Under the pieces are notes generated by a model, which was not told where the DNA came from, did no database searches, and was given only the letters and a program-made list of their open reading frames with translations. Both the position numbers and the translations under genes were made by a program. From positions 76,167 to 140,166 of the forward strand of contig CAURYE010000002.1 of the NCBI GenBank assembly GCA_963529235.1: a DNA stretch of 64,000 bases, read 5' to 3'. This document shows, piece after piece, positions 1-64,000 of the stretch; the first letter of the stretch is position 1; every line of letters begins with the position of its first letter. The stretch comes from an uncultured Campylobacter sp. Its GTDB lineage: Bacteria > Campylobacterota > Campylobacteria > Campylobacterales > Campylobacteraceae.

Positions 1-145
1 TTCAAATTTCGGCTAAAATTACAGCAATCGCCGCAGACAAAGCGATAAAAACTCAAAAACGCGGCTCTAAATTTAAGCTAAAAAGCAAGCAGCCGCCACA
101 AGTCAAACGCGCTAAAAAGCGGAAAACAAACAAAAGGAGCAGACG

Positions 146-283
146 ATGGATACAAACGAAAAGTCCGAAAACGGCTTTAGCATTCGCGACTCGTTTTTTG
201 CTTTTTTAAAATCAAGACGCGACGATTTGCATTTCCTTCGCACCCCCCCCCATAGCCTTGGATGCACGGGCGGACAAAAATAG
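146..283 (+). CDS. short hypothetical ORF (45 codons) containing the C9 tract
   Basis: ATG at 146 with AAGGAG six nt upstream. It is below the 60-aa cutoff of the ORF track. The frame runs through C9 (243-251) to TAG 281-283. No recognisable family. Confidence 0.25.
   Translation: MDTNEKSENGFSIRDSFFAFLKSRRDDLHFLRTPPHSLGCTGGQK
243..251. repeat. C9 (G9 on the other strand) homopolymer
   Basis: Nine consecutive C read directly from the sequence. It is the only long G/C homopolymer I noticed in the window. Confidence 0.95.
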
Positions 284-347
284 GCGAATTTACGCGAGGG
301 TTTTGCGGTAAATTTAAACAAATACAAACTAAAGTTAAAGGAAAAAT

Positions 348-1166
348 ATGGGACTATTTAAAAAGATATTTGGCGGCGAGACGGACGCGAAAAATGGCAA
401 AGACGCAAACAAAGAAGAAAACGAGCCTGTGTTTTATGCAGACGGCGAAGATGCGGCGATGCTAGAGGCTTTTAGGCAGGCTAGAGAGAGCTTTGGGTAC
501 TTTTGGCGCGAGCTATACTGGGAAAATCACCGCATTATCCCGGCGCTTGACTTCGCTTGCGTCAAGGTTGCCTTTTCGCAAGATATCGGCGGCCATACGG
601 AGGTCGAGCATATGTGGATAAACGACGTGTATTTTGACGGCGAGCGCGTTTACGGCGTGCTGGCCAACGACCCAGGCATACTAACTAGCGTCGCAAGCGG
701 CGACGAGGTCGCGGTGTCGCTAGAGCAAATCAGCGACTGGATGTTTGCTGTAGGCGGTAGAGCATACGGCGGCTTTAGCGTGCAAGCCATGCGTAAAGCT
801 ATGAGTCAGGACGAGCGCGCCGAACACGACGAGGTATGGGGGCTAGATTTCGGCGATCCGGACGTAGTTTTGCTAGCCTACGAGCAAGAAAAACATCCGC
901 AAAATCTCATCGAGCATCCGATGAGCGTAAATATGAAAGAAAAGTTGCAAAAGTTTTTAAGCCAGAATCCAAAAGAGATAACGCAGGCCGACGATGAGGG
1001 TTATACGATGCTCCACCGCGAGGCAATAGCCGGCAACCGTACGGCGGTCGAGATTTTGCTCGCTAAGGGCGCTGATAAAAACGCTAAAAATATCCACGGC
1101 AAAACCGCGCTAGACTACGCTAGGGCGCTTGGCTGGGACCACGTAGTGCAGGCGCTTAGCCAGTAG
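348..1166 (+). CDS. DUF2314 (YegJ-like) domain protein with C-terminal ankyrin repeats
   Basis: 272-aa ORF. The N-terminal part contains EHMWINDVYFDGERVYGVLANDP, which resembles the DUF2314 core as I remember it. The C-terminus (GYTMLHREAIAGNRTAVEILLAKGADKNAKNIHGKTALDYA) is a canonical ankyrin repeat pair. Confidence 0.75.
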   Translation: MGLFKKIFGGETDAKNGKDANKEENEPVFYADGEDAAMLEAFRQARESFGYFWRELYWENHRIIPALDFACVKVAFSQDIGGHTEVEHMWINDVYFDGERVYGVLANDPGILTSVASGDEVAVSLEQISDWMFAVGGRAYGGFSVQAMRKAMSQDERAEHDEVWGLDFGDPDVVLLAYEQEKHPQNLIEHPMSVNMKEKLQKFLSQNPKEITQADDEGYTMLHREAIAGNRTAVEILLAKGADKNAKNIHGKTALDYARALGWDHVVQALSQ

Positions 1167-1440
1167 TTTATACTAGCAATTAAGCTTAAATTTACGGCTT
1201 AAATTTTACTTTGCGAGCTTATAGCGCCACGTAAACGGCGCTTTGCCGTCGGTAAATTTAACTAAATCGACTAAAAGCAAAATCGCGGTTACGGGCTTAC
1301 AAACAAGACTTTTGCCGCGGTTACGTATCTAAATCCCTCCTACAAAATCAAGCCCGAAGAATTTAACGTATAAGTCCGCTATCTCTTTAGAGGCTTCTTC
1401 TACGACTAGGTTTAGCTCATCGTTATTTATTGTTGCGTTG

Positions 1441-2625
1441 TTATCGCTCTGCGGCATTTTTGCTCCTTTTCTTTTTGATAAATTTATTAGGCATTAGCTT
1501 TTCTTTGTCTTGACTACTTATATTGGCGTCGATATAGATTACCTTATCCGTATCTCCTATGCGTATTATTGCGTCCATCTTTTTTTGTTCGTTTGCCCAC
1601 GACATAAATGTTCGTACGTCTTGAAAAGTTCCATCAGGCTCGGTGCAATATTTTTCTAAATTTTTTATGGGCATGTCTACATAAAACGGTCTTTTTTTAT
1701 TTATGTTTTCTCCATCTATCCATCTTATTTTATACCATAGATAAGTATCATGACACTTTTTATACGCCTCTTTCAGCTCCTCTTTAGTAGGTTGCCCCGA
1801 AACGTTGTTGTCTAGTAGTAAATTTAGCATAGGTTCGTAGTTTGGTATTATGCTCAGTCTGTCAAAGCAGTCAAATTCTTCATATCTTTGGGCTTTAAAT
1901 TTACATTCTGGCTTATACCCCAGCTCAAAAAGCATTTTTGAAATTTCCAGTAGATTATTGGATATGACGTAGTGAAATGGGTCTACTGCGTCCTTTGAGT
2001 CGGTATCCATAAAACCGTAATTTATATGTATGTCGTCTTTATCTATCACTATACTATCTATCAAGGCGTAGACTGCGTGGGTTAGATAAAACTGCACCGC
2101 TTTGACTTCCTCAAGCCCGACCCCGCTATCAAGCAGCAGCTTGGCGGTCTTAGTGGAGTTGTTTTCTATTGCGTAGGCTAGAGGCGAGAGCTTGTAGTTA
2201 TCTTTTGCGTGAGCGTTTGCGCCCATATCTATAAGTCTTTTTGCCGTGGCTTCGTCGTCGTAAAAGCTAGCGTACATCAGCGGCGTCGTGTTTGCCTTCA
2301 TCTTTACGTCGGCGCTAAGCCCGTTTCTTGTCATAAAATTTAAAATTTTATCCGTATCTTTTAGCCTCAGCAAATTTCTTAAAGCGTTAAGGGTGGCGTT
2401 GTTTTCCTTGTATTCGTCTATATCCCAGTATCTAAAAGCAAAATCGTCCACTTCCTCTTGCGTTACGTATTTGGCTAGCTCGGAGTTTGGGTCTATCTTG
2501 GTGTCCGGCGTGATAGCAAAACCAGTCGGCACTGGGCTTGAGCCAAATTTATCAAATTTAACTCCCAAATACGAAAGATAAAAGAGGACGGCGGTAAAAG
2601 CGGCGAGTATAAAGATAGATTGCAA
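1441..2625 (-). CDS. membrane-anchored ankyrin-repeat protein
   Basis: 394-aa ORF with a TTG start. It has an N-terminal hydrophobic helix (IFILAAFTAVLFYLSYLGV) and ankyrin repeats (TPLMYASFYDDEATAKRLIDMGANAHAKDNYKLSPLAYAIENNSTKTAKLLLDSG). Confidence 0.75.
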   Translation of the reverse strand: MQSIFILAAFTAVLFYLSYLGVKFDKFGSSPVPTGFAITPDTKIDPNSELAKYVTQEEVDDFAFRYWDIDEYKENNATLNALRNLLRLKDTDKILNFMTRNGLSADVKMKANTTPLMYASFYDDEATAKRLIDMGANAHAKDNYKLSPLAYAIENNSTKTAKLLLDSGVGLEEVKAVQFYLTHAVYALIDSIVIDKDDIHINYGFMDTDSKDAVDPFHYVISNNLLEISKMLFELGYKPECKFKAQRYEEFDCFDRLSIIPNYEPMLNLLLDNNVSGQPTKEELKEAYKKCHDTYLWYKIRWIDGENINKKRPFYVDMPIKNLEKYCTEPDGTFQDVRTFMSWANEQKKMDAIIRIGDTDKVIYIDANISSQDKEKLMPNKFIKKKRSKNAAER

Positions 2626-2835
2626 AAAGTTTTTTAATCCAAATTCCTTTAAGTTAAGATTACATTTTGTATTTTACTACTAGCGTCTTTAAACAATTCT
2701 TTTAAAATATTTTTATAATCTTTTACTGAAATTTAAAAAATATATGGCAAAAATATCAAATTTGAAATTAAATTTAGCTCGATTTTATAATCAAAGTTGT
2801 AAAATCAGATCAAAAACTATTTAAAAAGAATAGAT

Positions 2836-3435
2836 ATGAGTAAAATTAGCGATTGCCTAAAGACAGAGCGTTATATAAACAAAAAATCCTATAAATTTAA
2901 AAAAGCGTTTACGATGCTAGAACTCGTCATTGTTATAGTCGCAGTAGGCATTTTAGCTTTAGCCGCTTTGCCTAGACTAGACCGGGATCAGCTAGGCTCT
3001 GCCGTAGATGACATCATGACTGCCGTTAGAAAAACTCAGCTTTTGGCGATGCAAGATAATAAATTCGATCCAACTGATCCGGGTTGGTATACGAAGCGCT
3101 GGATGATCGAGGTAAGCAGCGACCGCTATACCATAACAGACCGAGGTACTGGGAGAAAGATATACGGAGTGCTAGATAAAAAATACGGCGTAACAGCTGC
3201 AGATATCAACTGTCCGGTAACTTATGCGCTGTTTCCAATGAGTCAGATAGGTTTTGACGAATACGGTCGTATATTAGATCCTGGAAATTTAGCAAGAGGA
3301 TATGGTAATGATGCAATAAACAGTGCGTTTTATCAATCTCCTTGCGTAATTAAAGTCCAAACTAAGCATCAAAAGGCAACTATAACCGTTGCCCCAATTA
3401 CCGGTGCAATGACAGTAAGTTACGAAGATATCTGA
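2836..3435 (+). CDS. prepilin-type N-terminal cleavage/methylation domain protein (type IV pilin-like / pseudopilin)
   Basis: KKAFTMLELVIVIVAVGILALAALP is the class III signal/methylation motif followed by a hydrophobic helix. The leader is unusually long (26 aa) because no alternative start codon lies closer. Confidence 0.75.
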   Translation: MSKISDCLKTERYINKKSYKFKKAFTMLELVIVIVAVGILALAALPRLDRDQLGSAVDDIMTAVRKTQLLAMQDNKFDPTDPGWYTKRWMIEVSSDRYTITDRGTGRKIYGVLDKKYGVTAADINCPVTYALFPMSQIGFDEYGRILDPGNLARGYGNDAINSAFYQSPCVIKVQTKHQKATITVAPITGAMTVSYEDI

Positions 3436-3611
3436 TTTAATAGTAGATTATAAAAATCTTGGCTCAATAAGACCAAATACTCCTTTGTTTAAGCTTAGGT
3501 TAAAGAGAGCCTTATGTATTGTATATAAAAAACTGCACAAGAAACTTAGTATTAAAAACCGTTGAGATAAGTTATTTTGGACTCTTTTTATTATACGGAT
3601 ACCTTTATGCA

Positions 3612-3656
3612 TTTAAAAAAGATCAAAGGCGGGCTAAATTTACGACAAAGCCCGCC
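3612..3656 (-). terminator. rho-independent terminator downstream of the MCP gene
   Basis: 8-bp GC-rich inverted repeat GGCGGGCT (3628-3635) / AGCCCGCC (3649-3656). On the minus strand it is followed by UUUGAUCUUUUUU. Confidence 0.6.
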
Positions 3657-3675
3657 AAAGCCAAATTCGGCTTGA

Positions 3676-5634
3676 TTAAAATTTATTTTTCCTTACGTCT
3701 GCGACTATCGTTTTAGCCATGTCGTCGATTTGAGACGTGATTTCGTTCGTGGTGTTTACGATACCGATATTTTGCTTAGTTATATCATCTATCTGGCTCA
3801 CGCTTTGATTTATCATATTTATGCCCTCGCTTTGCTCCCTGATGCTCTCGCTCATCTCGTTGATGCTTTGAGCTAGTACGTTTGCGTTAGCTTCTATCTC
3901 GCCTAGGCTCTTTTGAGTTCGTTCGGCTAGCTTTCTAACCTCATCGGCTACGACGGCAAAACCGCGTCCGTGTTCGCCTGCTCTTGCTGCTTCTATGGCT
4001 GCGTTTAGAGCTAGCAAATTCGTCTGATCGGCGATGTCGCGGATTATTACGATGATATTTTTGATCTCCTCGCTTTGGCGGGTTACGTCCTGTGCTTTTT
4101 GGCTGATCGCGTTCATCGAGCTACTCATCTGCTCGATCGCGGCGGCGCTTTCTTGGATAGAGTCTGCTTGCTTTTGGGCGCCGTCAGTTAGGGTTCTCAT
4201 TGATTCAGCTAGGATTTTAGCTTTTTCTTCGAGCATTTGAGCTTCTTTTAGATTTTCTCTTAGCATATTACTTACGGCGTCTCCCGCGCTTTGCAAGCCC
4301 ACCATCATATCGCGCAGATCGCTTTCTATATCGTCTTTTAGCTCTATGCGAGGCGTATAGTCGTTTTTATTATACGAGCTTAGTACTGCGGCTATGCCTT
4401 TTAAATTTGACGAGATGGAGCCAAAAAAGCGGTTTAGCAAGTCTTTTAGCTGCACTAGAGCCGGATTATTCGGGTCTGATTTTATACTAGCTCCCATGTG
4501 TCCTTTTATCATGAGATTTGCGATGCTGTTCATCTCCTCGATTAGGGCGCTATCTTTTTTGATACCGGCGATAACCTTATCGATATTTTCGTTTATCGCG
4601 TAGCTCATGACGCCAAATTCGTCCCTAGCGGTTACAGCTAGCTTTTGAGGAGCCGGAGCTTCGTGGGCGATAAATTTAAACGTATCTTCCAGTCTTTCTT
4701 GGATGGTTTTTATCGGGCTTAAGGATTTTTTGAGCAGTATATAAACAAATGCGCTAAGAGCTATGATAAATATAGTCGCTAAAATAAGCTGAGTGCGCAA
4801 AAGCGGCAAGGTATTTGACGAAAAGGTATCCGCGCCGATAGCAGCTACTGCTAGCCAGCCTTCATCGTTTATAGGGATTACTTTAGCCGTTACGCTTTGT
4901 CCGCTTGTATTTACATAAGCGATCAAACCGTTATTATCGAACTTTTTGGCCGCATAGCCTTCGGCCACGGTTTTACTAGCCGTGCTAACCTTGCCTATAC
5001 TAGAGAGATCGGGATGTAGCAAAATCAATCCGTCGCCTTTCATCAAAAGTACGTAACCGTAGTCGGTTTTGCCCATCGAGATTATCTTTTCGCTAAGATC
5101 CTTTACGTCTACGTCTATGCCGGCTACGCCCATAAATTTACCGTTTTTGTTTATCGGCGTTACGAATGTTATAACCAAATCGCCAGTAGAAGCTTTTCTA
5201 GGCTCTAAAAATACCGCTTTGTTTTCCTTTACGGCGGTTTGATACCAGCCCCTGGTCCTCGGATCGTAGTTATCCGCTACGGTCGTTCTTTTGCCGTCTG
5301 ATTGGAAAAAGTCGCCGTTTTCTTTAGCGAAATACACATACTTTATATGTGAGCCTGCTAGCTCTTTTTCCAATACAACCTTAGTAGCCATTTCATCATC
5401 GTCGCCGACTGATTTTTCAAGCCTTGAGCTGATTTTACCCAGTATCTCAAGATAATCGTTAAAAAACGAATTCGTCGTTATTTTAACGTCGTCTAGGATT
5501 TGATCTTGGGTTTGACCGACCAGTTCTACGACTTTATTTTCAGCCGTATAATAACTAACCGCCGAAATAGCGGCAAATGAGACGAAGAGCGCAATGATTA
5601 GCATCAACGCGATCTTGTTCGTGATTGAGCGCAT
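3676..5634 (-). CDS. methyl-accepting chemotaxis protein with periplasmic double-Cache-type sensor
   Basis: 652 aa. It has an N-terminal TM helix, a ~270-aa periplasmic region, a second TM helix, and a C-terminal MCP signalling domain with the highly conserved hairpin ([41 protein letters not shown]). Confidence 0.95.
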
Positions 5635-5959
5635 TTATTCTCCTTAAATTTATTGTGAAGTTTCATTTTACAACTTTAGCTGTTAAATAAAATTAAAATT
5701 TAGCGTAAATTATCAATCGCAAAGCAAATTTTAGTCCAAATTTAAGAAGGCACAAAAAGGTAAAATTAAGGATTTATCGCGAGAGACAAAACGGCAGTAA
5801 ATTTAATCAGCAAATTCAAGCAAATTTACCGCGCGAGGTTAAATTTAAAAGCACGGCTTAGAATAAAGCGGCGTAGATTAAACCGTCTCGCCGAGTCAAA
5901 TTTAACCCGGCGAGGCTTTATCAAATTTAAGCCGCAGATTTTAGCTTACGGCCTCAAAT

Positions 5960-8518
5960 TTAAGCAAATTTCGGATCGCTAAACGCCGTTAGCTCAGGCG
6001 CCTTGCCCGTAAATTTTTCGATATTTACAAGCGCGGTGTGGCTGATGTTGCCGTTTGCTAGCTTGCTAGTCGGGATATCGATGGTTAGGACGTTTGGCGA
6101 ACCGTTTTTGCAAAGACCCGCGTCAAATCCGTCGTACCATACGCCTTCAGCTAGCTTAACGACGCCCTCTTTGATATCTTGCGTCACCAAGGCACCCGCC
6201 AGCACTTCGCCGCGAGCGTTAAACACCCTAACCAAATCGCCGGTTTTTATGCCCTTTTTCGCGGCGTCTTTAGGGTGTATCCAGATCGGCTCACGGTTTG
6301 CGATCGCGTAGTTTTCGCGCAGAGATGTTTGGTTTAGCTGCGAGTGGAGGCGATCGGTCGGATGCGGGCTTAGCATGTGTAGCTCGGCAGGTTTATCTTT
6401 CATACCTAGCCACTCGATCGGCTCATACCACATCGGATGCGCTTTGCAGTCATTATAGCCCATTTTCTCGATGGTTTCGGAGTAAATTTCGATTAGACCG
6501 CTTGGCGTTCCTAGCGGATTTAGCACCGGGTCCTCTCTAAACTCGCCAAATCTCACCCACGTATCGCTCTCAGGCGTCGAGGCAAAAGTTACCGGCTTAT
6601 TTTCGTTCCAAAACTCCTCAAACGGCTTCATATCGGTTTCAAAATCAGGTATAGCCTTGACCTGCTCGTACGCCGCGCCGTAATACTCTTTGATCCAGTC
6701 AAATTCATCCTTGCCGTTGTCGGTGTAGGCTACGACCAAATTTTTAGCGTAGGCCTTGCAAAGGTCGGTGAAAATTTGATAATCGTCGCGCGCTTCGGCG
6801 TATTTTTCCACAACTTGCTTCATCGGCACGATGTTCATATTCGAGTAGTCGCCCGTCATCGTGACGTCGTTGCGCTCGTATGCGGTTGTGGTTGGAAATA
6901 CGATATCAGCCATCTTAGCAGTCGGCGTCCAGTATGCCTCGTTTACGACTACCGTGCGAGGTTTGCGCCACGCTTCTAGCAGGCGGTTGGTCTCTTGATG
7001 ATGGGCGAAAGGATTGCCGCCGACCCAGTAGATAAAGTCGATATCAGGATACGTGATTTTCTTGCCGTCGTGATCGATCACTTTGCCTGGATTTAGCAGA
7101 GCGTCCGCGATACGAGCGACCGGGAATGCATAGTTTGTAGCCTTTTGCAGCCAGCTTTGACCCGTACCAGCAACAGCCGCGGCTTTAGCGACGAAGCGGC
7201 CGCTTGCGTCAAATTCTCCGCTATCCGTGCCGATAAACTCGCCCTCGTCGTTAAATTTACCCACGCTTGCGCTATTTACGCCGCCGACTACAGCACCTTT
7301 GCAAGTCGGAGCGCCGCCGTTTGAGTAGTGGTAGCTAAGGCCAAAACCTCCACCCGGAAGCCCGATCTGTCCTAGCATAGCCGCCAAAGTTACCATTGCC
7401 CAGTGCGGCTGCTCACCGTGATGCGCACGCTGCATACCCCAACCGCTCATTATCATCGTGCGGTTAGCGTCGAAGGTATCTGCTAGCTCTTTGATGAGGC
7501 TTGCTTTTAGGCCGCAAATTTTGCTCGCCCACTCTAAATTTTTAGGCGTGCCGTCGGTTTTACCGAGCAGATACGGCAGGAACTTATCAAAGCCGCTCGT
7601 ATAGGTCTCGATGAAGTTTTTATCGTATTTGCCGCTCTCGTATAGGTAGTGCATCATGCCTAGCATCATCGCAGTGTCGGTGTTTGGCACCGGAGCAATC
7701 CACTGAGCCTTATCGAAGTACTGCGCCGTTTCGGTTCTTATAGGGTCGATTATTATAACCTTTATGTCGCTGCGTTTTTTTAGCTCTTCAAAGTACTTAA
7801 AGCCCTGCTCGTCGGTGCTAGTCCATGCTATGCGTAACGTTGCCATAGGATTTGCGCCCCAGATGACGACTACTTTTGAGTTTTCTAGTACCGCAGGCCA
7901 GCTAGTTTGCTGCTCGTAGACCTCGATGCTGCCCACGACGTGAGGCATGATGACCTGGCTAGCACCCGTAGAATAATCGCCTAAAGACCCAACGAATCCG
8001 CCGCTAAGATTCATAAATCTATGAAGTAAAATTCGCGAGTTATGCACGTTGCCGCTTGATTTCCAGCCGTAACTACCCGCAAACACGCCCTCTAGCCCCT
8101 TTTGTTTTCTCGTCTTTTTTAGCTCTCTAGCTACTAGTTTTATCGCATCCTCGTAGCGTACGCGCACCCACTCGTCTTTGCCTCTTAGCTCCGGTTTTGG
8201 CGAGTCCGGATTTTGCAAGTAACTTTTGCGCACCATCGGGTATTTTATGCGTGATTTATAGACCATATCGGCGGTGTAGTGCTGCAACGGATTATACACT
8301 TCGCTCGTTTTTTGAAACGGCTCTGATTTTACGATCTTGCCGTCTTTGACGCTAACTTTTAGCATGCCCCAGTGAGCAGCCGTTAGCACCTCGCCGTTAC
8401 GCACGTTTGCCGTATTTAGCTCGGCTCCGAGTAAATTTGACGCCGTTACGCTAGAAAACAAAGGAGCCGCTGCAAGCGCCGCTCCGCCTTTTAATATATT
8501 TCGTCTTTGTAGGTTCAT
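5960..8518 (-). CDS. torA: Tat-exported DMSO-reductase-family molybdoenzyme (TMAO/DMSO reductase, TorA/TorZ/DorA-like)
   Basis: 852 aa with twin-arginine signal MNLQRRNILKGGAALAAAPLF. Size and sequence are typical of bis-MGD TMAO/DMSO/biotin-sulfoxide reductases. A monohaem cytochrome c gene lies upstream on the same strand. SD AGGAGAG at 8523-8529. Confidence 0.9.
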   Translation of the reverse strand: MNLQRRNILKGGAALAAAPLFSSVTASNLLGAELNTANVRNGEVLTAAHWGMLKVSVKDGKIVKSEPFQKTSEVYNPLQHYTADMVYKSRIKYPMVRKSYLQNPDSPKPELRGKDEWVRVRYEDAIKLVARELKKTRKQKGLEGVFAGSYGWKSSGNVHNSRILLHRFMNLSGGFVGSLGDYSTGASQVIMPHVVGSIEVYEQQTSWPAVLENSKVVVIWGANPMATLRIAWTSTDEQGFKYFEELKKRSDIKVIIIDPIRTETAQYFDKAQWIAPVPNTDTAMMLGMMHYLYESGKYDKNFIETYTSGFDKFLPYLLGKTDGTPKNLEWASKICGLKASLIKELADTFDANRTMIMSGWGMQRAHHGEQPHWAMVTLAAMLGQIGLPGGGFGLSYHYSNGGAPTCKGAVVGGVNSASVGKFNDEGEFIGTDSGEFDASGRFVAKAAAVAGTGQSWLQKATNYAFPVARIADALLNPGKVIDHDGKKITYPDIDFIYWVGGNPFAHHQETNRLLEAWRKPRTVVVNEAYWTPTAKMADIVFPTTTAYERNDVTMTGDYSNMNIVPMKQVVEKYAEARDDYQIFTDLCKAYAKNLVVAYTDNGKDEFDWIKEYYGAAYEQVKAIPDFETDMKPFEEFWNENKPVTFASTPESDTWVRFGEFREDPVLNPLGTPSGLIEIYSETIEKMGYNDCKAHPMWYEPIEWLGMKDKPAELHMLSPHPTDRLHSQLNQTSLRENYAIANREPIWIHPKDAAKKGIKTGDLVRVFNARGEVLAGALVTQDIKEGVVKLAEGVWYDGFDAGLCKNGSPNVLTIDIPTSKLANGNISHTALVNIEKFTGKAPELTAFSDPKFA

Positions 8519-8530
8519 TTTTCTCTCCTA

Positions 8531-8858
8531 TTTTTACTTCTCGGTCGAACGAAGTCCGACCTACGAGCGGGAGTATAAATACTCCCTGCACCCACCTGAA
8601 GCACACCGCTTCTTTCGAAAGCGGCGTAAATTCGGCACATTTTTTCTGTTTTTACTTCTCGGTCGAACGAAGTCCGACCTACGAGCGGGAGTATAAATAC
8701 TCCCTGCACCCACCTGAAGCACACCGCTTCTTTCGAAAGCGGCGTAAATTCGGCACATTTTTTCTGTTTTTACTTCTCGGTCGAACGAGGTCCGACCTCC
8801 GAGCGGAAGCGCAAGCGCTCCCTGCACCCACCTAAAGTCCCTACTGCGTAGGGTACCC
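8531..8858 (-). repeat. tandem array of a 118-nt unit (two identical copies plus one diverged ~71-nt core copy) in the 5' leader of the reductase gene
   Basis: 8531-8648 and 8649-8766 are identical. The third copy starts at 8767 and shares the core up to about 8837. Hairpins are conserved, with compensatory substitutions in copy 3. The unit length is not a multiple of three. Confidence 0.9.
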
Positions 8859-9081
8859 TGTTAAAATTTACTTCACAAACTGGCAAAGCCGGTCTTTTGC
8901 ACGGACTCAAATTTGACCGCTCTTTAGTCCAGCGAGTCAAATTTGACGGCTAAAAGCCTCGTTCGCGCAGCCTAGCCCGCAAAGTAGTCGCTCAAATTTA
9001 GCGCGCATCTCGTCTTACGCGCTAAATTTACTATCCGCCGAACCTTCAAAATCGGCGTTTTAAAAACAGCCGCTTCGCCGC

Positions 9082-9126
9082 GAATTTTATAAAATTTAGC
9101 TCCCGCAAATCTCGTCCGTTTGCGGG
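9082..9126 (-). terminator. possible terminator after the cytochrome c gene
   Basis: Inverted repeat CCCGCAAA (9102-9109) / TTTGCGGG (9119-9126). On the minus strand it is followed by AGCUAAAUUUUAUAAAAUU, which is only moderately U-rich. Confidence 0.35.
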
Positions 9127-9167
9127 CGCGCTAGGCGTAAATCTTCGTCAAATTTACGCGCCGCTTT

Positions 9168-9746
9168 TTATTTTTTCGCCACGTTCACGTCGGCAGAGTG
9201 CTTTTGCAAGTACTGTATCACCAGCCACTCGTCGTCTTTGCCGATCGCCGTTCGCGCGATCATCGATTTTAGCAGGTTAGGCCACTGATTTGCCTTGTAG
9301 TGCGTGGTTTGATGCAGCGAATGGCACGCTCCGCAGCTCTCTTTGTAAAGCTCGCCGCCCTTAGCAAAAAGCCCGCCTAGATCGCTCGTAAAGCCGTCTT
9401 TTTGCGCATAGACCACGGTCTCGACCTCGTCCCATTTGCCGTTTGCGCCCTTTTTCACGACCTTTATATCAGGCGTCGCAGTTTTGGCAAACGCCACGGC
9501 GATGACGCGCTCGGAGTCACTAAAATAAACAACGTTGCTAACGGCGGGATTTTGGTAGCCTTTGACGGAGATTTTCACGCGGTCGCCCTCGTTCGCTAGT
9601 ATTTTTACGGCATTAGTCGGCAAGAGCCTGCCTATGCTTTTTTGCGACGTCGCGTCGGCGTAAACGTCTTTTACCGACGGGCTGTACACCTCGCCCGTCG
9701 CAAATAGCGAACAGGCGAGCAAGCTTGATAGTAGGATTTTTTTCAT
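9168..9746 (-). CDS. periplasmic monohaem c-type cytochrome (probable electron donor to the TorA-like reductase)
   Basis: 192 aa with signal peptide MKKILLSSLLACSLFATG and a single CGACH haem-binding motif near the C-terminus. It sits upstream of the molybdoenzyme on the same strand. Confidence 0.85.
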   Translation of the reverse strand: MKKILLSSLLACSLFATGEVYSPSVKDVYADATSQKSIGRLLPTNAVKILANEGDRVKISVKGYQNPAVSNVVYFSDSERVIAVAFAKTATPDIKVVKKGANGKWDEVETVVYAQKDGFTSDLGGLFAKGGELYKESCGACHSLHQTTHYKANQWPNLLKSMIARTAIGKDDEWLVIQYLQKHSADVNVAKK

Positions 9747-9776
9747 TTTGCTCCCTTAAATTTAAAATGTAAAAAG

Positions 9777-9830
9777 ATTATATAAGAAAAGTATGATGAA
9801 AGTATGATTTTATAAAATTATGATTTTATA
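9777..9830 (-). promoter_or_regulatory. candidate promoter (-10 TATAAT) with upstream 16-nt phased direct repeats for the cytochrome c gene
   Basis: On the minus strand TATAAT (plus 9777-9782) lies about 30 nt upstream of the ATG, with AAGGGAG as SD. TATAAAATCATA occurs twice (plus 9803-9814 and 9819-9830), plus a partial third copy. Confidence 0.3.
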
Positions 9831-10018
9831 TTTGCGCGGCTCATATCGTAAATTTGCAAGCAAAATTTACAAATTTAGCGGTAAAAGCTTACGAAAAAAT
9901 ACTAATCTCGGTTTTAAATTTTAAAAGCGAATTCGGCGGGGTTATTGAAAGCAAAATTTAAAGCGGTAGCCCGCAAAACGCCCGAAATTTAGGACGGTTT
10001 GCGAGCTAAAAACAAATC

Positions 10019-10945
10019 CTACTCCGCGCTATAGCTTGAGAGCATATCAAAAGTAGGCGCGAAAAATAGCGCTCCGGTGATCGGCGTGCTAAAATCAAGT
10101 AGTCTATCGGAGTTGCCGTGCGGCTCGCCGATAAACATCTTATTTAGCATCGCTTCAAGCGTCGAAAACGTGCTAGCGTACGCGATAAAGTACGTTCCCG
10201 TCACGCTTCCCTCGACAAAAGGCATATTTCCGCGAACGACTTTTTTATCGTCGCCCACGTTTGCCGCAGCCGAGTGCGAATTGCTAGGCTTTTCATCCTC
10301 ACTCATCTCGATGTCGTCTGCTTTCGTGCGGCCGATGACCTTTTCTTGCTCGCTCACGCTAGTTGCGTTCCACTCTCTCATTTTGTGTTTATATTTTTGT
10401 ACGAACACGTAGCTTCCGCCCTTAAATTTCGCATCCTCGTCGCCGACTTTGGCAAAAAAGTCCCTATCCTCGCCGTTTGGATTTTCCGTGCCGTCTACAA
10501 AACCGATGATGGCCCTGCCGTCGTGGTATTTAAAACCCTGGGTTTCGTCTGCGAGCTTGGCAAATTTAAAAAGCTCGGCCTTTACGTTTTGCGCCATATC
10601 AAAGCAGTCCGCCGCATCAAGCGCTCTAATATGCACGTGGATATCGCCCGCGGTGCTCACGGCTTCGTGCTTGTCGCCTTTTATCGCTTTAAAATTTACA
10701 AGCTCTTTTGGCAGCGGTTGCGGGAGTCCTAGTTTTAGCCACGCGTCGTGCCCGACGGCGATAACGCAGTTTACGTTCGCCTCCGCGCCAAACCTTACTT
10801 TAGCCGTTTTGTTTAAATTTACCACCAAAGCGCAAAGCCTCTCAAAGCCCTTTTTACAGGCGTTTTCGTCGCCGCTTAGCAGCCAAGTTTGAAAGACGGT
10901 GTTATTACCCGGCGCCTGCGTTACTTCTTGCGAATTTATTTGCAT
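10019..10945 (-). CDS. Dyp-type (dye-decolourising) haem peroxidase, cytoplasmic YfeX/EfeB-like
   Basis: 308 aa with the GFVDGTENP motif characteristic of DyP peroxidases. No signal peptide. Confidence 0.88.
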   Translation of the reverse strand: MQINSQEVTQAPGNNTVFQTWLLSGDENACKKGFERLCALVVNLNKTAKVRFGAEANVNCVIAVGHDAWLKLGLPQPLPKELVNFKAIKGDKHEAVSTAGDIHVHIRALDAADCFDMAQNVKAELFKFAKLADETQGFKYHDGRAIIGFVDGTENPNGEDRDFFAKVGDEDAKFKGGSYVFVQKYKHKMREWNATSVSEQEKVIGRTKADDIEMSEDEKPSNSHSAAANVGDDKKVVRGNMPFVEGSVTGTYFIAYASTFSTLEAMLNKMFIGEPHGNSDRLLDFSTPITGALFFAPTFDMLSSYSAE

Positions 10946-11108
10946 ATTTTCTCCTTAAAATTTTAGCACGATTATACCTAAATTTTAGAGCTACGACGGA
11001 CGGACGCGGTATTTTTAAGCGCATTATTATCTAAATAGAGTAAAATCAGTTCGCCTTTATTCTCACATTAACCCAAAATTTCCGCAAATTTAATTCAAAA
11101 GAGTAAAA

Positions 11109-11795
11109 ATGTTAAAAATTAAACGCATAAACGAAAGCGATTTCGAGCGGATTTTCGTATTCGGCGACCTTCACGGCTGCCTTGGACTATTTGACGCGAT
11201 GCTTGAAAAGATAAATTTGAGTAAAAACGACCTAATAATAATCCTAGGCGATAGCTGCGACAGGGGCGAGGATGGCATCGGGCTATATCTGCGCTACGCC
11301 GAGCTCATCGCGCAAGGACGGCAAATTTTACACGTTAGAGGCAACCACGAAGATATGCTTTATAAAGCTATTTTTGAGGATGACGCGCAGAGTTATTACA
11401 CGTGGATAAATAACGGCGGGCAGGAGACGATAAAAAGCGCAAAGGCTCACGGATTTACGGATATTCCGCCGGCGGTTAAAGAGTTTATAGAGCAGATGCC
11501 TCACATAATAAGCTCCGAGCAAAGCATATTCGTTCACGCCGCGTATAATCCTAAAATTTCGCTAGAACGCCAAGACGAGGACTTCGTGATGTGGCGAAGG
11601 ACGCCGTTTTGGCAAGAAAACGACGCGGGCAAAAAGATATACTTCGGACACACTCCAAATCGCGACAACGAAATCCACGATAAAGGAAACGGCGTGTTTG
11701 CGATGGACTGCGGCGCGGTGTTTTTCGGACGGCTGGTTATAATGGAAATAAAAAGCGGCGAAAAATTCGAGGTAGGTTTAAGGAGGCAAAAATGA
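11109..11795 (+). CDS. serine/threonine protein phosphatase-like metallophosphoesterase (PPP / lambda-phosphatase type)
   Basis: Motifs GDLHGC, GDSCDRG and GNHE appear in canonical order. Confidence 0.85.
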   Translation: MLKIKRINESDFERIFVFGDLHGCLGLFDAMLEKINLSKNDLIIILGDSCDRGEDGIGLYLRYAELIAQGRQILHVRGNHEDMLYKAIFEDDAQSYYTWINNGGQETIKSAKAHGFTDIPPAVKEFIEQMPHIISSEQSIFVHAAYNPKISLERQDEDFVMWRRTPFWQENDAGKKIYFGHTPNRDNEIHDKGNGVFAMDCGAVFFGRLVIMEIKSGEKFEVGLRRQK

Positions 11796-12442
11796 CTTAT
11801 TTTACGTCGGATTTGCATTTCGGACACGCAAATATCATGAAATTTCATCCAAATTTTAGGCAATTTCAAAACATAAACGAGATGGATAATACGCTAATCC
11901 GCCTTTGGAATTCGCGCGTAAATCCATGCGACGAGGTTTATAATCTAGGCGACGTCAGCTTTCACAAGGACTTTGAGCAGACGCTTAAAATTTTAAAACG
12001 CCTAAACGGCAAGCACGTATTGATTTTAGGCAATCACGACCAAGAAATTCGCAAGCGCGCGGACGAGCTTTTAGCAATGCGCAAAGACGACAACAACGCG
12101 CTGTTTGAAGAGATTTGCGACTACAAGGAGCTGGCGCTAAAACACGGCGGCGAAAATTTTAGGCTCGCGCTTTTTCACTATCCCGTCTGCGAGTGGAACG
12201 GCGGCCATCACGGCGCTATCCATCTCTACGGACATATCCACGCAAACGTGGCGAAGATAAAGGGCAAGGCGCTAAACGTCGGCTACGACCTGCACGGCAA
12301 AATTTTAGAATTCGGCGAAATTTTAGAATTCGTAAAGGATTTGCCGCCCTATTCGCACGGAGGCAATCAATTCGGCGAAAACGAGGATGAGGGCGTAAGA
12401 GCGCAAAAGATCAAAGGCTTTTTACGGCTAATCAACAAGTAA
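11792..12442 (+). CDS. metallophosphoesterase family protein
   Basis: Motifs SDLHFGH, GDVSF, GNHD and a GHIH-type motif. The start overlaps the previous stop (ATGA). Confidence 0.8.
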   Translation: MTYFTSDLHFGHANIMKFHPNFRQFQNINEMDNTLIRLWNSRVNPCDEVYNLGDVSFHKDFEQTLKILKRLNGKHVLILGNHDQEIRKRADELLAMRKDDNNALFEEICDYKELALKHGGENFRLALFHYPVCEWNGGHHGAIHLYGHIHANVAKIKGKALNVGYDLHGKILEFGEILEFVKDLPPYSHGGNQFGENEDEGVRAQKIKGFLRLINK

Positions 12443-12782
12443 CGCTAGATCAAATTTCGCGTAAATTTAAGCGGTAAGCCAAAATCGCCGTTTTGACGGA
12501 CGAATTAAGAAGCTTTGATGTTTATTTTAACGCAAGGCAAATCGGTGCGAACAAGATAAAAAATAACCGCAAACTAGGCGCGCAGGGTGCGGTAACCGCA
12601 AAGCCGGCCGATGAAAAACGGATTTTAAGCGCCTTGTATCGCTTTAAATTTGAGCCGTTTATTTAATCGCGCTTAAATTTTGCCGCCGCTTTGCTAGCGA
12701 TCTTAAAATGCGCCGAATTTTATCTTTAAAGCCGTAAAACGCAAAAAGCTTAATCTTTAAAATTAAATTTTGCGTTTAAATT

Positions 12783-13511
12783 TCAAACGTAGCAGATTTT
12801 ACTTACAGTTCGCCCGCCTTGCCCGTCCAAAATCAGCGCATATCCGCTGCCTTGCGCGTTTTGGATGAGTTCTGGATAGAGTTTTTTACGTAGTTTATAC
12901 ACAAAGCTTCGTATCGCGTCGGCCGTGCAGCTACCCTCCTGCCAGACGTACGCCTCGATCATCTCAAAGCTCACGACGCGGCCTTGATTTTTTAGGAAAA
13001 GATGTAGTAAATTTTGCTCTTTTTTCGTTAGCGCCACGGACTCGCCGTCCTTTGTTAGCTGCCTGCTAAAGGCGTTAAATTTAAAGCCGTTTTTTAGATC
13101 AACCTCCGCAAAATCGTTTTTAAATTTATTCGCCGCAAAGCTCATTTCCATGATTAGCTCGCGCTTTTCAAACGGCTTTTTTAGTACGCCAAAGCTGCCT
13201 AGCTCTATCGCGCTAAGCACGTTTTCGTCGCTATCGTATGCGGTGAGAAAAATAATGGGCACGTCTTTATCCAGCCCCCTGATGCGAGCCGCCATCTCAA
13301 GCCCGTTCATATACGGCATGTTGATATCAGAAAGCACCAAATTTACGCCCTTTGCTTCAAAAACTTCCAGCGCTTCTTTGGCGTTTGCGCAGGCGCAAAC
13401 CTCGCTCACGTAGTTTTCGACCGATATTTTGATACTTTCGCGCAGGCTCTCGTCGTCCTCGACGATGAGTAAATTTACGCCGTTTAAGATATTTTTTATT
13501 TTGCTATACAC
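12783..13511 (-). CDS. OmpR-family response regulator
   Basis: N-terminal receiver domain (LLIVEDDESL ... LVLSDINMP ... IIFLTA) and a C-terminal winged-helix domain (ALTKKEQNLLHLFLKN ... IRSFVYKLRKKL). Confidence 0.9.
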   Translation of the reverse strand: MYSKIKNILNGVNLLIVEDDESLRESIKISVENYVSEVCACANAKEALEVFEAKGVNLVLSDINMPYMNGLEMAARIRGLDKDVPIIFLTAYDSDENVLSAIELGSFGVLKKPFEKRELIMEMSFAANKFKNDFAEVDLKNGFKFNAFSRQLTKDGESVALTKKEQNLLHLFLKNQGRVVSFEMIEAYVWQEGSCTADAIRSFVYKLRKKLYPELIQNAQGSGYALILDGQGGRTVSKICYV

Positions 13512-13576
13512 GCTAGCCTCGTTTCTTGCTTGCCTTTCTTAAGTTTGCAAACTAATTTTTAAATTTATCGCCTCGT

Positions 13577-14677
13577 CTAAATTTCACCCAAAAATAGCGT
13601 AAATTTAGTCGGATTTGCCGCGCTTTCAAGCTCCATCGCGCCGCCTAGCTTTTTTACGGCGAGCTCCCTAGCTACGTTTAGCCCCGTGCCCGTGCCCATA
13701 TTTTTCGTCGTAAAAAACGGCTCGAAAATTTTATCGCTACTAGCCTTGACTCCGCCGCCGTTATCGCTCACGCTCACGCAAAATAGCTCGCCCGCTCTCT
13801 TTAGCTCGATCAAAATTTGCGGCGTCTCACGTCCGCTTTCAACCAGCGCGTCCTTAGCGTTTGAGAGCAAAGAGAGCAAGATCTGCCTCACGTAGCTAGC
13901 GACGCTTTTTAGCTCGCATCTGCCGCTACTGCTAGCAAATTTTAGCTCTATGCCGTGAGAGTTTAGCTCTGGCCGCACTATCAAAATAAGCTCGTTTATG
14001 ATATTAACGAGGTCAAATTCGGCTGCCCCTTCGCCGCTGGCGTAAAAATTTCTAAACGCCTTTATCGTTTCGTCCATGAGCCTTAGGCTCTTTTTGCAGG
14101 CTGCGATTTGAGCCGGTATGCGCTCAAATTCGCCCTCGCGCGCGCACTCCTCGATATTATCCAGATACAGCCCCAGCGCGCTTAGAGGCTGGCGCTGCTG
14201 ATGCGAGATGGAGTTTATCATCTCGCCAACCAGCGCGGTTTTGGCGTGAGCTAGCACCGAGCGTCTTTGCTCAAGCTCCTTTTTTTCGAGCTCCTTTTCG
14301 TGCGTGACGTCGGTAACCGCGAGGATAAATCCGTCAAATTTCACACCACCCTCAAGCACGTTTGAAACGTTTAGCCTGAAGCATTTTTGGTCCTTTTTTA
14401 CTATAAAATCGCTAGAGTTTAGCGGGCTATTTTTGAGATTTTTAAAGCTTTTTAGCTCGCCAAGCCCCTGCGCCTCAGCGATCATCTCGTCAAATTTCGC
14501 TCCGTAAAAAACCTTGGGCGCTAGAGCAAAAATCCGCTCGAATTTTTTATTGATAAATTTTATGACGCCTTTTTTGTCCGCGTACAAAAGCCCCAAATTT
14601 AGCGTCTTAGCAAAGGCCCTAGCGACCTCGCTAGGCCCGCTTGCGTTATTCTTTGTAGCCCGCGATGTCAAGTCCAA
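13577..14677 (-). CDS. cytoplasmic PAS-domain sensor histidine kinase
   Basis: No TM segments. It has a PAS-like N-terminus, an H-box (SISHQQRQPL) and ATPase N/G boxes (SNAKDAL, DNGGGV, GTGTGL). The 5' end overlaps the ribB-type gene by 32 nt. Confidence 0.85.
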   Translation of the reverse strand: MDLTSRATKNNASGPSEVARAFAKTLNLGLLYADKKGVIKFINKKFERIFALAPKVFYGAKFDEMIAEAQGLGELKSFKNLKNSPLNSSDFIVKKDQKCFRLNVSNVLEGGVKFDGFILAVTDVTHEKELEKKELEQRRSVLAHAKTALVGEMINSISHQQRQPLSALGLYLDNIEECAREGEFERIPAQIAACKKSLRLMDETIKAFRNFYASGEGAAEFDLVNIINELILIVRPELNSHGIELKFASSSGRCELKSVASYVRQILLSLLSNAKDALVESGRETPQILIELKRAGELFCVSVSDNGGGVKASSDKIFEPFFTTKNMGTGTGLNVARELAVKKLGGAMELESAANPTKFTLFLGEI

Positions 14678-15656
14678 ATCCCTTTAACGCGACGAAATCT
14701 TTGTTTTTATTCGCGCTTAAAAGCTCGATCCGGCTGACGCCTAGCTTGTGTAAAATTTGCGCGCCGATGCCGTAGTCCTTGACCTGTTCGCCGCACTTTT
14801 CCTCGCCTTGCAAAAACACCGCGACGCCGCCGTTTTTGGATAGATACTCAAGCGACTCCAGCAGCTCGCCAAATTTATCCGAGCACAGCAGCTCTACGTC
14901 GCTTGAAATTTGATGAAATTTGACCGCGGTTTTGTCTTTTATCTCGCCGAAAACAAAGGCATAGTGACGCTCGCCCTTGTGATCTAGGATCTCGCATTTT
15001 AGCGCGTCAAAGCCCGCTATCTTAGCCTCGCTTTTTTCTTTTATCTCGATTAGGCTTTCATGTTTTAGGCGGTACTGCACGAGCTCGGAGACCGAGACCA
15101 TATTTAGCCCGAATTTCTCGCAAAACTCCTCTAGATCGGGTCTGCGAGCCATATTTCCGTCCTCTTTTACGATCTCGCAGATGACGGCTGCTTGCGTTAG
15201 GCCGGCAAGCTTGCATAGATCGACCGAGCCTTCGGTGTGCCCCGTGCGGCTTAGCACGCCGCCTTTTTTAGCGATGAGCGGGAAAATATGCCCGGGGCGC
15301 ACGAAATCCTGCGGCTTTGACATAGGATCGGCAGCCAAACGGATCGTGACGTCGCGCTCGTAGGCGCTCACGCCCGTGGTCGTATTTTTAGCGTCTATGG
15401 TGACGGTAAACGCCGTCTCGTGGCAGGATGTGTTTTTATCCACCATCAAATTTAGCTCAAGCCTCTTTGCGATCTCCTCGTTTAGCGCGAGGCACAGCAC
15501 GCCTTTTGCGTGAGTTATGGCGAAATTTACCTTTTGCGTATCGCTAAAGGTCGCCGCAAATACCAAATCTCCCTCGTTTTCGCGGTCTTCATCGTCGACC
15601 ATGACGACCATTTTGCCGTTTTTGACGTCGTTTATGGCCTGCTCTACTCTATCCAT
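14646..15656 (-). CDS. ribB: 3,4-dihydroxy-2-butanone-4-phosphate synthase with a short GTP-cyclohydrolase-II-like C-terminal domain (RibBA architecture)
   Basis: N-terminal [22 protein letters not shown] and HTEGSVDL motifs of RibB. 336 aa in total. Confidence 0.9.
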
Positions 15657-15877
15657 TGTTATTCCTTGTTTAAAAATTTAGGGCAATTATACATTCTTAG
15701 TTTTAAAGAAGCGGTAAAAGCAAGGCTAAATTTAAATCCGCTCCAAACGATCCGCGCGGCGCTAAGTTAAACAAATTTAGCTTACGTAAAGCGGTTAATT
15801 TCGCGGATTTACTTAAGGCGATTTTAGGCTATTTTTTGCGTCTTTTGGCTAAAATCTCGCTTTTTAAAGGAAATTTA

Positions 15878-16525
15878 TTGAGCTTAGTTTCTCTAGCCGC
15901 GATCATGCTGACGCATTTTATCGCTATTATCGTGCCGGGGCCAGACGTATTTTTGATACTTCGCGTATCGCTAGCGCACGGCTTTAGATATAGCTTTTAT
16001 GCTTGTTTGGGAGTCTGCGCCGGTATAGTTTTATGGGTTTTTTTGACGGCGTTTGGGCTAAAGGCTCTTTTTGAGGCCGCGCCGCTTATCAGATACGCCT
16101 TAGCGCTGTTTAGCGTCTGTTATCTGCTTTTTTTGAGCTTTTTACTATTTCGCTCCGCCCGTAGCAAAAAAGCAAACAAAGAGCAAATGCAAAAAGAAGA
16201 AAAGGTAAGCGCAAAGCATTTTTTTATCCTCGGGATGCTTACAAATATCTCAAATCCTAAGGCTATTTTATATTTTGCTAGTATTTTTTCTAAATTTATC
16301 GACGAATCCGCGCCGATAAGAGATATTTTTTTATTGATCGGCACGATATCCGTCCAAAGCGTATTCGTTTTCGTGCTCTTGGGTCGGCTTTTTGCCGTAA
16401 AAAAGGCGCGCGAAGCGTTTTTGAGTCGTCAAAAGACGCTTGATAGCGTTTGCGCGACGATTTTTGCGATTTTTGCGCTTGCTATAGCGTATGATTTCGT
16501 TTCTCAAATCCTAAATAAAGGCTAA
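15878..16525 (+). CDS. LysE/RhtB-family amino-acid exporter
   Basis: N-terminal IIVPGPDVF motif and multiple TM helices. The ORF track starts at a TTG at 15836, but the TTG at 15878 has an AAAGGAA SD and gives the usual ~19 residues before PGP. Confidence 0.8.
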   Translation: MSLVSLAAIMLTHFIAIIVPGPDVFLILRVSLAHGFRYSFYACLGVCAGIVLWVFLTAFGLKALFEAAPLIRYALALFSVCYLLFLSFLLFRSARSKKANKEQMQKEEKVSAKHFFILGMLTNISNPKAILYFASIFSKFIDESAPIRDIFLLIGTISVQSVFVFVLLGRLFAVKKAREAFLSRQKTLDSVCATIFAIFALAIAYDFVSQILNKG

Positions 16526-16527
16526 AT

Positions 16528-17154
16528 TTGCTTCATTCTATCATAGATACTATCGTTTCTTACGTGAGTCAGTGGGGGTATACGGGCATCTTTTTGATGA
16601 TGTTTTTAGAGAGTTCGTTTTTTCCGTTTCCAAGCGAAGTGGCGATGATACCGGCGGGCTATCTCGCGCACGAAGGAAAGATGAATCTATTTGCCGCTTG
16701 GGCCGCCGGAACGGCAGGTAGCCTCGCAGGAGCGGCGTTTAATTACTATCTGTGTTACTTTTTCGGGCGGGAGCTCGCGCTAAAATACGGCAAATACGTC
16801 GGTATTACTGAGGAGAAAATGCGCAAATTCGAGGCGTTTTTTAACAAGCACGGCGAGATTTCGACCTTTAACTGCCGCCTGATCCCTGGCATCCGCCAGT
16901 ACATCAGCCTGCCGGCGGGTCTTGCGCGTATGAATATCTTTAAATTTTGCCTCTATACGGCTTTGGGCGCGGGCATCTGGGTCGCCGTACTGCTTGCGGT
17001 GGGCTGGTATCTAGGTAAAAACTACGACAAAGATACCTTTAGCCACATCGTGATCGCCCTACTCGTCGCAGTCGGCCTGCTCACCGCGCTTTATATCTTT
17101 TACGTAAAACGACTAAGTAAAAAATCAAAAAACGGCACAAAAGAGCCAGAATAA
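16528..17154 (+). CDS. DedA-family (SNARE-associated) membrane protein
   Basis: GIFLMMFLESSFFPFPSEV and NCRLIPGIRQYISLPAG motifs typical of DedA. TTG start. Confidence 0.88.
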   Translation: MLHSIIDTIVSYVSQWGYTGIFLMMFLESSFFPFPSEVAMIPAGYLAHEGKMNLFAAWAAGTAGSLAGAAFNYYLCYFFGRELALKYGKYVGITEEKMRKFEAFFNKHGEISTFNCRLIPGIRQYISLPAGLARMNIFKFCLYTALGAGIWVAVLLAVGWYLGKNYDKDTFSHIVIALLVAVGLLTALYIFYVKRLSKKSKNGTKEPE

Positions 17155-17382
17155 ACCGCCTCGTAAACTAGCCGCTAAAGGAAATTTAAAATTCGGCTAC
17201 CATGCGGGTTTATTTTGCTAAATTTACCGTGCAAAAAATATGGGAAGTTTTTATCTTAACTTTTAGGCGCAAATAAATTTCCACTGATAATCAAAAGCGG
17301 CGAAGCAGCTTTGAGTCTGCCTAAATTTATAAAAATTTCGGCTTTTAATCAAAATCCGTATAAAATAAAATTTGATTTACGC

Positions 17383-18042
17383 TTAGACTTTATGCCTTAA
17401 GGCGATAAATTTAAGCGCCTTTAAACCCTCGCAAGCAAGGTTAAAAAATGAAAATTCGGCTCTTTTTTCGTATTTGCTTTTCAAATAATACCCGCGCAAA
17501 TCAAGCGCCAAAAGTGCGATAAGAGACGGAAACATATAGATATTTATGGCGATAAGTACAATGCGAAGCGTAACGGTGTCTTGTAAAATAGCTTGTAAAT
17601 TTAGGCTATTTTCAATACTGACGTAATAAACGCCGATCACTGCAAAAAGCGCGGCGATGCGTAAAATTTTAGATACGATTTCGTTGCCGAGTTTTGAGAT
17701 ATTTTCACTAACGGCTAGCGATAAAAATAGCCAGCAAAGTATCCAAATAAGCGCAAAAACCACGTCTAAAAATAAATTTTCATCGTAACGCTCGCGTACG
17801 ACTATAGCAAAAGCGGGCGAAAAAATCAGGCTCAAAACGAACCAAAAAAGCGAGCGAAACGCAAGCAGGACAAAGCACGCGTAGACAAAAGCACTAGAGG
17901 CAAGCAAAAGCCACTCGACCCTAAAAACGAGTGCAAGCCCGTAAACGCCGACGCAAAGCACAAATAGGCCGCAAAAGAGCGAATAATAGCCCTCAAGCAG
18001 CATCGTAGCCTTTAAATTTATATTTTCAAAAAAATTTAGCAC
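17383..18042 (-). CDS. hypothetical polytopic membrane protein
   Basis: 219-aa ORF made of about six hydrophobic helices. No recognisable family. Confidence 0.5.
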   Translation of the reverse strand: MLNFFENINLKATMLLEGYYSLFCGLFVLCVGVYGLALVFRVEWLLLASSAFVYACFVLLAFRSLFWFVLSLIFSPAFAIVVRERYDENLFLDVVFALIWILCWLFLSLAVSENISKLGNEIVSKILRIAALFAVIGVYYVSIENSLNLQAILQDTVTLRIVLIAINIYMFPSLIALLALDLRGYYLKSKYEKRAEFSFFNLACEGLKALKFIALRHKV

Positions 18043-18049
18043 GCGTGGA

Positions 18050-18589
18050 TTACGAAATTTTCTTTTGTTTCGGGCGAAAGACCTTCATCACGCTATCATC
18101 CGTCTCGATAAATGCGCCGCCGATCAGGTCGATGCAGTAAGGAATCGCCGGAAATACGGGCTCTAGGCACTCTCTAATCGCCTTTGGCTGGCCGGGTAAA
18201 TTTACGATGAGCGCGTGCCCTCTGATACCAGCCGTTTGGCGCGATAAGATTGCCGTAGGGACGTATTTTAGGCTAGCCGTTCTCATTAGCTCGCCAAAGC
18301 CTGGCATCATCTTTTCACATACGGCCTCGGTTGCCTCAGGCGTCACGTCGCGAGGAGCCGGTCCCGTGCCGCCCGTAGTTAGCACTAGATCGCAGTCTAG
18401 CACGTCTATCATGTGCTTTAGGCGCTCTTTTATAAGCTCGATCTCGTCGGGGATCACCTCGTAAAAATACTCGCGCTCGCTCGTTATCCAGCCATCCAAA
18501 ACCTCTTTTATCGCCGCGCCAGATAGATCGTCATATTTGCCCTCGCTAGCTCGGTCGCTAAGCGTCAAAATGCCAATTTTTGCTTTCAT
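18050..18589 (-). CDS. mogA: molybdopterin adenylyltransferase MogA (MoaB/Mog family)
   Basis: ILTLSDRAS ... LVLTTGGTGPAPRDVTPEAT motifs. Confidence 0.9.
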   Translation of the reverse strand: MKAKIGILTLSDRASEGKYDDLSGAAIKEVLDGWITSEREYFYEVIPDEIELIKERLKHMIDVLDCDLVLTTGGTGPAPRDVTPEATEAVCEKMMPGFGELMRTASLKYVPTAILSRQTAGIRGHALIVNLPGQPKAIRECLEPVFPAIPYCIDLIGGAFIETDDSVMKVFRPKQKKIS

Positions 18590-18604
18590 TTTTTCTCCTT
18601 AAAT

Positions 18605-20272
18605 TTAATTGTAATACTCTTTAATAATTTTGCCCAGCGCGTCTTTATCGATACTCTCAAAAATCTCGATATGCTCGCTGATGCGCTCTAGCTGAGTTTT
18701 CATGCCTGTTAAAAACGCTCCGACCTCGGCGTACGCCTCTTGCAGTAGCTCTTCGGCATCCGCCGCATTTGGTATCAAAGCGCGCCCCATACCGTATTCA
18801 AAGACCATATTTTGCGCTATCTCGCGAGCTTTTTGGATGTCTGCGCCCGAGTTTGAAAATATATCGTCTTTGACCATATTTAGCGCGCTCATACCCGCCA
18901 AACAGACCTTGATACGGGCAAACATCTGCGAGCGCGACTCTATCTCTCGCTCGGGACGCATAAACTGCTCCTCGACGAGCGAAATTTTTTCAAATTCTAT
19001 CCCGAACCAATACGCCGCTAAGGCCTTTGCGCCCTGATAGAGCGCCTGGATGCGCTTTTCCTCGTCGTTGTAGCTTAAAATCCTCTTTTTACCGAGCAAG
19101 ACTTTGTTTAGAACGCTTTCAAAATCGCTAAACTCTATCATCTCGCCGCCGCGTCTTAGCGCGTTTATCGCGGCTTCGTTTACCAGCGTAGAAAGCGCCG
19201 CCCCGCTAAAACCCACGCTAATACGCGCCACGTCCTGCGCATCTACGCTCGTGTTTTTGTCTTTTAGATAGGATTTTAAAATCTCGGCCCTATCGCTAAA
19301 ATCAGGCATCGAAAGAAAAATTCGTCTATCAAATCGCCCAGAGCGCAGCAGCGCCTCGTCTATCATCTCGATGCGGTTAGTCGCGGCGATCACGATGACG
19401 CCCGAGTTATCCTCAAAACCGTCCATCTCGGTAAGTAGCTGATTTAGCGTAGCCTCGCGCTCGTCGTTTCGGTTACCGCCGCGTACCTTGCCCACGGCGT
19501 CTATCTCGTCGATAAAGATGATGGACGGCGCATAGGCTTTAGCCTTTAAAAACAGCTCATGCACGCGTTTTGCGCCCATGCCGACGTAAATTTGCACGAA
19601 GCTCGCGCCGCTTTGGTAAAAAAACGGCACTCCCGCCTCGCCCGCGACGGCCTTTGCCACTAGCGTCTTGCCCACTCCGGGAGGCCCTACCATCAGCACG
19701 CCTTTTGGCATTTTGATGCCAAATTTTTTATATTTTACGGGGTCTTTTAGAAAATCCACTATTTCGCTAAGCTCAAATTTGACGTCTTTTATACCCGCTA
19801 CGTCGCTAAATTTGACGTTTGAGATAGCAGGCTGCACGGAGCTAGCCGCGATATTTTCATACTCATAGACGTTTGCTTTTTGATTTTCGTTTTGAGCGAC
19901 GAGTTTTTGCTTTTTAAACCTCGCATAAACCGCAAGTCCCGCAAAACAGATAACGATTAGCACTAAAACGGCCAAAATTTCATCCAGTACGGGCGTGTCT
20001 TTTTTTATATCTACTGGCGCTTTTTGCATGAGTTTTCGCACGTCTACGCCGTCTTTTACGATGAGGTATTTACGCCCTCCCTTGGTCGTTAGCTCGATCT
20101 GGCCGCCATCTATCGTCGCGCTCTCGATCATACCGCCCTCTAGTAGCTTTTCGTAGCTTTCATACATTATGTTTTTTGGTTGGCTTCTGCCGACGGCGAT
20201 AGCTAACAAGACCGCTAAAAGTACTGTTAGGATGAGGATTATCTTTTGTTTATTTAGCTTAAATTTGCGCAT
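18605..20272 (-). CDS. membrane-anchored FtsH-like AAA+ ATPase lacking the HEXXH zinc-protease motif
   Basis: Walker A GPPGVGKT, Walker [10 protein letters not shown], and second region of homology [20 protein letters not shown]. Where FtsH has HEAGH, this protein reads YQGAK. Confidence 0.9.
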
Positions 20273-21548
20273 AGTCGCCCTCGCTTTTTACTTCAAATTT
20301 ATCTATGACCGCCCACTCTTTTAAAATTTGCTTATCCGTTTTGATTTTTACTTTGTTGTAAAATTGATCGAATCCCTCGTAAAATTCGCCGTTTAGCTGT
20401 TCGACGAGAACGTTTAGGCTCCCGCCTTTTTGGGCGTGTTCTTGCCTAAATTTAAAATTATTTTCCGCTACGATTTGCTTTAAAATTTTAAGCCTAGCTT
20501 TCGCTACGTCGCCGCTAACGTCCGTTTTCATATCCGCCGAGTGCGTACCCGTGCGCGGCGAATACGCAAAACAGTGCAAATGCGTGAGCGGAAATTTTTT
20601 AAAATTTTCTAGCGCCTCGCTCCAGATTTCCTCGCTCTCGCCCGGATGCCCGACGATATAGTCGGTTCCTAGCGCAAAGCCCATCTGGCTAAGCTCCAAA
20701 AATAGCTCCAAATCCCTAAAAGCCTGATTTCGCCGCCTCATGATGCGTAGCATCGCCTCGCTCGTGTGCTGAAGCGCGATGTGTAGATGTCGCTCTAGCC
20801 AGCTCTCTTTTAAAATCTCGCGAAAGCTCTCGTCTATCTGGCTAGGCTCTATGCTGCCTAGCCTTATGCGCTTTATGCCGCCTATTTTACCGAGCCTACC
20901 TAGCAAGCGCCCTAGGCTTGAGTCCGTATCCTTGCCGTAGCTGCCGATGTTTGTGCCCGTTAGCACTAGCTCGTTGTAGCCGTTATAGGCTAAAATTTTA
21001 GCCTCGCGCAAGATCGCTTCCTCGTCCATACTGCGCGCCTTGCCGCGGACGGCGGGGATGATGCAGTAACTGCAGGCAAAGTCGCAACCCTCTTGGATCT
21101 TGATAAAGGCTTTGGTGTGATTTTCGTAGTTCGTTACGATATTTTTGTCGATGCTTTTTAAATTTCCCAGCTCGAAAAACGGATCTTGCGACTTTAGCAG
21201 CGCGTTTATATCCTCTTTTTTACTCGCGCCTATCACGCCGAAAACCGCGCTTTTATTAAACAGCTCTTTGCCCTTACTCACAGCGCCACATCCCGTTAGT
21301 ATTACTTTGGCGCCTCGCTTTTTTATGCCGTTTATGTAGCTGCGCGCGCCGCTATCTGCGGAGTTTGTGACCGTGCAGGAGTTTACCACTACGATGTCGG
21401 CTTCGTTTTCGTCGCTGACGATATCGTAGTCTTTGACGTAGCTTTTCATCAGCTCGGTGTCGTAGATATTCGTGCGGCAGCCGAAGGTTTTAAAAAATAC
21501 CTTCTCTCGGCGCGGCTCTTGCGGGGTCAAATTTGAGCTTGATTTCAT
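20259..21548 (-). CDS. mtaB: MiaB-family radical-SAM methylthiotransferase (MtaB-like)
   Basis: N-terminal UPF0004 cysteines (FGCRTN ... NSCTV) and a radical-SAM cluster motif (EGCDFACSYC). Confidence 0.8.
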   Translation of the reverse strand: MKSSSNLTPQEPRREKVFFKTFGCRTNIYDTELMKSYVKDYDIVSDENEADIVVVNSCTVTNSADSGARSYINGIKKRGAKVILTGCGAVSKGKELFNKSAVFGVIGASKKEDINALLKSQDPFFELGNLKSIDKNIVTNYENHTKAFIKIQEGCDFACSYCIIPAVRGKARSMDEEAILREAKILAYNGYNELVLTGTNIGSYGKDTDSSLGRLLGRLGKIGGIKRIRLGSIEPSQIDESFREILKESWLERHLHIALQHTSEAMLRIMRRRNQAFRDLELFLELSQMGFALGTDYIVGHPGESEEIWSEALENFKKFPLTHLHCFAYSPRTGTHSADMKTDVSGDVAKARLKILKQIVAENNFKFRQEHAQKGGSLNVLVEQLNGEFYEGFDQFYNKVKIKTDKQILKEWAVIDKFEVKSEGDYAQI

Positions 21549-23128
21549 ATTTCCTCGCCGCCTTCGCCTATCGGCTTTGACTCGCCGGCTCTTACGCGTC
21601 TATCCATATAAATAGTCTGCGTAGGATAGGCGATCACGATGTCGTCGTGGCTAGCTATAGCCTCCATGATCTCCGCGCTTATCGTGCTTCGCAAAGATAA
21701 CGTGGCAAAGGTATTTGCCATATACCAGACCGAAATTTTCACGCCGTAAGGCTCGATAAAGGTAAATACGCGCGGCTCAACGTTTGGATTTTTGATGCTG
21801 TATTGATTTCGTAGCTTGCTCATTTGTTTTTTGGCGATTTCCGTGTAGCCTTTAGAGTATTTTCGCGCGATATCTTTGATGATGTGAGCAGCTTTTTTAT
21901 GATTTGACTCAAAGCTGAAAACTACGTCTATACCGTCCCATACAGTCTTCATGCTATGGTGCGAGTAGTTTGCTATTAGATCGGTGAAGATATAGTTATT
22001 TGGCACAAATATAATTCGCCCTGCCCTGCGGTTTGAGTTTACGGTCACGATCGTAACGTCCTCGTAAATAGTCATCCTAAGCAGCGAGATATCGATGATG
22101 TCGCCCACGACGTCCTCTCCGTCTTTGCGCACCTTTATGCGGTCGCCGACGTGAAAACTACCGCCAAAAACGATGACCGTCCAGCCTAGCATACTCATAA
22201 ACATATCTTTCATCGCAATAGCAATACCCGCAGACGCAAAGCCTAGCACCGTGACTAGATAGGTTACGTTTTCGATATAGGCAAAAAGCAAAATCACGAC
22301 GATTAGCGTGATATTTACGAGATTTATAAATTTATTCGCAGTGTAGAGGCGCTCGTTATCCGTGATCGTTTTTTTTATGATAAATTTAAACAAAAACGAA
22401 AGCGCGACCGAGGCTATTATAAAAATCACGATGTCAAGCGCCTTTTTCATCTGCGCTTTTATATCCTCGCTCGTGCGGTTTATCGCCTCGTTTACGCGCT
22501 TTTCGTACACGCCGTAAGTAGTCTTTGCGATATCGGCCGCCGCGTTAAATTCGGTAAGCTCCTGCCTGGTCTCGTTTAGCTCATCTAAAAACTGCGCTTC
22601 GTCGCTTAGCTTTACGATTTGAGATAAAATTCGCTCTTTTTTACCCAGCTCGTCCGCGGTTTTAGAAAGCCCTTCTAAGCGGTTTTTGTATTCGTCTTTT
22701 TCGCTTTTAAGCTGTTTGATGTATGAAAAACCGGGGATTACCGCGACGGGATTGGTTATCTTTTGTAAAATTTCAATCTCTGGAGCCGTTATCATGCTAG
22801 AAAACGGAGCTTTTTGAAACTCCTTTAAAAGCTCGATCTGCTCTTTTAGCGTGCTTTGCTTTTTTTGCAGCTCGAGCACTTTTTCCGTATTTTTGGCCTG
22901 CTTTTTTATCGCGGCTTCCGTTTCTTCTAGCTCCGCGCTTAGTTTTTGATAGGTGTTGTAGTTTGAGTAGCGAGTCGCCCAGACGTTATCGGATAGCTTG
23001 GACTCTATGGTATCTAGCGAGCTTTTTAGCTCGGCTAGTTGAGCGTCTTTTGCGCCGTAGTCGTCAGGGATATCGTCTACCGCCCAAACCGCCGCCGCGG
23101 CGATTAAAATAAATAAAATTTTTCTCAT
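21545..23128 (-). CDS. MscS-family mechanosensitive channel with long periplasmic coiled-coil N-terminus
   Basis: Signal peptide, ~220-aa coiled-coil region, TM helices, then the MscS beta-domain (FHVGDRIKV ... GDIIDISLLRMTIYED). Confidence 0.85.
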   Translation of the reverse strand: MRKILFILIAAAAVWAVDDIPDDYGAKDAQLAELKSSLDTIESKLSDNVWATRYSNYNTYQKLSAELEETEAAIKKQAKNTEKVLELQKKQSTLKEQIELLKEFQKAPFSSMITAPEIEILQKITNPVAVIPGFSYIKQLKSEKDEYKNRLEGLSKTADELGKKERILSQIVKLSDEAQFLDELNETRQELTEFNAAADIAKTTYGVYEKRVNEAINRTSEDIKAQMKKALDIVIFIIASVALSFLFKFIIKKTITDNERLYTANKFINLVNITLIVVILLFAYIENVTYLVTVLGFASAGIAIAMKDMFMSMLGWTVIVFGGSFHVGDRIKVRKDGEDVVGDIIDISLLRMTIYEDVTIVTVNSNRRAGRIIFVPNNYIFTDLIANYSHHSMKTVWDGIDVVFSFESNHKKAAHIIKDIARKYSKGYTEIAKKQMSKLRNQYSIKNPNVEPRVFTFIEPYGVKISVWYMANTFATLSLRSTISAEIMEAIASHDDIVIAYPTQTIYMDRRVRAGESKPIGEGGEEI

Positions 23129-24189
23129 TCAAACTCTCTTAAAACGTCCATTACGAGCTCGCGCGGCACGTCTTTTCGTATCTCGTATGCGCCGATACCT
23201 CGTGGCAGGATAAATTTGATCGCGGAGTTTTCCGCCTTTTTATCAAGGAAAAACGCCTCGTAAAAGCTGCTTGCATTTGGTACCTTGTAACTTATCGGCA
23301 GGCCGAATTTAACTAAAAGCTCCGCCGCGCGCGCCTTTTGCCCCTCGCTCATAAGGCCAAGCTTCACCGCTAGCGCGTTAGCCATATTCATACCGATCGC
23401 CACCGCCTCGCCGTGTAGATATTTTTTATAGTTCGTTTCGTTTTCTATCACGTGAGCGAAGGTGTGGCCGTAGTTTAGCACCGCGCGCACGCCTTTTTCG
23501 CGCTCGTCGGCCTCTACGGCGGAGGCCTTTATCTGCACGCAGCGGTAGATCAAATTTTGCAAATTTGCTTCATCCGTCAAATTTGCGTTCTCCATCCACG
23601 AAAATAGATTTTCGTCAAAGGTTATCGCCATCTTTACGGCTTCCGCAAGGCCTGCTGCAAATTCGCGCTTTTCAAGCGTCTTTAAAAATCCGGTTTCGCA
23701 GTAAACGGCGCTAGGTTGATAAAACGAGCCGATTAGATTTTTGCCGAATTTGTTATTTACGCCCGTTTTTCCGCCTACGCTCGCGTCCACTTGCGCTAGC
23801 AGAGTAGTCGGGATGTTTATAAATTTGATACCGCGCTCAAAAATGCTCGCCGCAAAGCCCGCCATATCGCTCACCACTCCGCCGCCAAGCGCGATGATCA
23901 CGCTGCTTCGGTCGAGGCGACTAACGAAAAGCTGCTCTAAAATCGCCTCGATAGTTTGCATATTTTTATACTCTTCGCCGTCTGGGACGCTGATAACGAA
24001 TTTTTGCGGACAATCTATGCGCGAGAGTAAATTTTGCAGATAAAGCCCGCCTACCTTTGCGTTGGTCACGATAGCGACTTTAGCGTCAAATTTAAGCTCT
24101 TTTAGCTCGTTTATATAGACGCCATATCCCGGCTTGCCGTCAAATTTTATATCTATTTTCATCTTATTCTCCGCTTTTATTTTATCCAA
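23125..24189 (-). CDS. aroB: 3-dehydroquinate synthase
   Basis: 354 aa. GGGVVSDMAGFAA nucleotide-binding motif and NYGHTFAH / HGEAVAIGM metal-binding motifs. Confidence 0.95.
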   Translation of the reverse strand: MDKIKAENKMKIDIKFDGKPGYGVYINELKELKFDAKVAIVTNAKVGGLYLQNLLSRIDCPQKFVISVPDGEEYKNMQTIEAILEQLFVSRLDRSSVIIALGGGVVSDMAGFAASIFERGIKFINIPTTLLAQVDASVGGKTGVNNKFGKNLIGSFYQPSAVYCETGFLKTLEKREFAAGLAEAVKMAITFDENLFSWMENANLTDEANLQNLIYRCVQIKASAVEADEREKGVRAVLNYGHTFAHVIENETNYKKYLHGEAVAIGMNMANALAVKLGLMSEGQKARAAELLVKFGLPISYKVPNASSFYEAFFLDKKAENSAIKFILPRGIGAYEIRKDVPRELVMDVLREFE

Positions 24190-24195
24190 AATAGC

Positions 24196-25599
24196 CTAAT
24201 TTATCGGTATAAAAATTTGATAATTATCGCTAAGGCGCGAGTACAAACGGTTCATGTCGTTTGAAAACGCCGCAAACGGATCGGGCCTGCTTATTTTTTT
24301 ACTAAAAGGCACGAACTGAAGCAAATTTTGCTCGTTTTTTAGCTTTAAAATAGGATTTATATTGCTATCCTCGACTATCTCGACCTTACGTCCGAAAATT
24401 TTAGAAAGGCTATCAAAATGCTCCTCCGCGCCCTCGCCGCCGCTAAGCGCGCCGAAGTGATATAGCGAGATTTGCGTATCTAGCTGCGCGCAGCAGTCCA
24501 TGATGACGGCTGATTGATTTTCTATCTCGTCGCCAAAACCGCTACTTAGTATCACGCCTTTTTTTATCTCGTCCGCGTCGCCTCGGCCGATAGTCGCTAC
24601 CGGCCTTTTAAGCTCAAAAAGCATCCTTTTATGAGCCGAGAAAAATTTATTATCGGTTACTATTAACCCGACGTCGTTTTTAAATACGTCGTTTTTTATC
24701 TGTTCTACGCCGCGACCGAAAAAATCAAACGTTACCGCAACCCTCTCGTCTCCGACCGATTTTAGCTTCTCGTAGGCTAAATTTAACGTCGGATTTACGA
24801 CTTTGACGTAGAGGCGTTTGCTATTTAGCTTTTCGTGCAGTTTTAGGCTCTGTTCTAGCAGCCGTAAACAAGCCTCTTCGCCCATAGCGCGCATATCTAA
24901 AAACAGATAAGTGTTATGTCCAAATGGGCTTGGGAACTGCCCCGTTTCTTTTTTCACGCTTCTAAATACGCTTAAAAGCACGCTAGGCTCGCCCACGATG
25001 AGTAAAACGTCGTTTGGCAGGATCATTAAATTTGGCTTTGCGATCATGAAATTTGAGCCGCGATAAACCATCGCGATGCGCCATTTTTTTTGCGTTATGG
25101 AGCTAATATGACGGTACATAAACGAGCTTCCTACGGGTACTTTGACTTCCATTATTTCGCCTTGTCCAAGCCCCACGTTATCGGCTACTACGGGGATATC
25201 CGGCAAATAATCCATGAGCCTGGCCGTCACGATACCTCGCCCGTCTAAAACCGTCAGGTGCGAGTCGTCCTCCAGCCCGCCTAGCCCCCACAGATCAAGC
25301 ATCAAAATTTCCGTTTTTTTACTGATTTGACGCAGATTGTTATAGACGCTAACCGTCTCAAAGCCGTCTTTTTGCATTATCATAAACTGGCTAAAATAGC
25401 CGCTAACTACCTGCTTAAGACGGTCAAAACTCGTCGGATCAAAGCGGTAAAAGGTAAAATTTTCTAAATTTTTCCCTCCCAAAATCTCCTCGTCCATAGC
25501 GATAACCGTGTAGTGATGAGCGTTATTTCGCGCTACGAATAGTCTTTCTAAGAAATATTTAGCTACAATGCCGTCCGCAACTATCAAGATATTTTTCAT
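24196..25599 (-). CDS. conserved hypothetical protein (weak TrkA-N/Rossmann-like N-terminus)
   Basis: 467-aa ORF in operon-like spacing with aroB. The N-terminus MKNILIVADGIVAKYFL resembles a degenerate Rossmann start. Function not recognisable. Confidence 0.65.
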   Translation of the reverse strand: MKNILIVADGIVAKYFLERLFVARNNAHHYTVIAMDEEILGGKNLENFTFYRFDPTSFDRLKQVVSGYFSQFMIMQKDGFETVSVYNNLRQISKKTEILMLDLWGLGGLEDDSHLTVLDGRGIVTARLMDYLPDIPVVADNVGLGQGEIMEVKVPVGSSFMYRHISSITQKKWRIAMVYRGSNFMIAKPNLMILPNDVLLIVGEPSVLLSVFRSVKKETGQFPSPFGHNTYLFLDMRAMGEEACLRLLEQSLKLHEKLNSKRLYVKVVNPTLNLAYEKLKSVGDERVAVTFDFFGRGVEQIKNDVFKNDVGLIVTDNKFFSAHKRMLFELKRPVATIGRGDADEIKKGVILSSGFGDEIENQSAVIMDCCAQLDTQISLYHFGALSGGEGAEEHFDSLSKIFGRKVEIVEDSNINPILKLKNEQNLLQFVPFSKKISRPDPFAAFSNDMNRLYSRLSDNYQIFIPIN

Positions 25600-25634
25600 T
25601 AAAACTCCAAATTTAAAGGGACTATTATATCAAA

Positions 25635-26771
25635 ATGACTTTTAGTATAGATAAAACGGACGGCGCGGCGCGCGCGGGCACGCTAATCACCGCTCACTCG
25701 ACGATCAAAACGCCCGTGTTTATGCCCGTTGGCACCGTAGGCGCCGTAAAGAGCCTAGACGCCGTGGATATGATGCAGATTTTAGACGCTCAAATCATCC
25801 TAGGCAACACCTATCACCTCTACTTGCGCCCAGGCAGCAAGGTCGTAAAGCAGCTCGGCGGCCTGCACGGCTTTACCAAATTTAACCGCTCGTTTTTAAC
25901 CGATAGCGGCGGTTTTCAGGCCTTTTCGCTAAGCAAAATCTCAAAACCCGATGAAAACGGTATCAAATTTAAAAGCCACATCGACGGTAGCACGCACTAT
26001 TTCACGCCGCGCTCGGTGCTAGATACCCAGTACGACCTAAACTCCGACATCATGATGATCCTTGACGATCTAGTAGCGCTTCCGGCTGAAAAAAAGCGCG
26101 TGGAGCTAAGCATCAAACGCACGATAAAATGGGCGCGCGAAGCGATAGATTATCATAAATTTAAGCAAAACAACGGCGAAGGCCTCACGCAAAATATATT
26201 CGGCATAATCCAAGGCGGCACGGACGAGGCGGCGCGTAAATTTTGCGCCGAAGCGCTGTGCGAGATGCCCTTTGACGGGCTTGCTATCGGCGGTCTTAGC
26301 GTAGGCGAAAGCAACCAAGAGATGTATGATACCGTGCAGGCCGTGATGCCATACATCGACGCGGCGCGTCCGCGCTATCTTATGGGCGTGGGCACTCCTG
26401 AAGACCTCGTAGAAAACGTAGCCCGCGGCGTGGATATGTTTGACTGCGTAATGCCGACGCGAAATGCGCGCAACGGCACGCTATTTACGAGTTTCGGTAA
26501 GATAAATATCAAGTCCGCAAAATTTGCCACCGACCGCGCTCCGATAGATCCAGAGTGTGGCTGCTACGCGTGCCAAAACTACTCGCGCGCCTATCTTAGC
26601 CACCTATACCGCGCGGGCGAGCTGACGTTTTTCCGCTTGGCAAGCCTGCATAACTTGCATTATTATCTAAATTTGATGCGTCAGATGAGAGAAGCGATAA
26701 TGGCCGGCGAATTTGAAAAATTTAGGCGAAATTTCTACGCCAAACGCGGTAAAGACGCGCCGAGCATATAA
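25635..26771 (+). CDS. tgt: queuine tRNA-ribosyltransferase (tRNA-guanine transglycosylase)
   Basis: LGNTYHL and TDSGGFQ motifs, and a zinc site ([17 protein letters not shown]). Confidence 0.97.
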
Positions 26772-26780
26772 GGCAAAACC

Positions 26781-27473
26781 GTGAGCGAGCGCGATATCTC
26801 GGGGTACTTTTACGGCGAGGAGTGCGAGTACGTCTATCTCGTGACGGACGGCAGCGAACAAAACTATAAATTTATCTTTAAAGACGACAAAATTTACGCA
26901 CAGGACGGCAGCGAAAGCGGCACTGAGGAGTTTATCCGCGTAGTAAAAAAGATAACGAGCGAGTTTCGCGCCAAGATCGCCGAGCACTCTGCCCAGCTTG
27001 AAAGCTACGAGAAAATCTACGCGGGCAAGAGGGATTTTACTAAATTTATCAAAAAGCACGCGGTCTTAAAATACGAAATACGCAAATTTCAAAACAAAAT
27101 TTCGCACTTTTATGAGGCTTTGGCGATCTGTCAAAACGAAAGACCCGAGCTTAAAAAACAGCTCAAAAACTACGTCTACGAAGCCGGCGTGCTAAAAAAC
27201 GCAGCCTGCGAAAACGCCGCCAGGATAGATGATATCTACGCGCATATACAAAGCCTAAAAAACGACAAAATCAACCGAAACATCTACATCTTGACGCTGC
27301 TTTCGGCGCTATTTTTACCGCTAAATTTGATCACTGGATTTTTCGGGATGAATACGAACGGGATGTTTTTAGGCGGCTTTCAAAACGGCACAGCAGTAGT
27401 CGCTGGATCTATGCTTGCTCTTTTTGCTACGCTAGCGGGACTGTTTTATTTTCTAAGTAAACGGCGCGAGTAA
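26781..27473 (+). CDS. short CorA/ZntB-like divalent-cation channel protein
   Basis: C-terminal two TM helices with GFFGMNTNG (GMN signature). GTG start. Only 230 aa. Confidence 0.7.
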   Translation: MSERDISGYFYGEECEYVYLVTDGSEQNYKFIFKDDKIYAQDGSESGTEEFIRVVKKITSEFRAKIAEHSAQLESYEKIYAGKRDFTKFIKKHAVLKYEIRKFQNKISHFYEALAICQNERPELKKQLKNYVYEAGVLKNAACENAARIDDIYAHIQSLKNDKINRNIYILTLLSALFLPLNLITGFFGMNTNGMFLGGFQNGTAVVAGSMLALFATLAGLFYFLSKRRE

Positions 27474-27582
27474 ATTTGCAAGGTCATTTGGCAGCTAGCT
27501 AAATTTAACTAGCCATCAAATTCGCCGCAAATTTAACGAGCCCAAATCAAAACCGCAAATCATGCGCGCGGCATAGTCAAAT

Positions 27583-28932
27583 TTACTCCGCTTTTCCCGC
27601 CGTCGCTTTATAGATACCGATTTCGTCTTGCAAAATTTTATATTTTTGAGCTAGCAGGCTGATCCTACCTTCAAGCAGCGAATTTTGCGCCTCCAGATAG
27701 TTTTTTAGCTCCGTTTTGCCGTAATCGTATTTGAGCTTATATATGTCGCTGATAGAGCTTAGATTTCGCAAATTTTCGTTTAAATTTCGCAAAACCGCCT
27801 CGTCTTTTTGCAGATTTTTATAGCCGGCATCAATCTCGTTTAGCGCGGTCGTTAGCGTCTGCGCGTAGTTTAGCTTCATAGTCTCAAACTCAAGCTCGGA
27901 AATTTTTAGCTTCGATTTAAGCTTAGAGTAGTTTAAAAACGGCAAATTTATCGCGATATTTCCGCTTAAAAAATTTAGCTTAAGCCCCTCGCTCGCGCTA
28001 TCTCCGCTACCGCTAAGTCCTGCGCCTACCGTGATGCTTGGATAAAAGCTTTTTTCGCTAACCTTAACCCCCAAAAGCGCCTCTTTGATGCGCGAGATCG
28101 CCGCTTGCAGGTCGGGGCGCGAGCCGATAACGTAAAGCGGCACGTTTAAATTTACGCCCTGCGGCTGGATATCGCTTAAATTTCCGCTCAAATTTAAATC
28201 AAACTCTGGCTTAACGTTTAGCAGATTTCTTAGCGTTTTTTCCGCCGCGTCAAGGCTCTTGCTCGCGTTTAAAATTCTATTTTTAGCCGAGATCACCGAG
28301 CTTTTTACCTGTTTTAGGCTTAGCTCTTCTTCTTTACCCAGCTCAAATTTAGCCTTTATGATAGATTCTAGTTCTTCATAGTTTTTTAGCGTCTTTTCGT
28401 ATAAAATTATGCTCTCTTTTTGATATTTTGCTTCAAAATACGCGTCCGCGACGGAGTTAACAAGCGCGAGTCTAGCGGCCTCTAGGTCGTATTTGGTCGC
28501 GTTTGCCTCCCACATGGCGGCGTCTGCGGAGTTTGCGAGCTTGCGCCACAGATCGATCTCGTAGCTTAGCGAGATGCCGCTTTTATAGCTCTCGCTCCAG
28601 CTACCGCCAGTTTTTATATTTTTACCCGTTTCCGCGCCCAAATTTGCGTTAAAGCTAGGTACGAGATCGGCTTGTAAGACGCCTGCTTGAGCTAGGGCTT
28701 TATTTACCGCGATGGCTGATTTTGCCAGATCGATATTATTTTTTAGCGCAAGGCCGATTAGCTCGTTTAGCCTAGGTTCGTTATAGCCTCGCCACCACTC
28801 GCGTTCCAGCCTAAAATTCGCCGTCAAATTTGCATCGTCTTTTAGCAAAATTTGCTCGTAGTTTTCGTTTATCTGCGTTACCGCGCAGCCGCCGAGCAAA
28901 AAGGCGGCCAGGATTATGGAGATTTTTTTCAT
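27583..28932 (-). CDS. outer-membrane efflux lipoprotein (TolC/NodT family)
   Basis: Lipobox LLGGC and two OEP-type repeats. It is the last gene of the macA-macB operon. Confidence 0.9.
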   Translation of the reverse strand: MKKISIILAAFLLGGCAVTQINENYEQILLKDDANLTANFRLEREWWRGYNEPRLNELIGLALKNNIDLAKSAIAVNKALAQAGVLQADLVPSFNANLGAETGKNIKTGGSWSESYKSGISLSYEIDLWRKLANSADAAMWEANATKYDLEAARLALVNSVADAYFEAKYQKESIILYEKTLKNYEELESIIKAKFELGKEEELSLKQVKSSVISAKNRILNASKSLDAAEKTLRNLLNVKPEFDLNLSGNLSDIQPQGVNLNVPLYVIGSRPDLQAAISRIKEALLGVKVSEKSFYPSITVGAGLSGSGDSASEGLKLNFLSGNIAINLPFLNYSKLKSKLKISELEFETMKLNYAQTLTTALNEIDAGYKNLQKDEAVLRNLNENLRNLSSISDIYKLKYDYGKTELKNYLEAQNSLLEGRISLLAQKYKILQDEIGIYKATAGKAE

Positions 28933-28934
28933 TT

Positions 28935-30872
28935 TTATTCCCTTGAAAGAGCGTCGATCGGATTTAGCTTTGAGGCGCTGCGAGCAGGCATGTAGCCAAA
29001 TATTACGCCTATCGCGCTAGAAACCGCAAGCGCTACCACGATAGAAGTCTGCGAAAATATCATCTTAACGCCGGGCGCGAAATTTTCCGCTAGATAGCCG
29101 ATACCAAAGGCCGTTCCGACGCCGATTAATCCGCCTATGAGACACAGCAGCACAGCCTCGATCAAAAACTGCTCTAGGATATTTCCCTGACGCGCGCCGA
29201 TCGCCATCCTGATGCCGATCTCCTTGGTGCGCTCGGTTACGGAAACTAGCATGATGTTCATCACGCCGATACCGCCCACTAGCAGCGAGATAAAAGCGAT
29301 ACAAGAGATCAGCAGCGTCATGGTCTTTGTTGTCTCCTCGATCGTTTTTTTGATCGTGTCGGAGTTTCTGGTGAAAAAGTCCTTTTTACCGTGCTTGGCG
29401 GTTAAAATTTCCGTTAGACTTTGCTCTGCTATCTGCGCGTTTACGCTATCTTTTACCTTAACCGTGATGGACGAGAGGTGCCTATCTCCCGTTAGTTTGT
29501 TTATGACCGCGGTGTATGTAGAAAACGTGCGCAGAGTGCTAGAGTCCGCGAACATATTGTCGTTTTTTGCTACCACGCCGATGATCCTAAACGGGCGCTT
29601 GTTAAAAAGCACCGTTTTACCCAGCGGATCCTCGTTTTTAAAAAACTGCTCCCTAGTTGGCTGATCTATCACGATCACAGACGCCGACTCTGCGACCTCT
29701 TGCGCCGTAAACACTCTCCCGGCCTCGACGGTGTAGCCCATCACGTTTAGGCTCTCCTCGCTACCGCCTCTGATCGTCGCGGAGGCTGATTTATTGCCGT
29801 AGGTGAGCGTGCCGCTAGCAGAAGCGTTTGGCGTGACGCTATCTAGATAGTCTTGCTTAGCTAGCATTGCCGCGTCGCTCACGGTTAGATTTTTAACCCT
29901 CTCCGAGCGCATATCGCCAAAACCTTTGCCGTTATAAATATCTATCGTATTCGTGCCGATACCGCGGATATCGGAGAGGATCTGCTCCTGCGAGCCCTGC
30001 CCTAGCGCCACGACGCAGATAACCGAGGTGATGCCGATGATGATGCCAAGCATCGTTAGCACCGAGCGTAGTTTGTGGCTCAGTATCGCGTTTATCGACA
30101 TTTTAAAGCTCTCGATAAACTGATCTTTATAAAAGCTAAAGATATTTTTTTGCTTTGGCGACGGTTTTTCGGAGACGAAAATTTCCTCGCTTTTTACCGT
30201 ATCGCTTAAAATTTTACCGTCTTTTATCTCGATGACGCGGTTTGCGTATGCGGCGATATTTGGGTCGTGCGTGACGATGATGATGGTGTGGCCTTGCTTG
30301 TGCAAATTTGTTAAAATCTCCATCACCATGAGGCCGCTTTTGCTATCTAGCGCGCCCGTCGGCTCGTCTGCGAGGATGATCTCGCCGCCGTTTATGAGCG
30401 CTCTAGCGATCGAGACTCGCTGTTGCTGCCCGCCGCTAAGTTTACTAGGCAGATTTTGCAGCTTTTCGCCAAGACCGAGCCCTTCTAAAAGCTCCCCGGC
30501 CTTTTTCTCGCGCTCTTTTTTAGAAATGCCCGCATACACGCTCGGCAAAGCTACGTTTTGCAGCGTAGATAGCGTAGATAGAAGGTTATAGCGCTGAAAT
30601 ATAAAACCGAATTTTTCTCTGCGCAAACGCGCTAGCTCGTCGCCTTCAAATTTAGATATGTCGCGATCTTCTAGCAGATACTGCCCGCCGCTTGGATTAT
30701 CTAGGCAGCCAAGGATGTTCATGAGCGTGGATTTACCCGATCCGCTTTGTCCGATGATAGTGATAAACTCGCCCTTTTTTATGCTCAAATTTACGTCTTT
30801 TAGCGCGTCAAATACGTTATCGCCGAGCTTAAATTTCTTGCTTAAATTTTTAAGTTCTATCAAATTTTTCAA
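28935..30872 (-). CDS. macB: MacB-type ABC transporter (fused ATPase and FtsX-like permease)
   Basis: Walker A GQSGSGKST, signature LSGGQQQRV, Walker B ILADEPT, and a C-terminal four-TM FtsX domain with a large periplasmic loop. 645 aa. Confidence 0.95.
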   Translation of the reverse strand: MKNLIELKNLSKKFKLGDNVFDALKDVNLSIKKGEFITIIGQSGSGKSTLMNILGCLDNPSGGQYLLEDRDISKFEGDELARLRREKFGFIFQRYNLLSTLSTLQNVALPSVYAGISKKEREKKAGELLEGLGLGEKLQNLPSKLSGGQQQRVSIARALINGGEIILADEPTGALDSKSGLMVMEILTNLHKQGHTIIIVTHDPNIAAYANRVIEIKDGKILSDTVKSEEIFVSEKPSPKQKNIFSFYKDQFIESFKMSINAILSHKLRSVLTMLGIIIGITSVICVVALGQGSQEQILSDIRGIGTNTIDIYNGKGFGDMRSERVKNLTVSDAAMLAKQDYLDSVTPNASASGTLTYGNKSASATIRGGSEESLNVMGYTVEAGRVFTAQEVAESASVIVIDQPTREQFFKNEDPLGKTVLFNKRPFRIIGVVAKNDNMFADSSTLRTFSTYTAVINKLTGDRHLSSITVKVKDSVNAQIAEQSLTEILTAKHGKKDFFTRNSDTIKKTIEETTKTMTLLISCIAFISLLVGGIGVMNIMLVSVTERTKEIGIRMAIGARQGNILEQFLIEAVLLCLIGGLIGVGTAFGIGYLAENFAPGVKMIFSQTSIVVALAVSSAIGVIFGYMPARSASKLNPIDALSRE

Positions 30873-30881
30873 GACTTAGCC

Positions 30882-32093
30882 TTAGAACTTCATTCTTCTT
30901 TTTTCTTTTTCTAGCATCGCATTGATCTCAGCCGCCGAGTTTTGCTTCGTCACGACCTCCTCGCCCTCCTCTACTCCGCTTAAAATTTGAGTTTTTAAGC
31001 TGTCGGTTAGTCCCGTTTGCACCTCTCTTCGCTCGGCCGTATCTAGCCCGTCTTTACCTTTTTTTAGTACGTAAACTACGCTTTTACCGTCCTCTTTTTT
31101 GACGGCTATCGAGGGCACTATGACGGCGTCTTTAGCGCTATCTAGGATGACGGTATTTTGCGTGGTCATACCGATCCTTAGCGTGCCGTCCGGGTTATCT
31201 ACGATAGCTTTGGCGTAGTAGTAGATCGCCGAACTGCTCGAGCTTGAGGCGGTCGAGCCCGAGCTAGTAGTCGTGGCGTATTTGCCGTTGCTTAGCGTGG
31301 TTAGACCCGGGTCTATCGAGCTAATACGAGCGTGAAATTTACGATTCGGCTCAGAGAGGATCGAATACTCGACTCTTGAGCCTACCTTTATCTTTGTGAT
31401 GTCGCCCTCGGCGATCTCCATTTTTAGCTGGACTTTGCTTAGATCGGCGATGTTTACGATGGTGGGCGTAGTTTGGTTTGAGTTTACGGTTTGACCTTCC
31501 TCGACCTGCACGGAAACCACGACGCCGCCTTTTGGAGCGGTGATTTTAGTGTAGCCAAGGTCGATCTGAGCGGTATTTAGAGAGATTTTAGCCTGCACGA
31601 TTTGCGCTTCGATCTCTTTTAGCGAGGCTTCGTTTGCGGCTAGGGTATTTTTAGCGTTTTCAAACTCCTCTTTTGAGGTCGCGTTTTTAGCAAAAAGCTC
31701 TTGTTCGCGCTTAAATTTGGTCTTTGAAGTCTCGAGCGCTACTTTGGCCGAATTTAACTTCGCTTCGTAAATACCAAGCTGCGCTTTTTTGGTATCTACG
31801 TTGTTTTGCTGGGTTGCCGAGTCGATTTCAGCGATCATATCGCCGGCTTTTACGACGTCGCCGAGCTTTACGTAGAGCTTTTTGATCTGGCCGCCTACCT
31901 GCGCGCCAACGTCGATTAGCTCGGTAGCGTAGATCTCGCCGTTACTTTCGATACTTTTTACGAGCTCGCCGCGAACGGCTTTTGAGGTGATAAACTGATC
32001 GCCTTGCGGGACGTTAAAATTTTTATCGTAAAAGTAGTAAACCACCCCCGCTAGCACGGCGAAAACCGCGATAAATTTGATAAATTTTTTCAT
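30882..32093 (-). CDS. macA: MacA-type periplasmic adaptor (HlyD/MFP family)
   Basis: N-terminal anchor, lipoyl-like halves flanking a coiled-coil hairpin, and a beta-barrel domain. It sits upstream of macB. Confidence 0.88.
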   Translation of the reverse strand: MKKFIKFIAVFAVLAGVVYYFYDKNFNVPQGDQFITSKAVRGELVKSIESNGEIYATELIDVGAQVGGQIKKLYVKLGDVVKAGDMIAEIDSATQQNNVDTKKAQLGIYEAKLNSAKVALETSKTKFKREQELFAKNATSKEEFENAKNTLAANEASLKEIEAQIVQAKISLNTAQIDLGYTKITAPKGGVVVSVQVEEGQTVNSNQTTPTIVNIADLSKVQLKMEIAEGDITKIKVGSRVEYSILSEPNRKFHARISSIDPGLTTLSNGKYATTTSSGSTASSSSSSAIYYYAKAIVDNPDGTLRIGMTTQNTVILDSAKDAVIVPSIAVKKEDGKSVVYVLKKGKDGLDTAERREVQTGLTDSLKTQILSGVEEGEEVVTKQNSAAEINAMLEKEKRRMKF

Positions 32094-32238
32094 TATTTCT
32101 CGCTTTTTTAAATTTAACGCGAGATTATATACAAAAATGCGTTAAGGCGATGTTAAGTCTTCGGCGTCTATTTTATTTTTCTTTAATGCGAGCCGCCGTA
32201 TAATCGCATTTTTAAAATTTATAACTCGGATTACGCAA

Positions 32239-33150
32239 ATGTTTACGCAATTATTATCCATTTTTATCATTATCGCTTCCGGCTACGGGGCGAAAAAATT
32301 TAAAGTCTTCGAGCAAAAAAACGCTTCCGTATTCATAAACTACGCGCTTTGCTTCGCCCTTCCGGCGCTGATTTTCGATAAAATTTACCACGTAAACATC
32401 GACACCACGCTTATCAACGTCATTGCCACCGGTTTTGCCTGTTCGATGCTGGGTGCTGCGGCGATATTTTTGGCGTGCAGATTTTTAAAATTTAACAAAG
32501 CCACGACTGTGAGCGCCGTGCTGCTAGGGATGTTTGGAAATACCGTATTTATGGGTATGCCTATCATCAAGGGCTTTTTCGGCGAGGACGCGATGAACGA
32601 AGTTATCTTTTACGATCAGTTAGCCACCTCGATCCCGATTAGCATTTTTGGGCCTTTTATCCTGGCTTTCGGCGCTCCGGCGAAGGTTTCGCTCGTGCAA
32701 AACGTTATGAAAGTGATCAAATTTCCCCCGTTTGTCGCGCTTATTTTGGGCTTTTTGCTTCGCGGCTTTCCGCTTCCAAAGGTGCTATTTGACGCGCTTA
32801 CGCTTTTTGCGCAAAGCGTCGTTCCGGTAGCTCTTTTTGCGATAGGCATCGGACTTGGATTTAGGAGCATCAAGAGCTGTTACAAATCAACGGCCGTGGT
32901 AATCGCGGGCAAGATGCTGCTAGCGCCTTTTATTTTTATATTAGTCACGATAGTTTTGGGCGTAAATTTCGGTCAAATTTGGATGATAGGCATCCTGCAG
33001 TGCGCCATGCCGCCGATGGTGCTAGCAAGCGCGATGATCATGAAAGCAGAGCTTGATAGCCAGCTAGCCGTAGCCGCCGTAGCCGTGGGAGTGGCGTTTA
33101 GCTTTATTAGCCTGCCGCTTTTATCATACGTTTTTAGCTTGATGGCGTAA
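32239..33150 (+). CDS. AEC (auxin efflux carrier) family transporter
   Basis: 303 aa with about ten TM helices. N-terminal IIIASGYGAKKF and overall pattern are typical of the AEC family. Confidence 0.85.
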   Translation: MFTQLLSIFIIIASGYGAKKFKVFEQKNASVFINYALCFALPALIFDKIYHVNIDTTLINVIATGFACSMLGAAAIFLACRFLKFNKATTVSAVLLGMFGNTVFMGMPIIKGFFGEDAMNEVIFYDQLATSIPISIFGPFILAFGAPAKVSLVQNVMKVIKFPPFVALILGFLLRGFPLPKVLFDALTLFAQSVVPVALFAIGIGLGFRSIKSCYKSTAVVIAGKMLLAPFIFILVTIVLGVNFGQIWMIGILQCAMPPMVLASAMIMKAELDSQLAVAAVAVGVAFSFISLPLLSYVFSLMA

Positions 33151-33169
33151 ATTTCACGCTCATTTCACG
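33151..33169 (+). promoter_or_regulatory. direct repeat ATTTCACG-N3-ATTTCACG (11-bp phasing), candidate response-regulator binding site
   Basis: ATTTCACG at 33151-33158 and 33162-33169. This is 46-64 nt upstream of the ATG of the Met-rich ORF and just upstream of an AT-rich -10-like CATAAAT. Confidence 0.35.
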
Positions 33170-33214
33170 TTTCTTGGCTAAACTTTCATCATAAATTTTC
33201 CTAAAGGAGATGCT

Positions 33215-33481
33215 ATGAAAAAGTTAGCTTTAGTTGCGCTTAGCGCTTTGTTCGTTACAGGTTCTATCTTTGCCGCCGAGATGAAAGGCGATATGATGGA
33301 GAAAAAAGATACCATGATGGAAAAAAAGGACGCCATGATGGAAAAAAAGGACGCCATGATGGAGAAAAAAGACGATATGATGATAAAAAAGGACGCCATG
33401 AAGGGCGACATGAAAGAGATGAAAGACGATATGGGTAAAAAGAAAGACGATATGAAAGACATGAAAAAGGATAAGATGTAA
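33215..33481 (+). CDS. secreted Met/Lys/Asp-rich repeat protein (MMEKKDx heptads; reminiscent of MXKDX-repeat proteins)
   Basis: AAAGGAG SD and signal peptide MKKLALVALSALFVTGSIFA. The mature 68 aa contain 18 Met and no Cys or His. The stop overlaps the start of the response regulator (TAATG). Confidence 0.7.
   Translation: MKKLALVALSALFVTGSIFAAEMKGDMMEKKDTMMEKKDAMMEKKDAMMEKKDDMMIKKDAMKGDMKEMKDDMGKKKDDMKDMKKDKM
33293..33397 (+). repeat. five in-frame tandem 21-nt repeats (ATGATGGAAAAAAAGGACGCC-like)
   Basis: Units start at 33293, 33314, 33335, 33356 and 33377. Units 2 and 3 are identical. Confidence 0.95.
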
Positions 33482-34143
33482 TGACGCAAATTTTGCTCGT
33501 AGAGGACGATGAGACGCTAAGCGAACTCATCAGCGAGTATCTGAGCGAACAAGGCTATGACGTGACAGTTCGCGCCGATGCTAAAGCAGCTCTAGATACC
33601 GCCTACGAGCGAAATTTTGATATCCTCATCCTCGACGTCAAGCTACCTAAAGGCGACGGTTTCTCCCTTTTGCGCGAACTTAGGCGGCTTGGCGACGACA
33701 CTCCTGCGATCTTTACCACCTCGCTAAACGCGCTGCAAGACCTAGAGATCGGCTACAAAAGCGGCTGCGACGACTACCTAAAAAAGCCGTACGAGCTAAA
33801 AGAGCTTTTGCTTCGTATTCAAATTTTAATCAAGCGCAAATTTTCTCACGTAAATAACGAATTTATCGAGCTTAATGGCGGATATAAATTTTATCCAAGC
33901 TCCAAAACGCTCCGGCAAAACGGGCAAATCGTAAGCCTCTCAAACAAAGAAAGCGAGCTTTTGTCGCTATTTTTGGAAAATAAAAACGCGCTGCTTAGCA
34001 AAGAGGCGATATTTGAGAAAATTTGGAACTACGGCGAAGAGCCCAGCGAGCTGAGCCTGCGAGTTTACGTCAAAAACTTACGCCGCATTTTAGGCAAGGA
34101 CGCGATCATAAATAGGCGCGGCGACGGCTATATCTATGTCTGA
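33481..34143 (+). CDS. OmpR-family response regulator
   Basis: Receiver domain (ILLVEDDETL ... ILILDVKLP) plus a winged-helix domain (LSNKESELLSLFLEN ... LRVYVKNLRRIL). Confidence 0.92.
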   Translation: MTQILLVEDDETLSELISEYLSEQGYDVTVRADAKAALDTAYERNFDILILDVKLPKGDGFSLLRELRRLGDDTPAIFTTSLNALQDLEIGYKSGCDDYLKKPYELKELLLRIQILIKRKFSHVNNEFIELNGGYKFYPSSKTLRQNGQIVSLSNKESELLSLFLENKNALLSKEAIFEKIWNYGEEPSELSLRVYVKNLRRILGKDAIINRRGDGYIYV

Positions 34144-35308
34144 GCGCTCCGCCGTTATAGCTAAAATCCTCTCGCTTTATCTCATCACTAGCACCCTATT
34201 TTTGGGGTATTTCTTTACGAACGACTATAAAATGAAAAAGGAAGCCCTCATCTCAAACGAGGTAAAAAATCTAAAAGAGATCAAGATGGGTATCTATATG
34301 AAAGCGCGTATGGATGGGCTTGGCGCAGTAAAAAGCTTTACTACCGAAAAAGACGTCAAAGCCTGCATCGTAGCTAAAAGCGGTCAAATTTTATACGGCG
34401 AGGCGGGCTGCGCTAAATTTGACGACGCCCAGAGTAGCACGGTCGCATCAGACGGCAAGGTGACGATATTTGAGGCTTTGCAAAATATGGACGAAGGCGG
34501 CGTGGACGAGCTATCGACGGCAAAAATCGCGCTAAGCGGTAAGGACGTCGCGAGCGAGCTAAATTTGCTACGGCTGCGTACGGCGCTAAATTTGCTTATC
34601 GTTTTAGGCATCATCATGATAATCGCCTTTTATCTAGCAAAGACCGCGCTAGCGCCGCTACACGCCAAGATCGCCGCGCTAAATCGCTTTATAAAAGACT
34701 CCACTCACGAGATAAACGCGCCCCTTAGCGTCATACTTATGAGCATCGAAACGGCAGATAAAAGTAGTCTAAGCCAGAGAAATCTAAAGCGCCTAAACAA
34801 CATCCAAACCGCCGCCAAAACGCTAAGCCACATCTACGAAGATCTAACGTATTTATCCTTTGGCGCCTCAAGCTCCGCACCAAAAGAGGATCTAAATTTT
34901 AGAGACATTTTAAACGAGCGACTCGAATTTTTTGCTCCGTTTTTTGCTAAACGAGGGCTTGATTTAAGGCTAAATTTAGAAGACGCTCTCATAAATGCAA
35001 ACGGCTATGAGCTAAAACGTGCGGTGGATAACCTACTAAGCAACGCCGTAAAATACGCAAACCAAGGCGGCTACGTCGCGGTTAGTTTGCAAGACGGCGA
35101 GCTAAAAATCTCAAATAGCGGCGAGGGGCTAAGCAAAAAGCAGCAAGATAAAATTTTCGAGCGATACACGCGGTTTAACGAAGACCAAGGCGGCTTTGGT
35201 ATCGGGCTAAATTTAGTCAAAAGAGCCTGCGAAAACAACGCTATATCTGTAACCTGCGAGAGCGAACCTGGCAAAGAAACGACGTTTAGGCTGCGGTGGC
35301 AAGCATAA
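34136..35308 (+). CDS. membrane sensor histidine kinase
   Basis: Two TM helices flank a ~130-aa periplasmic loop. H-box STHEINAPL, N box LLSNAVKYA, and G boxes NSGEGL / GGFGIGL. It overlaps the RR gene by 8 nt. Confidence 0.9.
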   Translation: MSERSAVIAKILSLYLITSTLFLGYFFTNDYKMKKEALISNEVKNLKEIKMGIYMKARMDGLGAVKSFTTEKDVKACIVAKSGQILYGEAGCAKFDDAQSSTVASDGKVTIFEALQNMDEGGVDELSTAKIALSGKDVASELNLLRLRTALNLLIVLGIIMIIAFYLAKTALAPLHAKIAALNRFIKDSTHEINAPLSVILMSIETADKSSLSQRNLKRLNNIQTAAKTLSHIYEDLTYLSFGASSSAPKEDLNFRDILNERLEFFAPFFAKRGLDLRLNLEDALINANGYELKRAVDNLLSNAVKYANQGGYVAVSLQDGELKISNSGEGLSKKQQDKIFERYTRFNEDQGGFGIGLNLVKRACENNAISVTCESEPGKETTFRLRWQA

Positions 35309-35766
35309 ATTCGACATCAAATTCAGTGGTTTGGGCTTTGAGCCAAATTTGAGATTTTAAATTTAGCATTACGCTATATGACCAAAATTTAATCCGACTC
35401 CTTTTTGAAGTAACAAAAACGACTTTGCGAAATTTTTTACGTTTTTTGGCTCTTAAGCAAATTTTAGTCGTAAAATTTGCGCCGTGCGGTTAAAATTGTA
35501 TGATGCATCCCGAGAATAAAAAGCGATTTTCATAGATTCTTAGCTCAAACCATCCTTAAAACCTCGGGCCGTTTAGTTAAAATATTCCGTAAAGTTCCTT
35601 GCGATTAAATTAAGGGTTAAACCCCATCTTTAAAATTTCAAAACTTTGCGAGTTTAATAAAATTCGATTAAAATCTTAGTCAAATCCAAATTTACAAGAC
35701 AACTAAAAGATTTCACGCGGGGGTATGCTTGCGGTTTAAATTTACTCGCCAATGCCCAAGCAAAGC

Positions 35767-36384
35767 TTACTCGCTATTTATTAGCGAAAGATTTCTGCAG
35801 CCGACCTCATCGCCCAGCTCGCATCCTATCTCGTAAAATTTCCTCGCCACGTCCCTACTCGCGGTCTCTACGCCCAAAGAAAACTGATGCATGCTGCCTA
35901 GATTCGTGCAGCTTTTAGCGTGTTTTAGCTGCACGCAGGATTTTTCGTAGAGTTTTATCGCGCGCACGAAGTCGTTTTTACGCGCGCCAAGCCCCAGGCG
36001 GTAAACGTTTGCGGCATTAAAGCAGCCGTATTTATTGCCCGATTGGCAGGCCTTTAAAAAAAGAGGTAAAATTTGATCGCTAGCAGGATCGATTTTTTGA
36101 TAAAGAGAGCCTAAATTCGAGCACGCCACGCCCTCGCCGCTCTCGCAGGCCTTTTGATAGCAGAGTTTCGCGCGCTCATAGTCTTTGACGTTTTCAAATT
36201 TCACGCCCGTATCGTTGCATTCCTTTGGGCTTTTGCCGTCGCAGATGTTTTTTATTTCAGACTGCGTAACGGGCTTTGGCGGTGCGGGGGTCGCCTTTTT
36301 CGGCGCGGCGCAACCGCTAGCAAACGCCGCAACCAGCGCAAAAACGGCAATATGCGAGATAGCTTGAAAAAAAGCGCGTTTCAA
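35767..36384 (-). CDS. Sel1-like repeat, cysteine-rich lipoprotein (Helicobacter Hcp-like)
   Basis: Lipobox ASGC. Repeated C-x7/8-C pairs sit within SLR units (KACESGEGVACSNLGSLY, KACQSGNKYGCFNAANVY, KSCVQLKHAKSCTNLGSMH, IGCELGDEVGCRNL). Confidence 0.8.
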   Translation of the reverse strand: MKRAFFQAISHIAVFALVAAFASGCAAPKKATPAPPKPVTQSEIKNICDGKSPKECNDTGVKFENVKDYERAKLCYQKACESGEGVACSNLGSLYQKIDPASDQILPLFLKACQSGNKYGCFNAANVYRLGLGARKNDFVRAIKLYEKSCVQLKHAKSCTNLGSMHQFSLGVETASRDVARKFYEIGCELGDEVGCRNLSLINSE

Positions 36385-36679
36385 AATTCAGCCTTAAGAA
36401 AATTTTGCCTTAATCTTACCTTACGCTCGCCAAAATAACGCTTAAAATAAACTTTAAAATCCTCAGCAGTAACCAAGCGGAGCCAAATTTGTAACAAATT
36501 TATCGCTCGTTAAAAGGGCGTTTTTAGCATATTAAGGCGAATTTACCCATAGTTTTATATCCAAATTCGGCGCCTATCGTAACCTGTAAATTTACAAATT
36601 TAATACCGACAAAAAGCGCCGAATTTATAGCTTGGATCACTACGGGCGCAACCCAAGCCCAAAGGCGTGCCAAAACGCC

Positions 36680-38818
36680 TTAGAAATTATACGTAAAACC
36701 TAGATTAAACGTTCGCGGATCGCCGTAAACCATCTTGTTATTGCCGATGCCCTCGAAGTATTTTTTGTTAAACACGTTGTCGATATTTAGCTGAATGTCG
36801 AAATTTTTACTTATCCTGTAGCCAAACATCAAATTTGCCAGCGTGTAGGCCTTTTGCGTGATTTCGTTTGCGCCGCTTCCGACGTAAATTTTACTCTTAT
36901 ACTGCACTCCAGCGCCCGCTCTAAAGTCCGCTATAGAGTATTTAGCAAAGAGATTTGCCGTAGTGCGCGAGCTTTCGGTATCAAATTTCTTGCCGTCGGC
37001 GTCCTTGGCGTTAAAGTGAGTAAGCCCAAGACCTAGGCTTAAATTTTGATTTATCTCGCCGTTTACGTCCACCTCAAAACCCTTACTAGTTACGCCTTTT
37101 TTAGCTTCGTACGCGTCAGTCGTAGTGCCCGGGATCTTTTGTCCGGTTTTTGCGCCTAGTTTATCTTGAACGACCTTAAATACGCCAAAAGAAGCCGAAA
37201 GCGCTCCGTCAAAATAATCGCCCTTTATGCCCAGCTCATAGTCTTTGCCTTGGATCGGATCTAAGTATTTGCCGTTGATATCCTTTACGGTTTGAGGTTT
37301 AAAGATACTCGTGTAGCTTGCATATAGAGTGTGATTTTCGCCGATATCGTACGTGATACCTAGATACGGCGTGATTTCTTGAGTGAAATTTCTATTTCCG
37401 TTGCCGCCTGTTATGCGGTACTTATAATAGCTCATCCTAGCCCCCAGCAAAAACTTTAGCTCGTCCGTGATTGAGAATTTATTAGCCAAATATACGGCCT
37501 TTTGCACCGTCTTATCGGCGTTGTTTTGATCGGCGTAAGGAAACCTCGGATCGTCGATATGGAGGTTTTTAAAATCTATCCTAGTGCGTGCCGAGTAGGC
37601 TAGACCAGCCGGAGTCGTACGATTTAACCAATAGCTACTAACCTTATCGGAGCTGTTTTGGTAGTTGTTATACATAGCGCCAAAAACCGCCTCGTGAGGC
37701 AAGCTAAACGCTTCATACGGTACGTTTACGTAGGCGTCTACGTTGTGGATATTTTCTTCGCGTTTGTTTGCGTAGGCGCTAAGCCCGCCGATGTCGCCCG
37801 TGTCGTCTAAATTTACCTTGCCGCCGTAGTAGAGCAGATTAGTATCCGTATTTGCGCGGCGGAAGGAGTAGGAAAGATTTAGGCTGGCTTCGTTTTCAAA
37901 ATAGTGCCTAAAATCGGCATAAACGTCAAAAGTCTTGATATCCCACCTAGTCCAAGGCTGCGAAAAAATTTCTTTTTTGCTAAATTCGCGCCTAGCGTCG
38001 TTTTTGTAAAACGCGGGCATTCCTCCCCAGCGTATGCCGTGGCGCTTTAGCTCCTGATAAAACGCGCCCAGGCTAAGCCACGAACTATCCATGATATCAG
38101 CGTCCACTACGCCGTAGATAGCGGTGTTTTTACGGTTATAGTAGTCCATATACGAGCCAGACTTCTCGTGCATAAAAGACGCTCTAGCCCGCACGCTGCC
38201 GTCGGCAGTCACCGGAGTCTGCACGTCGCCAGATACCCCGTATCTATCGTACGAGCCCGCGCTTAGTTTAAAATTTCCGGTCAATTCTTTTGAATTTGCT
38301 CTTTTTCGGATGAAATCTAAGCTAGCCGCTGGATTGCCAGCACCCGCTAGCAGGCCGTTTGCGCCCTTTACGACTTCGACGCGTTCATACGGCAACATGC
38401 TCATATCGTTTGCGCCCAGGCTAAATCCGCCGAAGCTTGGCATCGAATCAAGCAAATAATAATCTATCTTAAAGCCCCTTGCCGTAGGATATACGCGCTC
38501 GTCCCACTTGCTAAGCGTGACGCCGGGGATATTTCGCAAAAGCACCTGATAGTCGTTGATGTTTTGATCCTTTAGCCTAGCTTCGGTGATGACGGTTAGC
38601 GACTGAGGCGTTTGGCGCGAGGTGAGGTCTAGCCTCGTGGTGCTTTTTACCAGCTCTTTGGCGTTGTATTTGACGTCGTCGCGCCTTTGCTCGCTAGTGA
38701 CCTCGACGGCCTGCAGCGTCTCTTTGCCCGCTGCGTTCTCGCCGTTTTGAGCGGCTAAAATTTGAACAGATGCGAGCAAATTTATCGCCGCGACCGAAAA
38801 CAAAATTTTATTTTTCAT
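36680..38818 (-). CDS. TonB-dependent siderophore/iron-complex outer-membrane receptor
   Basis: 712 aa with signal peptide, plug domain, 22-strand-type barrel and terminal aromatic residue (FTYNF). Confidence 0.95.
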   Translation of the reverse strand: MKNKILFSVAAINLLASVQILAAQNGENAAGKETLQAVEVTSEQRRDDVKYNAKELVKSTTRLDLTSRQTPQSLTVITEARLKDQNINDYQVLLRNIPGVTLSKWDERVYPTARGFKIDYYLLDSMPSFGGFSLGANDMSMLPYERVEVVKGANGLLAGAGNPAASLDFIRKRANSKELTGNFKLSAGSYDRYGVSGDVQTPVTADGSVRARASFMHEKSGSYMDYYNRKNTAIYGVVDADIMDSSWLSLGAFYQELKRHGIRWGGMPAFYKNDARREFSKKEIFSQPWTRWDIKTFDVYADFRHYFENEASLNLSYSFRRANTDTNLLYYGGKVNLDDTGDIGGLSAYANKREENIHNVDAYVNVPYEAFSLPHEAVFGAMYNNYQNSSDKVSSYWLNRTTPAGLAYSARTRIDFKNLHIDDPRFPYADQNNADKTVQKAVYLANKFSITDELKFLLGARMSYYKYRITGGNGNRNFTQEITPYLGITYDIGENHTLYASYTSIFKPQTVKDINGKYLDPIQGKDYELGIKGDYFDGALSASFGVFKVVQDKLGAKTGQKIPGTTTDAYEAKKGVTSKGFEVDVNGEINQNLSLGLGLTHFNAKDADGKKFDTESSRTTANLFAKYSIADFRAGAGVQYKSKIYVGSGANEITQKAYTLANLMFGYRISKNFDIQLNIDNVFNKKYFEGIGNNKMVYGDPRTFNLGFTYNF

Positions 38819-39912
38819 CTTTTTCTCCTTTTAAAATTTGATCTTTTTATCCATAAGTAAATCCCCGAAACGCTAAGCGCAAGCGGAGCTAGCCCGCACA
38901 AAAACCAAAAAAATCTAGTCGCAGGGTTATAATCGCCGTAGTGAGCGCGCCTAAACGTCGATAAAAACTTGTCCGTTTTGCTTGCTAGCTCGATATCTTT
39001 TACGTCGATTAAATTTGCGCTGTTTTTATCGTAAGAAACGGTGCTTGAATACTGGCCATGGAGGAAGCTTTGACTCGGTTTTTGCCCGTAAAGCGTGATA
39101 TTTGCGCCCTCAAAAAACGGAAAACTAACGTAATGCGTCCTAAATCCGGGCATACCCGTGGCTGCTTTTTGCACGAGGGCGTCGATAGAGATATTTTTAT
39201 CGTAAATTTGCGGACCGATTACGAATTTAGAGTTATCAAAAGGCGGCATAAACATAAACCTAAGCTCCCACCAAGCCCCGCTAAGCGCGACCGCAAAGAT
39301 AACGGGCGCCGAAAAAACGCCGATAAATTTGTGTGAATCGCTCATAAAAACCGCCATTCGCGCAAACCGAAGGCGCAGCAAATTCGCCCAAAAATTTCGG
39401 TAAACGATAAAGCCGCTAATCGAAATAATAAAGGCAAAAATCGCCGTCACACCGAGTAAAATTTGACCGCTTTTTTCAAGGAGTAAATTTTCGTGAAGCT
39501 CGGTAATAACCCCGATAAATCCGCTATCGTGCGGCACGAGATCGCTTTTTATCTCTCCGCTAAAAGCGTCCAGATACACGCACGCCCACTCTTTTTCGCC
39601 CGCTCCGTGCTTTAACAGCCAAATTTTGTCCGTCTTTTGGGGATCTGCGTCGATATTCCAGCCTACGATCTCGTGATGCGGATACTCTTTTTCTATTTTT
39701 TCCCTTAACTCGTCAAATTTTAATCTACTTTTTTGCTCGTTTTCATCGCTATTTTTTGCGACATATATGACGCCAGGCATTAATAAATTATTTATCTCAT
39801 CTTTATAAACCAAAACCGAGCCCGTAAAACACGCGATAACTAATGGAATACAAAATATCAGTGAAGCGTAAGTATGAATTTTATACATAATATTTTTGCT
39901 AAATATATTCAC
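38815..39912 (-). CDS. PepSY-associated TM-helix protein (PiuB-like iron-regulated membrane protein)
   Basis: 365 aa with the PepSY_TM pattern (HTYASLIFCIPLVIACFTGSVLVY ... HYGDY ...). It overlaps the receptor gene by 4 nt. GTG start. Confidence 0.82.
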   Translation of the reverse strand: MNIFSKNIMYKIHTYASLIFCIPLVIACFTGSVLVYKDEINNLLMPGVIYVAKNSDENEQKSRLKFDELREKIEKEYPHHEIVGWNIDADPQKTDKIWLLKHGAGEKEWACVYLDAFSGEIKSDLVPHDSGFIGVITELHENLLLEKSGQILLGVTAIFAFIISISGFIVYRNFWANLLRLRFARMAVFMSDSHKFIGVFSAPVIFAVALSGAWWELRFMFMPPFDNSKFVIGPQIYDKNISIDALVQKAATGMPGFRTHYVSFPFFEGANITLYGQKPSQSFLHGQYSSTVSYDKNSANLIDVKDIELASKTDKFLSTFRRAHYGDYNPATRFFWFLCGLAPLALSVSGIYLWIKRSNFKRRKR

Positions 39913-39965
39913 GTTTAAAATTTATCCTTTTAAAATTTGCTTTAAATCGGCGCGGATTTTAGCAT

Positions 39966-39984
39966 TTTAATAATTAATAATTTC
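39966..39984 (-). promoter_or_regulatory. Fur-box-like AT-rich element upstream of the PepSY/TonB-receptor operon
   Basis: The minus strand reads GAAATTATTAATTATTAAA. By my hand alignment about 12 of 19 positions match the classical GATAATGATAATCATTATC box. It lies 55-70 nt upstream of the start codon. Confidence 0.3.
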
Positions 39985-40363
39985 TAAAACCGTTATCAAA
40001 ATATGGCTAATGATTTGCTAAAACGCTTTGAGATTAATTTAGCTAGCAAATTTAACCCTCCGCCGCGAGGCAAACAAACAGCCAAAACAGGCTAGTAAAT
40101 TTATACCCAAAAGCTCGGAAAAATCGGCCGAGCATGAACGAGTATATAAAAAAGACTTGCAAATTTAACTGCCGAGCAAAGCCGGCAAAAAAGGTTAAAT
40201 TAGACCGTAAGCAAAAGCGATTTTGACGCTTTAAATTTGAGTAAATTTTAAATAATATGCTCAAAAACCAAGCAAAATAAGCCTAGGCGCAATTTGGCTG
40301 AGCCGCAAAATTTAAGCGCAAATTTGATGCGAGCCTTGCCAAAAATAGGCCGAAATTTAAGCC

Positions 40364-43300
40364 CTAAATTTCCTCTCTTTTATAAATTTTACTTACAAAT
40401 TTATCTATCTTATACGCCGCGCCAAAGAGTGCCGGCACTACTAGCAGCGTTAGCAGCGTCGAGCTAATAAGCCCCGAAATGATCGAGATCGCCATCGGGG
40501 AGTTGCCCTCGTATCCGGCACCTCTGCTAAGAGCTAGCGGCAGCATAGCAAATATCATCGCAAAGGTAGTCATCAGTATCGCTCGCAGTCTTTTAACCCC
40601 CGCGCGCACGATGGCTTCGTTTAGCGGCGTGCCCTCGTTTGCGTATCGGTTGGCGAAATCCACGACCAAAATCGCGTTTTTACCCACCATACCGAAAAGC
40701 AAGATCGCGCCGACCATGACGAACAAACTAAAGGAGTTGCCGCTAAGATACAGCCCGACCGCCACGCCGCCAAACGCCAGCGGCATCGAGATCATGATGA
40801 TGATAGGCAGCACGAAGCTCTCGTAAAGCGCGGCCAGGATCATATAGATGAGCACGACGCTAAGGCTGATCGTAAATACAAAGGCCGCGTTCGTATCGTT
40901 CATCATCTCGATAAAGCCCGTCATCACGTAGTCAAAGCCCTCGGGCAAAATTTTACCGATATTTTCGTCGATGCCTTTTTGCACGGCACCAAGCGGGACG
41001 TTATCGACGTTTGCGACGATCCTGATCTGGCGCTGTTTGTTAAAGCGGTTTATCACGGAAAAGGTCTTATTCGTCTTAAACTCCGCCACTGCGCTTAGGC
41101 TTATACTCTCGCCGTGGGCATTTTTGATCTTTAGCTTTTGCAGCGCCTGCGCGTCCTTGCGGTACTCGTCGTCAAACCTCAGTATCATATCGTACTGCGC
41201 GTCGCCGTTGTCAAAGCTACCCAGCCTATTTTGCCCAAACGACGCGTATATCACCTGCGCGACCGCGCTAGGATCGACGTTTAGGCGTTTGGCTTTGTCT
41301 TTATTTACGCTAATTTGCAGCTCGTTTATCTTATCCTCGTTATCGCTGCCGACATCCGTCGTGCCCTCTATCGCGCGCACCATGGCGATGGCTTTAGGTA
41401 AAATTTCATCTAGCTTTTCTAAACTATCACCCGTGATCGTTAGCTGCACCGGCTCGCTGTCGCTGCCCGTATCGACGTAGGGTATCTGCAGGACTTTGAC
41501 GCTGAGATCTTCAAATTTAAGCTTCTTTCTATACTCGTCCATTATCTGCGTTTGGCGCTCTTTTCGCGACTCAAAGCCCTTTAAGCGGACGTAAATTTTA
41601 GCCTTATACGCGTCCTTTGAGTCCGTGTAACCGGCGATCATATAGGAGTACTCGACGCGCGGATCGCTATCTACGATGCGCACGACCTCGCCGGCTCTAG
41701 CGCTCATAGCCTCAACCGAGATGCCGGGGTTTGCCTTTAAAAATATCTCAAACTGTCCCTCGTCCTCGACGGGCAAAAAGTCCATACCGACCTTGCCCGC
41801 TAGGCTCATACAAAGAGCTAGCACGCCAAAAGTAAGGATAACAAACGCGGTTTTAAACCTCAAAATAAGCTTCAAAAGCCGCTCGTAACCGCTCTCAAGC
41901 GCCTCAAATATAGGCTCCGTAACGCGGTAAAATTTGCTCTCGCCCTCACTCAAAAACCTCGCCGCGAGGCTAGGTATCAGCATAATGCAAACCAAAAACG
42001 ACACCACGATACCGCCGCTCACGCTCATACCAAAGGAGTTAAAATACTGCCCGACGATGCCCTCCATAAAGGCAATCGGCACAAACACGCAAAGCAGCAC
42101 CGCGCTAATGCTAAGCACGCTAAAGGCTATCTCGCGCACGCCCTCAAAACTCGCTTTTAGCGGATTGCTCTCGCCCTCTTGCATCTTTTTGGAGATATTT
42201 TCTACGACCACGATCGCATCGTCGATAAATATACCGATACCAAGCGTGAGAGCCAGCAGCGTGAGGCGGTTTAGATCAAAGCCCAAAACGTCGATGATAA
42301 AAAACGTCCCCACGATACTAGCAGGTATCGCAAGCGCTGCGATGATAGTCGCGCTAAAGCTTCGCAAAAAGAAAAAGACGATGATGACGGTGAGCGCGAC
42401 GCCCAGCATCATGTCAAATTTGACCTGATTTATGTGCTTTAGGATGCTTTCGCTCTTCTCATAAACCCGCTCCACTTCGTAGTTCTCGCCCAGCCTTGCA
42501 GCTAGTTCGCCCGTTTTAGCCTTGAGCGCGTTTACCGTCTCGATAGTGTTTGCGCCGCTTACTTTTATAGCGTCAAGCAGCACTCCGCGCTTGCCGTTAT
42601 ATATAGCTACTGCGTCGGTGTCGTGATGAGATAGCTCCACGCGCGCGACGTCTTTTAAAAACACGTCCTTTTGCAGGCGGATATCCTCTAGCTCGCGCAC
42701 GCTTTTAGCGTCGAATTCGCTCTTTAAAAATATCTCGAATTCGCTATTTTCCAGCTTACCCAGCGGAGCTTTTAAATTTTGCGATTTGATTATATTTATG
42801 ACCGAAGCCGCAGTTAGGGCGTATTTATCGAGTTTAAACGGATCAAGGTAAATTTTGATCTCAGGCTCCAAAAAGCCCTTGTCATCGACCTTGCCAACGC
42901 CTTTTACGCGCTGCAAAAACGGCTTTGCCTCGTCTTTGACCGCCTGCATAAGCGCGGTTAAATTTTCGTCCTTGCGGCTAACGAAAAAGCTCGCCACCTT
43001 GCCGCTGTCGCTGTTAATTTTCTCTATCTCGGGCTGGGCGTCGAGCTTTGCCTTTGCGACCTTGTCGCGCACGTCGTTCGCGGCGACGTCGATGTTTTTC
43101 TTGAGATTAAACTCGACCAAAACGATGCTGAGGTTGTTAAATGTATACGATCTAATCTTTTTGATACCGTCTATCGTAGAGACCTCGTCCTCGATCTTTT
43201 TAGTGACCCTGCTCTCGATGAGGCTCATGTCGCCCGGCGCGTAGGTCGTGATCTTAACCAGCGGGATGACGACCTCGGGAAAGAGATTTACCGGCATCCT

Positions 43301-43384
43301 AAAAAGCGACATCGCTCCGAAAAATACGAGCGCTACGAAAAACATCAGCGTCGTAATCGGGCGATTTATGGCTAGTTTATACAT
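40364..43384 (-). CDS. RND efflux pump inner-membrane permease (AcrB/HAE family)
   Basis: 1006 aa with twelve-TM, two-large-loop RND architecture. N-terminus MYKLAINRPITTLMFFVALVFFG. It overlaps the adaptor gene by 8 nt. Confidence 0.95.
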   Translation of the reverse strand: MYKLAINRPITTLMFFVALVFFGAMSLFRMPVNLFPEVVIPLVKITTYAPGDMSLIESRVTKKIEDEVSTIDGIKKIRSYTFNNLSIVLVEFNLKKNIDVAANDVRDKVAKAKLDAQPEIEKINSDSGKVASFFVSRKDENLTALMQAVKDEAKPFLQRVKGVGKVDDKGFLEPEIKIYLDPFKLDKYALTAASVINIIKSQNLKAPLGKLENSEFEIFLKSEFDAKSVRELEDIRLQKDVFLKDVARVELSHHDTDAVAIYNGKRGVLLDAIKVSGANTIETVNALKAKTGELAARLGENYEVERVYEKSESILKHINQVKFDMMLGVALTVIIVFFFLRSFSATIIAALAIPASIVGTFFIIDVLGFDLNRLTLLALTLGIGIFIDDAIVVVENISKKMQEGESNPLKASFEGVREIAFSVLSISAVLLCVFVPIAFMEGIVGQYFNSFGMSVSGGIVVSFLVCIMLIPSLAARFLSEGESKFYRVTEPIFEALESGYERLLKLILRFKTAFVILTFGVLALCMSLAGKVGMDFLPVEDEGQFEIFLKANPGISVEAMSARAGEVVRIVDSDPRVEYSYMIAGYTDSKDAYKAKIYVRLKGFESRKERQTQIMDEYRKKLKFEDLSVKVLQIPYVDTGSDSEPVQLTITGDSLEKLDEILPKAIAMVRAIEGTTDVGSDNEDKINELQISVNKDKAKRLNVDPSAVAQVIYASFGQNRLGSFDNGDAQYDMILRFDDEYRKDAQALQKLKIKNAHGESISLSAVAEFKTNKTFSVINRFNKQRQIRIVANVDNVPLGAVQKGIDENIGKILPEGFDYVMTGFIEMMNDTNAAFVFTISLSVVLIYMILAALYESFVLPIIIMISMPLAFGGVAVGLYLSGNSFSLFVMVGAILLFGMVGKNAILVVDFANRYANEGTPLNEAIVRAGVKRLRAILMTTFAMIFAMLPLALSRGAGYEGNSPMAISIISGLISSTLLTLLVVPALFGAAYKIDKFVSKIYKREEI

Positions 43385-44540
43385 TTCGCGCCTTCGCTAA
43401 AACGGGCTTTTGCGGCAACTTTACCAGACCGCCCTGCCCCGCAAAAAATGTTTGGCGTTTAGCGGCTAGTAAAATTTGCGCCGAGCCAAATTCTGCATTT
43501 AAATTTATGCCGCCTTTTTTATGCGACAAATTTGGCGCACACGTCAAATTTGCATTTTTCGCGGCGGAGTCAAATTTAACGCCGCACACAGAAATTGAGT
43601 TTAAATTTATCTCGCTTTTCGTTTGCGCCGTCAAATTTAAAAACCTAGCCATACCGAAGCTAGTTTTTTTATCGTCAAATTTCGCGCCTGCTAGCCCATC
43701 GTTTTTCAAGCCTTCAAATTTAAGCCCAAATGTTTTATTTTCGTCCTTGTTTTTAGGCTCGGCAGCCTTTTTATCGCTCGTTGCGTCCCCGTCCTGCGCG
43801 ACGGAAACGATATATCCCTCGCCAAAAAGCCCCGGCATCAAATTTCGCGCCTGCACTTCGGCGTAAATTTTGCCGTTTTTCGTGTCGATAGTCGGGTAGA
43901 TGAGGCTGATTTTGCCGCGTCTTTCCTCGTTTTGGCCGTCTAGTTTATAGATAAATTCGCTGCCGATTTTTACGCGGTCTTTAAATTTTTCATCAAAGCT
44001 AAGTTTGAGCTTCACGTCCGGATAGGAAAAAATCGACATCAGCTTTTGCGCTACGCCGCCCACGCCCTCGCCGACCTCGATGCTCTTGCCTGATATGGTC
44101 CCGCTAAAAGGCGCTAGCAGCCTCGTATCCTCAAGTCTTTTTTGCGCCAAATTTAGCGCCAGATGCGCCCTGTTTTCGGCTAGTGCTGCGTTTTTGAAAT
44201 CAAACTCCGCATTTTCAAAAGCCTGCTTCGAGCTCACGCTTTGAACGAGCTTAAATTTATCCAGCACGCTTTTTGCGTGGGCTTTTGCCGTCTGTGCGCT
44301 CTCTAGGTCGTTTTGAGCGAGCTTTACGGCTAGCTTTTCGCTCTCGTTTTCAAGCTCGAGCAGCACGTCGCCGCGCTTTACCGCGGAGCCGATTTCTACG
44401 TTTACGCTCTTTACGATACCGACGGCTTTTAGCGCGAGCTGCGCGTCTTTTGCGGGCGCGACGTCAAAGCTCGCGTAGATCCTATCCTGGGCACAAAGCG
44501 CAACCGCCGCGCTCAGTAAAAAAAGTAAAATTTTATTCAT
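43377..44540 (-). CDS. RND periplasmic adaptor (MFP/HlyD family) with atypical AAATTT-laden C-terminal ~140 aa
   Basis: Signal peptide, then lipoyl, hairpin and beta-barrel regions over roughly the first 245 aa. The remainder is low-complexity and rich in KF and NL dipeptides. Confidence 0.82.
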   Translation of the reverse strand: MNKILLFLLSAAVALCAQDRIYASFDVAPAKDAQLALKAVGIVKSVNVEIGSAVKRGDVLLELENESEKLAVKLAQNDLESAQTAKAHAKSVLDKFKLVQSVSSKQAFENAEFDFKNAALAENRAHLALNLAQKRLEDTRLLAPFSGTISGKSIEVGEGVGGVAQKLMSIFSYPDVKLKLSFDEKFKDRVKIGSEFIYKLDGQNEERRGKISLIYPTIDTKNGKIYAEVQARNLMPGLFGEGYIVSVAQDGDATSDKKAAEPKNKDENKTFGLKFEGLKNDGLAGAKFDDKKTSFGMARFLNLTAQTKSEINLNSISVCGVKFDSAAKNANLTCAPNLSHKKGGINLNAEFGSAQILLAAKRQTFFAGQGGLVKLPQKPVLAKARNV

Positions 44541-45853
44541 TTGCGCTCCGTTTTTTTGATATTTTCGACGATTTTACCGCCGCGCTCATATAGATACTCC
44601 GCCTTTTTGATCTCAAATTTACTCTTGCTTAGCTCCAGCGCGCTGCCTGCGCTAAAGCTCTGCGCGGTCGCGTTTAAAAACTCCACGTACCCTAGCAGCC
44701 CGGCTTCATACTTTTTGCTAACGGCATTTAGCGAGGTTTGCGCCGAGTTTAGCGCGCTTTTACCTGCGGCGATCTTTTGCTCGAGCGTCTTTAGGTCGTT
44801 TTTGATATTTGCTAAATTTAGCTCGTTTTGCAATCGCTTTTGATCCAGATTTAACTTCGCTTGCAGCGCGCTAATGCGCTTTATCTCGCGCCGCTTTTTG
44901 TTTGCGCCAAAATCAAACGCCTTCCAGCTAAAGCCCAAAATCAGCTCGTTGGTGTTTAAATTCGGCTTAAAAAAGTCGTCAAAATACGGCTCCAGCGCGC
45001 TTCTATACTGCGCTGGCAGCAAGTTTCTATCGTAATGCGTGCGCATAAAAGTGTAGGTGTTTTTGATAAAAATTTGCGGATTTGCCTCGGACGCGGTTAT
45101 CTTTTCGTCCTCCAAAGCGGCGGCAAAATTTAGCCTAAGCGCCTCGAGTTCGGGCTTTTCGCCTTTTTGCGGCGCGAAGTCCTCATTAGCAAACGCGATC
45201 CTAGAGCCCGCCACAGGCTCGATATCTCTGCCAGTTAGCGCGTAAATTTGATTTTTTATCTCGTTTTGATTTTGCGTGATTTCGAGGCGTTCGGCGAGCG
45301 CCATGGCGTATCTAGCATTTATCGCTTCATACTCGCTCTCGTCGCTAAGCCCCGCGCGGTAGTATTTTTCCAGCCTATTTAGCGCGTTTTTTAGGTAGTT
45401 TATCTCGCTCTCTTTTGCCAGTGCGAGCTCGCCCAGCGACAAAAAGCCAAAATAAAGCTTAGCCATGTTAAACGCAAGCAGGTTTTGATACTCCTCATTT
45501 TTTAAAATTTCAGCCGCGCTAAGGTACGAAAGCGAGCTTAGCAGAGCCTCGCGCTTGCCGCCGTCATAAACGGCAAGCTCCAAAATCGCCCTTGCCGTGG
45601 CGGCTCTTTGCGGGCGCAGTACGTTTATGTCGCCGCTTAAAAAGCTGTATCCGCCCTCAACCGTGAGGTTTGGCATATACGCACTCTTTACGGCATCTTT
45701 TTGCAGCTGCGCTTTTTGCGGTTCGTAGTTTGAAATTTGAGCTAAATTTGAGCTCTGCGCGGCCAAAATCAGCTCGGGCAAATTCCCCTCAAATTTAACC
45801 TCCGAACCGACTAAAAAAACGCAAAAACTCAAAAAAATATAAATTTTTTTCAT
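44537..45853 (-). CDS. TolC-family outer-membrane efflux protein
   Basis: 438 aa with signal peptide and two OEP repeats. It is the first gene of the OMF-MFP-RND operon and has a 4-nt overlap with the adaptor gene. Confidence 0.85.
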   Translation of the reverse strand: MKKIYIFLSFCVFLVGSEVKFEGNLPELILAAQSSNLAQISNYEPQKAQLQKDAVKSAYMPNLTVEGGYSFLSGDINVLRPQRAATARAILELAVYDGGKREALLSSLSYLSAAEILKNEEYQNLLAFNMAKLYFGFLSLGELALAKESEINYLKNALNRLEKYYRAGLSDESEYEAINARYAMALAERLEITQNQNEIKNQIYALTGRDIEPVAGSRIAFANEDFAPQKGEKPELEALRLNFAAALEDEKITASEANPQIFIKNTYTFMRTHYDRNLLPAQYRSALEPYFDDFFKPNLNTNELILGFSWKAFDFGANKKRREIKRISALQAKLNLDQKRLQNELNLANIKNDLKTLEQKIAAGKSALNSAQTSLNAVSKKYEAGLLGYVEFLNATAQSFSAGSALELSKSKFEIKKAEYLYERGGKIVENIKKTERK

Positions 45854-45994
45854 CTAAACCCTTCCCTGTTAGCTCTGGGCGGCGCGGGCTAAATTTGAGC
45901 AGGTTTGCCCGCCCGGGGCCTGGCGCCGTAGGTAAAATAAAATGAAAATTTAAGCGGCGCGCGGAGCATTTTTAAGATTATAGCGATAAAAAAC

Positions 45995-46735
45995 CTAATG
46001 AAAGCTTTTAACGAGGTTCATGACGAGCAAATTCCACCCGTCAACGAGCACGAAAATAAGCAGCTTAAACGGCAGTGAAATCATCGTCGGCGGCAGCATC
46101 ATCATACCCATCGCCATGAGCACGGAGCTAACGACCATATCGATGACCAAAAACGGCAGATAGAGCAAAAATGCTATCTCAAACGCCGTTTTCATCTCGC
46201 TAATCATAAACGCGCTCATCACTACCGTAAGCGGAATATCGTCAAAGCTTTGCGGGTTTGGCATATTTCTGATGCGTAAAAATAGCGCCAGATCCTTCTC
46301 TCGCGTATTTTTTATCATAAACTCGCGAAACGGCTTCACGCCGCGCTCAAAGGCCTCTTGATAGCCGATTTGCTCGCTTAGATAGGGTTGTACGCCCGCT
46401 TCATAGGCTTTCTTGCCTACAGGCTCCATGATAAAAAACGTAAGCACCATCGCAAGGCTAATAAGCACCGTAGAGGGCGGCATCTGCTGCGTACCCATCG
46501 CCTGTCGCAAGAACGAAAAAACGATAATGAGCCGCAAAAAGCTAGTCATCATAAAAATGAGCGAAGGAGCGAGCGTGAGGACGGTTAGGACTAGTAGGAC
46601 ATTTAGCGAGCTAACTAGCTGAGTGGGCGTAGTTGGCGCGCTCAGGCTGAGATTTACGGTCGGGATCGTGACATTATCCTCGCCGATCGCGACCGCCGCA
46701 AAGATAAAAAACAGCAAAAACGTCAGTTTTTTCAA
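45995..46735 (-). CDS. fliP: flagellar type III export apparatus protein FliP
   Basis: 246 aa with a cleavable signal and conserved FliP blocks (FLRLIIVFSFLRQAMGTQQMPP ... FLLYLPFLVIDMVVSSVLMAMGMMMLPP). Confidence 0.95.
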   Translation of the reverse strand: MKKLTFLLFFIFAAVAIGEDNVTIPTVNLSLSAPTTPTQLVSSLNVLLVLTVLTLAPSLIFMMTSFLRLIIVFSFLRQAMGTQQMPPSTVLISLAMVLTFFIMEPVGKKAYEAGVQPYLSEQIGYQEAFERGVKPFREFMIKNTREKDLALFLRIRNMPNPQSFDDIPLTVVMSAFMISEMKTAFEIAFLLYLPFLVIDMVVSSVLMAMGMMMLPPTMISLPFKLLIFVLVDGWNLLVMNLVKSFH

Positions 46736-46737
46736 AT

Positions 46738-47508
46738 TTACTCCTGCGCGTCCAGTATGCTTTTTTGCGTTTTGGCTTTGTCGTCTAAATTTAACGAAAC
46801 AAAGTGGATCTCGACCCTGCGGTTTTTCTCCCTGCCCTGCTCGGTGAAATTTGTCGCAAACGGCTCAAATTCGGCCTTTGCGGACGCGGTTAGCTTTTTA
46901 GGATCGACGCCGTCTTTGATGAGCTCGCCAACTACGCTAATAGCTCTAGCCGACGATAGCTGCCAGTTGTCTTTAAACTCGCTAGAGCCCGGCTGCTCGC
47001 TGTCAGTATGCCCGATCACATTTGCTACGACGTCCGGGGGTAGCTTGGCTATCACCATCGCGATACGTTTTAAAAACAGTAGCGCATCGTCGTTTTGCAG
47101 CTTGGCGCTATCTTTTGCAAAGAGTAAATTTGCGGGCAGTCTAATCACAAATCCGCTCTCGCTCTCCTCAAACGTGATTTCAGGCGAGCCGCTAGCGTGC
47201 AAAAGCTCGTTGATAGAGCGCAGCGTCTGCTCGAAATTCGACTTCACGCCCGTGCGTTCTTTGTTTGAGGTGGCATGGTCGTCTTGATTTTGCTCGGCGC
47301 TCACATCAGGCTTTGCGCCGCCCTCAAGCACACCTAGCGCTCCGTTTAGCGAGCCGATCGCGGCCTCTAACTTCTTTGCGTCCATCGTACTCATCGAAAG
47401 AAGCAGTACGAAAAAGCAAAGCAAAAGCGACATCAAGTCGCCAAACGCCGCAAGCCACTCGGGCAAGCATTTGGGGCAGTCGCTTGGATCGATTAACTTT
47501 TTAGCCAT
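46738..47508 (-). CDS. motB: flagellar motor stator protein MotB (OmpA-like C-terminal domain)
   Basis: N-terminal plug/TM with AFGDLMSLLLCFFVLLL, and a C-terminal peptidoglycan-binding OmpA domain (GHTDS ... NWQLSSARA ... NRRVEI). Confidence 0.9.
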   Translation of the reverse strand: MAKKLIDPSDCPKCLPEWLAAFGDLMSLLLCFFVLLLSMSTMDAKKLEAAIGSLNGALGVLEGGAKPDVSAEQNQDDHATSNKERTGVKSNFEQTLRSINELLHASGSPEITFEESESGFVIRLPANLLFAKDSAKLQNDDALLFLKRIAMVIAKLPPDVVANVIGHTDSEQPGSSEFKDNWQLSSARAISVVGELIKDGVDPKKLTASAKAEFEPFATNFTEQGREKNRRVEIHFVSLNLDDKAKTQKSILDAQE

Positions 47509-47513
47509 TTTTT

Positions 47514-48281
47514 CTACTTATCAAACTGACTAACGCGGTCTTTAGGCGGCAAAAACGATAGCAGCTTCATCTCGAGCGTCCTAGGATTATCGCCAGCTTG
47601 GATAGCCATTATACCCTCTAGCATCAGCACCTTTGCCGTGCCTTCGTCCTTGTCGCGGATACTTAGGATGTTTGCCACTGGCGAGCCAAGGATGTTTCCT
47701 ATCATCGCTCCGTAAAGGGTCGTGATAAGAGCGACCGCCATCGACGGACCGATAGCCGAAGGATCGGACATGTTCATAAGCATCGCAACCAGGCCGATGA
47801 GCGTACCGATCATGCCCATCGAGCCCGCAAAACCCGCGATTTGTTCGAAAATTTTGATATTATCGCCGTGCCTCGAGCTAGCCTGCTCCATATCTATCTC
47901 AAGCAGCGATCTGATGGCGTCCGGTTCGTTGCCGTCAACCGCCATAGATAAACCTTTTTTTAGAAACGGATCGGTTTCGTTATTTGCGTCGCTCTCAAGT
48001 GCCAAAATACCGTCGCGGCGGGCTTTAGTGGAGTACTCGACCATTTTTTTTACGATTTCGGGCAGATTATAGGTTTTAGGTTTTGCGGCAATACCGTAAA
48101 ACGTGCCTAGCTTTTTTATCTGCTCCATCTTAAAGCCGATCATCAAAGCGCAAATTGTACCGCCAAAAACGATCAAAACCGAGGGAATATCGATATAAGC
48201 TCCGATTCCGACGCCCATTTGCATCGAACCGAGCAAAAGCACCATAACAACTATCCAACCGACGACGCTACCTAAATCCAT
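47514..48281 (-). CDS. motA: flagellar motor stator protein MotA
   Basis: MotA/TolQ/ExbB family pattern, 255 aa, directly upstream of motB. Confidence 0.92.
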   Translation of the reverse strand: MDLGSVVGWIVVMVLLLGSMQMGVGIGAYIDIPSVLIVFGGTICALMIGFKMEQIKKLGTFYGIAAKPKTYNLPEIVKKMVEYSTKARRDGILALESDANNETDPFLKKGLSMAVDGNEPDAIRSLLEIDMEQASSRHGDNIKIFEQIAGFAGSMGMIGTLIGLVAMLMNMSDPSAIGPSMAVALITTLYGAMIGNILGSPVANILSIRDKDEGTAKVLMLEGIMAIQAGDNPRTLEMKLLSFLPPKDRVSQFDK

Positions 48282-48362
48282 CTTGAACTTTCCACCTATA
48301 AAATTTGGTTTGTATTTTAGTTTTTTTTAGTTGAAAAAACAGTTAAACTCAGGCTAGCTCTT

Positions 48363-48378
48363 TGCAAAATACGTTCCA
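48363..48378 (-). promoter_or_regulatory. sigma-54 (RpoN) type promoter upstream of motA
   Basis: The minus strand reads TGGAACGTATTTTGCA, which is GG-N10-GC with the TTGGAAC/TTGC flavour of epsilonproteobacterial sigma-54 promoters. It lies about 80 nt upstream of the motA ATG. Confidence 0.5.
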
Positions 48379-48623
48379 AACTGGCATAATTTTTTTCAAA
48401 AACAGCATTTTGGTTTAAATTTCGATTTTTGCGCGCTTTGGGCGATAAAATTTACACTAACGCCTAAGCGCGATTTTAGACGTGAATTCGGCTGATACCG
48501 CGGATTTAAATTTTTTAAAAGAAAGCAAAATTTAGGGCGGCAAATCTACCGCCTTTACTAGAGTTAAATTTGATCTATTTTAAGGTAAAATTTTAAGTAT
48601 TGAGGCGCAAAGCTAGGCTAAGC

Positions 48624-49805
48624 TTAGCTAAGCTTTTTTGGCTTAAACGCCCTTTTTGCCGTCATATAAAAGCCACTAAATATAAAAAGCGCCATCAAAA
48701 GCGAAACCGCCGACCACAAAATTTTACCCGCAATCCCGAAAAAATATCCCGTATGCAGCTGGTAGTTCGTGCTCTTTACCATACCCGCCGTTATGCCCTC
48801 GGTTTGCTTTTGCTCCGTCATCTTGCCCTCTTTTACGTCTACGGACGTCATTTTAGGAAAAGCCGTACTAGGCGCATCAGGCTCGTAGTATCTGATGCTT
48901 ATCTTATCTCCGGCTGCTAGCATCAAGCTAAGTTCTTTATACTCCGTGCCGCTTGATTTAAATATCTCGTAAGCTCTCTGCGCGTCGCTAAATTTATACT
49001 CGGCGCTCTTTTTAGCCTCGTCTTTTACGGGGCCCGACTTGGACTCGTTTTGGGGCATATTTTGCGAACTGACGAAAAGTTTCATTTCCATATCGCTATA
49101 CCAGCGGTACGACCACGTTAGGCCGGTTAGACAGATAATTAGATAGATTACCGCGCTTAAGGCGCCTAGGCTCGTGTGTAAGTTGTGAAAAAGGGCGTAT
49201 TTTTTGAGTTTAAAATTCGGCGTAACAGCTGCGGAAAATTTTCGCTTAAGGCGCGGAAAATGCAGCCAAACGCCGCTTATCACAAGGATTATCATAGCAA
49301 CCGTGCTTGCGCCTACTATTTGCTTGCCGACCTCGCCCGCGGTTTTATCGCCGCTTAGCGCAAGCCCTAAATTTCGGTGCAGCGACATAACCGTGCGCAC
49401 GAAAGCGGTGCCGTAGTCCTTGCCGATTATTTGCGCGGTATAGGGATTAACCAAATACGCTTCGCTCCTGTTAGCATAAATTTTGACCGCTTCGTTTTCG
49501 CTTTTTTGCAACACCAGCCTTGCGGACTGTTTGATGCCCGTTTGCTCGCTAAAGCTTTGCAAAATTTTCTCCACGCTTAGCATTTCGCCGGTTTTTTCGA
49601 CCTTGACGGAGTTTAAATTTATAAGCTCCTCAAGCTCGTTTTGATACGACAAAATCGCGCCCGTAACGCCGATAAGAAGTAGCGGAATAGCAAAAATAAT
49701 CGATAAAATCAGGTGGAGATTAAACAAAAACTGATTTCTTCTTAAAGCCTTTTTTAAAAATGAAAGCAAGTTGCATCCTTTAAATTTGATTTTGATTATA
49801 TTCAA
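48624..49805 (-). CDS. PepSY-associated TM-helix protein (second copy)
   Basis: 393 aa with N-terminal HLILSIIFAIPLLLIGVTGAILSY and C-terminal NYQLHTGYFFGIAGKILW motifs typical of PepSY_TM proteins. Confidence 0.82.
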   Translation of the reverse strand: MNIIKIKFKGCNLLSFLKKALRRNQFLFNLHLILSIIFAIPLLLIGVTGAILSYQNELEELINLNSVKVEKTGEMLSVEKILQSFSEQTGIKQSARLVLQKSENEAVKIYANRSEAYLVNPYTAQIIGKDYGTAFVRTVMSLHRNLGLALSGDKTAGEVGKQIVGASTVAMIILVISGVWLHFPRLKRKFSAAVTPNFKLKKYALFHNLHTSLGALSAVIYLIICLTGLTWSYRWYSDMEMKLFVSSQNMPQNESKSGPVKDEAKKSAEYKFSDAQRAYEIFKSSGTEYKELSLMLAAGDKISIRYYEPDAPSTAFPKMTSVDVKEGKMTEQKQTEGITAGMVKSTNYQLHTGYFFGIAGKILWSAVSLLMALFIFSGFYMTAKRAFKPKKLS

Positions 49806-49917
49806 AGGCCGTGATTATATAAGTTAATGCTTAAGAAATTGTTAAGTCCAAAAAAGCATTAATCGCGCATTTAGCAAATTTGAGATAAAATCGCTCAAAT
49901 TTAAACAAGGAAAAAAG

Positions 49918-51237
49918 ATGAGCGATATCGGCGTAGTGGTGCTTGCCGCGGGGCTTGGCACGAGGATGAAATCAACTAAACCAAAGGTGCTTTTCGAGCT
50001 TTGCGGAGAGCCGATGATTATCCATATTTTGCGCAAAGCTTATGAGATCAGTAGCGACGTGAGCGTGGTTTTGAGCTATCAAAAAGAGCTAGTGGGAGCC
50101 AAAATCAAAGAGATTTTCCCTCAAACTAAAATTTACGAGCAAAATTTAAAAGAGTTCCCTGGCACTGCGGGCGCGCTAAAAAACATCCCGCTAAATAGCG
50201 AAAAAACGCTGATTTTGTGCGGAGATATGCCGCTTATCAAAACCAACGACCTAATCCGCCTAAGCGCGGGCAACTCAGACATCGCGCTAAGCGTTTTTGA
50301 GGCGGCAGACCCCTACGGATACGGCCGCGTTATCATAAGTAACGGCAAAGTAGAGGCCATCGTCGAGCAAAAAGACGCGACCGAGACGCAAAAAATGATA
50401 AGAAGCGCAAACGCCGGCTGCTACTGCTTTAAAAGCGAAGTTTTACGCGAGATTTTGCCTCTCATCGGCAACGAAAACTCGCAGAAAGAATTTTACCTAA
50501 CCGACGCGATAAAAATCGCAAACGAGCGCGGTCTAAAGTGCTGGGCCATCAGCGTCGAAGAGCAAAATTTCATGGGTATAAACGATAAATTTCAGCTCAG
50601 TATCGCCCAAAATTTGATGCAGGACGAGATTAAGAAAAATTTAATGAAAAGCGGCGTGCTAATGCGGCTACCAAATAGCATTTACATCGATGTTAGGGCA
50701 AAATTTGAAGGCGAATGCGTCATCGAAGAAAACGTAAGCGTCATCGGAGAGTGCCTCATCAAAAACTCCGTCATCAAAAGCGGCTCGGTCGTAGAAAACT
50801 CCGTCATCGAGGACTCAGACATCGGCCCGCTCGCACACCTGCGCCCAAAATGCGAGATCAAAAACACCCACATCGGAAATTTCGTCGAGCTCAAAGCAGC
50901 CAGGCTAAACGGCGTCAAAGCAGGCCACCTAAGCTATCTGGGCGACTGCGAGATAGGCCCTGGCTCAAACGTAGGCTGCGGCACGATCACATGCAACTAC
51001 GACGGCAAAGCCAAGCACAAAACGATAATCGGCAAAAACGTCTTTATCGGCTCGGACACACAGCTCATAGCTCCCGTAAAAGTCGGCGACGACGTGCTAA
51101 TCGCCGCGGGCAGCACCGTAACTAGCGACGTGCCAAGCGGCGCGTTAGCCATCAGCCGTACGAAACAGGTAAATAAAGAAGGCTTTTTTTATAAATTTTT
51201 TAACGACGCGAAAAGCGACGAAAATGCTAAAAAATAA
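49918..51237 (+). CDS. glmU: bifunctional GlcNAc-1-P uridyltransferase / GlcN-1-P acetyltransferase
   Basis: N-terminal VVLAAGLGTRMKS motif and C-terminal left-handed beta-helix hexapeptide repeats. 439 aa. Confidence 0.96.
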   Translation: MSDIGVVVLAAGLGTRMKSTKPKVLFELCGEPMIIHILRKAYEISSDVSVVLSYQKELVGAKIKEIFPQTKIYEQNLKEFPGTAGALKNIPLNSEKTLILCGDMPLIKTNDLIRLSAGNSDIALSVFEAADPYGYGRVIISNGKVEAIVEQKDATETQKMIRSANAGCYCFKSEVLREILPLIGNENSQKEFYLTDAIKIANERGLKCWAISVEEQNFMGINDKFQLSIAQNLMQDEIKKNLMKSGVLMRLPNSIYIDVRAKFEGECVIEENVSVIGECLIKNSVIKSGSVVENSVIEDSDIGPLAHLRPKCEIKNTHIGNFVELKAARLNGVKAGHLSYLGDCEIGPGSNVGCGTITCNYDGKAKHKTIIGKNVFIGSDTQLIAPVKVGDDVLIAAGSTVTSDVPSGALAISRTKQVNKEGFFYKFFNDAKSDENAKK

Positions 51238-52399
51238 AAAAATTTTGCTCGCGGTTTGCGGCAGTATCGCGTTTTACAAGGCTTATGAGATTTTATCCGC
51301 GCTAAAAAAAGAAGGCGCGGACATGCGGGTTATGCTTAGCGACGGCGCGCTTAAATTTTGCTCGGAAGCGGGCTTTGAAGCGCTATGCGAGCATAAAATT
51401 TTAACCTCGCGCACGGAGAGTTGGCAGGACGGGCTAAATCACATCGCCTACGCCAAAACCGATCTAATCCTCATCGCGCCCGCGAGCGTAAATACGATAA
51501 ACAAGCTTGCAAGCGGCATTTGCGATAACGTCTTCATGCAGACTCTGATCGCTAGCCCTGCTCCCCTACTCATCGCGCCGGCAGCCAACGACAAAATGAT
51601 AAATCACTTCGCCACGCGCAAAAATTTCGAGTTTTTAGCGGAAAACGGCGCTAGATTTATCGAGCCGGTAGAAAAAACCCTAGCATGCGGCGATATGGGC
51701 AAAGGCGCGCTGGCAGACGTTTCTACGATCATCTACGAAACCAAAAGGATGCTAACGGAGCCAAAATTTAAAGGACAAAAGGTGATCGTAACGGGCGGCG
51801 CCACGAGCGAAAAGATCGACGACGTAAGAGCCGTGACGAATCTATCCAGCGGCAAGATGTCAAAAGCGCTGGCGGACGCATTTTACTACGCGGGTGCGGA
51901 CGTGACGCTGATAGCCAGCTTTGAGACGACAAACGCGCCTTATAAAACGCTAAAATTTCAAAGTTCGGCGGAGCTAAAAGAGCTACTGCACGCAAATTTG
52001 ACGGACGCAAATTTACTCGCGATGGCGGCTGCGGTTAGCGATTACGCTCCAAAAACCAAATTTGAAGGCAAGCTAAAAAAGCAAAACTTAGGTGAAATTT
52101 GGACGCTAGAGCTAGCGCAAAATAGCGATGTTTTGGGCTCGATGGCGGATTTTAAAAACGTCAAAAAAATCGGCTTTAAAATGGAAACGGACGCCGCAAA
52201 CGCCATGCAAAACGCAAAAAATATGCTTGAAAAAAAGAGCCTCGACGCCGTCTGTCTAAACGTGCTGGGCGGCGATATAAATTTCGGCTCGGATAGCACG
52301 CAAATCACCTTTATAACGCATCGAGGCGCGCAAAATATCGCGCTAACGTCCAAAGAGGATGCGGCGCGGCAAATCGTAAATTTAGCAAGCAAGCTATGA
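51224..52399 (+). CDS. coaBC: bifunctional phosphopantothenoylcysteine decarboxylase / synthetase
   Basis: N-terminal flavoprotein domain (ILLAVCGSIAFYKA) and C-terminal DFP domain (VTGGATSEKIDDVRAVTNLSSGKM ... AAAVSDY). Confidence 0.95.
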   Translation: MLKNKKILLAVCGSIAFYKAYEILSALKKEGADMRVMLSDGALKFCSEAGFEALCEHKILTSRTESWQDGLNHIAYAKTDLILIAPASVNTINKLASGICDNVFMQTLIASPAPLLIAPAANDKMINHFATRKNFEFLAENGARFIEPVEKTLACGDMGKGALADVSTIIYETKRMLTEPKFKGQKVIVTGGATSEKIDDVRAVTNLSSGKMSKALADAFYYAGADVTLIASFETTNAPYKTLKFQSSAELKELLHANLTDANLLAMAAAVSDYAPKTKFEGKLKKQNLGEIWTLELAQNSDVLGSMADFKNVKKIGFKMETDAANAMQNAKNMLEKKSLDAVCLNVLGGDINFGSDSTQITFITHRGAQNIALTSKEDAARQIVNLASKL

Positions 52400-53076
52400 T
52401 AAATCCCGTCTCACGAGTGCAAAAAATCGCAAGCGGCGGCGCGGGCACGGCTCTAAACGCGAGCCTGCCCATCAGCATCAAAGTCGCCGAAAAGACGGGC
52501 TACAATCGCTACAATCTTAAAATGGGCAACAAAATCCTAAGCACGAAAAGCATGAAAAGCCTCGACGTGGACGGCGAATACTGGGGCGAGATCGCAAGCG
52601 GTACCGAAAATATCGTGATAAGAAATCTCTTTAAAAAGCCGAGCTTAGCCTACGCCGCGCCTGAGGGACTCGCGCTGATAGAAAGGCTAATAAGCGAGCC
52701 CGATCTAAACTGGTTTTATGAATATATATTTAACGGACTTAGCGCGGCAGACTCGCGGGAATCTTTTGAAAATCTAGCTCAAATGCTACTTGCGCTACAA
52801 AAAAATATCATTAATATTTCGTTTGTTTATAACGGCGCAAAAGGCGTTTTTCAGATGAAATTTGACGGCGCCCGCACGAGTCAAATTTACCTCGTTTTTT
52901 CAAATTTCGCTCCGATTATTTTCACGCTAAAAGGCGCCGGGATAATCAGCGCGCAGACGCCGTTTGACAAGGTCGCTAGGCTCTTGCGAGATGAATTTGA
53001 CTGCGAAGCGCAAACGACTCAAAACATCGCCGCTTTCTTTGATCCAAGCGGCAAAATAATTGATTTTAAGGGCTAA
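52396..53076 (+). CDS. conserved hypothetical protein
   Basis: 226-aa ORF coupled (ATGA overlap) to coaBC and immediately followed by uppS. No recognisable motif. Confidence 0.6.
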   Translation: MINPVSRVQKIASGGAGTALNASLPISIKVAEKTGYNRYNLKMGNKILSTKSMKSLDVDGEYWGEIASGTENIVIRNLFKKPSLAYAAPEGLALIERLISEPDLNWFYEYIFNGLSAADSRESFENLAQMLLALQKNIINISFVYNGAKGVFQMKFDGARTSQIYLVFSNFAPIIFTLKGAGIISAQTPFDKVARLLRDEFDCEAQTTQNIAAFFDPSGKIIDFKG

Positions 53077-53077
53077 A

Positions 53078-53779
53078 ATGAACGAGCTAAATCACCTAGC
53101 TATCATAATGGACGGCAACGGCAGATGGGCCAAAAGCCGCGGTTTGCTACGCACCAAAGGGCATGAAACGGGTGCGAACGTCGTAGAGCAGATGTGCGAG
53201 TTTTGCATCGATGAGGGCGTGGCGGTACTGAGCCTATACGCATTTAGCACCGAAAACTGGAAGCGCCCAAAGAGCGAAGTGGCGTTTTTGATGGAGCTTT
53301 TACACAAATTTTTGCTCTCAAAACGCGAGAGTTTTATCAAAAACGGCATCAAATTTAACGTTATCGGCGACGAAAGTCCGCTAAGCGACAAGCTAAAAAA
53401 CGAGATAACCGAGATCAAAAACGCAACCGCTCAAAACTCGCGGTTAAAGCTAAATTTGGCGCTAAACTACGGTGCTAAAGATGAAATTTTAAGAGCTTTT
53501 AAAAGATTTTGCGAAAAAAACGGCGGCGAATTTGACGCCCAAAACCTAGCCCTAAATTTAAGCGAAGATAGCCTGCAAGCCTGCCTCGACGAGCCAGCAC
53601 CCATCGATCTTCTCGTGCGCACCGGCGGCGAGCAGAGGCTATCAAATTTTATGCTTTGGCAGGCTAGCTACGCCGAGTTTGCCTTTACGCCTACGCTTTG
53701 GCCTAATTTTACGCGCGAGGAGCTAGCTCAGATAACAGCGAAATTTAAGAAAAAAGACAGAAGGTTTGGCGGACTTTAA
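53078..53779 (+). CDS. uppS: undecaprenyl-diphosphate synthase
   Basis: HLAIIMDGNGRWA and FSTENWKRP motifs. The ATG at 53078, just after the upstream stop, is preferred to the ORF-track start at 53060. Confidence 0.95.
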   Translation: MNELNHLAIIMDGNGRWAKSRGLLRTKGHETGANVVEQMCEFCIDEGVAVLSLYAFSTENWKRPKSEVAFLMELLHKFLLSKRESFIKNGIKFNVIGDESPLSDKLKNEITEIKNATAQNSRLKLNLALNYGAKDEILRAFKRFCEKNGGEFDAQNLALNLSEDSLQACLDEPAPIDLLVRTGGEQRLSNFMLWQASYAEFAFTPTLWPNFTREELAQITAKFKKKDRRFGGL

Positions 53780-54139
53780 AATTTGAGCTTTTAGCTGCCG
53801 CCCTCTTTTAAATTTACGTCTTTTTATTTTACCCGCTCGCAAAAAAGGCTTTTAAATTTTACGAGCCAAAAGCCTTGCCGCAGCGCCGTTTTGCATAAAT
53901 TTTAAACCGAAATCTTTAAATTTAAAATCATTCAAGGCAATATTTCGCTAAAATCGCCTTTAAATTTTTGCATTTTATATTTTTGCGGCGCAAAAGACGA
54001 GGCAAATTTTAGATCAAATTAACGCGACAAATCAGCAATTTTACGCAAAGATTATCTTTTAAAACGTCGCGACTTGGTTTAAAAAGCCGAGTTTTTAGCG
54101 CAAGCTCGCAAAAACGGAATAAATTTAAATAGGAGAGTT

Positions 54140-54946
54140 ATGATTTTTGCCGTTTTATTTTTTATTTTAGGCGCCGCAGTCGGCAGCTTTAGCAACGTCC
54201 TAATCTACCGTATGCCGCGCGGCGAGAGTATAAATTTCCCCGCCTCGCACTGCCAAAGCTGTAAAACCCCGCTAAAGCCGTATCACAACATACCGATTTT
54301 CGCGTGGCTGTTTTTGCGCGGCAAATGCGCGTTTTGCGGCGAAAAAATCAGCTTTCAGTATCCGCTCGTTGAGCTTGCTAGCGCCCTGCTTTGCGTGCTT
54401 GCGTATTTTTTCGAAACACGCGGGCTAGAGATGTTTACAGACGGCTTTTACGCCGCTATTTTTAAGGCGGCGATGCTTGGTATCTGCTTTATCTTGCTGC
54501 TAGCGCTTAGCCTCATTGATTTTCGCTACAAAGCCGTTCCCGATCCGCTGCTTTTCGCTAGCGTTGCATTTTCGCTGCTTTACGGTTTTAATCTCCCCGC
54601 CTCTTTTGACTCCCAGGGGCTTTTACAGGCCTTTGGTTCGTTTATAAACGCCGCGATTTTTATGTTTGCCTTTTGGCTACTTCGCGCGGTCGTTAGCCTA
54701 GCTCTTAAGCGCGAAGCCATGGGTTCTGCAGATATTTTTATCGCGGGCATTATGGGTGCGATTTTAGGTATCAAGCTCGGCCTCATGGCGATCTACGTCT
54801 CGGCACTACTGACGCTGCCTGCATACGTTATCGTGCAAAAGCGCGGATACGAGCTGCCTTTCGTGCCGTTTCTAAGCCTTGCTACGCTTATCGTTTATGC
54901 ATTTAAGGATCAGTTTTTTTTACTCATGAGGCTCATTTATGGATAG
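54140..54946 (+). CDS. A24-family prepilin peptidase
   Basis: N-terminal CxxC ... CxxC zinc knuckle (HCQSCKTPL ... GKCAFCGEKIS) followed by polytopic peptidase A24 helices. Confidence 0.88.
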   Translation: MIFAVLFFILGAAVGSFSNVLIYRMPRGESINFPASHCQSCKTPLKPYHNIPIFAWLFLRGKCAFCGEKISFQYPLVELASALLCVLAYFFETRGLEMFTDGFYAAIFKAAMLGICFILLLALSLIDFRYKAVPDPLLFASVAFSLLYGFNLPASFDSQGLLQAFGSFINAAIFMFAFWLLRAVVSLALKREAMGSADIFIAGIMGAILGIKLGLMAIYVSALLTLPAYVIVQKRGYELPFVPFLSLATLIVYAFKDQFFLLMRLIYG

Positions 54947-55964
54947 GACGGCGCGCTATCTCTTATCAAACTTTCTAGGCACGTTTGCATCGCTATTTGC
55001 GACGCTTTTTCTCATCATGTCAATCGTGTTTTTTATCCAGATCGCGCGCATCACCTCCTATATCGAGATTACGTTTTTAGAGCTTTTTAAACTTTATATG
55101 TTTATGTTGCCTAGAGTGTTGCTTTTTACCGTGCCGATCGCGTTTTTTGCATCTCTTGCGCTTGTTTTTTTCAGGCTTTCTCGCGAAAACGAGAGTATCG
55201 TGCTTTTTACGCTCGGATATTCGCCCGTTAAGATCGCTAAATTTTTCCTCATCGTTAGCGGCGCCGTTTCAGCCTTTCTCATCGTTACCGCAGTAGTGCT
55301 GATCCCCACGGCCGCGGAGCTAAACTCAAATTTCGTCTCGTACAAAAAAACCGTCGCCAAGCTAAATTTAAAAACAACCGAATTCGGGCAAAAATTCTCC
55401 GACTGGATGGTCTTTATTCAAAACGAAAAGGACGATGAAAACGGCACTCTTTACGAGGGCGTGACGCTTTATTCGCCAAAAGAAGGCGCACATAGGTTCG
55501 TTCTAGCTAAAAACGCTCGCTTAACTAATAGCAATGCCACGCTTGAGCTTACGCTAGCTGAAGGTAAAATTTACGATATCGGCGATACCTCGTGGCATAA
55601 AACGGACTTTGGCACGATGAAAATCCGCACCGTCCAAGAGGACAGCGTCGCGCAGACGAAGTCGTTTGTACAGTATTGGCAAATGATGAGCGAGGATAAA
55701 AAGCGCGCCAAGGACTTTGCTACCTACGTTCTCATCGCGCTTTTCCCGCTAGCGACGACGCTTTTTGCTTTGAGTCTGGGCATCGTAACCTACCGCTACG
55801 AAAAGGGCTTTGTGTATTTTGGGATATTTGGCGTGCTATTTGGCTATTTTACGCTTATTATGCTCTTTAGTTCGCGAGTTTTTATCGCGATTGCGGCGAT
55901 ATTTTCGCTATTTTTTATCGCCTCGATTTTTAGCTTTAGGGCTAAAATTTTAAAAAGATACTAA
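54939..55964 (+). CDS. LptF/LptG (YjgP/YjgQ) family LPS export permease
   Basis: N-terminal RYLLSNFLGTFASLF, three TM helices, a periplasmic beta-jellyroll region, then three TM helices. 341 aa. Confidence 0.85.
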   Translation: MDRTARYLLSNFLGTFASLFATLFLIMSIVFFIQIARITSYIEITFLELFKLYMFMLPRVLLFTVPIAFFASLALVFFRLSRENESIVLFTLGYSPVKIAKFFLIVSGAVSAFLIVTAVVLIPTAAELNSNFVSYKKTVAKLNLKTTEFGQKFSDWMVFIQNEKDDENGTLYEGVTLYSPKEGAHRFVLAKNARLTNSNATLELTLAEGKIYDIGDTSWHKTDFGTMKIRTVQEDSVAQTKSFVQYWQMMSEDKKRAKDFATYVLIALFPLATTLFALSLGIVTYRYEKGFVYFGIFGVLFGYFTLIMLFSSRVFIAIAAIFSLFFIASIFSFRAKILKRY

Positions 55965-56975
55965 GTGCGCCTTAAGCTTGTTTTTAGCTACGACGGGTCT
56001 AAATTTCAAGGCTCGCAGACTCAGCCGCACGAAAACGGCGTAGAGGACGCTCTGGGCGCGGCTCTAGCGCATGTGGGCATTTTTAGCAAAATAATCTCAA
56101 GTTCGCGCACCGATAAGGGCGTGCATGCAAACAACCAAGTAGCCTGCGTAGAGTGCGGCGAGCATTTTAGCGACTTTGCGCGCCTAAAAGCTCTCATCAA
56201 CCGCCACGCCCACCCGGCCGTTCACGTTAAATTTATAAGCCGCGCGCAGGACTGCTTCCACCCGCGCTACGACGCTACGGCCAGAGCCTACCGCTACGTC
56301 ATAAATCACGGCGAGTTTTCTCCTTTTTTGGCGCCTTACGAGACTTTTTTACCAAAATTCGACCCAAATTTAGCAAACGAGCTGCTTGCGCTTTTTGTCG
56401 GAGAGCATGATTTTAGCGCGTTTATGAAGCTTGGCAGCGATGTCAAAAGCCCAGTGCGGAGCGTCAAAAAAGCGTTTTGTTACGCGCGCGGCGAGCGGTC
56501 GATCATCGTTTTTAAAGCAAACGGCTTTTTGCGCGCCCAGGTTCGCCTCATGGTCGCTAGCGTCCTTAAGACGCTAGAGCTTGCAAAAAACGGCAAATTT
56601 AAAGAAACGGACAGGCTGGAGTCTAAATTTGAATGCGCGCAGACGGCAAAATCGGACAGAATGGCAAATTTAAACCAAAACAGCCGCGATGATATCTTGA
56701 TGACAAACGATGGAAGCGTAAATTTGACCGCCGCACAAGCGGTTTGCGCCGTCTCAAATTTTGACGCTACAAACTCAAATTTAAACAAAGCCGCAAGCAT
56801 AGATACTGAAAAAAATCTCGCAAAAATCAGCGATAAAAACTCAAACGGTTGCCGCGATGCAAATTTTCTCAAAGCAAAAGAGCTTTTACGCCGAGCTATC
56901 TACGAGCAAAAGCCGCTCACGCGTATCCCCGCGCCGCCAAACGGCCTTTATCTAAACCGAGTTTTTTACGAATGA
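55965..56975 (+). CDS. truA: tRNA pseudouridine(38-40) synthase TruA carrying a ~90-aa internal insertion
   Basis: GTG start. Motifs YDGSKFQGSQTQ, SSRTDKGVHA, FLRAQVRLMV and the C-terminal APPNGLYLNRVFY. At 336 aa it is well above the size I recall for typical TruA proteins (roughly 240-270 aa). Confidence 0.9.
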   Translation: MRLKLVFSYDGSKFQGSQTQPHENGVEDALGAALAHVGIFSKIISSSRTDKGVHANNQVACVECGEHFSDFARLKALINRHAHPAVHVKFISRAQDCFHPRYDATARAYRYVINHGEFSPFLAPYETFLPKFDPNLANELLALFVGEHDFSAFMKLGSDVKSPVRSVKKAFCYARGERSIIVFKANGFLRAQVRLMVASVLKTLELAKNGKFKETDRLESKFECAQTAKSDRMANLNQNSRDDILMTNDGSVNLTAAQAVCAVSNFDATNSNLNKAASIDTEKNLAKISDKNSNGCRDANFLKAKELLRRAIYEQKPLTRIPAPPNGLYLNRVFYE

Positions 56976-57879
56976 TAAGCCCAAAAATCATAGAAGCCAT
57001 CGACGCCGTAACGCAAAAGCAAAATGAGTGCAAAAAAGTAGTCAAAAAATACGCTACGTTTATGACTATAACGACATTTATCGCGCCGATACTACTTTTT
57101 ATTATTATGGAGCGACGCTTTGAAATATTCTTTCTTTCATTTGCAGTCATACCGATATACGTCACGCCGAGGATTCCAAAAGTAGAAAAAACGATGGAAG
57201 AGTATAGGAACTTCTACAAAAACGTTTTTGTTAGCACGGTAGTTGCCGATATAGATAGTAATTTTACATACGAGCCTCAAAAAGGCATCAGTGCAAACGA
57301 ATTTTATAAAAGCGGAATATACAGACGCATAAATTTTTACGGCGAAGACCAAATAAGCGGCACTTACGCTAATGTCAAATTTCAATTAAGCGAGGCTATA
57401 AAAGTAGAAAAAACATACGACTCAAACGGCTCAAAAAACCCTTATCTGGCGCTTTTGAGAGCAAGCAAGGTTATATATGCGAGTTTTATAAAAATTTCAA
57501 AGGACAAACGATACTAGCCGATAAGAAGGTGCTAAATACGAAAATATCTGGCGAAAAAGAGATACTTGACGATACGGAGTTTAACGACGAATTTCGCGTA
57601 TTTACCGACGACAAAATAGAAGCGCGCTATCTTTTAAGTCCCGGTTTTATGCAACGTTTGCGCGAGGTTAAGCAGGGTTTTGACAGCGCCGTATCGCTAA
57701 GCGCGGCATTTATGGACGATAAATTTTATCTCTTTTTAAACGGCGCAAAAAACCGTTTTGAAAGTTCGCTATTGGACCCGCCGCTAAGCCTTTCTGACGC
57801 ACAGGCCATAAAAGACGAGATATTGCGGCTATTACGCGTCATAGACGAGTTAAATTTGAGCCTTGACGTTTATAAATAA
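56972..57879 (+). pseudogene. DUF3137-like membrane protein gene interrupted by a frameshift (two ORF fragments)
   Basis: The 56972-57517 fragment and the 57529-57879 ORF are joined by a -1 frame that is open from about 57376. Adding one A to the A6 tract (57433-57438) gives one continuous ~300-aa protein. The family assignment is from memory. Confidence 0.55.
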
Positions 57880-58068
57880 TTTTGCTTGGACGGTAAATTT
57901 TGCCGACTACGAGCTTAAAATTTGATGGTAAATTCGCTCAGATTAAACGCGCAAAACTTCGCAACGCCGCATAAAGTCGGTCTCTCATAGTAGGCGCCTA
58001 TTTTCACATTTAACGGCACTAATCTAAAATAAATACGGCCGGCGCTTGCCCATAAATTTGAGCCAAAT

Positions 58069-60186
58069 TTACAAAATATCCCTCTGCCCTTTTGCGTTTA
58101 CCGGGCTTAGCACGCCCATTTGCTCCATCTGCTCGATGATCGTAGCTGCGCGGTTGTAGCCGATTTTTAGGCGTCTTTGAAGGTAGCTGATAGAGGTTTT
58201 TTGCTCGCTTAATACGATCTCTTTAGCCTCTTCGTAGAGCTCATCTAGCTCGCCCGCGATAGCAGTACCACCGCCTGCGCCGCCGCTAGAGCCATCCTCA
58301 GCTAGAAACCTCTCGTCATAGACCACCTCTTGCTGCGCTTTTAGGAAATTTACGATCACGTCGATCTCTTTTTCGCTAGCAAAAGGCGCGTGCAGTCTGA
58401 TGACGCCGGGGCTTCCCGGAGGCGTAAATAGCATATCGCCGCGTCCTAGCAAGCTCTCCGCACCCATTTGATCTAGGATTACCTTGCTATCGATGCGCTG
58501 ACCGACGCGGTAGCTGATACGGCTAGGTAAATTTGCCTTGATTAGCCCCGTCACGACGTCCACGCTGGGGCGCTGGGTGGCTACGATGAGATGTATGCCG
58601 CTGGCCCTAGCCATCTGCGCCAGACGCCCGATATATAGCTCCACGTCCTTGCCGCTAGTCATCATCAGATCGGCTAACTCGTCGATGATAACGACGATGT
58701 AGGGAAACTGCTCGCCGCCTTCTTCTTTCATCTTTTCGTTGTAGCTTTCGATGTTTTTCGTGCGCGTGTGGCTCATGATTTTATAGCGGCGCTCCATCTC
58801 GGCGACCATGTTTGATAGCGCCGTGATAGCCTGCTTAGCCTGCGTGATGACGGGCGTTAGCAGATGCGGGATGTCGTTGTAGATGCTAAATTCCAGCATC
58901 TTTGGATCTATCATCATCAGGCGCAGCGTCTGCGGACTGTTGCGATATAGCAGGCTTAGCAGCATCGCGTTTATGCCTACGCTCTTACCCGAGCCCGTCG
59001 TTCCCGCGATTAGCAGGTGAGGCAGCTTTTTTAGATCGGTGATAAAGGGCGCGCCAACGATATCCTTACCTAGCGCGATAGTTAGCGGACTGCTCGAGTT
59101 TTTGAAAACTTCGCTATCTAAAATTTCTTTTAAGTAGATGGTTTCGATATTTTGGTTAGGCACCTCGATGCCTACGACGTCCTTGCCCGGTATGGGCGCT
59201 TGGATGCGGATAGTCTGCGCGCGCAGAGCCATCGCGAGGTCGTCTTGCAGGGTTAAAATTTTACTCACCTTGATATGCGGCGCGGGGCGAAACTCAAACG
59301 TCGTAACGATCGGCCCCGTATAGGTGCGCACGACGTCGCCGTCTATTTTAAATTTACGCAGTTTATCGAGCAGATCGGAGATCTTTTGATCGATTTCGGC
59401 TTCGTTTACACTGTTTGAGCGCCTCGGCGGGTCGGCTAAAAATTTAAGCGGAGGCAACGCAAAATCCTTAGGCTTTTCGACCTTGCCTTTTTCGATTTGT
59501 TCGAGTAGTTTTTTGTTTTCGGCGACTTCGTTTAGTATCTCGACGCCGTTTATAGTAACCGCCCCCGTCTCGTTAGCTTCTAAATTTAACTCGCCTTCAT
59601 CTGATTCATCTGATTCGTCGTCACCGAAATCTTGTGCTTCATCTTCTAAATTTTCATTATTTTCATCGCCTAAATTTGCCTCGTTCGTTGCTTTTTGCTT
59701 TTTGATTCGTTTAGGCTTTTTTTGCGATTTAGGCTTAAGCTCGGCCGCGTTTTCAAATTTATATTCGTTGGCGCTAGGTTCTACAAAGGCCTTTTTTAGG
59801 ATAGCTATGATGTTATCTTGCGCGATGAGGCCAAAGCTAAGCACAAAAAGCATCACGATAAAAACCCACATACCTATCACGCCGATAACGTCTTTTAGCG
59901 CCTCGTTTGCGCTATTTGCTACTAGTCCGCCGTAGATAGCATTTGAGCCTGATTGAAACATCAAAAACGCCAAAAAAAGCAGCGCCGCTCCGAGCGCGGT
60001 TTGGGCGAATTTTACGTCAAAGCCGTCAAAATATTTGTAAATATAATACGCAAAAAATATAAAAACAAACGGATAAACGTAAGCTATAAAACCAAAAAGC
60101 TTGAAGTTCCAAAGCCCGATCGCGTTGCCCAAGCTCCCGACGAAATTTGCCGCAGGCGCTATGGTAGCAATCCCGAAAAATATCAA
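58069..60186 (-). CDS. ftsK: DNA translocase FtsK
   Basis: N-terminal TM helices, an acidic linker, the motor domain with Walker A GTTGSGKS, and the C-terminal gamma winged helix (SISYLQRRLKIGYNRAATIIEQME). The true start is probably upstream (see finding). Confidence 0.93.
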   Translation of the reverse strand: MIFFGIATIAPAANFVGSLGNAIGLWNFKLFGFIAYVYPFVFIFFAYYIYKYFDGFDVKFAQTALGAALLFLAFLMFQSGSNAIYGGLVANSANEALKDVIGVIGMWVFIVMLFVLSFGLIAQDNIIAILKKAFVEPSANEYKFENAAELKPKSQKKPKRIKKQKATNEANLGDENNENLEDEAQDFGDDESDESDEGELNLEANETGAVTINGVEILNEVAENKKLLEQIEKGKVEKPKDFALPPLKFLADPPRRSNSVNEAEIDQKISDLLDKLRKFKIDGDVVRTYTGPIVTTFEFRPAPHIKVSKILTLQDDLAMALRAQTIRIQAPIPGKDVVGIEVPNQNIETIYLKEILDSEVFKNSSSPLTIALGKDIVGAPFITDLKKLPHLLIAGTTGSGKSVGINAMLLSLLYRNSPQTLRLMMIDPKMLEFSIYNDIPHLLTPVITQAKQAITALSNMVAEMERRYKIMSHTRTKNIESYNEKMKEEGGEQFPYIVVIIDELADLMMTSGKDVELYIGRLAQMARASGIHLIVATQRPSVDVVTGLIKANLPSRISYRVGQRIDSKVILDQMGAESLLGRGDMLFTPPGSPGVIRLHAPFASEKEIDVIVNFLKAQQEVVYDERFLAEDGSSGGAGGGTAIAGELDELYEEAKEIVLSEQKTSISYLQRRLKIGYNRAATIIEQMEQMGVLSPVNAKGQRDIL

Positions 60187-60363
60187 AAAACAAACGACTA
60201 TAACTAAAACCGATTCTCTTAAAATGGCGCGTCCTTTAAATTCGGTAAATTTAAATTTACGGGAGGACGAATTACGAAGCCGAATTTATCAAATTCGACC
60301 CCATTTTCGCTCCGCCCGCTTTGATAACGAAACTTTAATAAAACGGTAGATTATAGCGAGTTT

Positions 60364-62613
60364 TTACATATAGTTTAATAACGAAAGCTGGTTTATCTTA
60401 GCAACAGACTGCAACATCGCCTGATACGACATCATTTTTTGCATGAGATTCATATAGGTTTCGCCGTAGTCGGCATTCGTGATATCGGCCTTGACGGTTT
60501 TTACGTTTACTTCCATGACGCTAGCGTGCGTGTTGGTTTGCGTTAGCGTGTTTGTTTGGTTGCCTACTTTAGTATGGATTTTATTTACGTGATCGGCGAT
60601 GTGATCTAGTCTCTCGATCGCGCCTTGGATACCGGAGTTACGCGGATGCTCGCCCTGGCTATCGGCGCGGTACTGACCGCTCCTAACGGCCTCTATCATC
60701 CTATCTAAATCCGCAAAAATATCCACGCTCGGGCTATCTATCTCAACGCCGTTGTTTGCCGAAAAGCTCCACAGCGAACCCTTGCCCTGGGATGTAGCCG
60801 GCGTAGCTCCGGTGCTGTCTCCGGCAAATTTATCGGCATTTACCTCATCGTATATACCTACTTTTATCGGCGTGACGGCGTTTTGCTTATCGGTTACTTT
60901 TATGCGGCCTCTATGATCCATATTTGCTTCGACGCTACCTTGCGAATTTGCGATGGCTTGTTTGTAGGCGACATAATCGGCCGGAGCGCTACCGCCGGCT
61001 CCTGCAGGGACGCTATCGCTAGCGACCATACCGATGATGTCGTTTAGCTGCCTAAAAGTCATATTTTTTGACTGCGTATCTCTACCCTCGGTAGTCGGAG
61101 GATTGGTCGTGTCGTTATAAAAACTATCCCAAACCTTCGTCGCATACGTAGTTCCGTCCGGCCTGGTAATTTTCACCGTAGCATTACCTGAAGCCGTCGG
61201 AGGAGAGCCTGCGCCGAATTTTACGTCTACTTTATAGTTTCCGCCGCTTCTGGATTTTATCTGCATTTTTAGAGTTTGGTCGTTTATGTTGTATTTATCT
61301 CGCTCGCCGTCGTATAAATTTTTAGCTCCGACGACTTGGCTTAGAGTCGTGTTATCGTCGGCGAATTTACCGCTGCCGCGCTCTACTTGCGATACGGTGC
61401 CTACTAGATTTCTGCCTTCTTGCTTTAAATTTATCTTGTCGTAGTCGTAGGCGTTCGTGACGGCGCTGCCTAGGTCTTCGTATTTGCTTTTTACAAATTC
61501 CGTGATTTCATAGTCGTTAGGGTTTGCGCGTACCTTAGCCTCAAGCGAGTTTGCGCCGCTAGTTAGGCTATCGACCGAGTCAAACTCACCTGAGGCGGCG
61601 CTAATGTTAGCAGCCGTTAGATCCTCTGCCTTATTTAGTTTTTTCGTCGCCGCTATCATGTGAAAATCGATAACCTGATTGCCTTTGCTTAGGTCTTTTA
61701 CGTTGATTTGGCCTTGGTTGTTTATCGTTACTTCGACGACTTTATTAGTCGGCGTATTGCCGTATTCGGTGCCGATTTTTTCTAGCAGATCGTTTATCGA
61801 AGCATCCGAAGTCATCTTAAATTTACTCGTAAAGCTCGTACCGTTTGGCTTTTTGCCCTGCAAGAAAAACGTAGTCTTTTGAAACTCTCGCGCGCCGGTG
61901 CCCGTGAAATCTTGATTAGTTAGAGTTTTTTCATCTTTTACGTATTTAAAGCCGATTAGATCGCGCATTTTATGCTCGCTATCGATATAAACAGTCTTGT
62001 TTCTGTCGTCTAAATTTTGTGCTTTTAGCATAGTGTTTGAGGTGATTTTTTTATTATAGTCGCCGTCTTTGCCTAGGAACAGCTCCTGTCCGTTTTGGTT
62101 GTAGGTCAAATTTACCTGGGCTCCGCCTACGGCTTTCATCGCTTGCGCATTGCCGAAATACTCGTTCGTATCGCCGTTTATAGGTTTTGTGTTTATAGCG
62201 CTTCCGGCAAATAAAAACTGCCCGTTTATCGAGGTGTTGGCGATATTTACTAGGTGATTTTTGATACCTTGAAGGTCGTTTGCGATGGCTTCTCGCGAAG
62301 TTTGCGAGTGGATTTCATTGGCGCCTTGAACCAGCTTTGTTTTAAAATTTTCAAGCTGCTGCTTAAATTCGCCCAAAGCTTTGTCGGTGTTTTTTGAAAA
62401 GTGCTGCGCCTTTGACGTTGCCGTTTGCACCTGCTCAAGCGTCGCAACCTCATAATCAAGCCTCATGCCGTCGTTATAAACGCTGCTATCCTCGAAAGAA
62501 TTTTGGATTTTTAGACCGCTTGAAATTTGCGTGTTTAGCTTGTGTAGCGCTTTCATATTTGTCTGATAGTCGTAGTTATTCGTAAATTTCATCAACTGAT
62601 TCGTCATTCTCAT
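60364..62613 (-). CDS. flgL: flagellar hook-filament junction protein FlgL (HAP3)
   Basis: Flagellin-like N-terminus (KLNTQISSGLKIQNSFEDSS) and C-terminus (MMSYQAMLQSVAKINQLSLLNYM), about 750 aa. The ATG at 62613 has an AAGGA SD. The ORF-track TTG at 62637 would fall at the predicted transcription start. Confidence 0.88.
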   Translation of the reverse strand: MRMTNQLMKFTNNYDYQTNMKALHKLNTQISSGLKIQNSFEDSSVYNDGMRLDYEVATLEQVQTATSKAQHFSKNTDKALGEFKQQLENFKTKLVQGANEIHSQTSREAIANDLQGIKNHLVNIANTSINGQFLFAGSAINTKPINGDTNEYFGNAQAMKAVGGAQVNLTYNQNGQELFLGKDGDYNKKITSNTMLKAQNLDDRNKTVYIDSEHKMRDLIGFKYVKDEKTLTNQDFTGTGAREFQKTTFFLQGKKPNGTSFTSKFKMTSDASINDLLEKIGTEYGNTPTNKVVEVTINNQGQINVKDLSKGNQVIDFHMIAATKKLNKAEDLTAANISAASGEFDSVDSLTSGANSLEAKVRANPNDYEITEFVKSKYEDLGSAVTNAYDYDKINLKQEGRNLVGTVSQVERGSGKFADDNTTLSQVVGAKNLYDGERDKYNINDQTLKMQIKSRSGGNYKVDVKFGAGSPPTASGNATVKITRPDGTTYATKVWDSFYNDTTNPPTTEGRDTQSKNMTFRQLNDIIGMVASDSVPAGAGGSAPADYVAYKQAIANSQGSVEANMDHRGRIKVTDKQNAVTPIKVGIYDEVNADKFAGDSTGATPATSQGKGSLWSFSANNGVEIDSPSVDIFADLDRMIEAVRSGQYRADSQGEHPRNSGIQGAIERLDHIADHVNKIHTKVGNQTNTLTQTNTHASVMEVNVKTVKADITNADYGETYMNLMQKMMSYQAMLQSVAKINQLSLLNYM

Positions 62614-62646
62614 CGCGTTTTCCTTAAATTTAATCAAACTCTTGCA

Positions 62647-62662
62647 AGCAAATAAAGTTCCA
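62647..62662 (-). promoter_or_regulatory. sigma-54 type promoter for flgL
   Basis: The minus strand reads TGGAACTTTATTTGCT (GG-N10-GC), 34 nt upstream of the ATG at 62613. Confidence 0.55.
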
Positions 62663-62668
62663 CTCGCT

Positions 62669-62695
62669 ATATCGTCAAATTTCGGAATTTATTTA
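62669..62695 (-). promoter_or_regulatory. possible sigma-28 type promoter upstream of the flgL sigma-54 promoter
   Basis: The minus strand reads TAAA-N17-CGATAT, the same spacing as in the enterobacterial TAAAGTTT-N11-GCCGATAA consensus. Confidence 0.3.
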
Positions 62696-62732
62696 GTTTT
62701 AGATATGATTTTGCCAAATTTAAGGAGCATAA

Positions 62733-63470
62733 ATGAAAATACTCTTTTCGCCTAGCGAAGCCAAAACCGCCGCGAGTTCAAACAAATTTATAGATAGAGG
62801 CGACTTTATTTTTCCGAATTTATACGAAAAGCGGTGCGAAATTTTAAAAATTTACGATGATTTTTTACAAAAGGCTACCGTTGAAAAAATCTCAAAACTT
62901 TTTGGCGTAAAAAATTTGACCGACGAGCCGAGCTTGCGCGAAAGCCTCTTTAAAAAAGGGGCGATAAAAGCCGTCTTGCGCTATGACGGAGTAGCCTACA
63001 AGCACCTTGACTACCGCAGCCTTGATAGCGCGGCGCAGGAGTTTATAGATAAAAATACGCTGATTTTTTCAAATTTATTCGGCCCGGTACTTGCCGCAGA
63101 CGCCCTGCCAGAATACAAACTAAAGCAAGGCGAGCGCATAGACGGGTTAAATTTGGAGGAGTTTTATAGGCAAAATTTTAGCAGCGAGATAGATGAGTGG
63201 CTAGGAGATGACGATATTTTAGACCTTAGAGCCGAATTTTACGAGAAATTTTACCGTATACAAAAGCCGTTTGCGACCTTTAAATTTCTAAAAAACGGTA
63301 AAGTCGTCAGCCACTATGCCAAAGCTTACCGCGGGATAGTTTTAAGACAAGTAGCGAAAAACGGAGTAAAAAATTTTGACGAGCTTTGTAAAATGGACAT
63401 AGAAAATTTACGCCTCATAGACGTTAAAAAAACTGGACCAAAAAGCGAATTTTTGGTGCAAATCGTCTAA
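62733..63470 (+). CDS. yaaA: YaaA-family (UPF0246/DUF328) peroxide-stress protein
   Basis: N-terminal MKILFSPSEAK and C-terminal HYAKAYRGIVLRQV resemble YaaA family blocks. 245 aa. Confidence 0.78.
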   Translation: MKILFSPSEAKTAASSNKFIDRGDFIFPNLYEKRCEILKIYDDFLQKATVEKISKLFGVKNLTDEPSLRESLFKKGAIKAVLRYDGVAYKHLDYRSLDSAAQEFIDKNTLIFSNLFGPVLAADALPEYKLKQGERIDGLNLEEFYRQNFSSEIDEWLGDDDILDLRAEFYEKFYRIQKPFATFKFLKNGKVVSHYAKAYRGIVLRQVAKNGVKNFDELCKMDIENLRLIDVKKTGPKSEFLVQIV

Positions 63471-63591
63471 AATTCGTCGGTTTTTGCCGAATTTACGTAA
63501 AAATCGTTAAATTTTCGGCTAAAAACTATTGTATTTTTTAGAAAAACGTTGTAAAATGCGCGCATACCACTTCATTATTAAGGATTATTCC

Positions 63592-63894
63592 ATGAAAAAA
63601 GCTGATTTCATTCAAGCTGTCGCCGATAAGGCCGGTCTTTCTAAAAAAGATTCTCTAAAGGCGGTTGATGCTGCGCTAGAAACCATTGAAGAGGTTCTTA
63701 AAAACGGCGATAGCATTAGCTTCATAGGCTTTGGTACGTTCGGTACTGCAGAAAGAGCCGCTAGAAAAGCTAGAGTGCCTGGAACGGACAGAACCATCGA
63801 TGTTCCTGCTAGCAAAGCGGTTAAATTTAAAGTCGGCAAAAAACTAAAAGAAGCCGTCGTAGCAGGCGCAGGCAAAAAAGCTAAAAAGAAATAA
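63592..63894 (+). CDS. hup: HU-family DNA-binding protein with short Lys-rich tail
   Basis: MKKADFIQAVADKAGLSKKDSLKAVDAALETI ... GFGTFGTAERAARKARVPGT. The ATG at 63592 has an AAGGA SD. The upstream ORF-track extension was rejected. Confidence 0.93.
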   Translation: MKKADFIQAVADKAGLSKKDSLKAVDAALETIEEVLKNGDSISFIGFGTFGTAERAARKARVPGTDRTIDVPASKAVKFKVGKKLKEAVVAGAGKKAKKK

Positions 63895-63904
63895 TTTCTT
63901 TTTT

Positions 63905-63940
63905 ATGGAAGCTTAAATTTGAGCTTCCATATTTTTTAAT
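63905..63940 (+). terminator. rho-independent terminator after the HU gene
   Basis: 9-bp stem ATGGAAGCT (63905-63913) / AGCTTCCAT (63922-63930) followed by ATTTTTT. Confidence 0.75.
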
Positions 63941-63981
63941 CTCTTTTTTATATCTTTCAAGGTAAAATCTCAGCTTTCTTA

Positions 63982-64000
63982 GCCCGAGTGGTGAAACTGG
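63982..64000 (+). tRNA. 5' end of a tRNA (probably tRNA-Leu), truncated by the window edge
   Basis: GCCCGAGTGGTGAAACTGG matches the acceptor stem plus D-arm beginning of long-arm (Leu-type) tRNAs as I remember them. Only 19 nt are visible. Confidence 0.4.

Follow-up and report, generated by a model that had tools for sequence, protein, structure and literature searches.

In this work, we analysed the tandem array that fills the leader of a torA-like gene in a 64-kb window of Campylobacter DNA, the window being the whole stretch under study. Judged by sequence and covariance-model comparison, the 118-nt units of this array are homologous to the rRNA leaders of other Campylobacter, and their helices are structured at the RNA level. 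The explanation that we favour, tentatively and as a little short of probable, is that a 5' leader module of the pre-rRNA type has been co-opted as a cis-acting RNA element defining or protecting the 5' end of the torA mRNA; its mode of action at torA is one that we infer. Literature searches returned no previous description of either the array or the module.

The gene downstream of the array encodes a member of the TorA/BisC family (NCBIfam TIGR00509, 1085 bits) with the Pfam domains Molybdopterin, Molydop_binding, Molybdopterin_N and TAT_signal, and its upstream partner is a cytochrome c gene whose product resembles the C-terminal part of TorC. As the earlier note had it, the array abuts the Shine-Dalgarno sequence of the minus-strand reductase gene, which could be read as such ahead of an ATG at 8518-8516. 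The part of the intergenic spacer that lies beyond the array (8929-9167) has no similarity to rRNA leaders, and a consensus scan called neither a promoter nor a terminator in it. The terminator-like hairpin that had been noticed after the cytochrome gene (9102-9126), as a possible sign of separate torA control, is present, is conserved among strains and is followed by a TATAAA-type, -10-like sequence, but it fails the U-tract rule of the terminator scan, which returned no terminator-like site on the minus strand between 8300 and 10100. Three other readings of the spacer were tried and rejected: a promoter within the units (there is no sigma-70 consensus in the spacer, and the TATA-like loop of the P1 hairpin is missing from other P1 alleles); an upstream open reading frame coupled to torA through an AUGA overlap, which is not conserved, since it is open for anything from 6 to 84 codons depending on the strain; and the remnant of a decayed gene, for which blastx against TorA and the TorA paralog gave no match. 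ARAGORN found no tRNA or tmRNA in the window.

Tandem Repeats Finder delimited the array at 8531-8837, with a period of 118, 2.6 copies, 94% matches and a score of 544. Direct comparison bore out the exact identity that had been claimed for the first two units (Table 1), as well as the divergence of the third after its core, where 10 mismatches in the first 71 nt are followed by 33 in the other 47. A 28-nt core pattern, searched with up to three mismatches, occurs three times in the window and in none of 100 shuffles.

Table 1. Features of the torA leader and its flanking genes, with positions in the window
Feature	Position	Strand	Evidence or remark
torA-like gene for a Tat-exported molybdopterin S/N-oxide reductase, 852 aa	5960-8518	-	Pfam and NCBIfam
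Shine-Dalgarno AGGAGAG of torA	8523-8529	-	1 base (T at 8530) past the A-rich tail of the last unit
Unit 1, torA-proximal, complete 118-nt module	8531-8648	-	model R1 match at 8532-8602, 93.9 bits
Unit 1, A-rich tail GAAGUAAAAA	8531-8540	-	
Unit 1, P2	8540-8567	-	CUC/GAG plus 8-bp stem
Unit 1, P1	8567-8589	-	
Unit 1, single-stranded AGGUGGGU	8590-8597	-	
Unit 1, P0 hairpin	8606-8624	-	
Unit 2, same sequence as Unit 1	8649-8766	-	R1 match at 8650-8720, 93.9 bits
Unit 2, A-rich tail	8649-8658	-	
Unit 2, P2	8658-8685	-	
Unit 2, P1	8685-8707	-	
Unit 2, AGGUGGGU	8708-8715	-	
Unit 2, P0	8724-8742	-	
Unit 3	8767-8858	-	core 8768-8838; R1 match, 91.7 bits
Unit 3, P2	8776-8803	-	
Unit 3, P1	8803-8825	-	CGC/GCG allele
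Unit 3, hairpin in the P0 position, of a different type	8839-8853	-	CCCUAC-GCA-GUAGGG; recurs in other strains
Degenerate partial fourth unit	8866-8928	-	R1 match, 26.3 bits, E = 8e-4
Fourth unit, decayed 23S-type P2	8877-8895	-	AGACCGGC UUU GCCAGUUU
Fourth unit, tail GAAGUAAAUUUU		-	
Rest of the cytochrome c-torA spacer	8929-9167	-	81-95% identity among showae-group strains
Cytochrome c gene, product similar to the end of TorC	9168-9746	-	NCBIfam TIGR02162, 112 bits, C-terminal part

On the sense strand, each unit runs 5' to 3' from the P0 hairpin through the single-stranded CUUYAGGUGGGU to P1, a hairpin with a GGGAG/CUYCC base, a 2-bp extension and a bulged A, then to P2, an 8-bp hairpin with a UUY loop enclosed by a short outer helix, and ends in the A-rich tail; predicted folds resolve it into three independent serial hairpins without a junction. 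Between the units of the window, the P1 hairpin reads GGGAGUAU/AUACUCCC or GGGAGCGC/GCGCUUCC, with three pairs exchanged on both arms plus one G-U pair, while the second helix is retained and two different hairpins are found upstream of the cores, all as first described. P0, P1 and P2 all change by compensatory substitutions. A structural alignment of 29 distinct units has 491 canonical cells among 500 (98%) when read in the sense orientation, compared with 452 of 500 (90%) in the antisense orientation, and with the partners in it shuffled, 388 cells were canonical on average and never more than 410. Seven of the eight P2 pairs change on both sides in an alignment made with the model, with 97.9% of the cells paired; the covariation score of this helix is 0.467 versus 0.218 when shuffled (0.467 was reached in none of 500 shuffles), and registers slid along the alignment gave at most 0.131. 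Furthermore, sense folds are 5-10 kcal/mol better than antisense folds in most units, the array region folds with a z-score of -5.6 relative to shuffles, and both the minimum-free-energy and the centroid predictions leave the Shine-Dalgarno sequence and the A-rich tail without pairing partners. Almost every one of the 29 distinct units, which come from three lineages, has the same motif AGGUGGGU, also predicted to be unpaired; one degenerate unit reads AGGUGGAU. On two points the view of the earlier note is upheld: the element adjoins the torA Shine-Dalgarno sequence, and it is a structured RNA in the orientation of the gene, with helices kept by compensatory changes and sense-specific G-U pairs.

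We built a covariance model, R1, from the units, comprising the single-stranded AGGUGGGU, P1, P2 and the A-rich tail. Across 310 kb of Campylobacter loci, its full-length matches (67-95 bits) fall at four kinds of site only, namely 5' of 16S rRNA, of 23S rRNA, of torA and of a torA paralog, and are sense-oriented throughout; no strong match turned up in 866 kb of control sequence. Compared with the window units in Table 1, 16S leaders score 80-84 bits and 23S leaders 70-81 bits; three sequences outside model building (L174, L176 and L177) reach 73-75 bits, and further 23S leaders were retrieved by way of spurious antisense reading frames that span the 23S start. In C. gracilis, a complete genome included, mature 16S and mature 23S are each immediately preceded by the module, and in a second Campylobacter lineage the module lies 5' of 23S; according to Rfam, the 16S and 23S starts of L083 and L119 stand immediately past it, and the distance from the end of the module to the mature 16S or 23S start is 1-20 nt overall. 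The placement before the torA paralog is the same as at torA. Pairwise comparison by blastn points the same way: a 23S-type torA unit is 91% identical to a 23S leader over 69 nt (E = 8e-21), the degenerate fourth unit is 87% identical to a 23S leader over 31 nt, and the proximal unit of the window together with the Shine-Dalgarno sequence is 72% identical to a 16S leader and 16S start over 81 nt (E = 4e-6). This last alignment continues past the 16S start of L119 by about 10 nt, and AAAAAUAGGAGAG at the torA Shine-Dalgarno sequence aligns with AAAUAUGGAGAG at the 16S 5' end. The link to rRNA is drawn from sister lineages. Within the pre-rRNA, the module is located inside the leader-trailer helix, in the 5' extension that is to be removed after RNase III cleavage. 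That the module itself takes part in leader-trailer pairing was considered and discarded, the true 23S leader-trailer helix using an upstream GGAAGUAAUGCG segment; at torA, no complement of the module was found downstream of the gene, and unrestricted duplex predictions were no better than shuffles and are uninformative.

Only loci of the C. showae/massiliensis group carry the array, which is an insertion there. The gap between the cytochrome c gene and torA is 9-10 nt in C. concisus and C. rectus-type loci and 113 nt in one lineage, and as these C. concisus and C. rectus-type loci have the same gene pair and lack the module, the module is not needed for TorA function. Each showae-group strain has between one and four mosaic units, near-identical strains carrying two or three, and Unit 2 is absent from several of them. 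The spacer measures 531 nt at L040, L041, L043 and L045 and 649 nt at L039, L042 and L044; strains with an identical cytochrome c protein and otherwise matching spacers are exactly one 118-nt unit apart. In several strains, the torA-proximal unit has its P1 replaced by an insert of 100-150 nt or carries a wholly different P2, and partial units and units with mismatches also occur at torA. From the sequences compared, the tandem arrangement appears to be a polymorphism with no fixed design. All of the approximately 25 showae-group loci examined keep at least one unit at the Shine-Dalgarno sequence, which follows the unit end directly or after up to about 10 extra nt (L038), and the array has been lost in none. 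Against a function at torA, the array is polymorphic and partly degenerate, as a neutral repeat would look, and gene conversion from rRNA operons could keep units intact without selection at torA.

Our explanation brings these elements together as follows. Each 118-nt repeat would be one full copy of a cis-acting RNA module which, in related Campylobacter, is a normal part of the pre-rRNA, between the leader-trailer processing helix and the mature 5' ends. An ancestor of the C. showae/massiliensis group would have gained copies of it between the cytochrome c gene and torA, probably with an insertion junction at GGAGA, which is common to the 16S 5' end and the torA ribosome-binding site, and unequal recombination would then have given the one to four mosaic copies seen in each strain. 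The module would act on the transcript as a 5'-end-defining element: the precursor may be cut in the unpaired A-rich tail, in the linkers or in both, and the stable hairpins just upstream of a free Shine-Dalgarno sequence may protect the RNA that follows against 5'-to-3' decay. How much torA mRNA there is and how long it lasts would thereby be uncoupled from the cytochrome c message, presumably with no ligand sensing and with the tandem copy number as a by-product, not a regulatory design. It is also conceivable, although we regard it as rather unlikely, that the module is the signal through which the nuclease producing the mature 5' ends of 16S and 23S in Campylobacterota recognises or enters its substrate, and that C. 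showae has co-opted the module to excise the mRNAs of torA and its paralog from a longer transcript and stabilise them, in which case separate RNAs of about 118 nt would be set free from the tandem copies. Were this true, the torA leader would be a dispensable reporter, naturally variable in copy number, for an essential step of rRNA maturation. For H. pylori, it is not known which nucleases produce the mature 5' ends of 16S and 23S; the species lacks RNase E/G and Mini-III, RNase J reportedly plays no part, and a 5' end that forms independently of RNase III has been mapped 5-7 nt before mature 23S (PMC6582327).

The earlier note had seen in the array a tandem riboswitch or another ligand-sensing leader, responding perhaps to a molybdenum/tungsten cofactor or to an electron acceptor. 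Such a reading is invited by a molybdoenzyme gene whose leader carries a covarying structured RNA in tandem copies, an arrangement shared by some riboswitches, but we consider it hardly credible. The cmscan comparison that had been proposed, with the Moco motif RF01055 in mind (Rfam 15, window positions 8300-9300, E up to 10), gave nothing in the array, its sole match being RT-12 outside it (E = 6.9), and five other arrays gave nothing in Rfam 15 at E up to 1. Besides, the units have neither a multi-stem junction nor a terminator, the Shine-Dalgarno sequence is free instead of sequestered, P1 or P2 of the gene-proximal unit has been swapped wholesale in some strains, which a ligand pocket would not tolerate, and a cofactor sensor would be out of place before 16S and 23S rRNA, where the same module stands. 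Very improbable, too, is an element working at the DNA level, whether the operator of a regulator or a mobile MITE/REP-like repeat targeting TTAC/GAAGTAA-type sites. Palindromes could form on either strand, GAAGTAAAAA recurs at every unit junction, and in the 23S leader direct repeats of GAAGTAA stand on either side of the stretch with the module; against this, both arms of the palindromes change sequence, by which a sequence-specific dimer site would be lost, and the G-U pairs make the helices strand-specific. Nor does the distribution of the copies fit a REP/MITE-type repeat scattered in both orientations, every copy found being in the sense orientation at the four kinds of site: no module or sub-module was found elsewhere in the 64-kb window at up to 20% mismatches, the P2 pattern occurred at the torA locus only in 12 Campylobacter genomes (one per species), and plasmid collections, phage collections and viral contigs contained no module match. 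A metagenome scan with a loosened pattern returned at least 120 rows, mostly chance matches, and gives no grounds for denying the module other contexts.

A more serious contender, though still somewhat unlikely, is that the array is a neutral passenger, i.e. a fragment of an rRNA leader pasted in by illegitimate recombination which has become a variable-number tandem repeat without function at torA, its hairpins being kept mainly by gene conversion from rRNA operons. The complete identity of two units in the window, one of which is missing from strains with an identical cytochrome c protein, the mosaic, partial and decayed units with their large inserts, and the relatives that do without the array are all in its favour; moreover, the torA DNA is 93-95% identical among showae-group strains, so that the conservation of unpaired motifs within the group says little and divergence there is too low for conservation to show selection. 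What speaks against neutrality is the retention of a unit abutting the Shine-Dalgarno sequence at every showae-group locus examined, the same placement before the torA paralog, and changes in torA units that preserve pairing by sense-specific wobbles and the like (U-G in L006, C-G to U-A in L016). Two further possibilities give the module a function other than the one we favour. The unpaired, Shine-Dalgarno-like AGGUGG(GU) might hold a 30S subunit or a pre-rRNA-binding protein and so stabilise the mRNA, in which case tandem copies would multiply the binding sites; the STAB-SD concept of a 5' stabiliser reportedly goes back to the work of Agaisse and Lereclus on cryIIIA in 1996. The near-invariance of AGGUGGGU across lineages and the complementarity of AGGUG to CACCU at the 16S 3' end in L083 agree with such binding, which we judge improbable given an anti-Shine-Dalgarno match of only 5-6 bp, a motif that stands before 23S as well as 16S, where it has no obvious ribosome-docking role, and no candidate protein identified. 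We think it equally improbable that the module is an elongation element, either a boxA/boxC-type site for Nus factors composed of a boxB-like P0, UGUGCUUUAGG and the GU-rich GGUGGGUG, or a G-rich folded spacer that denies Rho access to the long untranslated intergenic region. The order of hairpin, CUUUA motif and GU-rich motif does resemble the boxB-boxA-boxC sequences of E. coli rrn operons, which served for comparison together with boxA consensus sequences of the type GCUCUUUAACAA or UGUUCUUUGAAAAC. With a C/G ratio of 0.70, the sense strand of the array does not favour the loading of Rho; like boxA, the module is found in the rRNA leader as well as in the 16S-23S spacer, and boxA is known to act in an mRNA leader, that of suhB, where this rRNA-leader element is reused (PMC12360218). 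On the other hand, CUUYA alone is conserved (the identical units of the window have CUUCA), and units with the other P0 lack UGUGC. We rejected boxA as the main reading because the same C. gracilis operons have much better boxA-like sequences further upstream, in the leader (AAUCUUUGAAAUCUAAAC) and in the spacer (CGUUCUUUAAAGUACC), beside the leader-trailer helices.

Co-option of a pre-rRNA-type module as a 5'-end element of torA would have partial parallels in known systems. The module is physically part of the C. gracilis-type 16S leader and 16S-23S spacer; like boxA, it occurs once before each large rRNA, and its reappearance in an mRNA leader recalls that of boxA before suhB. Unlike the leader-trailer helix and the best boxA match, both of which are further upstream in the same operons, it is placed directly against the mature 5' ends, belongs to no Rfam family and has no described role in rRNA maturation, and at torA it differs from rrn elements also in being tandemly repeated and strain-variable. 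Gram-positive 5' stabilisers, such as the stem-loops of ermC and aprE and the STAB-SD of cryIIIA, block 5'-to-3' decay of the RNase J type. The torA leader has in common with them stable hairpins and an unpaired Shine-Dalgarno-like motif above an accessible ribosome-binding site, and the comparison fits a host from a phylum with RNase J and without RNase E; in contrast to them, the torA module derives from rRNA leaders and is repeated, and stabilisation here is putative. With the REP/BIME arrays of enterobacteria, for example in malE-malF, the torA array shares the form of a mosaic cluster of stable hairpins between two genes of one transcription unit, varying between strains in copy number and composition, and as REP/BIME elements stabilise the flanking mRNA, a likewise differential stability of mRNA segments is a plausible effect at torA. 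REPs, however, number in the hundreds, lie dispersed in either orientation and are associated with RAYT transposases, whereas the torA module was found solely in rRNA and torA-type leaders, each time sense-oriented and right against the start of the RNA that follows. The resemblance to the Moco RNA motif and to tandem riboswitches is limited to structured, tandem leader RNA upstream of a molybdoenzyme gene, the torA array having no match to them in sequence or structure, no junction or expression platform, replaceable helices and copies before rRNAs.

Altogether, a plausible-looking riboswitch candidate gives way to a better-supported identity. What is new is a structured module with covariation support, placed in several Campylobacter lineages right where mature 16S and mature 23S begin; in this phylum, the enzymes finishing the 5' ends of the large rRNAs are not known (PMC6582327). 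The recruitment of rRNA-leader sequence into an mRNA leader, as suggested here, would be an unusual case. With one to four copies before a non-essential respiratory gene, the torA locus offers a natural and genetically tractable test bed, in which candidate functions of the module such as processing, protection from RNase J or RNase Y, and antitermination are testable. The array also provides a ready variable-repeat marker for strains of the C. showae group.

The spacer between torA and the upstream cytochrome c gene carries an array whose coordinates, with those of the other features, are collected in the table. The earlier note had described two identical 118-nt copies and a diverging third, which both Tandem Repeats Finder and direct comparison bear out; the third copy differs at 10 of its first 71 positions and at 33 of the other 47. 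The hairpins and compensatory exchanges claimed there are likewise all present in the window units. Three matches to a core pattern lie in the window, against none in shuffles, and the array region folds with z = -5.6 relative to shuffled sequence.

Features of the window and of retrieved Campylobacter loci (L numbers)
Feature	Position	Strand	Remarks
torA-like ORF	5960-8518	-	852-aa Tat-signal molybdopterin S/N-oxide reductase, TorA/BisC family
ATG	8518-8516	-	torA start
AGGAGAG	8529-8523	-	one base past array end
Proximal unit and torA start	8505-8597	-	MFE fold
Tandem array	8531-8837		period 118, 2.6 copies, 94% matches
Identical copies	8531-8648, 8649-8766		
Decayed fourth unit	8866-8928	-	23S type; found with the covariance model
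RT-12 RNA match	8993-9089	-	15.9 bits, E = 6.9, gathering score 44.2
AGCUAAAUUUUAUAAAAUU	~9085-9100	-	weak terminator tail; holds TATAAA
Hairpin CCCGCAAA...UUUGCGGG	9102-9126	-	conserved; after cytochrome gene
Cytochrome c gene	9168-9746	-	resembles C-terminal part of TorC
Dyp-type peroxidase	10019-10945		
88-aa ORF	33215-33481	+	
OmpR-type response-regulator gene	33481-34143	+	
torA paralog loci	L038:75-2021, L153:203-2704		showae group
Kinase/regulator loci	L033:401-2310, L036:300-2209, L046:1-527		C. rectus type and one showae-group strain
Spurious antisense proteins	L083:5962-6177, L083:8535-8903	-	
16S-23S spacer	L083:8380-8610, L171		C. gracilis

The 118-nt period is one complete module. 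From 5' to 3' this comprises a short flank resembling AAUUUACG, then P0 (a hairpin), UGUGCUUY or its equivalent, and AGGUGGGU, a motif left unpaired. There follow P1, whose base is GGGAG/CUYCC and whose top varies, with a 2-bp extension that carries a bulged A; a linker; and P2, in which an 8-bp stem with a UUY loop sits inside a short outer helix. Last comes the tail GAGAAGUA or GCGAAGUA, which runs into A-rich sequence. Two subtypes were distinguished: the 16S type, with GCA...GC around P1 and CUC/GAG around P2, and the 23S type, with CGA...CG and UCGY/GCGA at the same positions. Both occur in torA arrays, the three full units of the window being of the 16S type.

This module is a strand-specific structure at the RNA level. 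In a structural alignment of 29 distinct units, 491/500 pair cells are canonical in the sense orientation versus 452/500 in antisense, and shuffled partners give a mean of 388 (maximum 410). In the model-made alignment, seven of the eight P2 pairs change on both sides with 97.9% of cells paired, and the covariation score is 0.467 versus 0.218 for shuffles (0/500 reach 0.467), slid registers giving no more than 0.131. The P1 values from this alignment are lower, since the two subtypes cannot be aligned in a single register. For most units the sense strand folds more stably than the antisense strand, by 5-10 kcal/mol. A DNA-level operator or a mobile element is unlikely.

A ligand-sensing riboswitch, entertained in the earlier note, is very unlikely. 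The Rfam scan suggested there, run with Rfam 15 in E-value mode, returned zero matches on the window array or on those of five other strains, the predicted folds consist of three separate hairpins per unit with the A-rich tail and the Shine-Dalgarno unpaired, and no U-tract follows the sense-strand hairpins of the array. ARAGORN found no tRNA-like gene, and no conserved upstream ORF precedes torA. Neither the array nor the module is described in Rfam or, as far as could be searched, in the literature. The weak RT-12 match within the spacer is taken as noise. In the MFE fold of the proximal unit with the torA start, a helix between the invariant motif (GUGGGU) and codons 2-4 (ACCUAC) closes off a region that holds P1, P2 and the ribosome-binding site. 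This helix is only 6 bp long, and the ensemble frequency of the fold is low.

A loose scan of metagenomes for the two invariant motifs revealed at least four contigs with the module away from torA, where it directly precedes both the 16S and the 23S rRNA genes, the Rfam-assigned rRNA starts coming right after it; other mRNA contexts of the module may also exist. These operons belong to C. gracilis, as a neighbouring gene shows, and the complete genome CP085963.1 has the same arrangement. Spurious antisense ORFs spanning the 23S start and the module, ending LPLPT or LPQPT, served as a search handle and gave further 23S leaders, including one from another Campylobacter lineage with a different P2 stem. 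Such proteins over rRNA 5' ends, some ending LPAPT, sit in public protein sets and are a convenient means of locating the module where data lack annotation. By blastn, a 23S-type torA unit matches a 23S leader at 91% over 69 nt (E = 8e-21), and the proximal unit of the window matches a 16S leader at 72% over 81 nt (E = 4e-6). The units are homologous to pre-rRNA 5' flanks, as these alignments support, such flanks being seen in C. gracilis and one further Campylobacter lineage. The 16S alignment extends into the first ~10 nt of 16S, so that AAAAAUAGGAGAG, from the ribosome-binding region of torA, falls opposite AAAUAUGGAGAG at the 16S 5' end; since torA is already preceded by AAGGAGAAAAA in C. 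rectus-type loci, the shared GGAGA looks like microhomology through which a piece of an rRNA leader was joined in.

In C. gracilis, the long leader-trailer helices are located upstream, hundreds of nt from 16S and ~190 nt from 23S, as are good boxA-like sequences; the module occupies the last ~70-120 nt ahead of each mature 5' end. The module is therefore part of the 5' extension that RNase III cleavage leaves behind. Helicobacter pylori is without RNase E/G and Mini-III, RNase J reportedly plays no part in making these ends, its final rRNA 5' maturation enzymes have not been identified, and an RNase III-independent 5' end lies 5-7 nt before its mature 23S (Iost et al., PMC6582327). In the C. 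gracilis 16S-23S spacer, GAAGTAA direct repeats bracket a stretch including the module and may be a trace of its entry.

A P2-pattern scan with one genome per species gave one match in each of 12 Campylobacter genomes and ~20 chance matches in unrelated phyla. All 12 Campylobacter matches are the orthologous torA locus (TorA 96-98% identical), and TorA cluster names place the window organism in the C. showae/C. massiliensis group. Between the cytochrome c gene and torA, C. concisus and one C. rectus-named lineage have 9-10 nt, C. rectus proper has 113 nt containing unrelated hairpins, and the showae group, array included, has 446-790 nt. Because the C. concisus and C. rectus-type loci have short gaps and no unit detectable by the model, the array-bearing spacer is a showae-group-specific insertion. 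The torA array is confined to this one clade, and its copy number and mosaic make-up are polymorphic: arrays hold one to four units with several P1 alleles, two P2 families and at least three kinds of upstream hairpin, and in some units P1 is swapped for a 100-150-nt insert. Strains with a cytochrome c protein identical to that of the window have a spacer of 649 nt (identical to the window) or of 531 nt, exactly one 118-nt unit fewer, an apparent two- versus three-copy difference drawn from metagenome assemblies with k = 119-141. The placement of the module against the downstream RNA start is fixed; in one strain a torA paralog replaces the cytochrome gene upstream and the array still abuts torA.

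The paralog (65% identical) lies directly upstream of torA in some showae-group strains, with the array between the two and more units ahead of the paralog. In C. rectus-type loci, a histidine kinase and an OmpR-type regulator directly precede the cytochrome c-torA pair; their place is taken in the window by a Dyp-type peroxidase, upstream of which one showae-group strain carries a split response regulator.

As a riboswitch candidate the array would be an ordinary finding; what is unexpected is tandem, strain-variable copies of a pre-rRNA module ahead of a respiratory gene. We rate it with known kinds, namely structured cis-acting leader elements and rRNA-leader signals reused in mRNAs. Our tentative reading, to which we give somewhat less than even chances, is that the module works in cis at the transcript level, defining and/or protecting the torA mRNA 5' end: cleavage would fall within the unpaired A-rich tail, the hairpins would block 5'-to-3' decay, and torA would thereby be uncoupled from the cytochrome c message. 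The main rival, a tolerated recombining passenger kept intact through gene conversion from rRNA operons, is favoured by the relatives that function without an array and by the 93-95% identity of torA DNA among showae-group strains; however, the last unit is retained in every strain examined, and we hold this explanation to be rather improbable. Lesser weight goes to a stabiliser that would bind ribosomes or a protein through AGGUGG, which resembles a Shine-Dalgarno sequence, and to a role of the Nus/boxA type or as a shield against Rho, the Nus/boxA type having a precedent in boxA, an rRNA-leader signal reused in the suhB leader (PMC12360218). The torA array gives experimental access to rRNA 5' maturation in Campylobacterota.

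Elsewhere in the spacer, the conserved hairpin after the cytochrome gene and the -10-like TATAAA next to it might serve torA as an internal terminator-promoter pair. The spacer also has five YAAATTTGAS-like sites, and AAATTT-containing 8-mers, among them AAATTTAA, AAATTTGA and TAAATTTG, each have 60-135 occurrences in 1-64000 versus 2-4 expected by base composition, an excess that might be related to the RAATTY methylation of Campylobacter. Finally, the N-terminus encoded by the 88-aa ORF resembles a signal peptide and leads into tandem repeats of 21 nt (7 aa; KKDAMME and variants); the stop of this ORF overlaps the start of the response-regulator gene.
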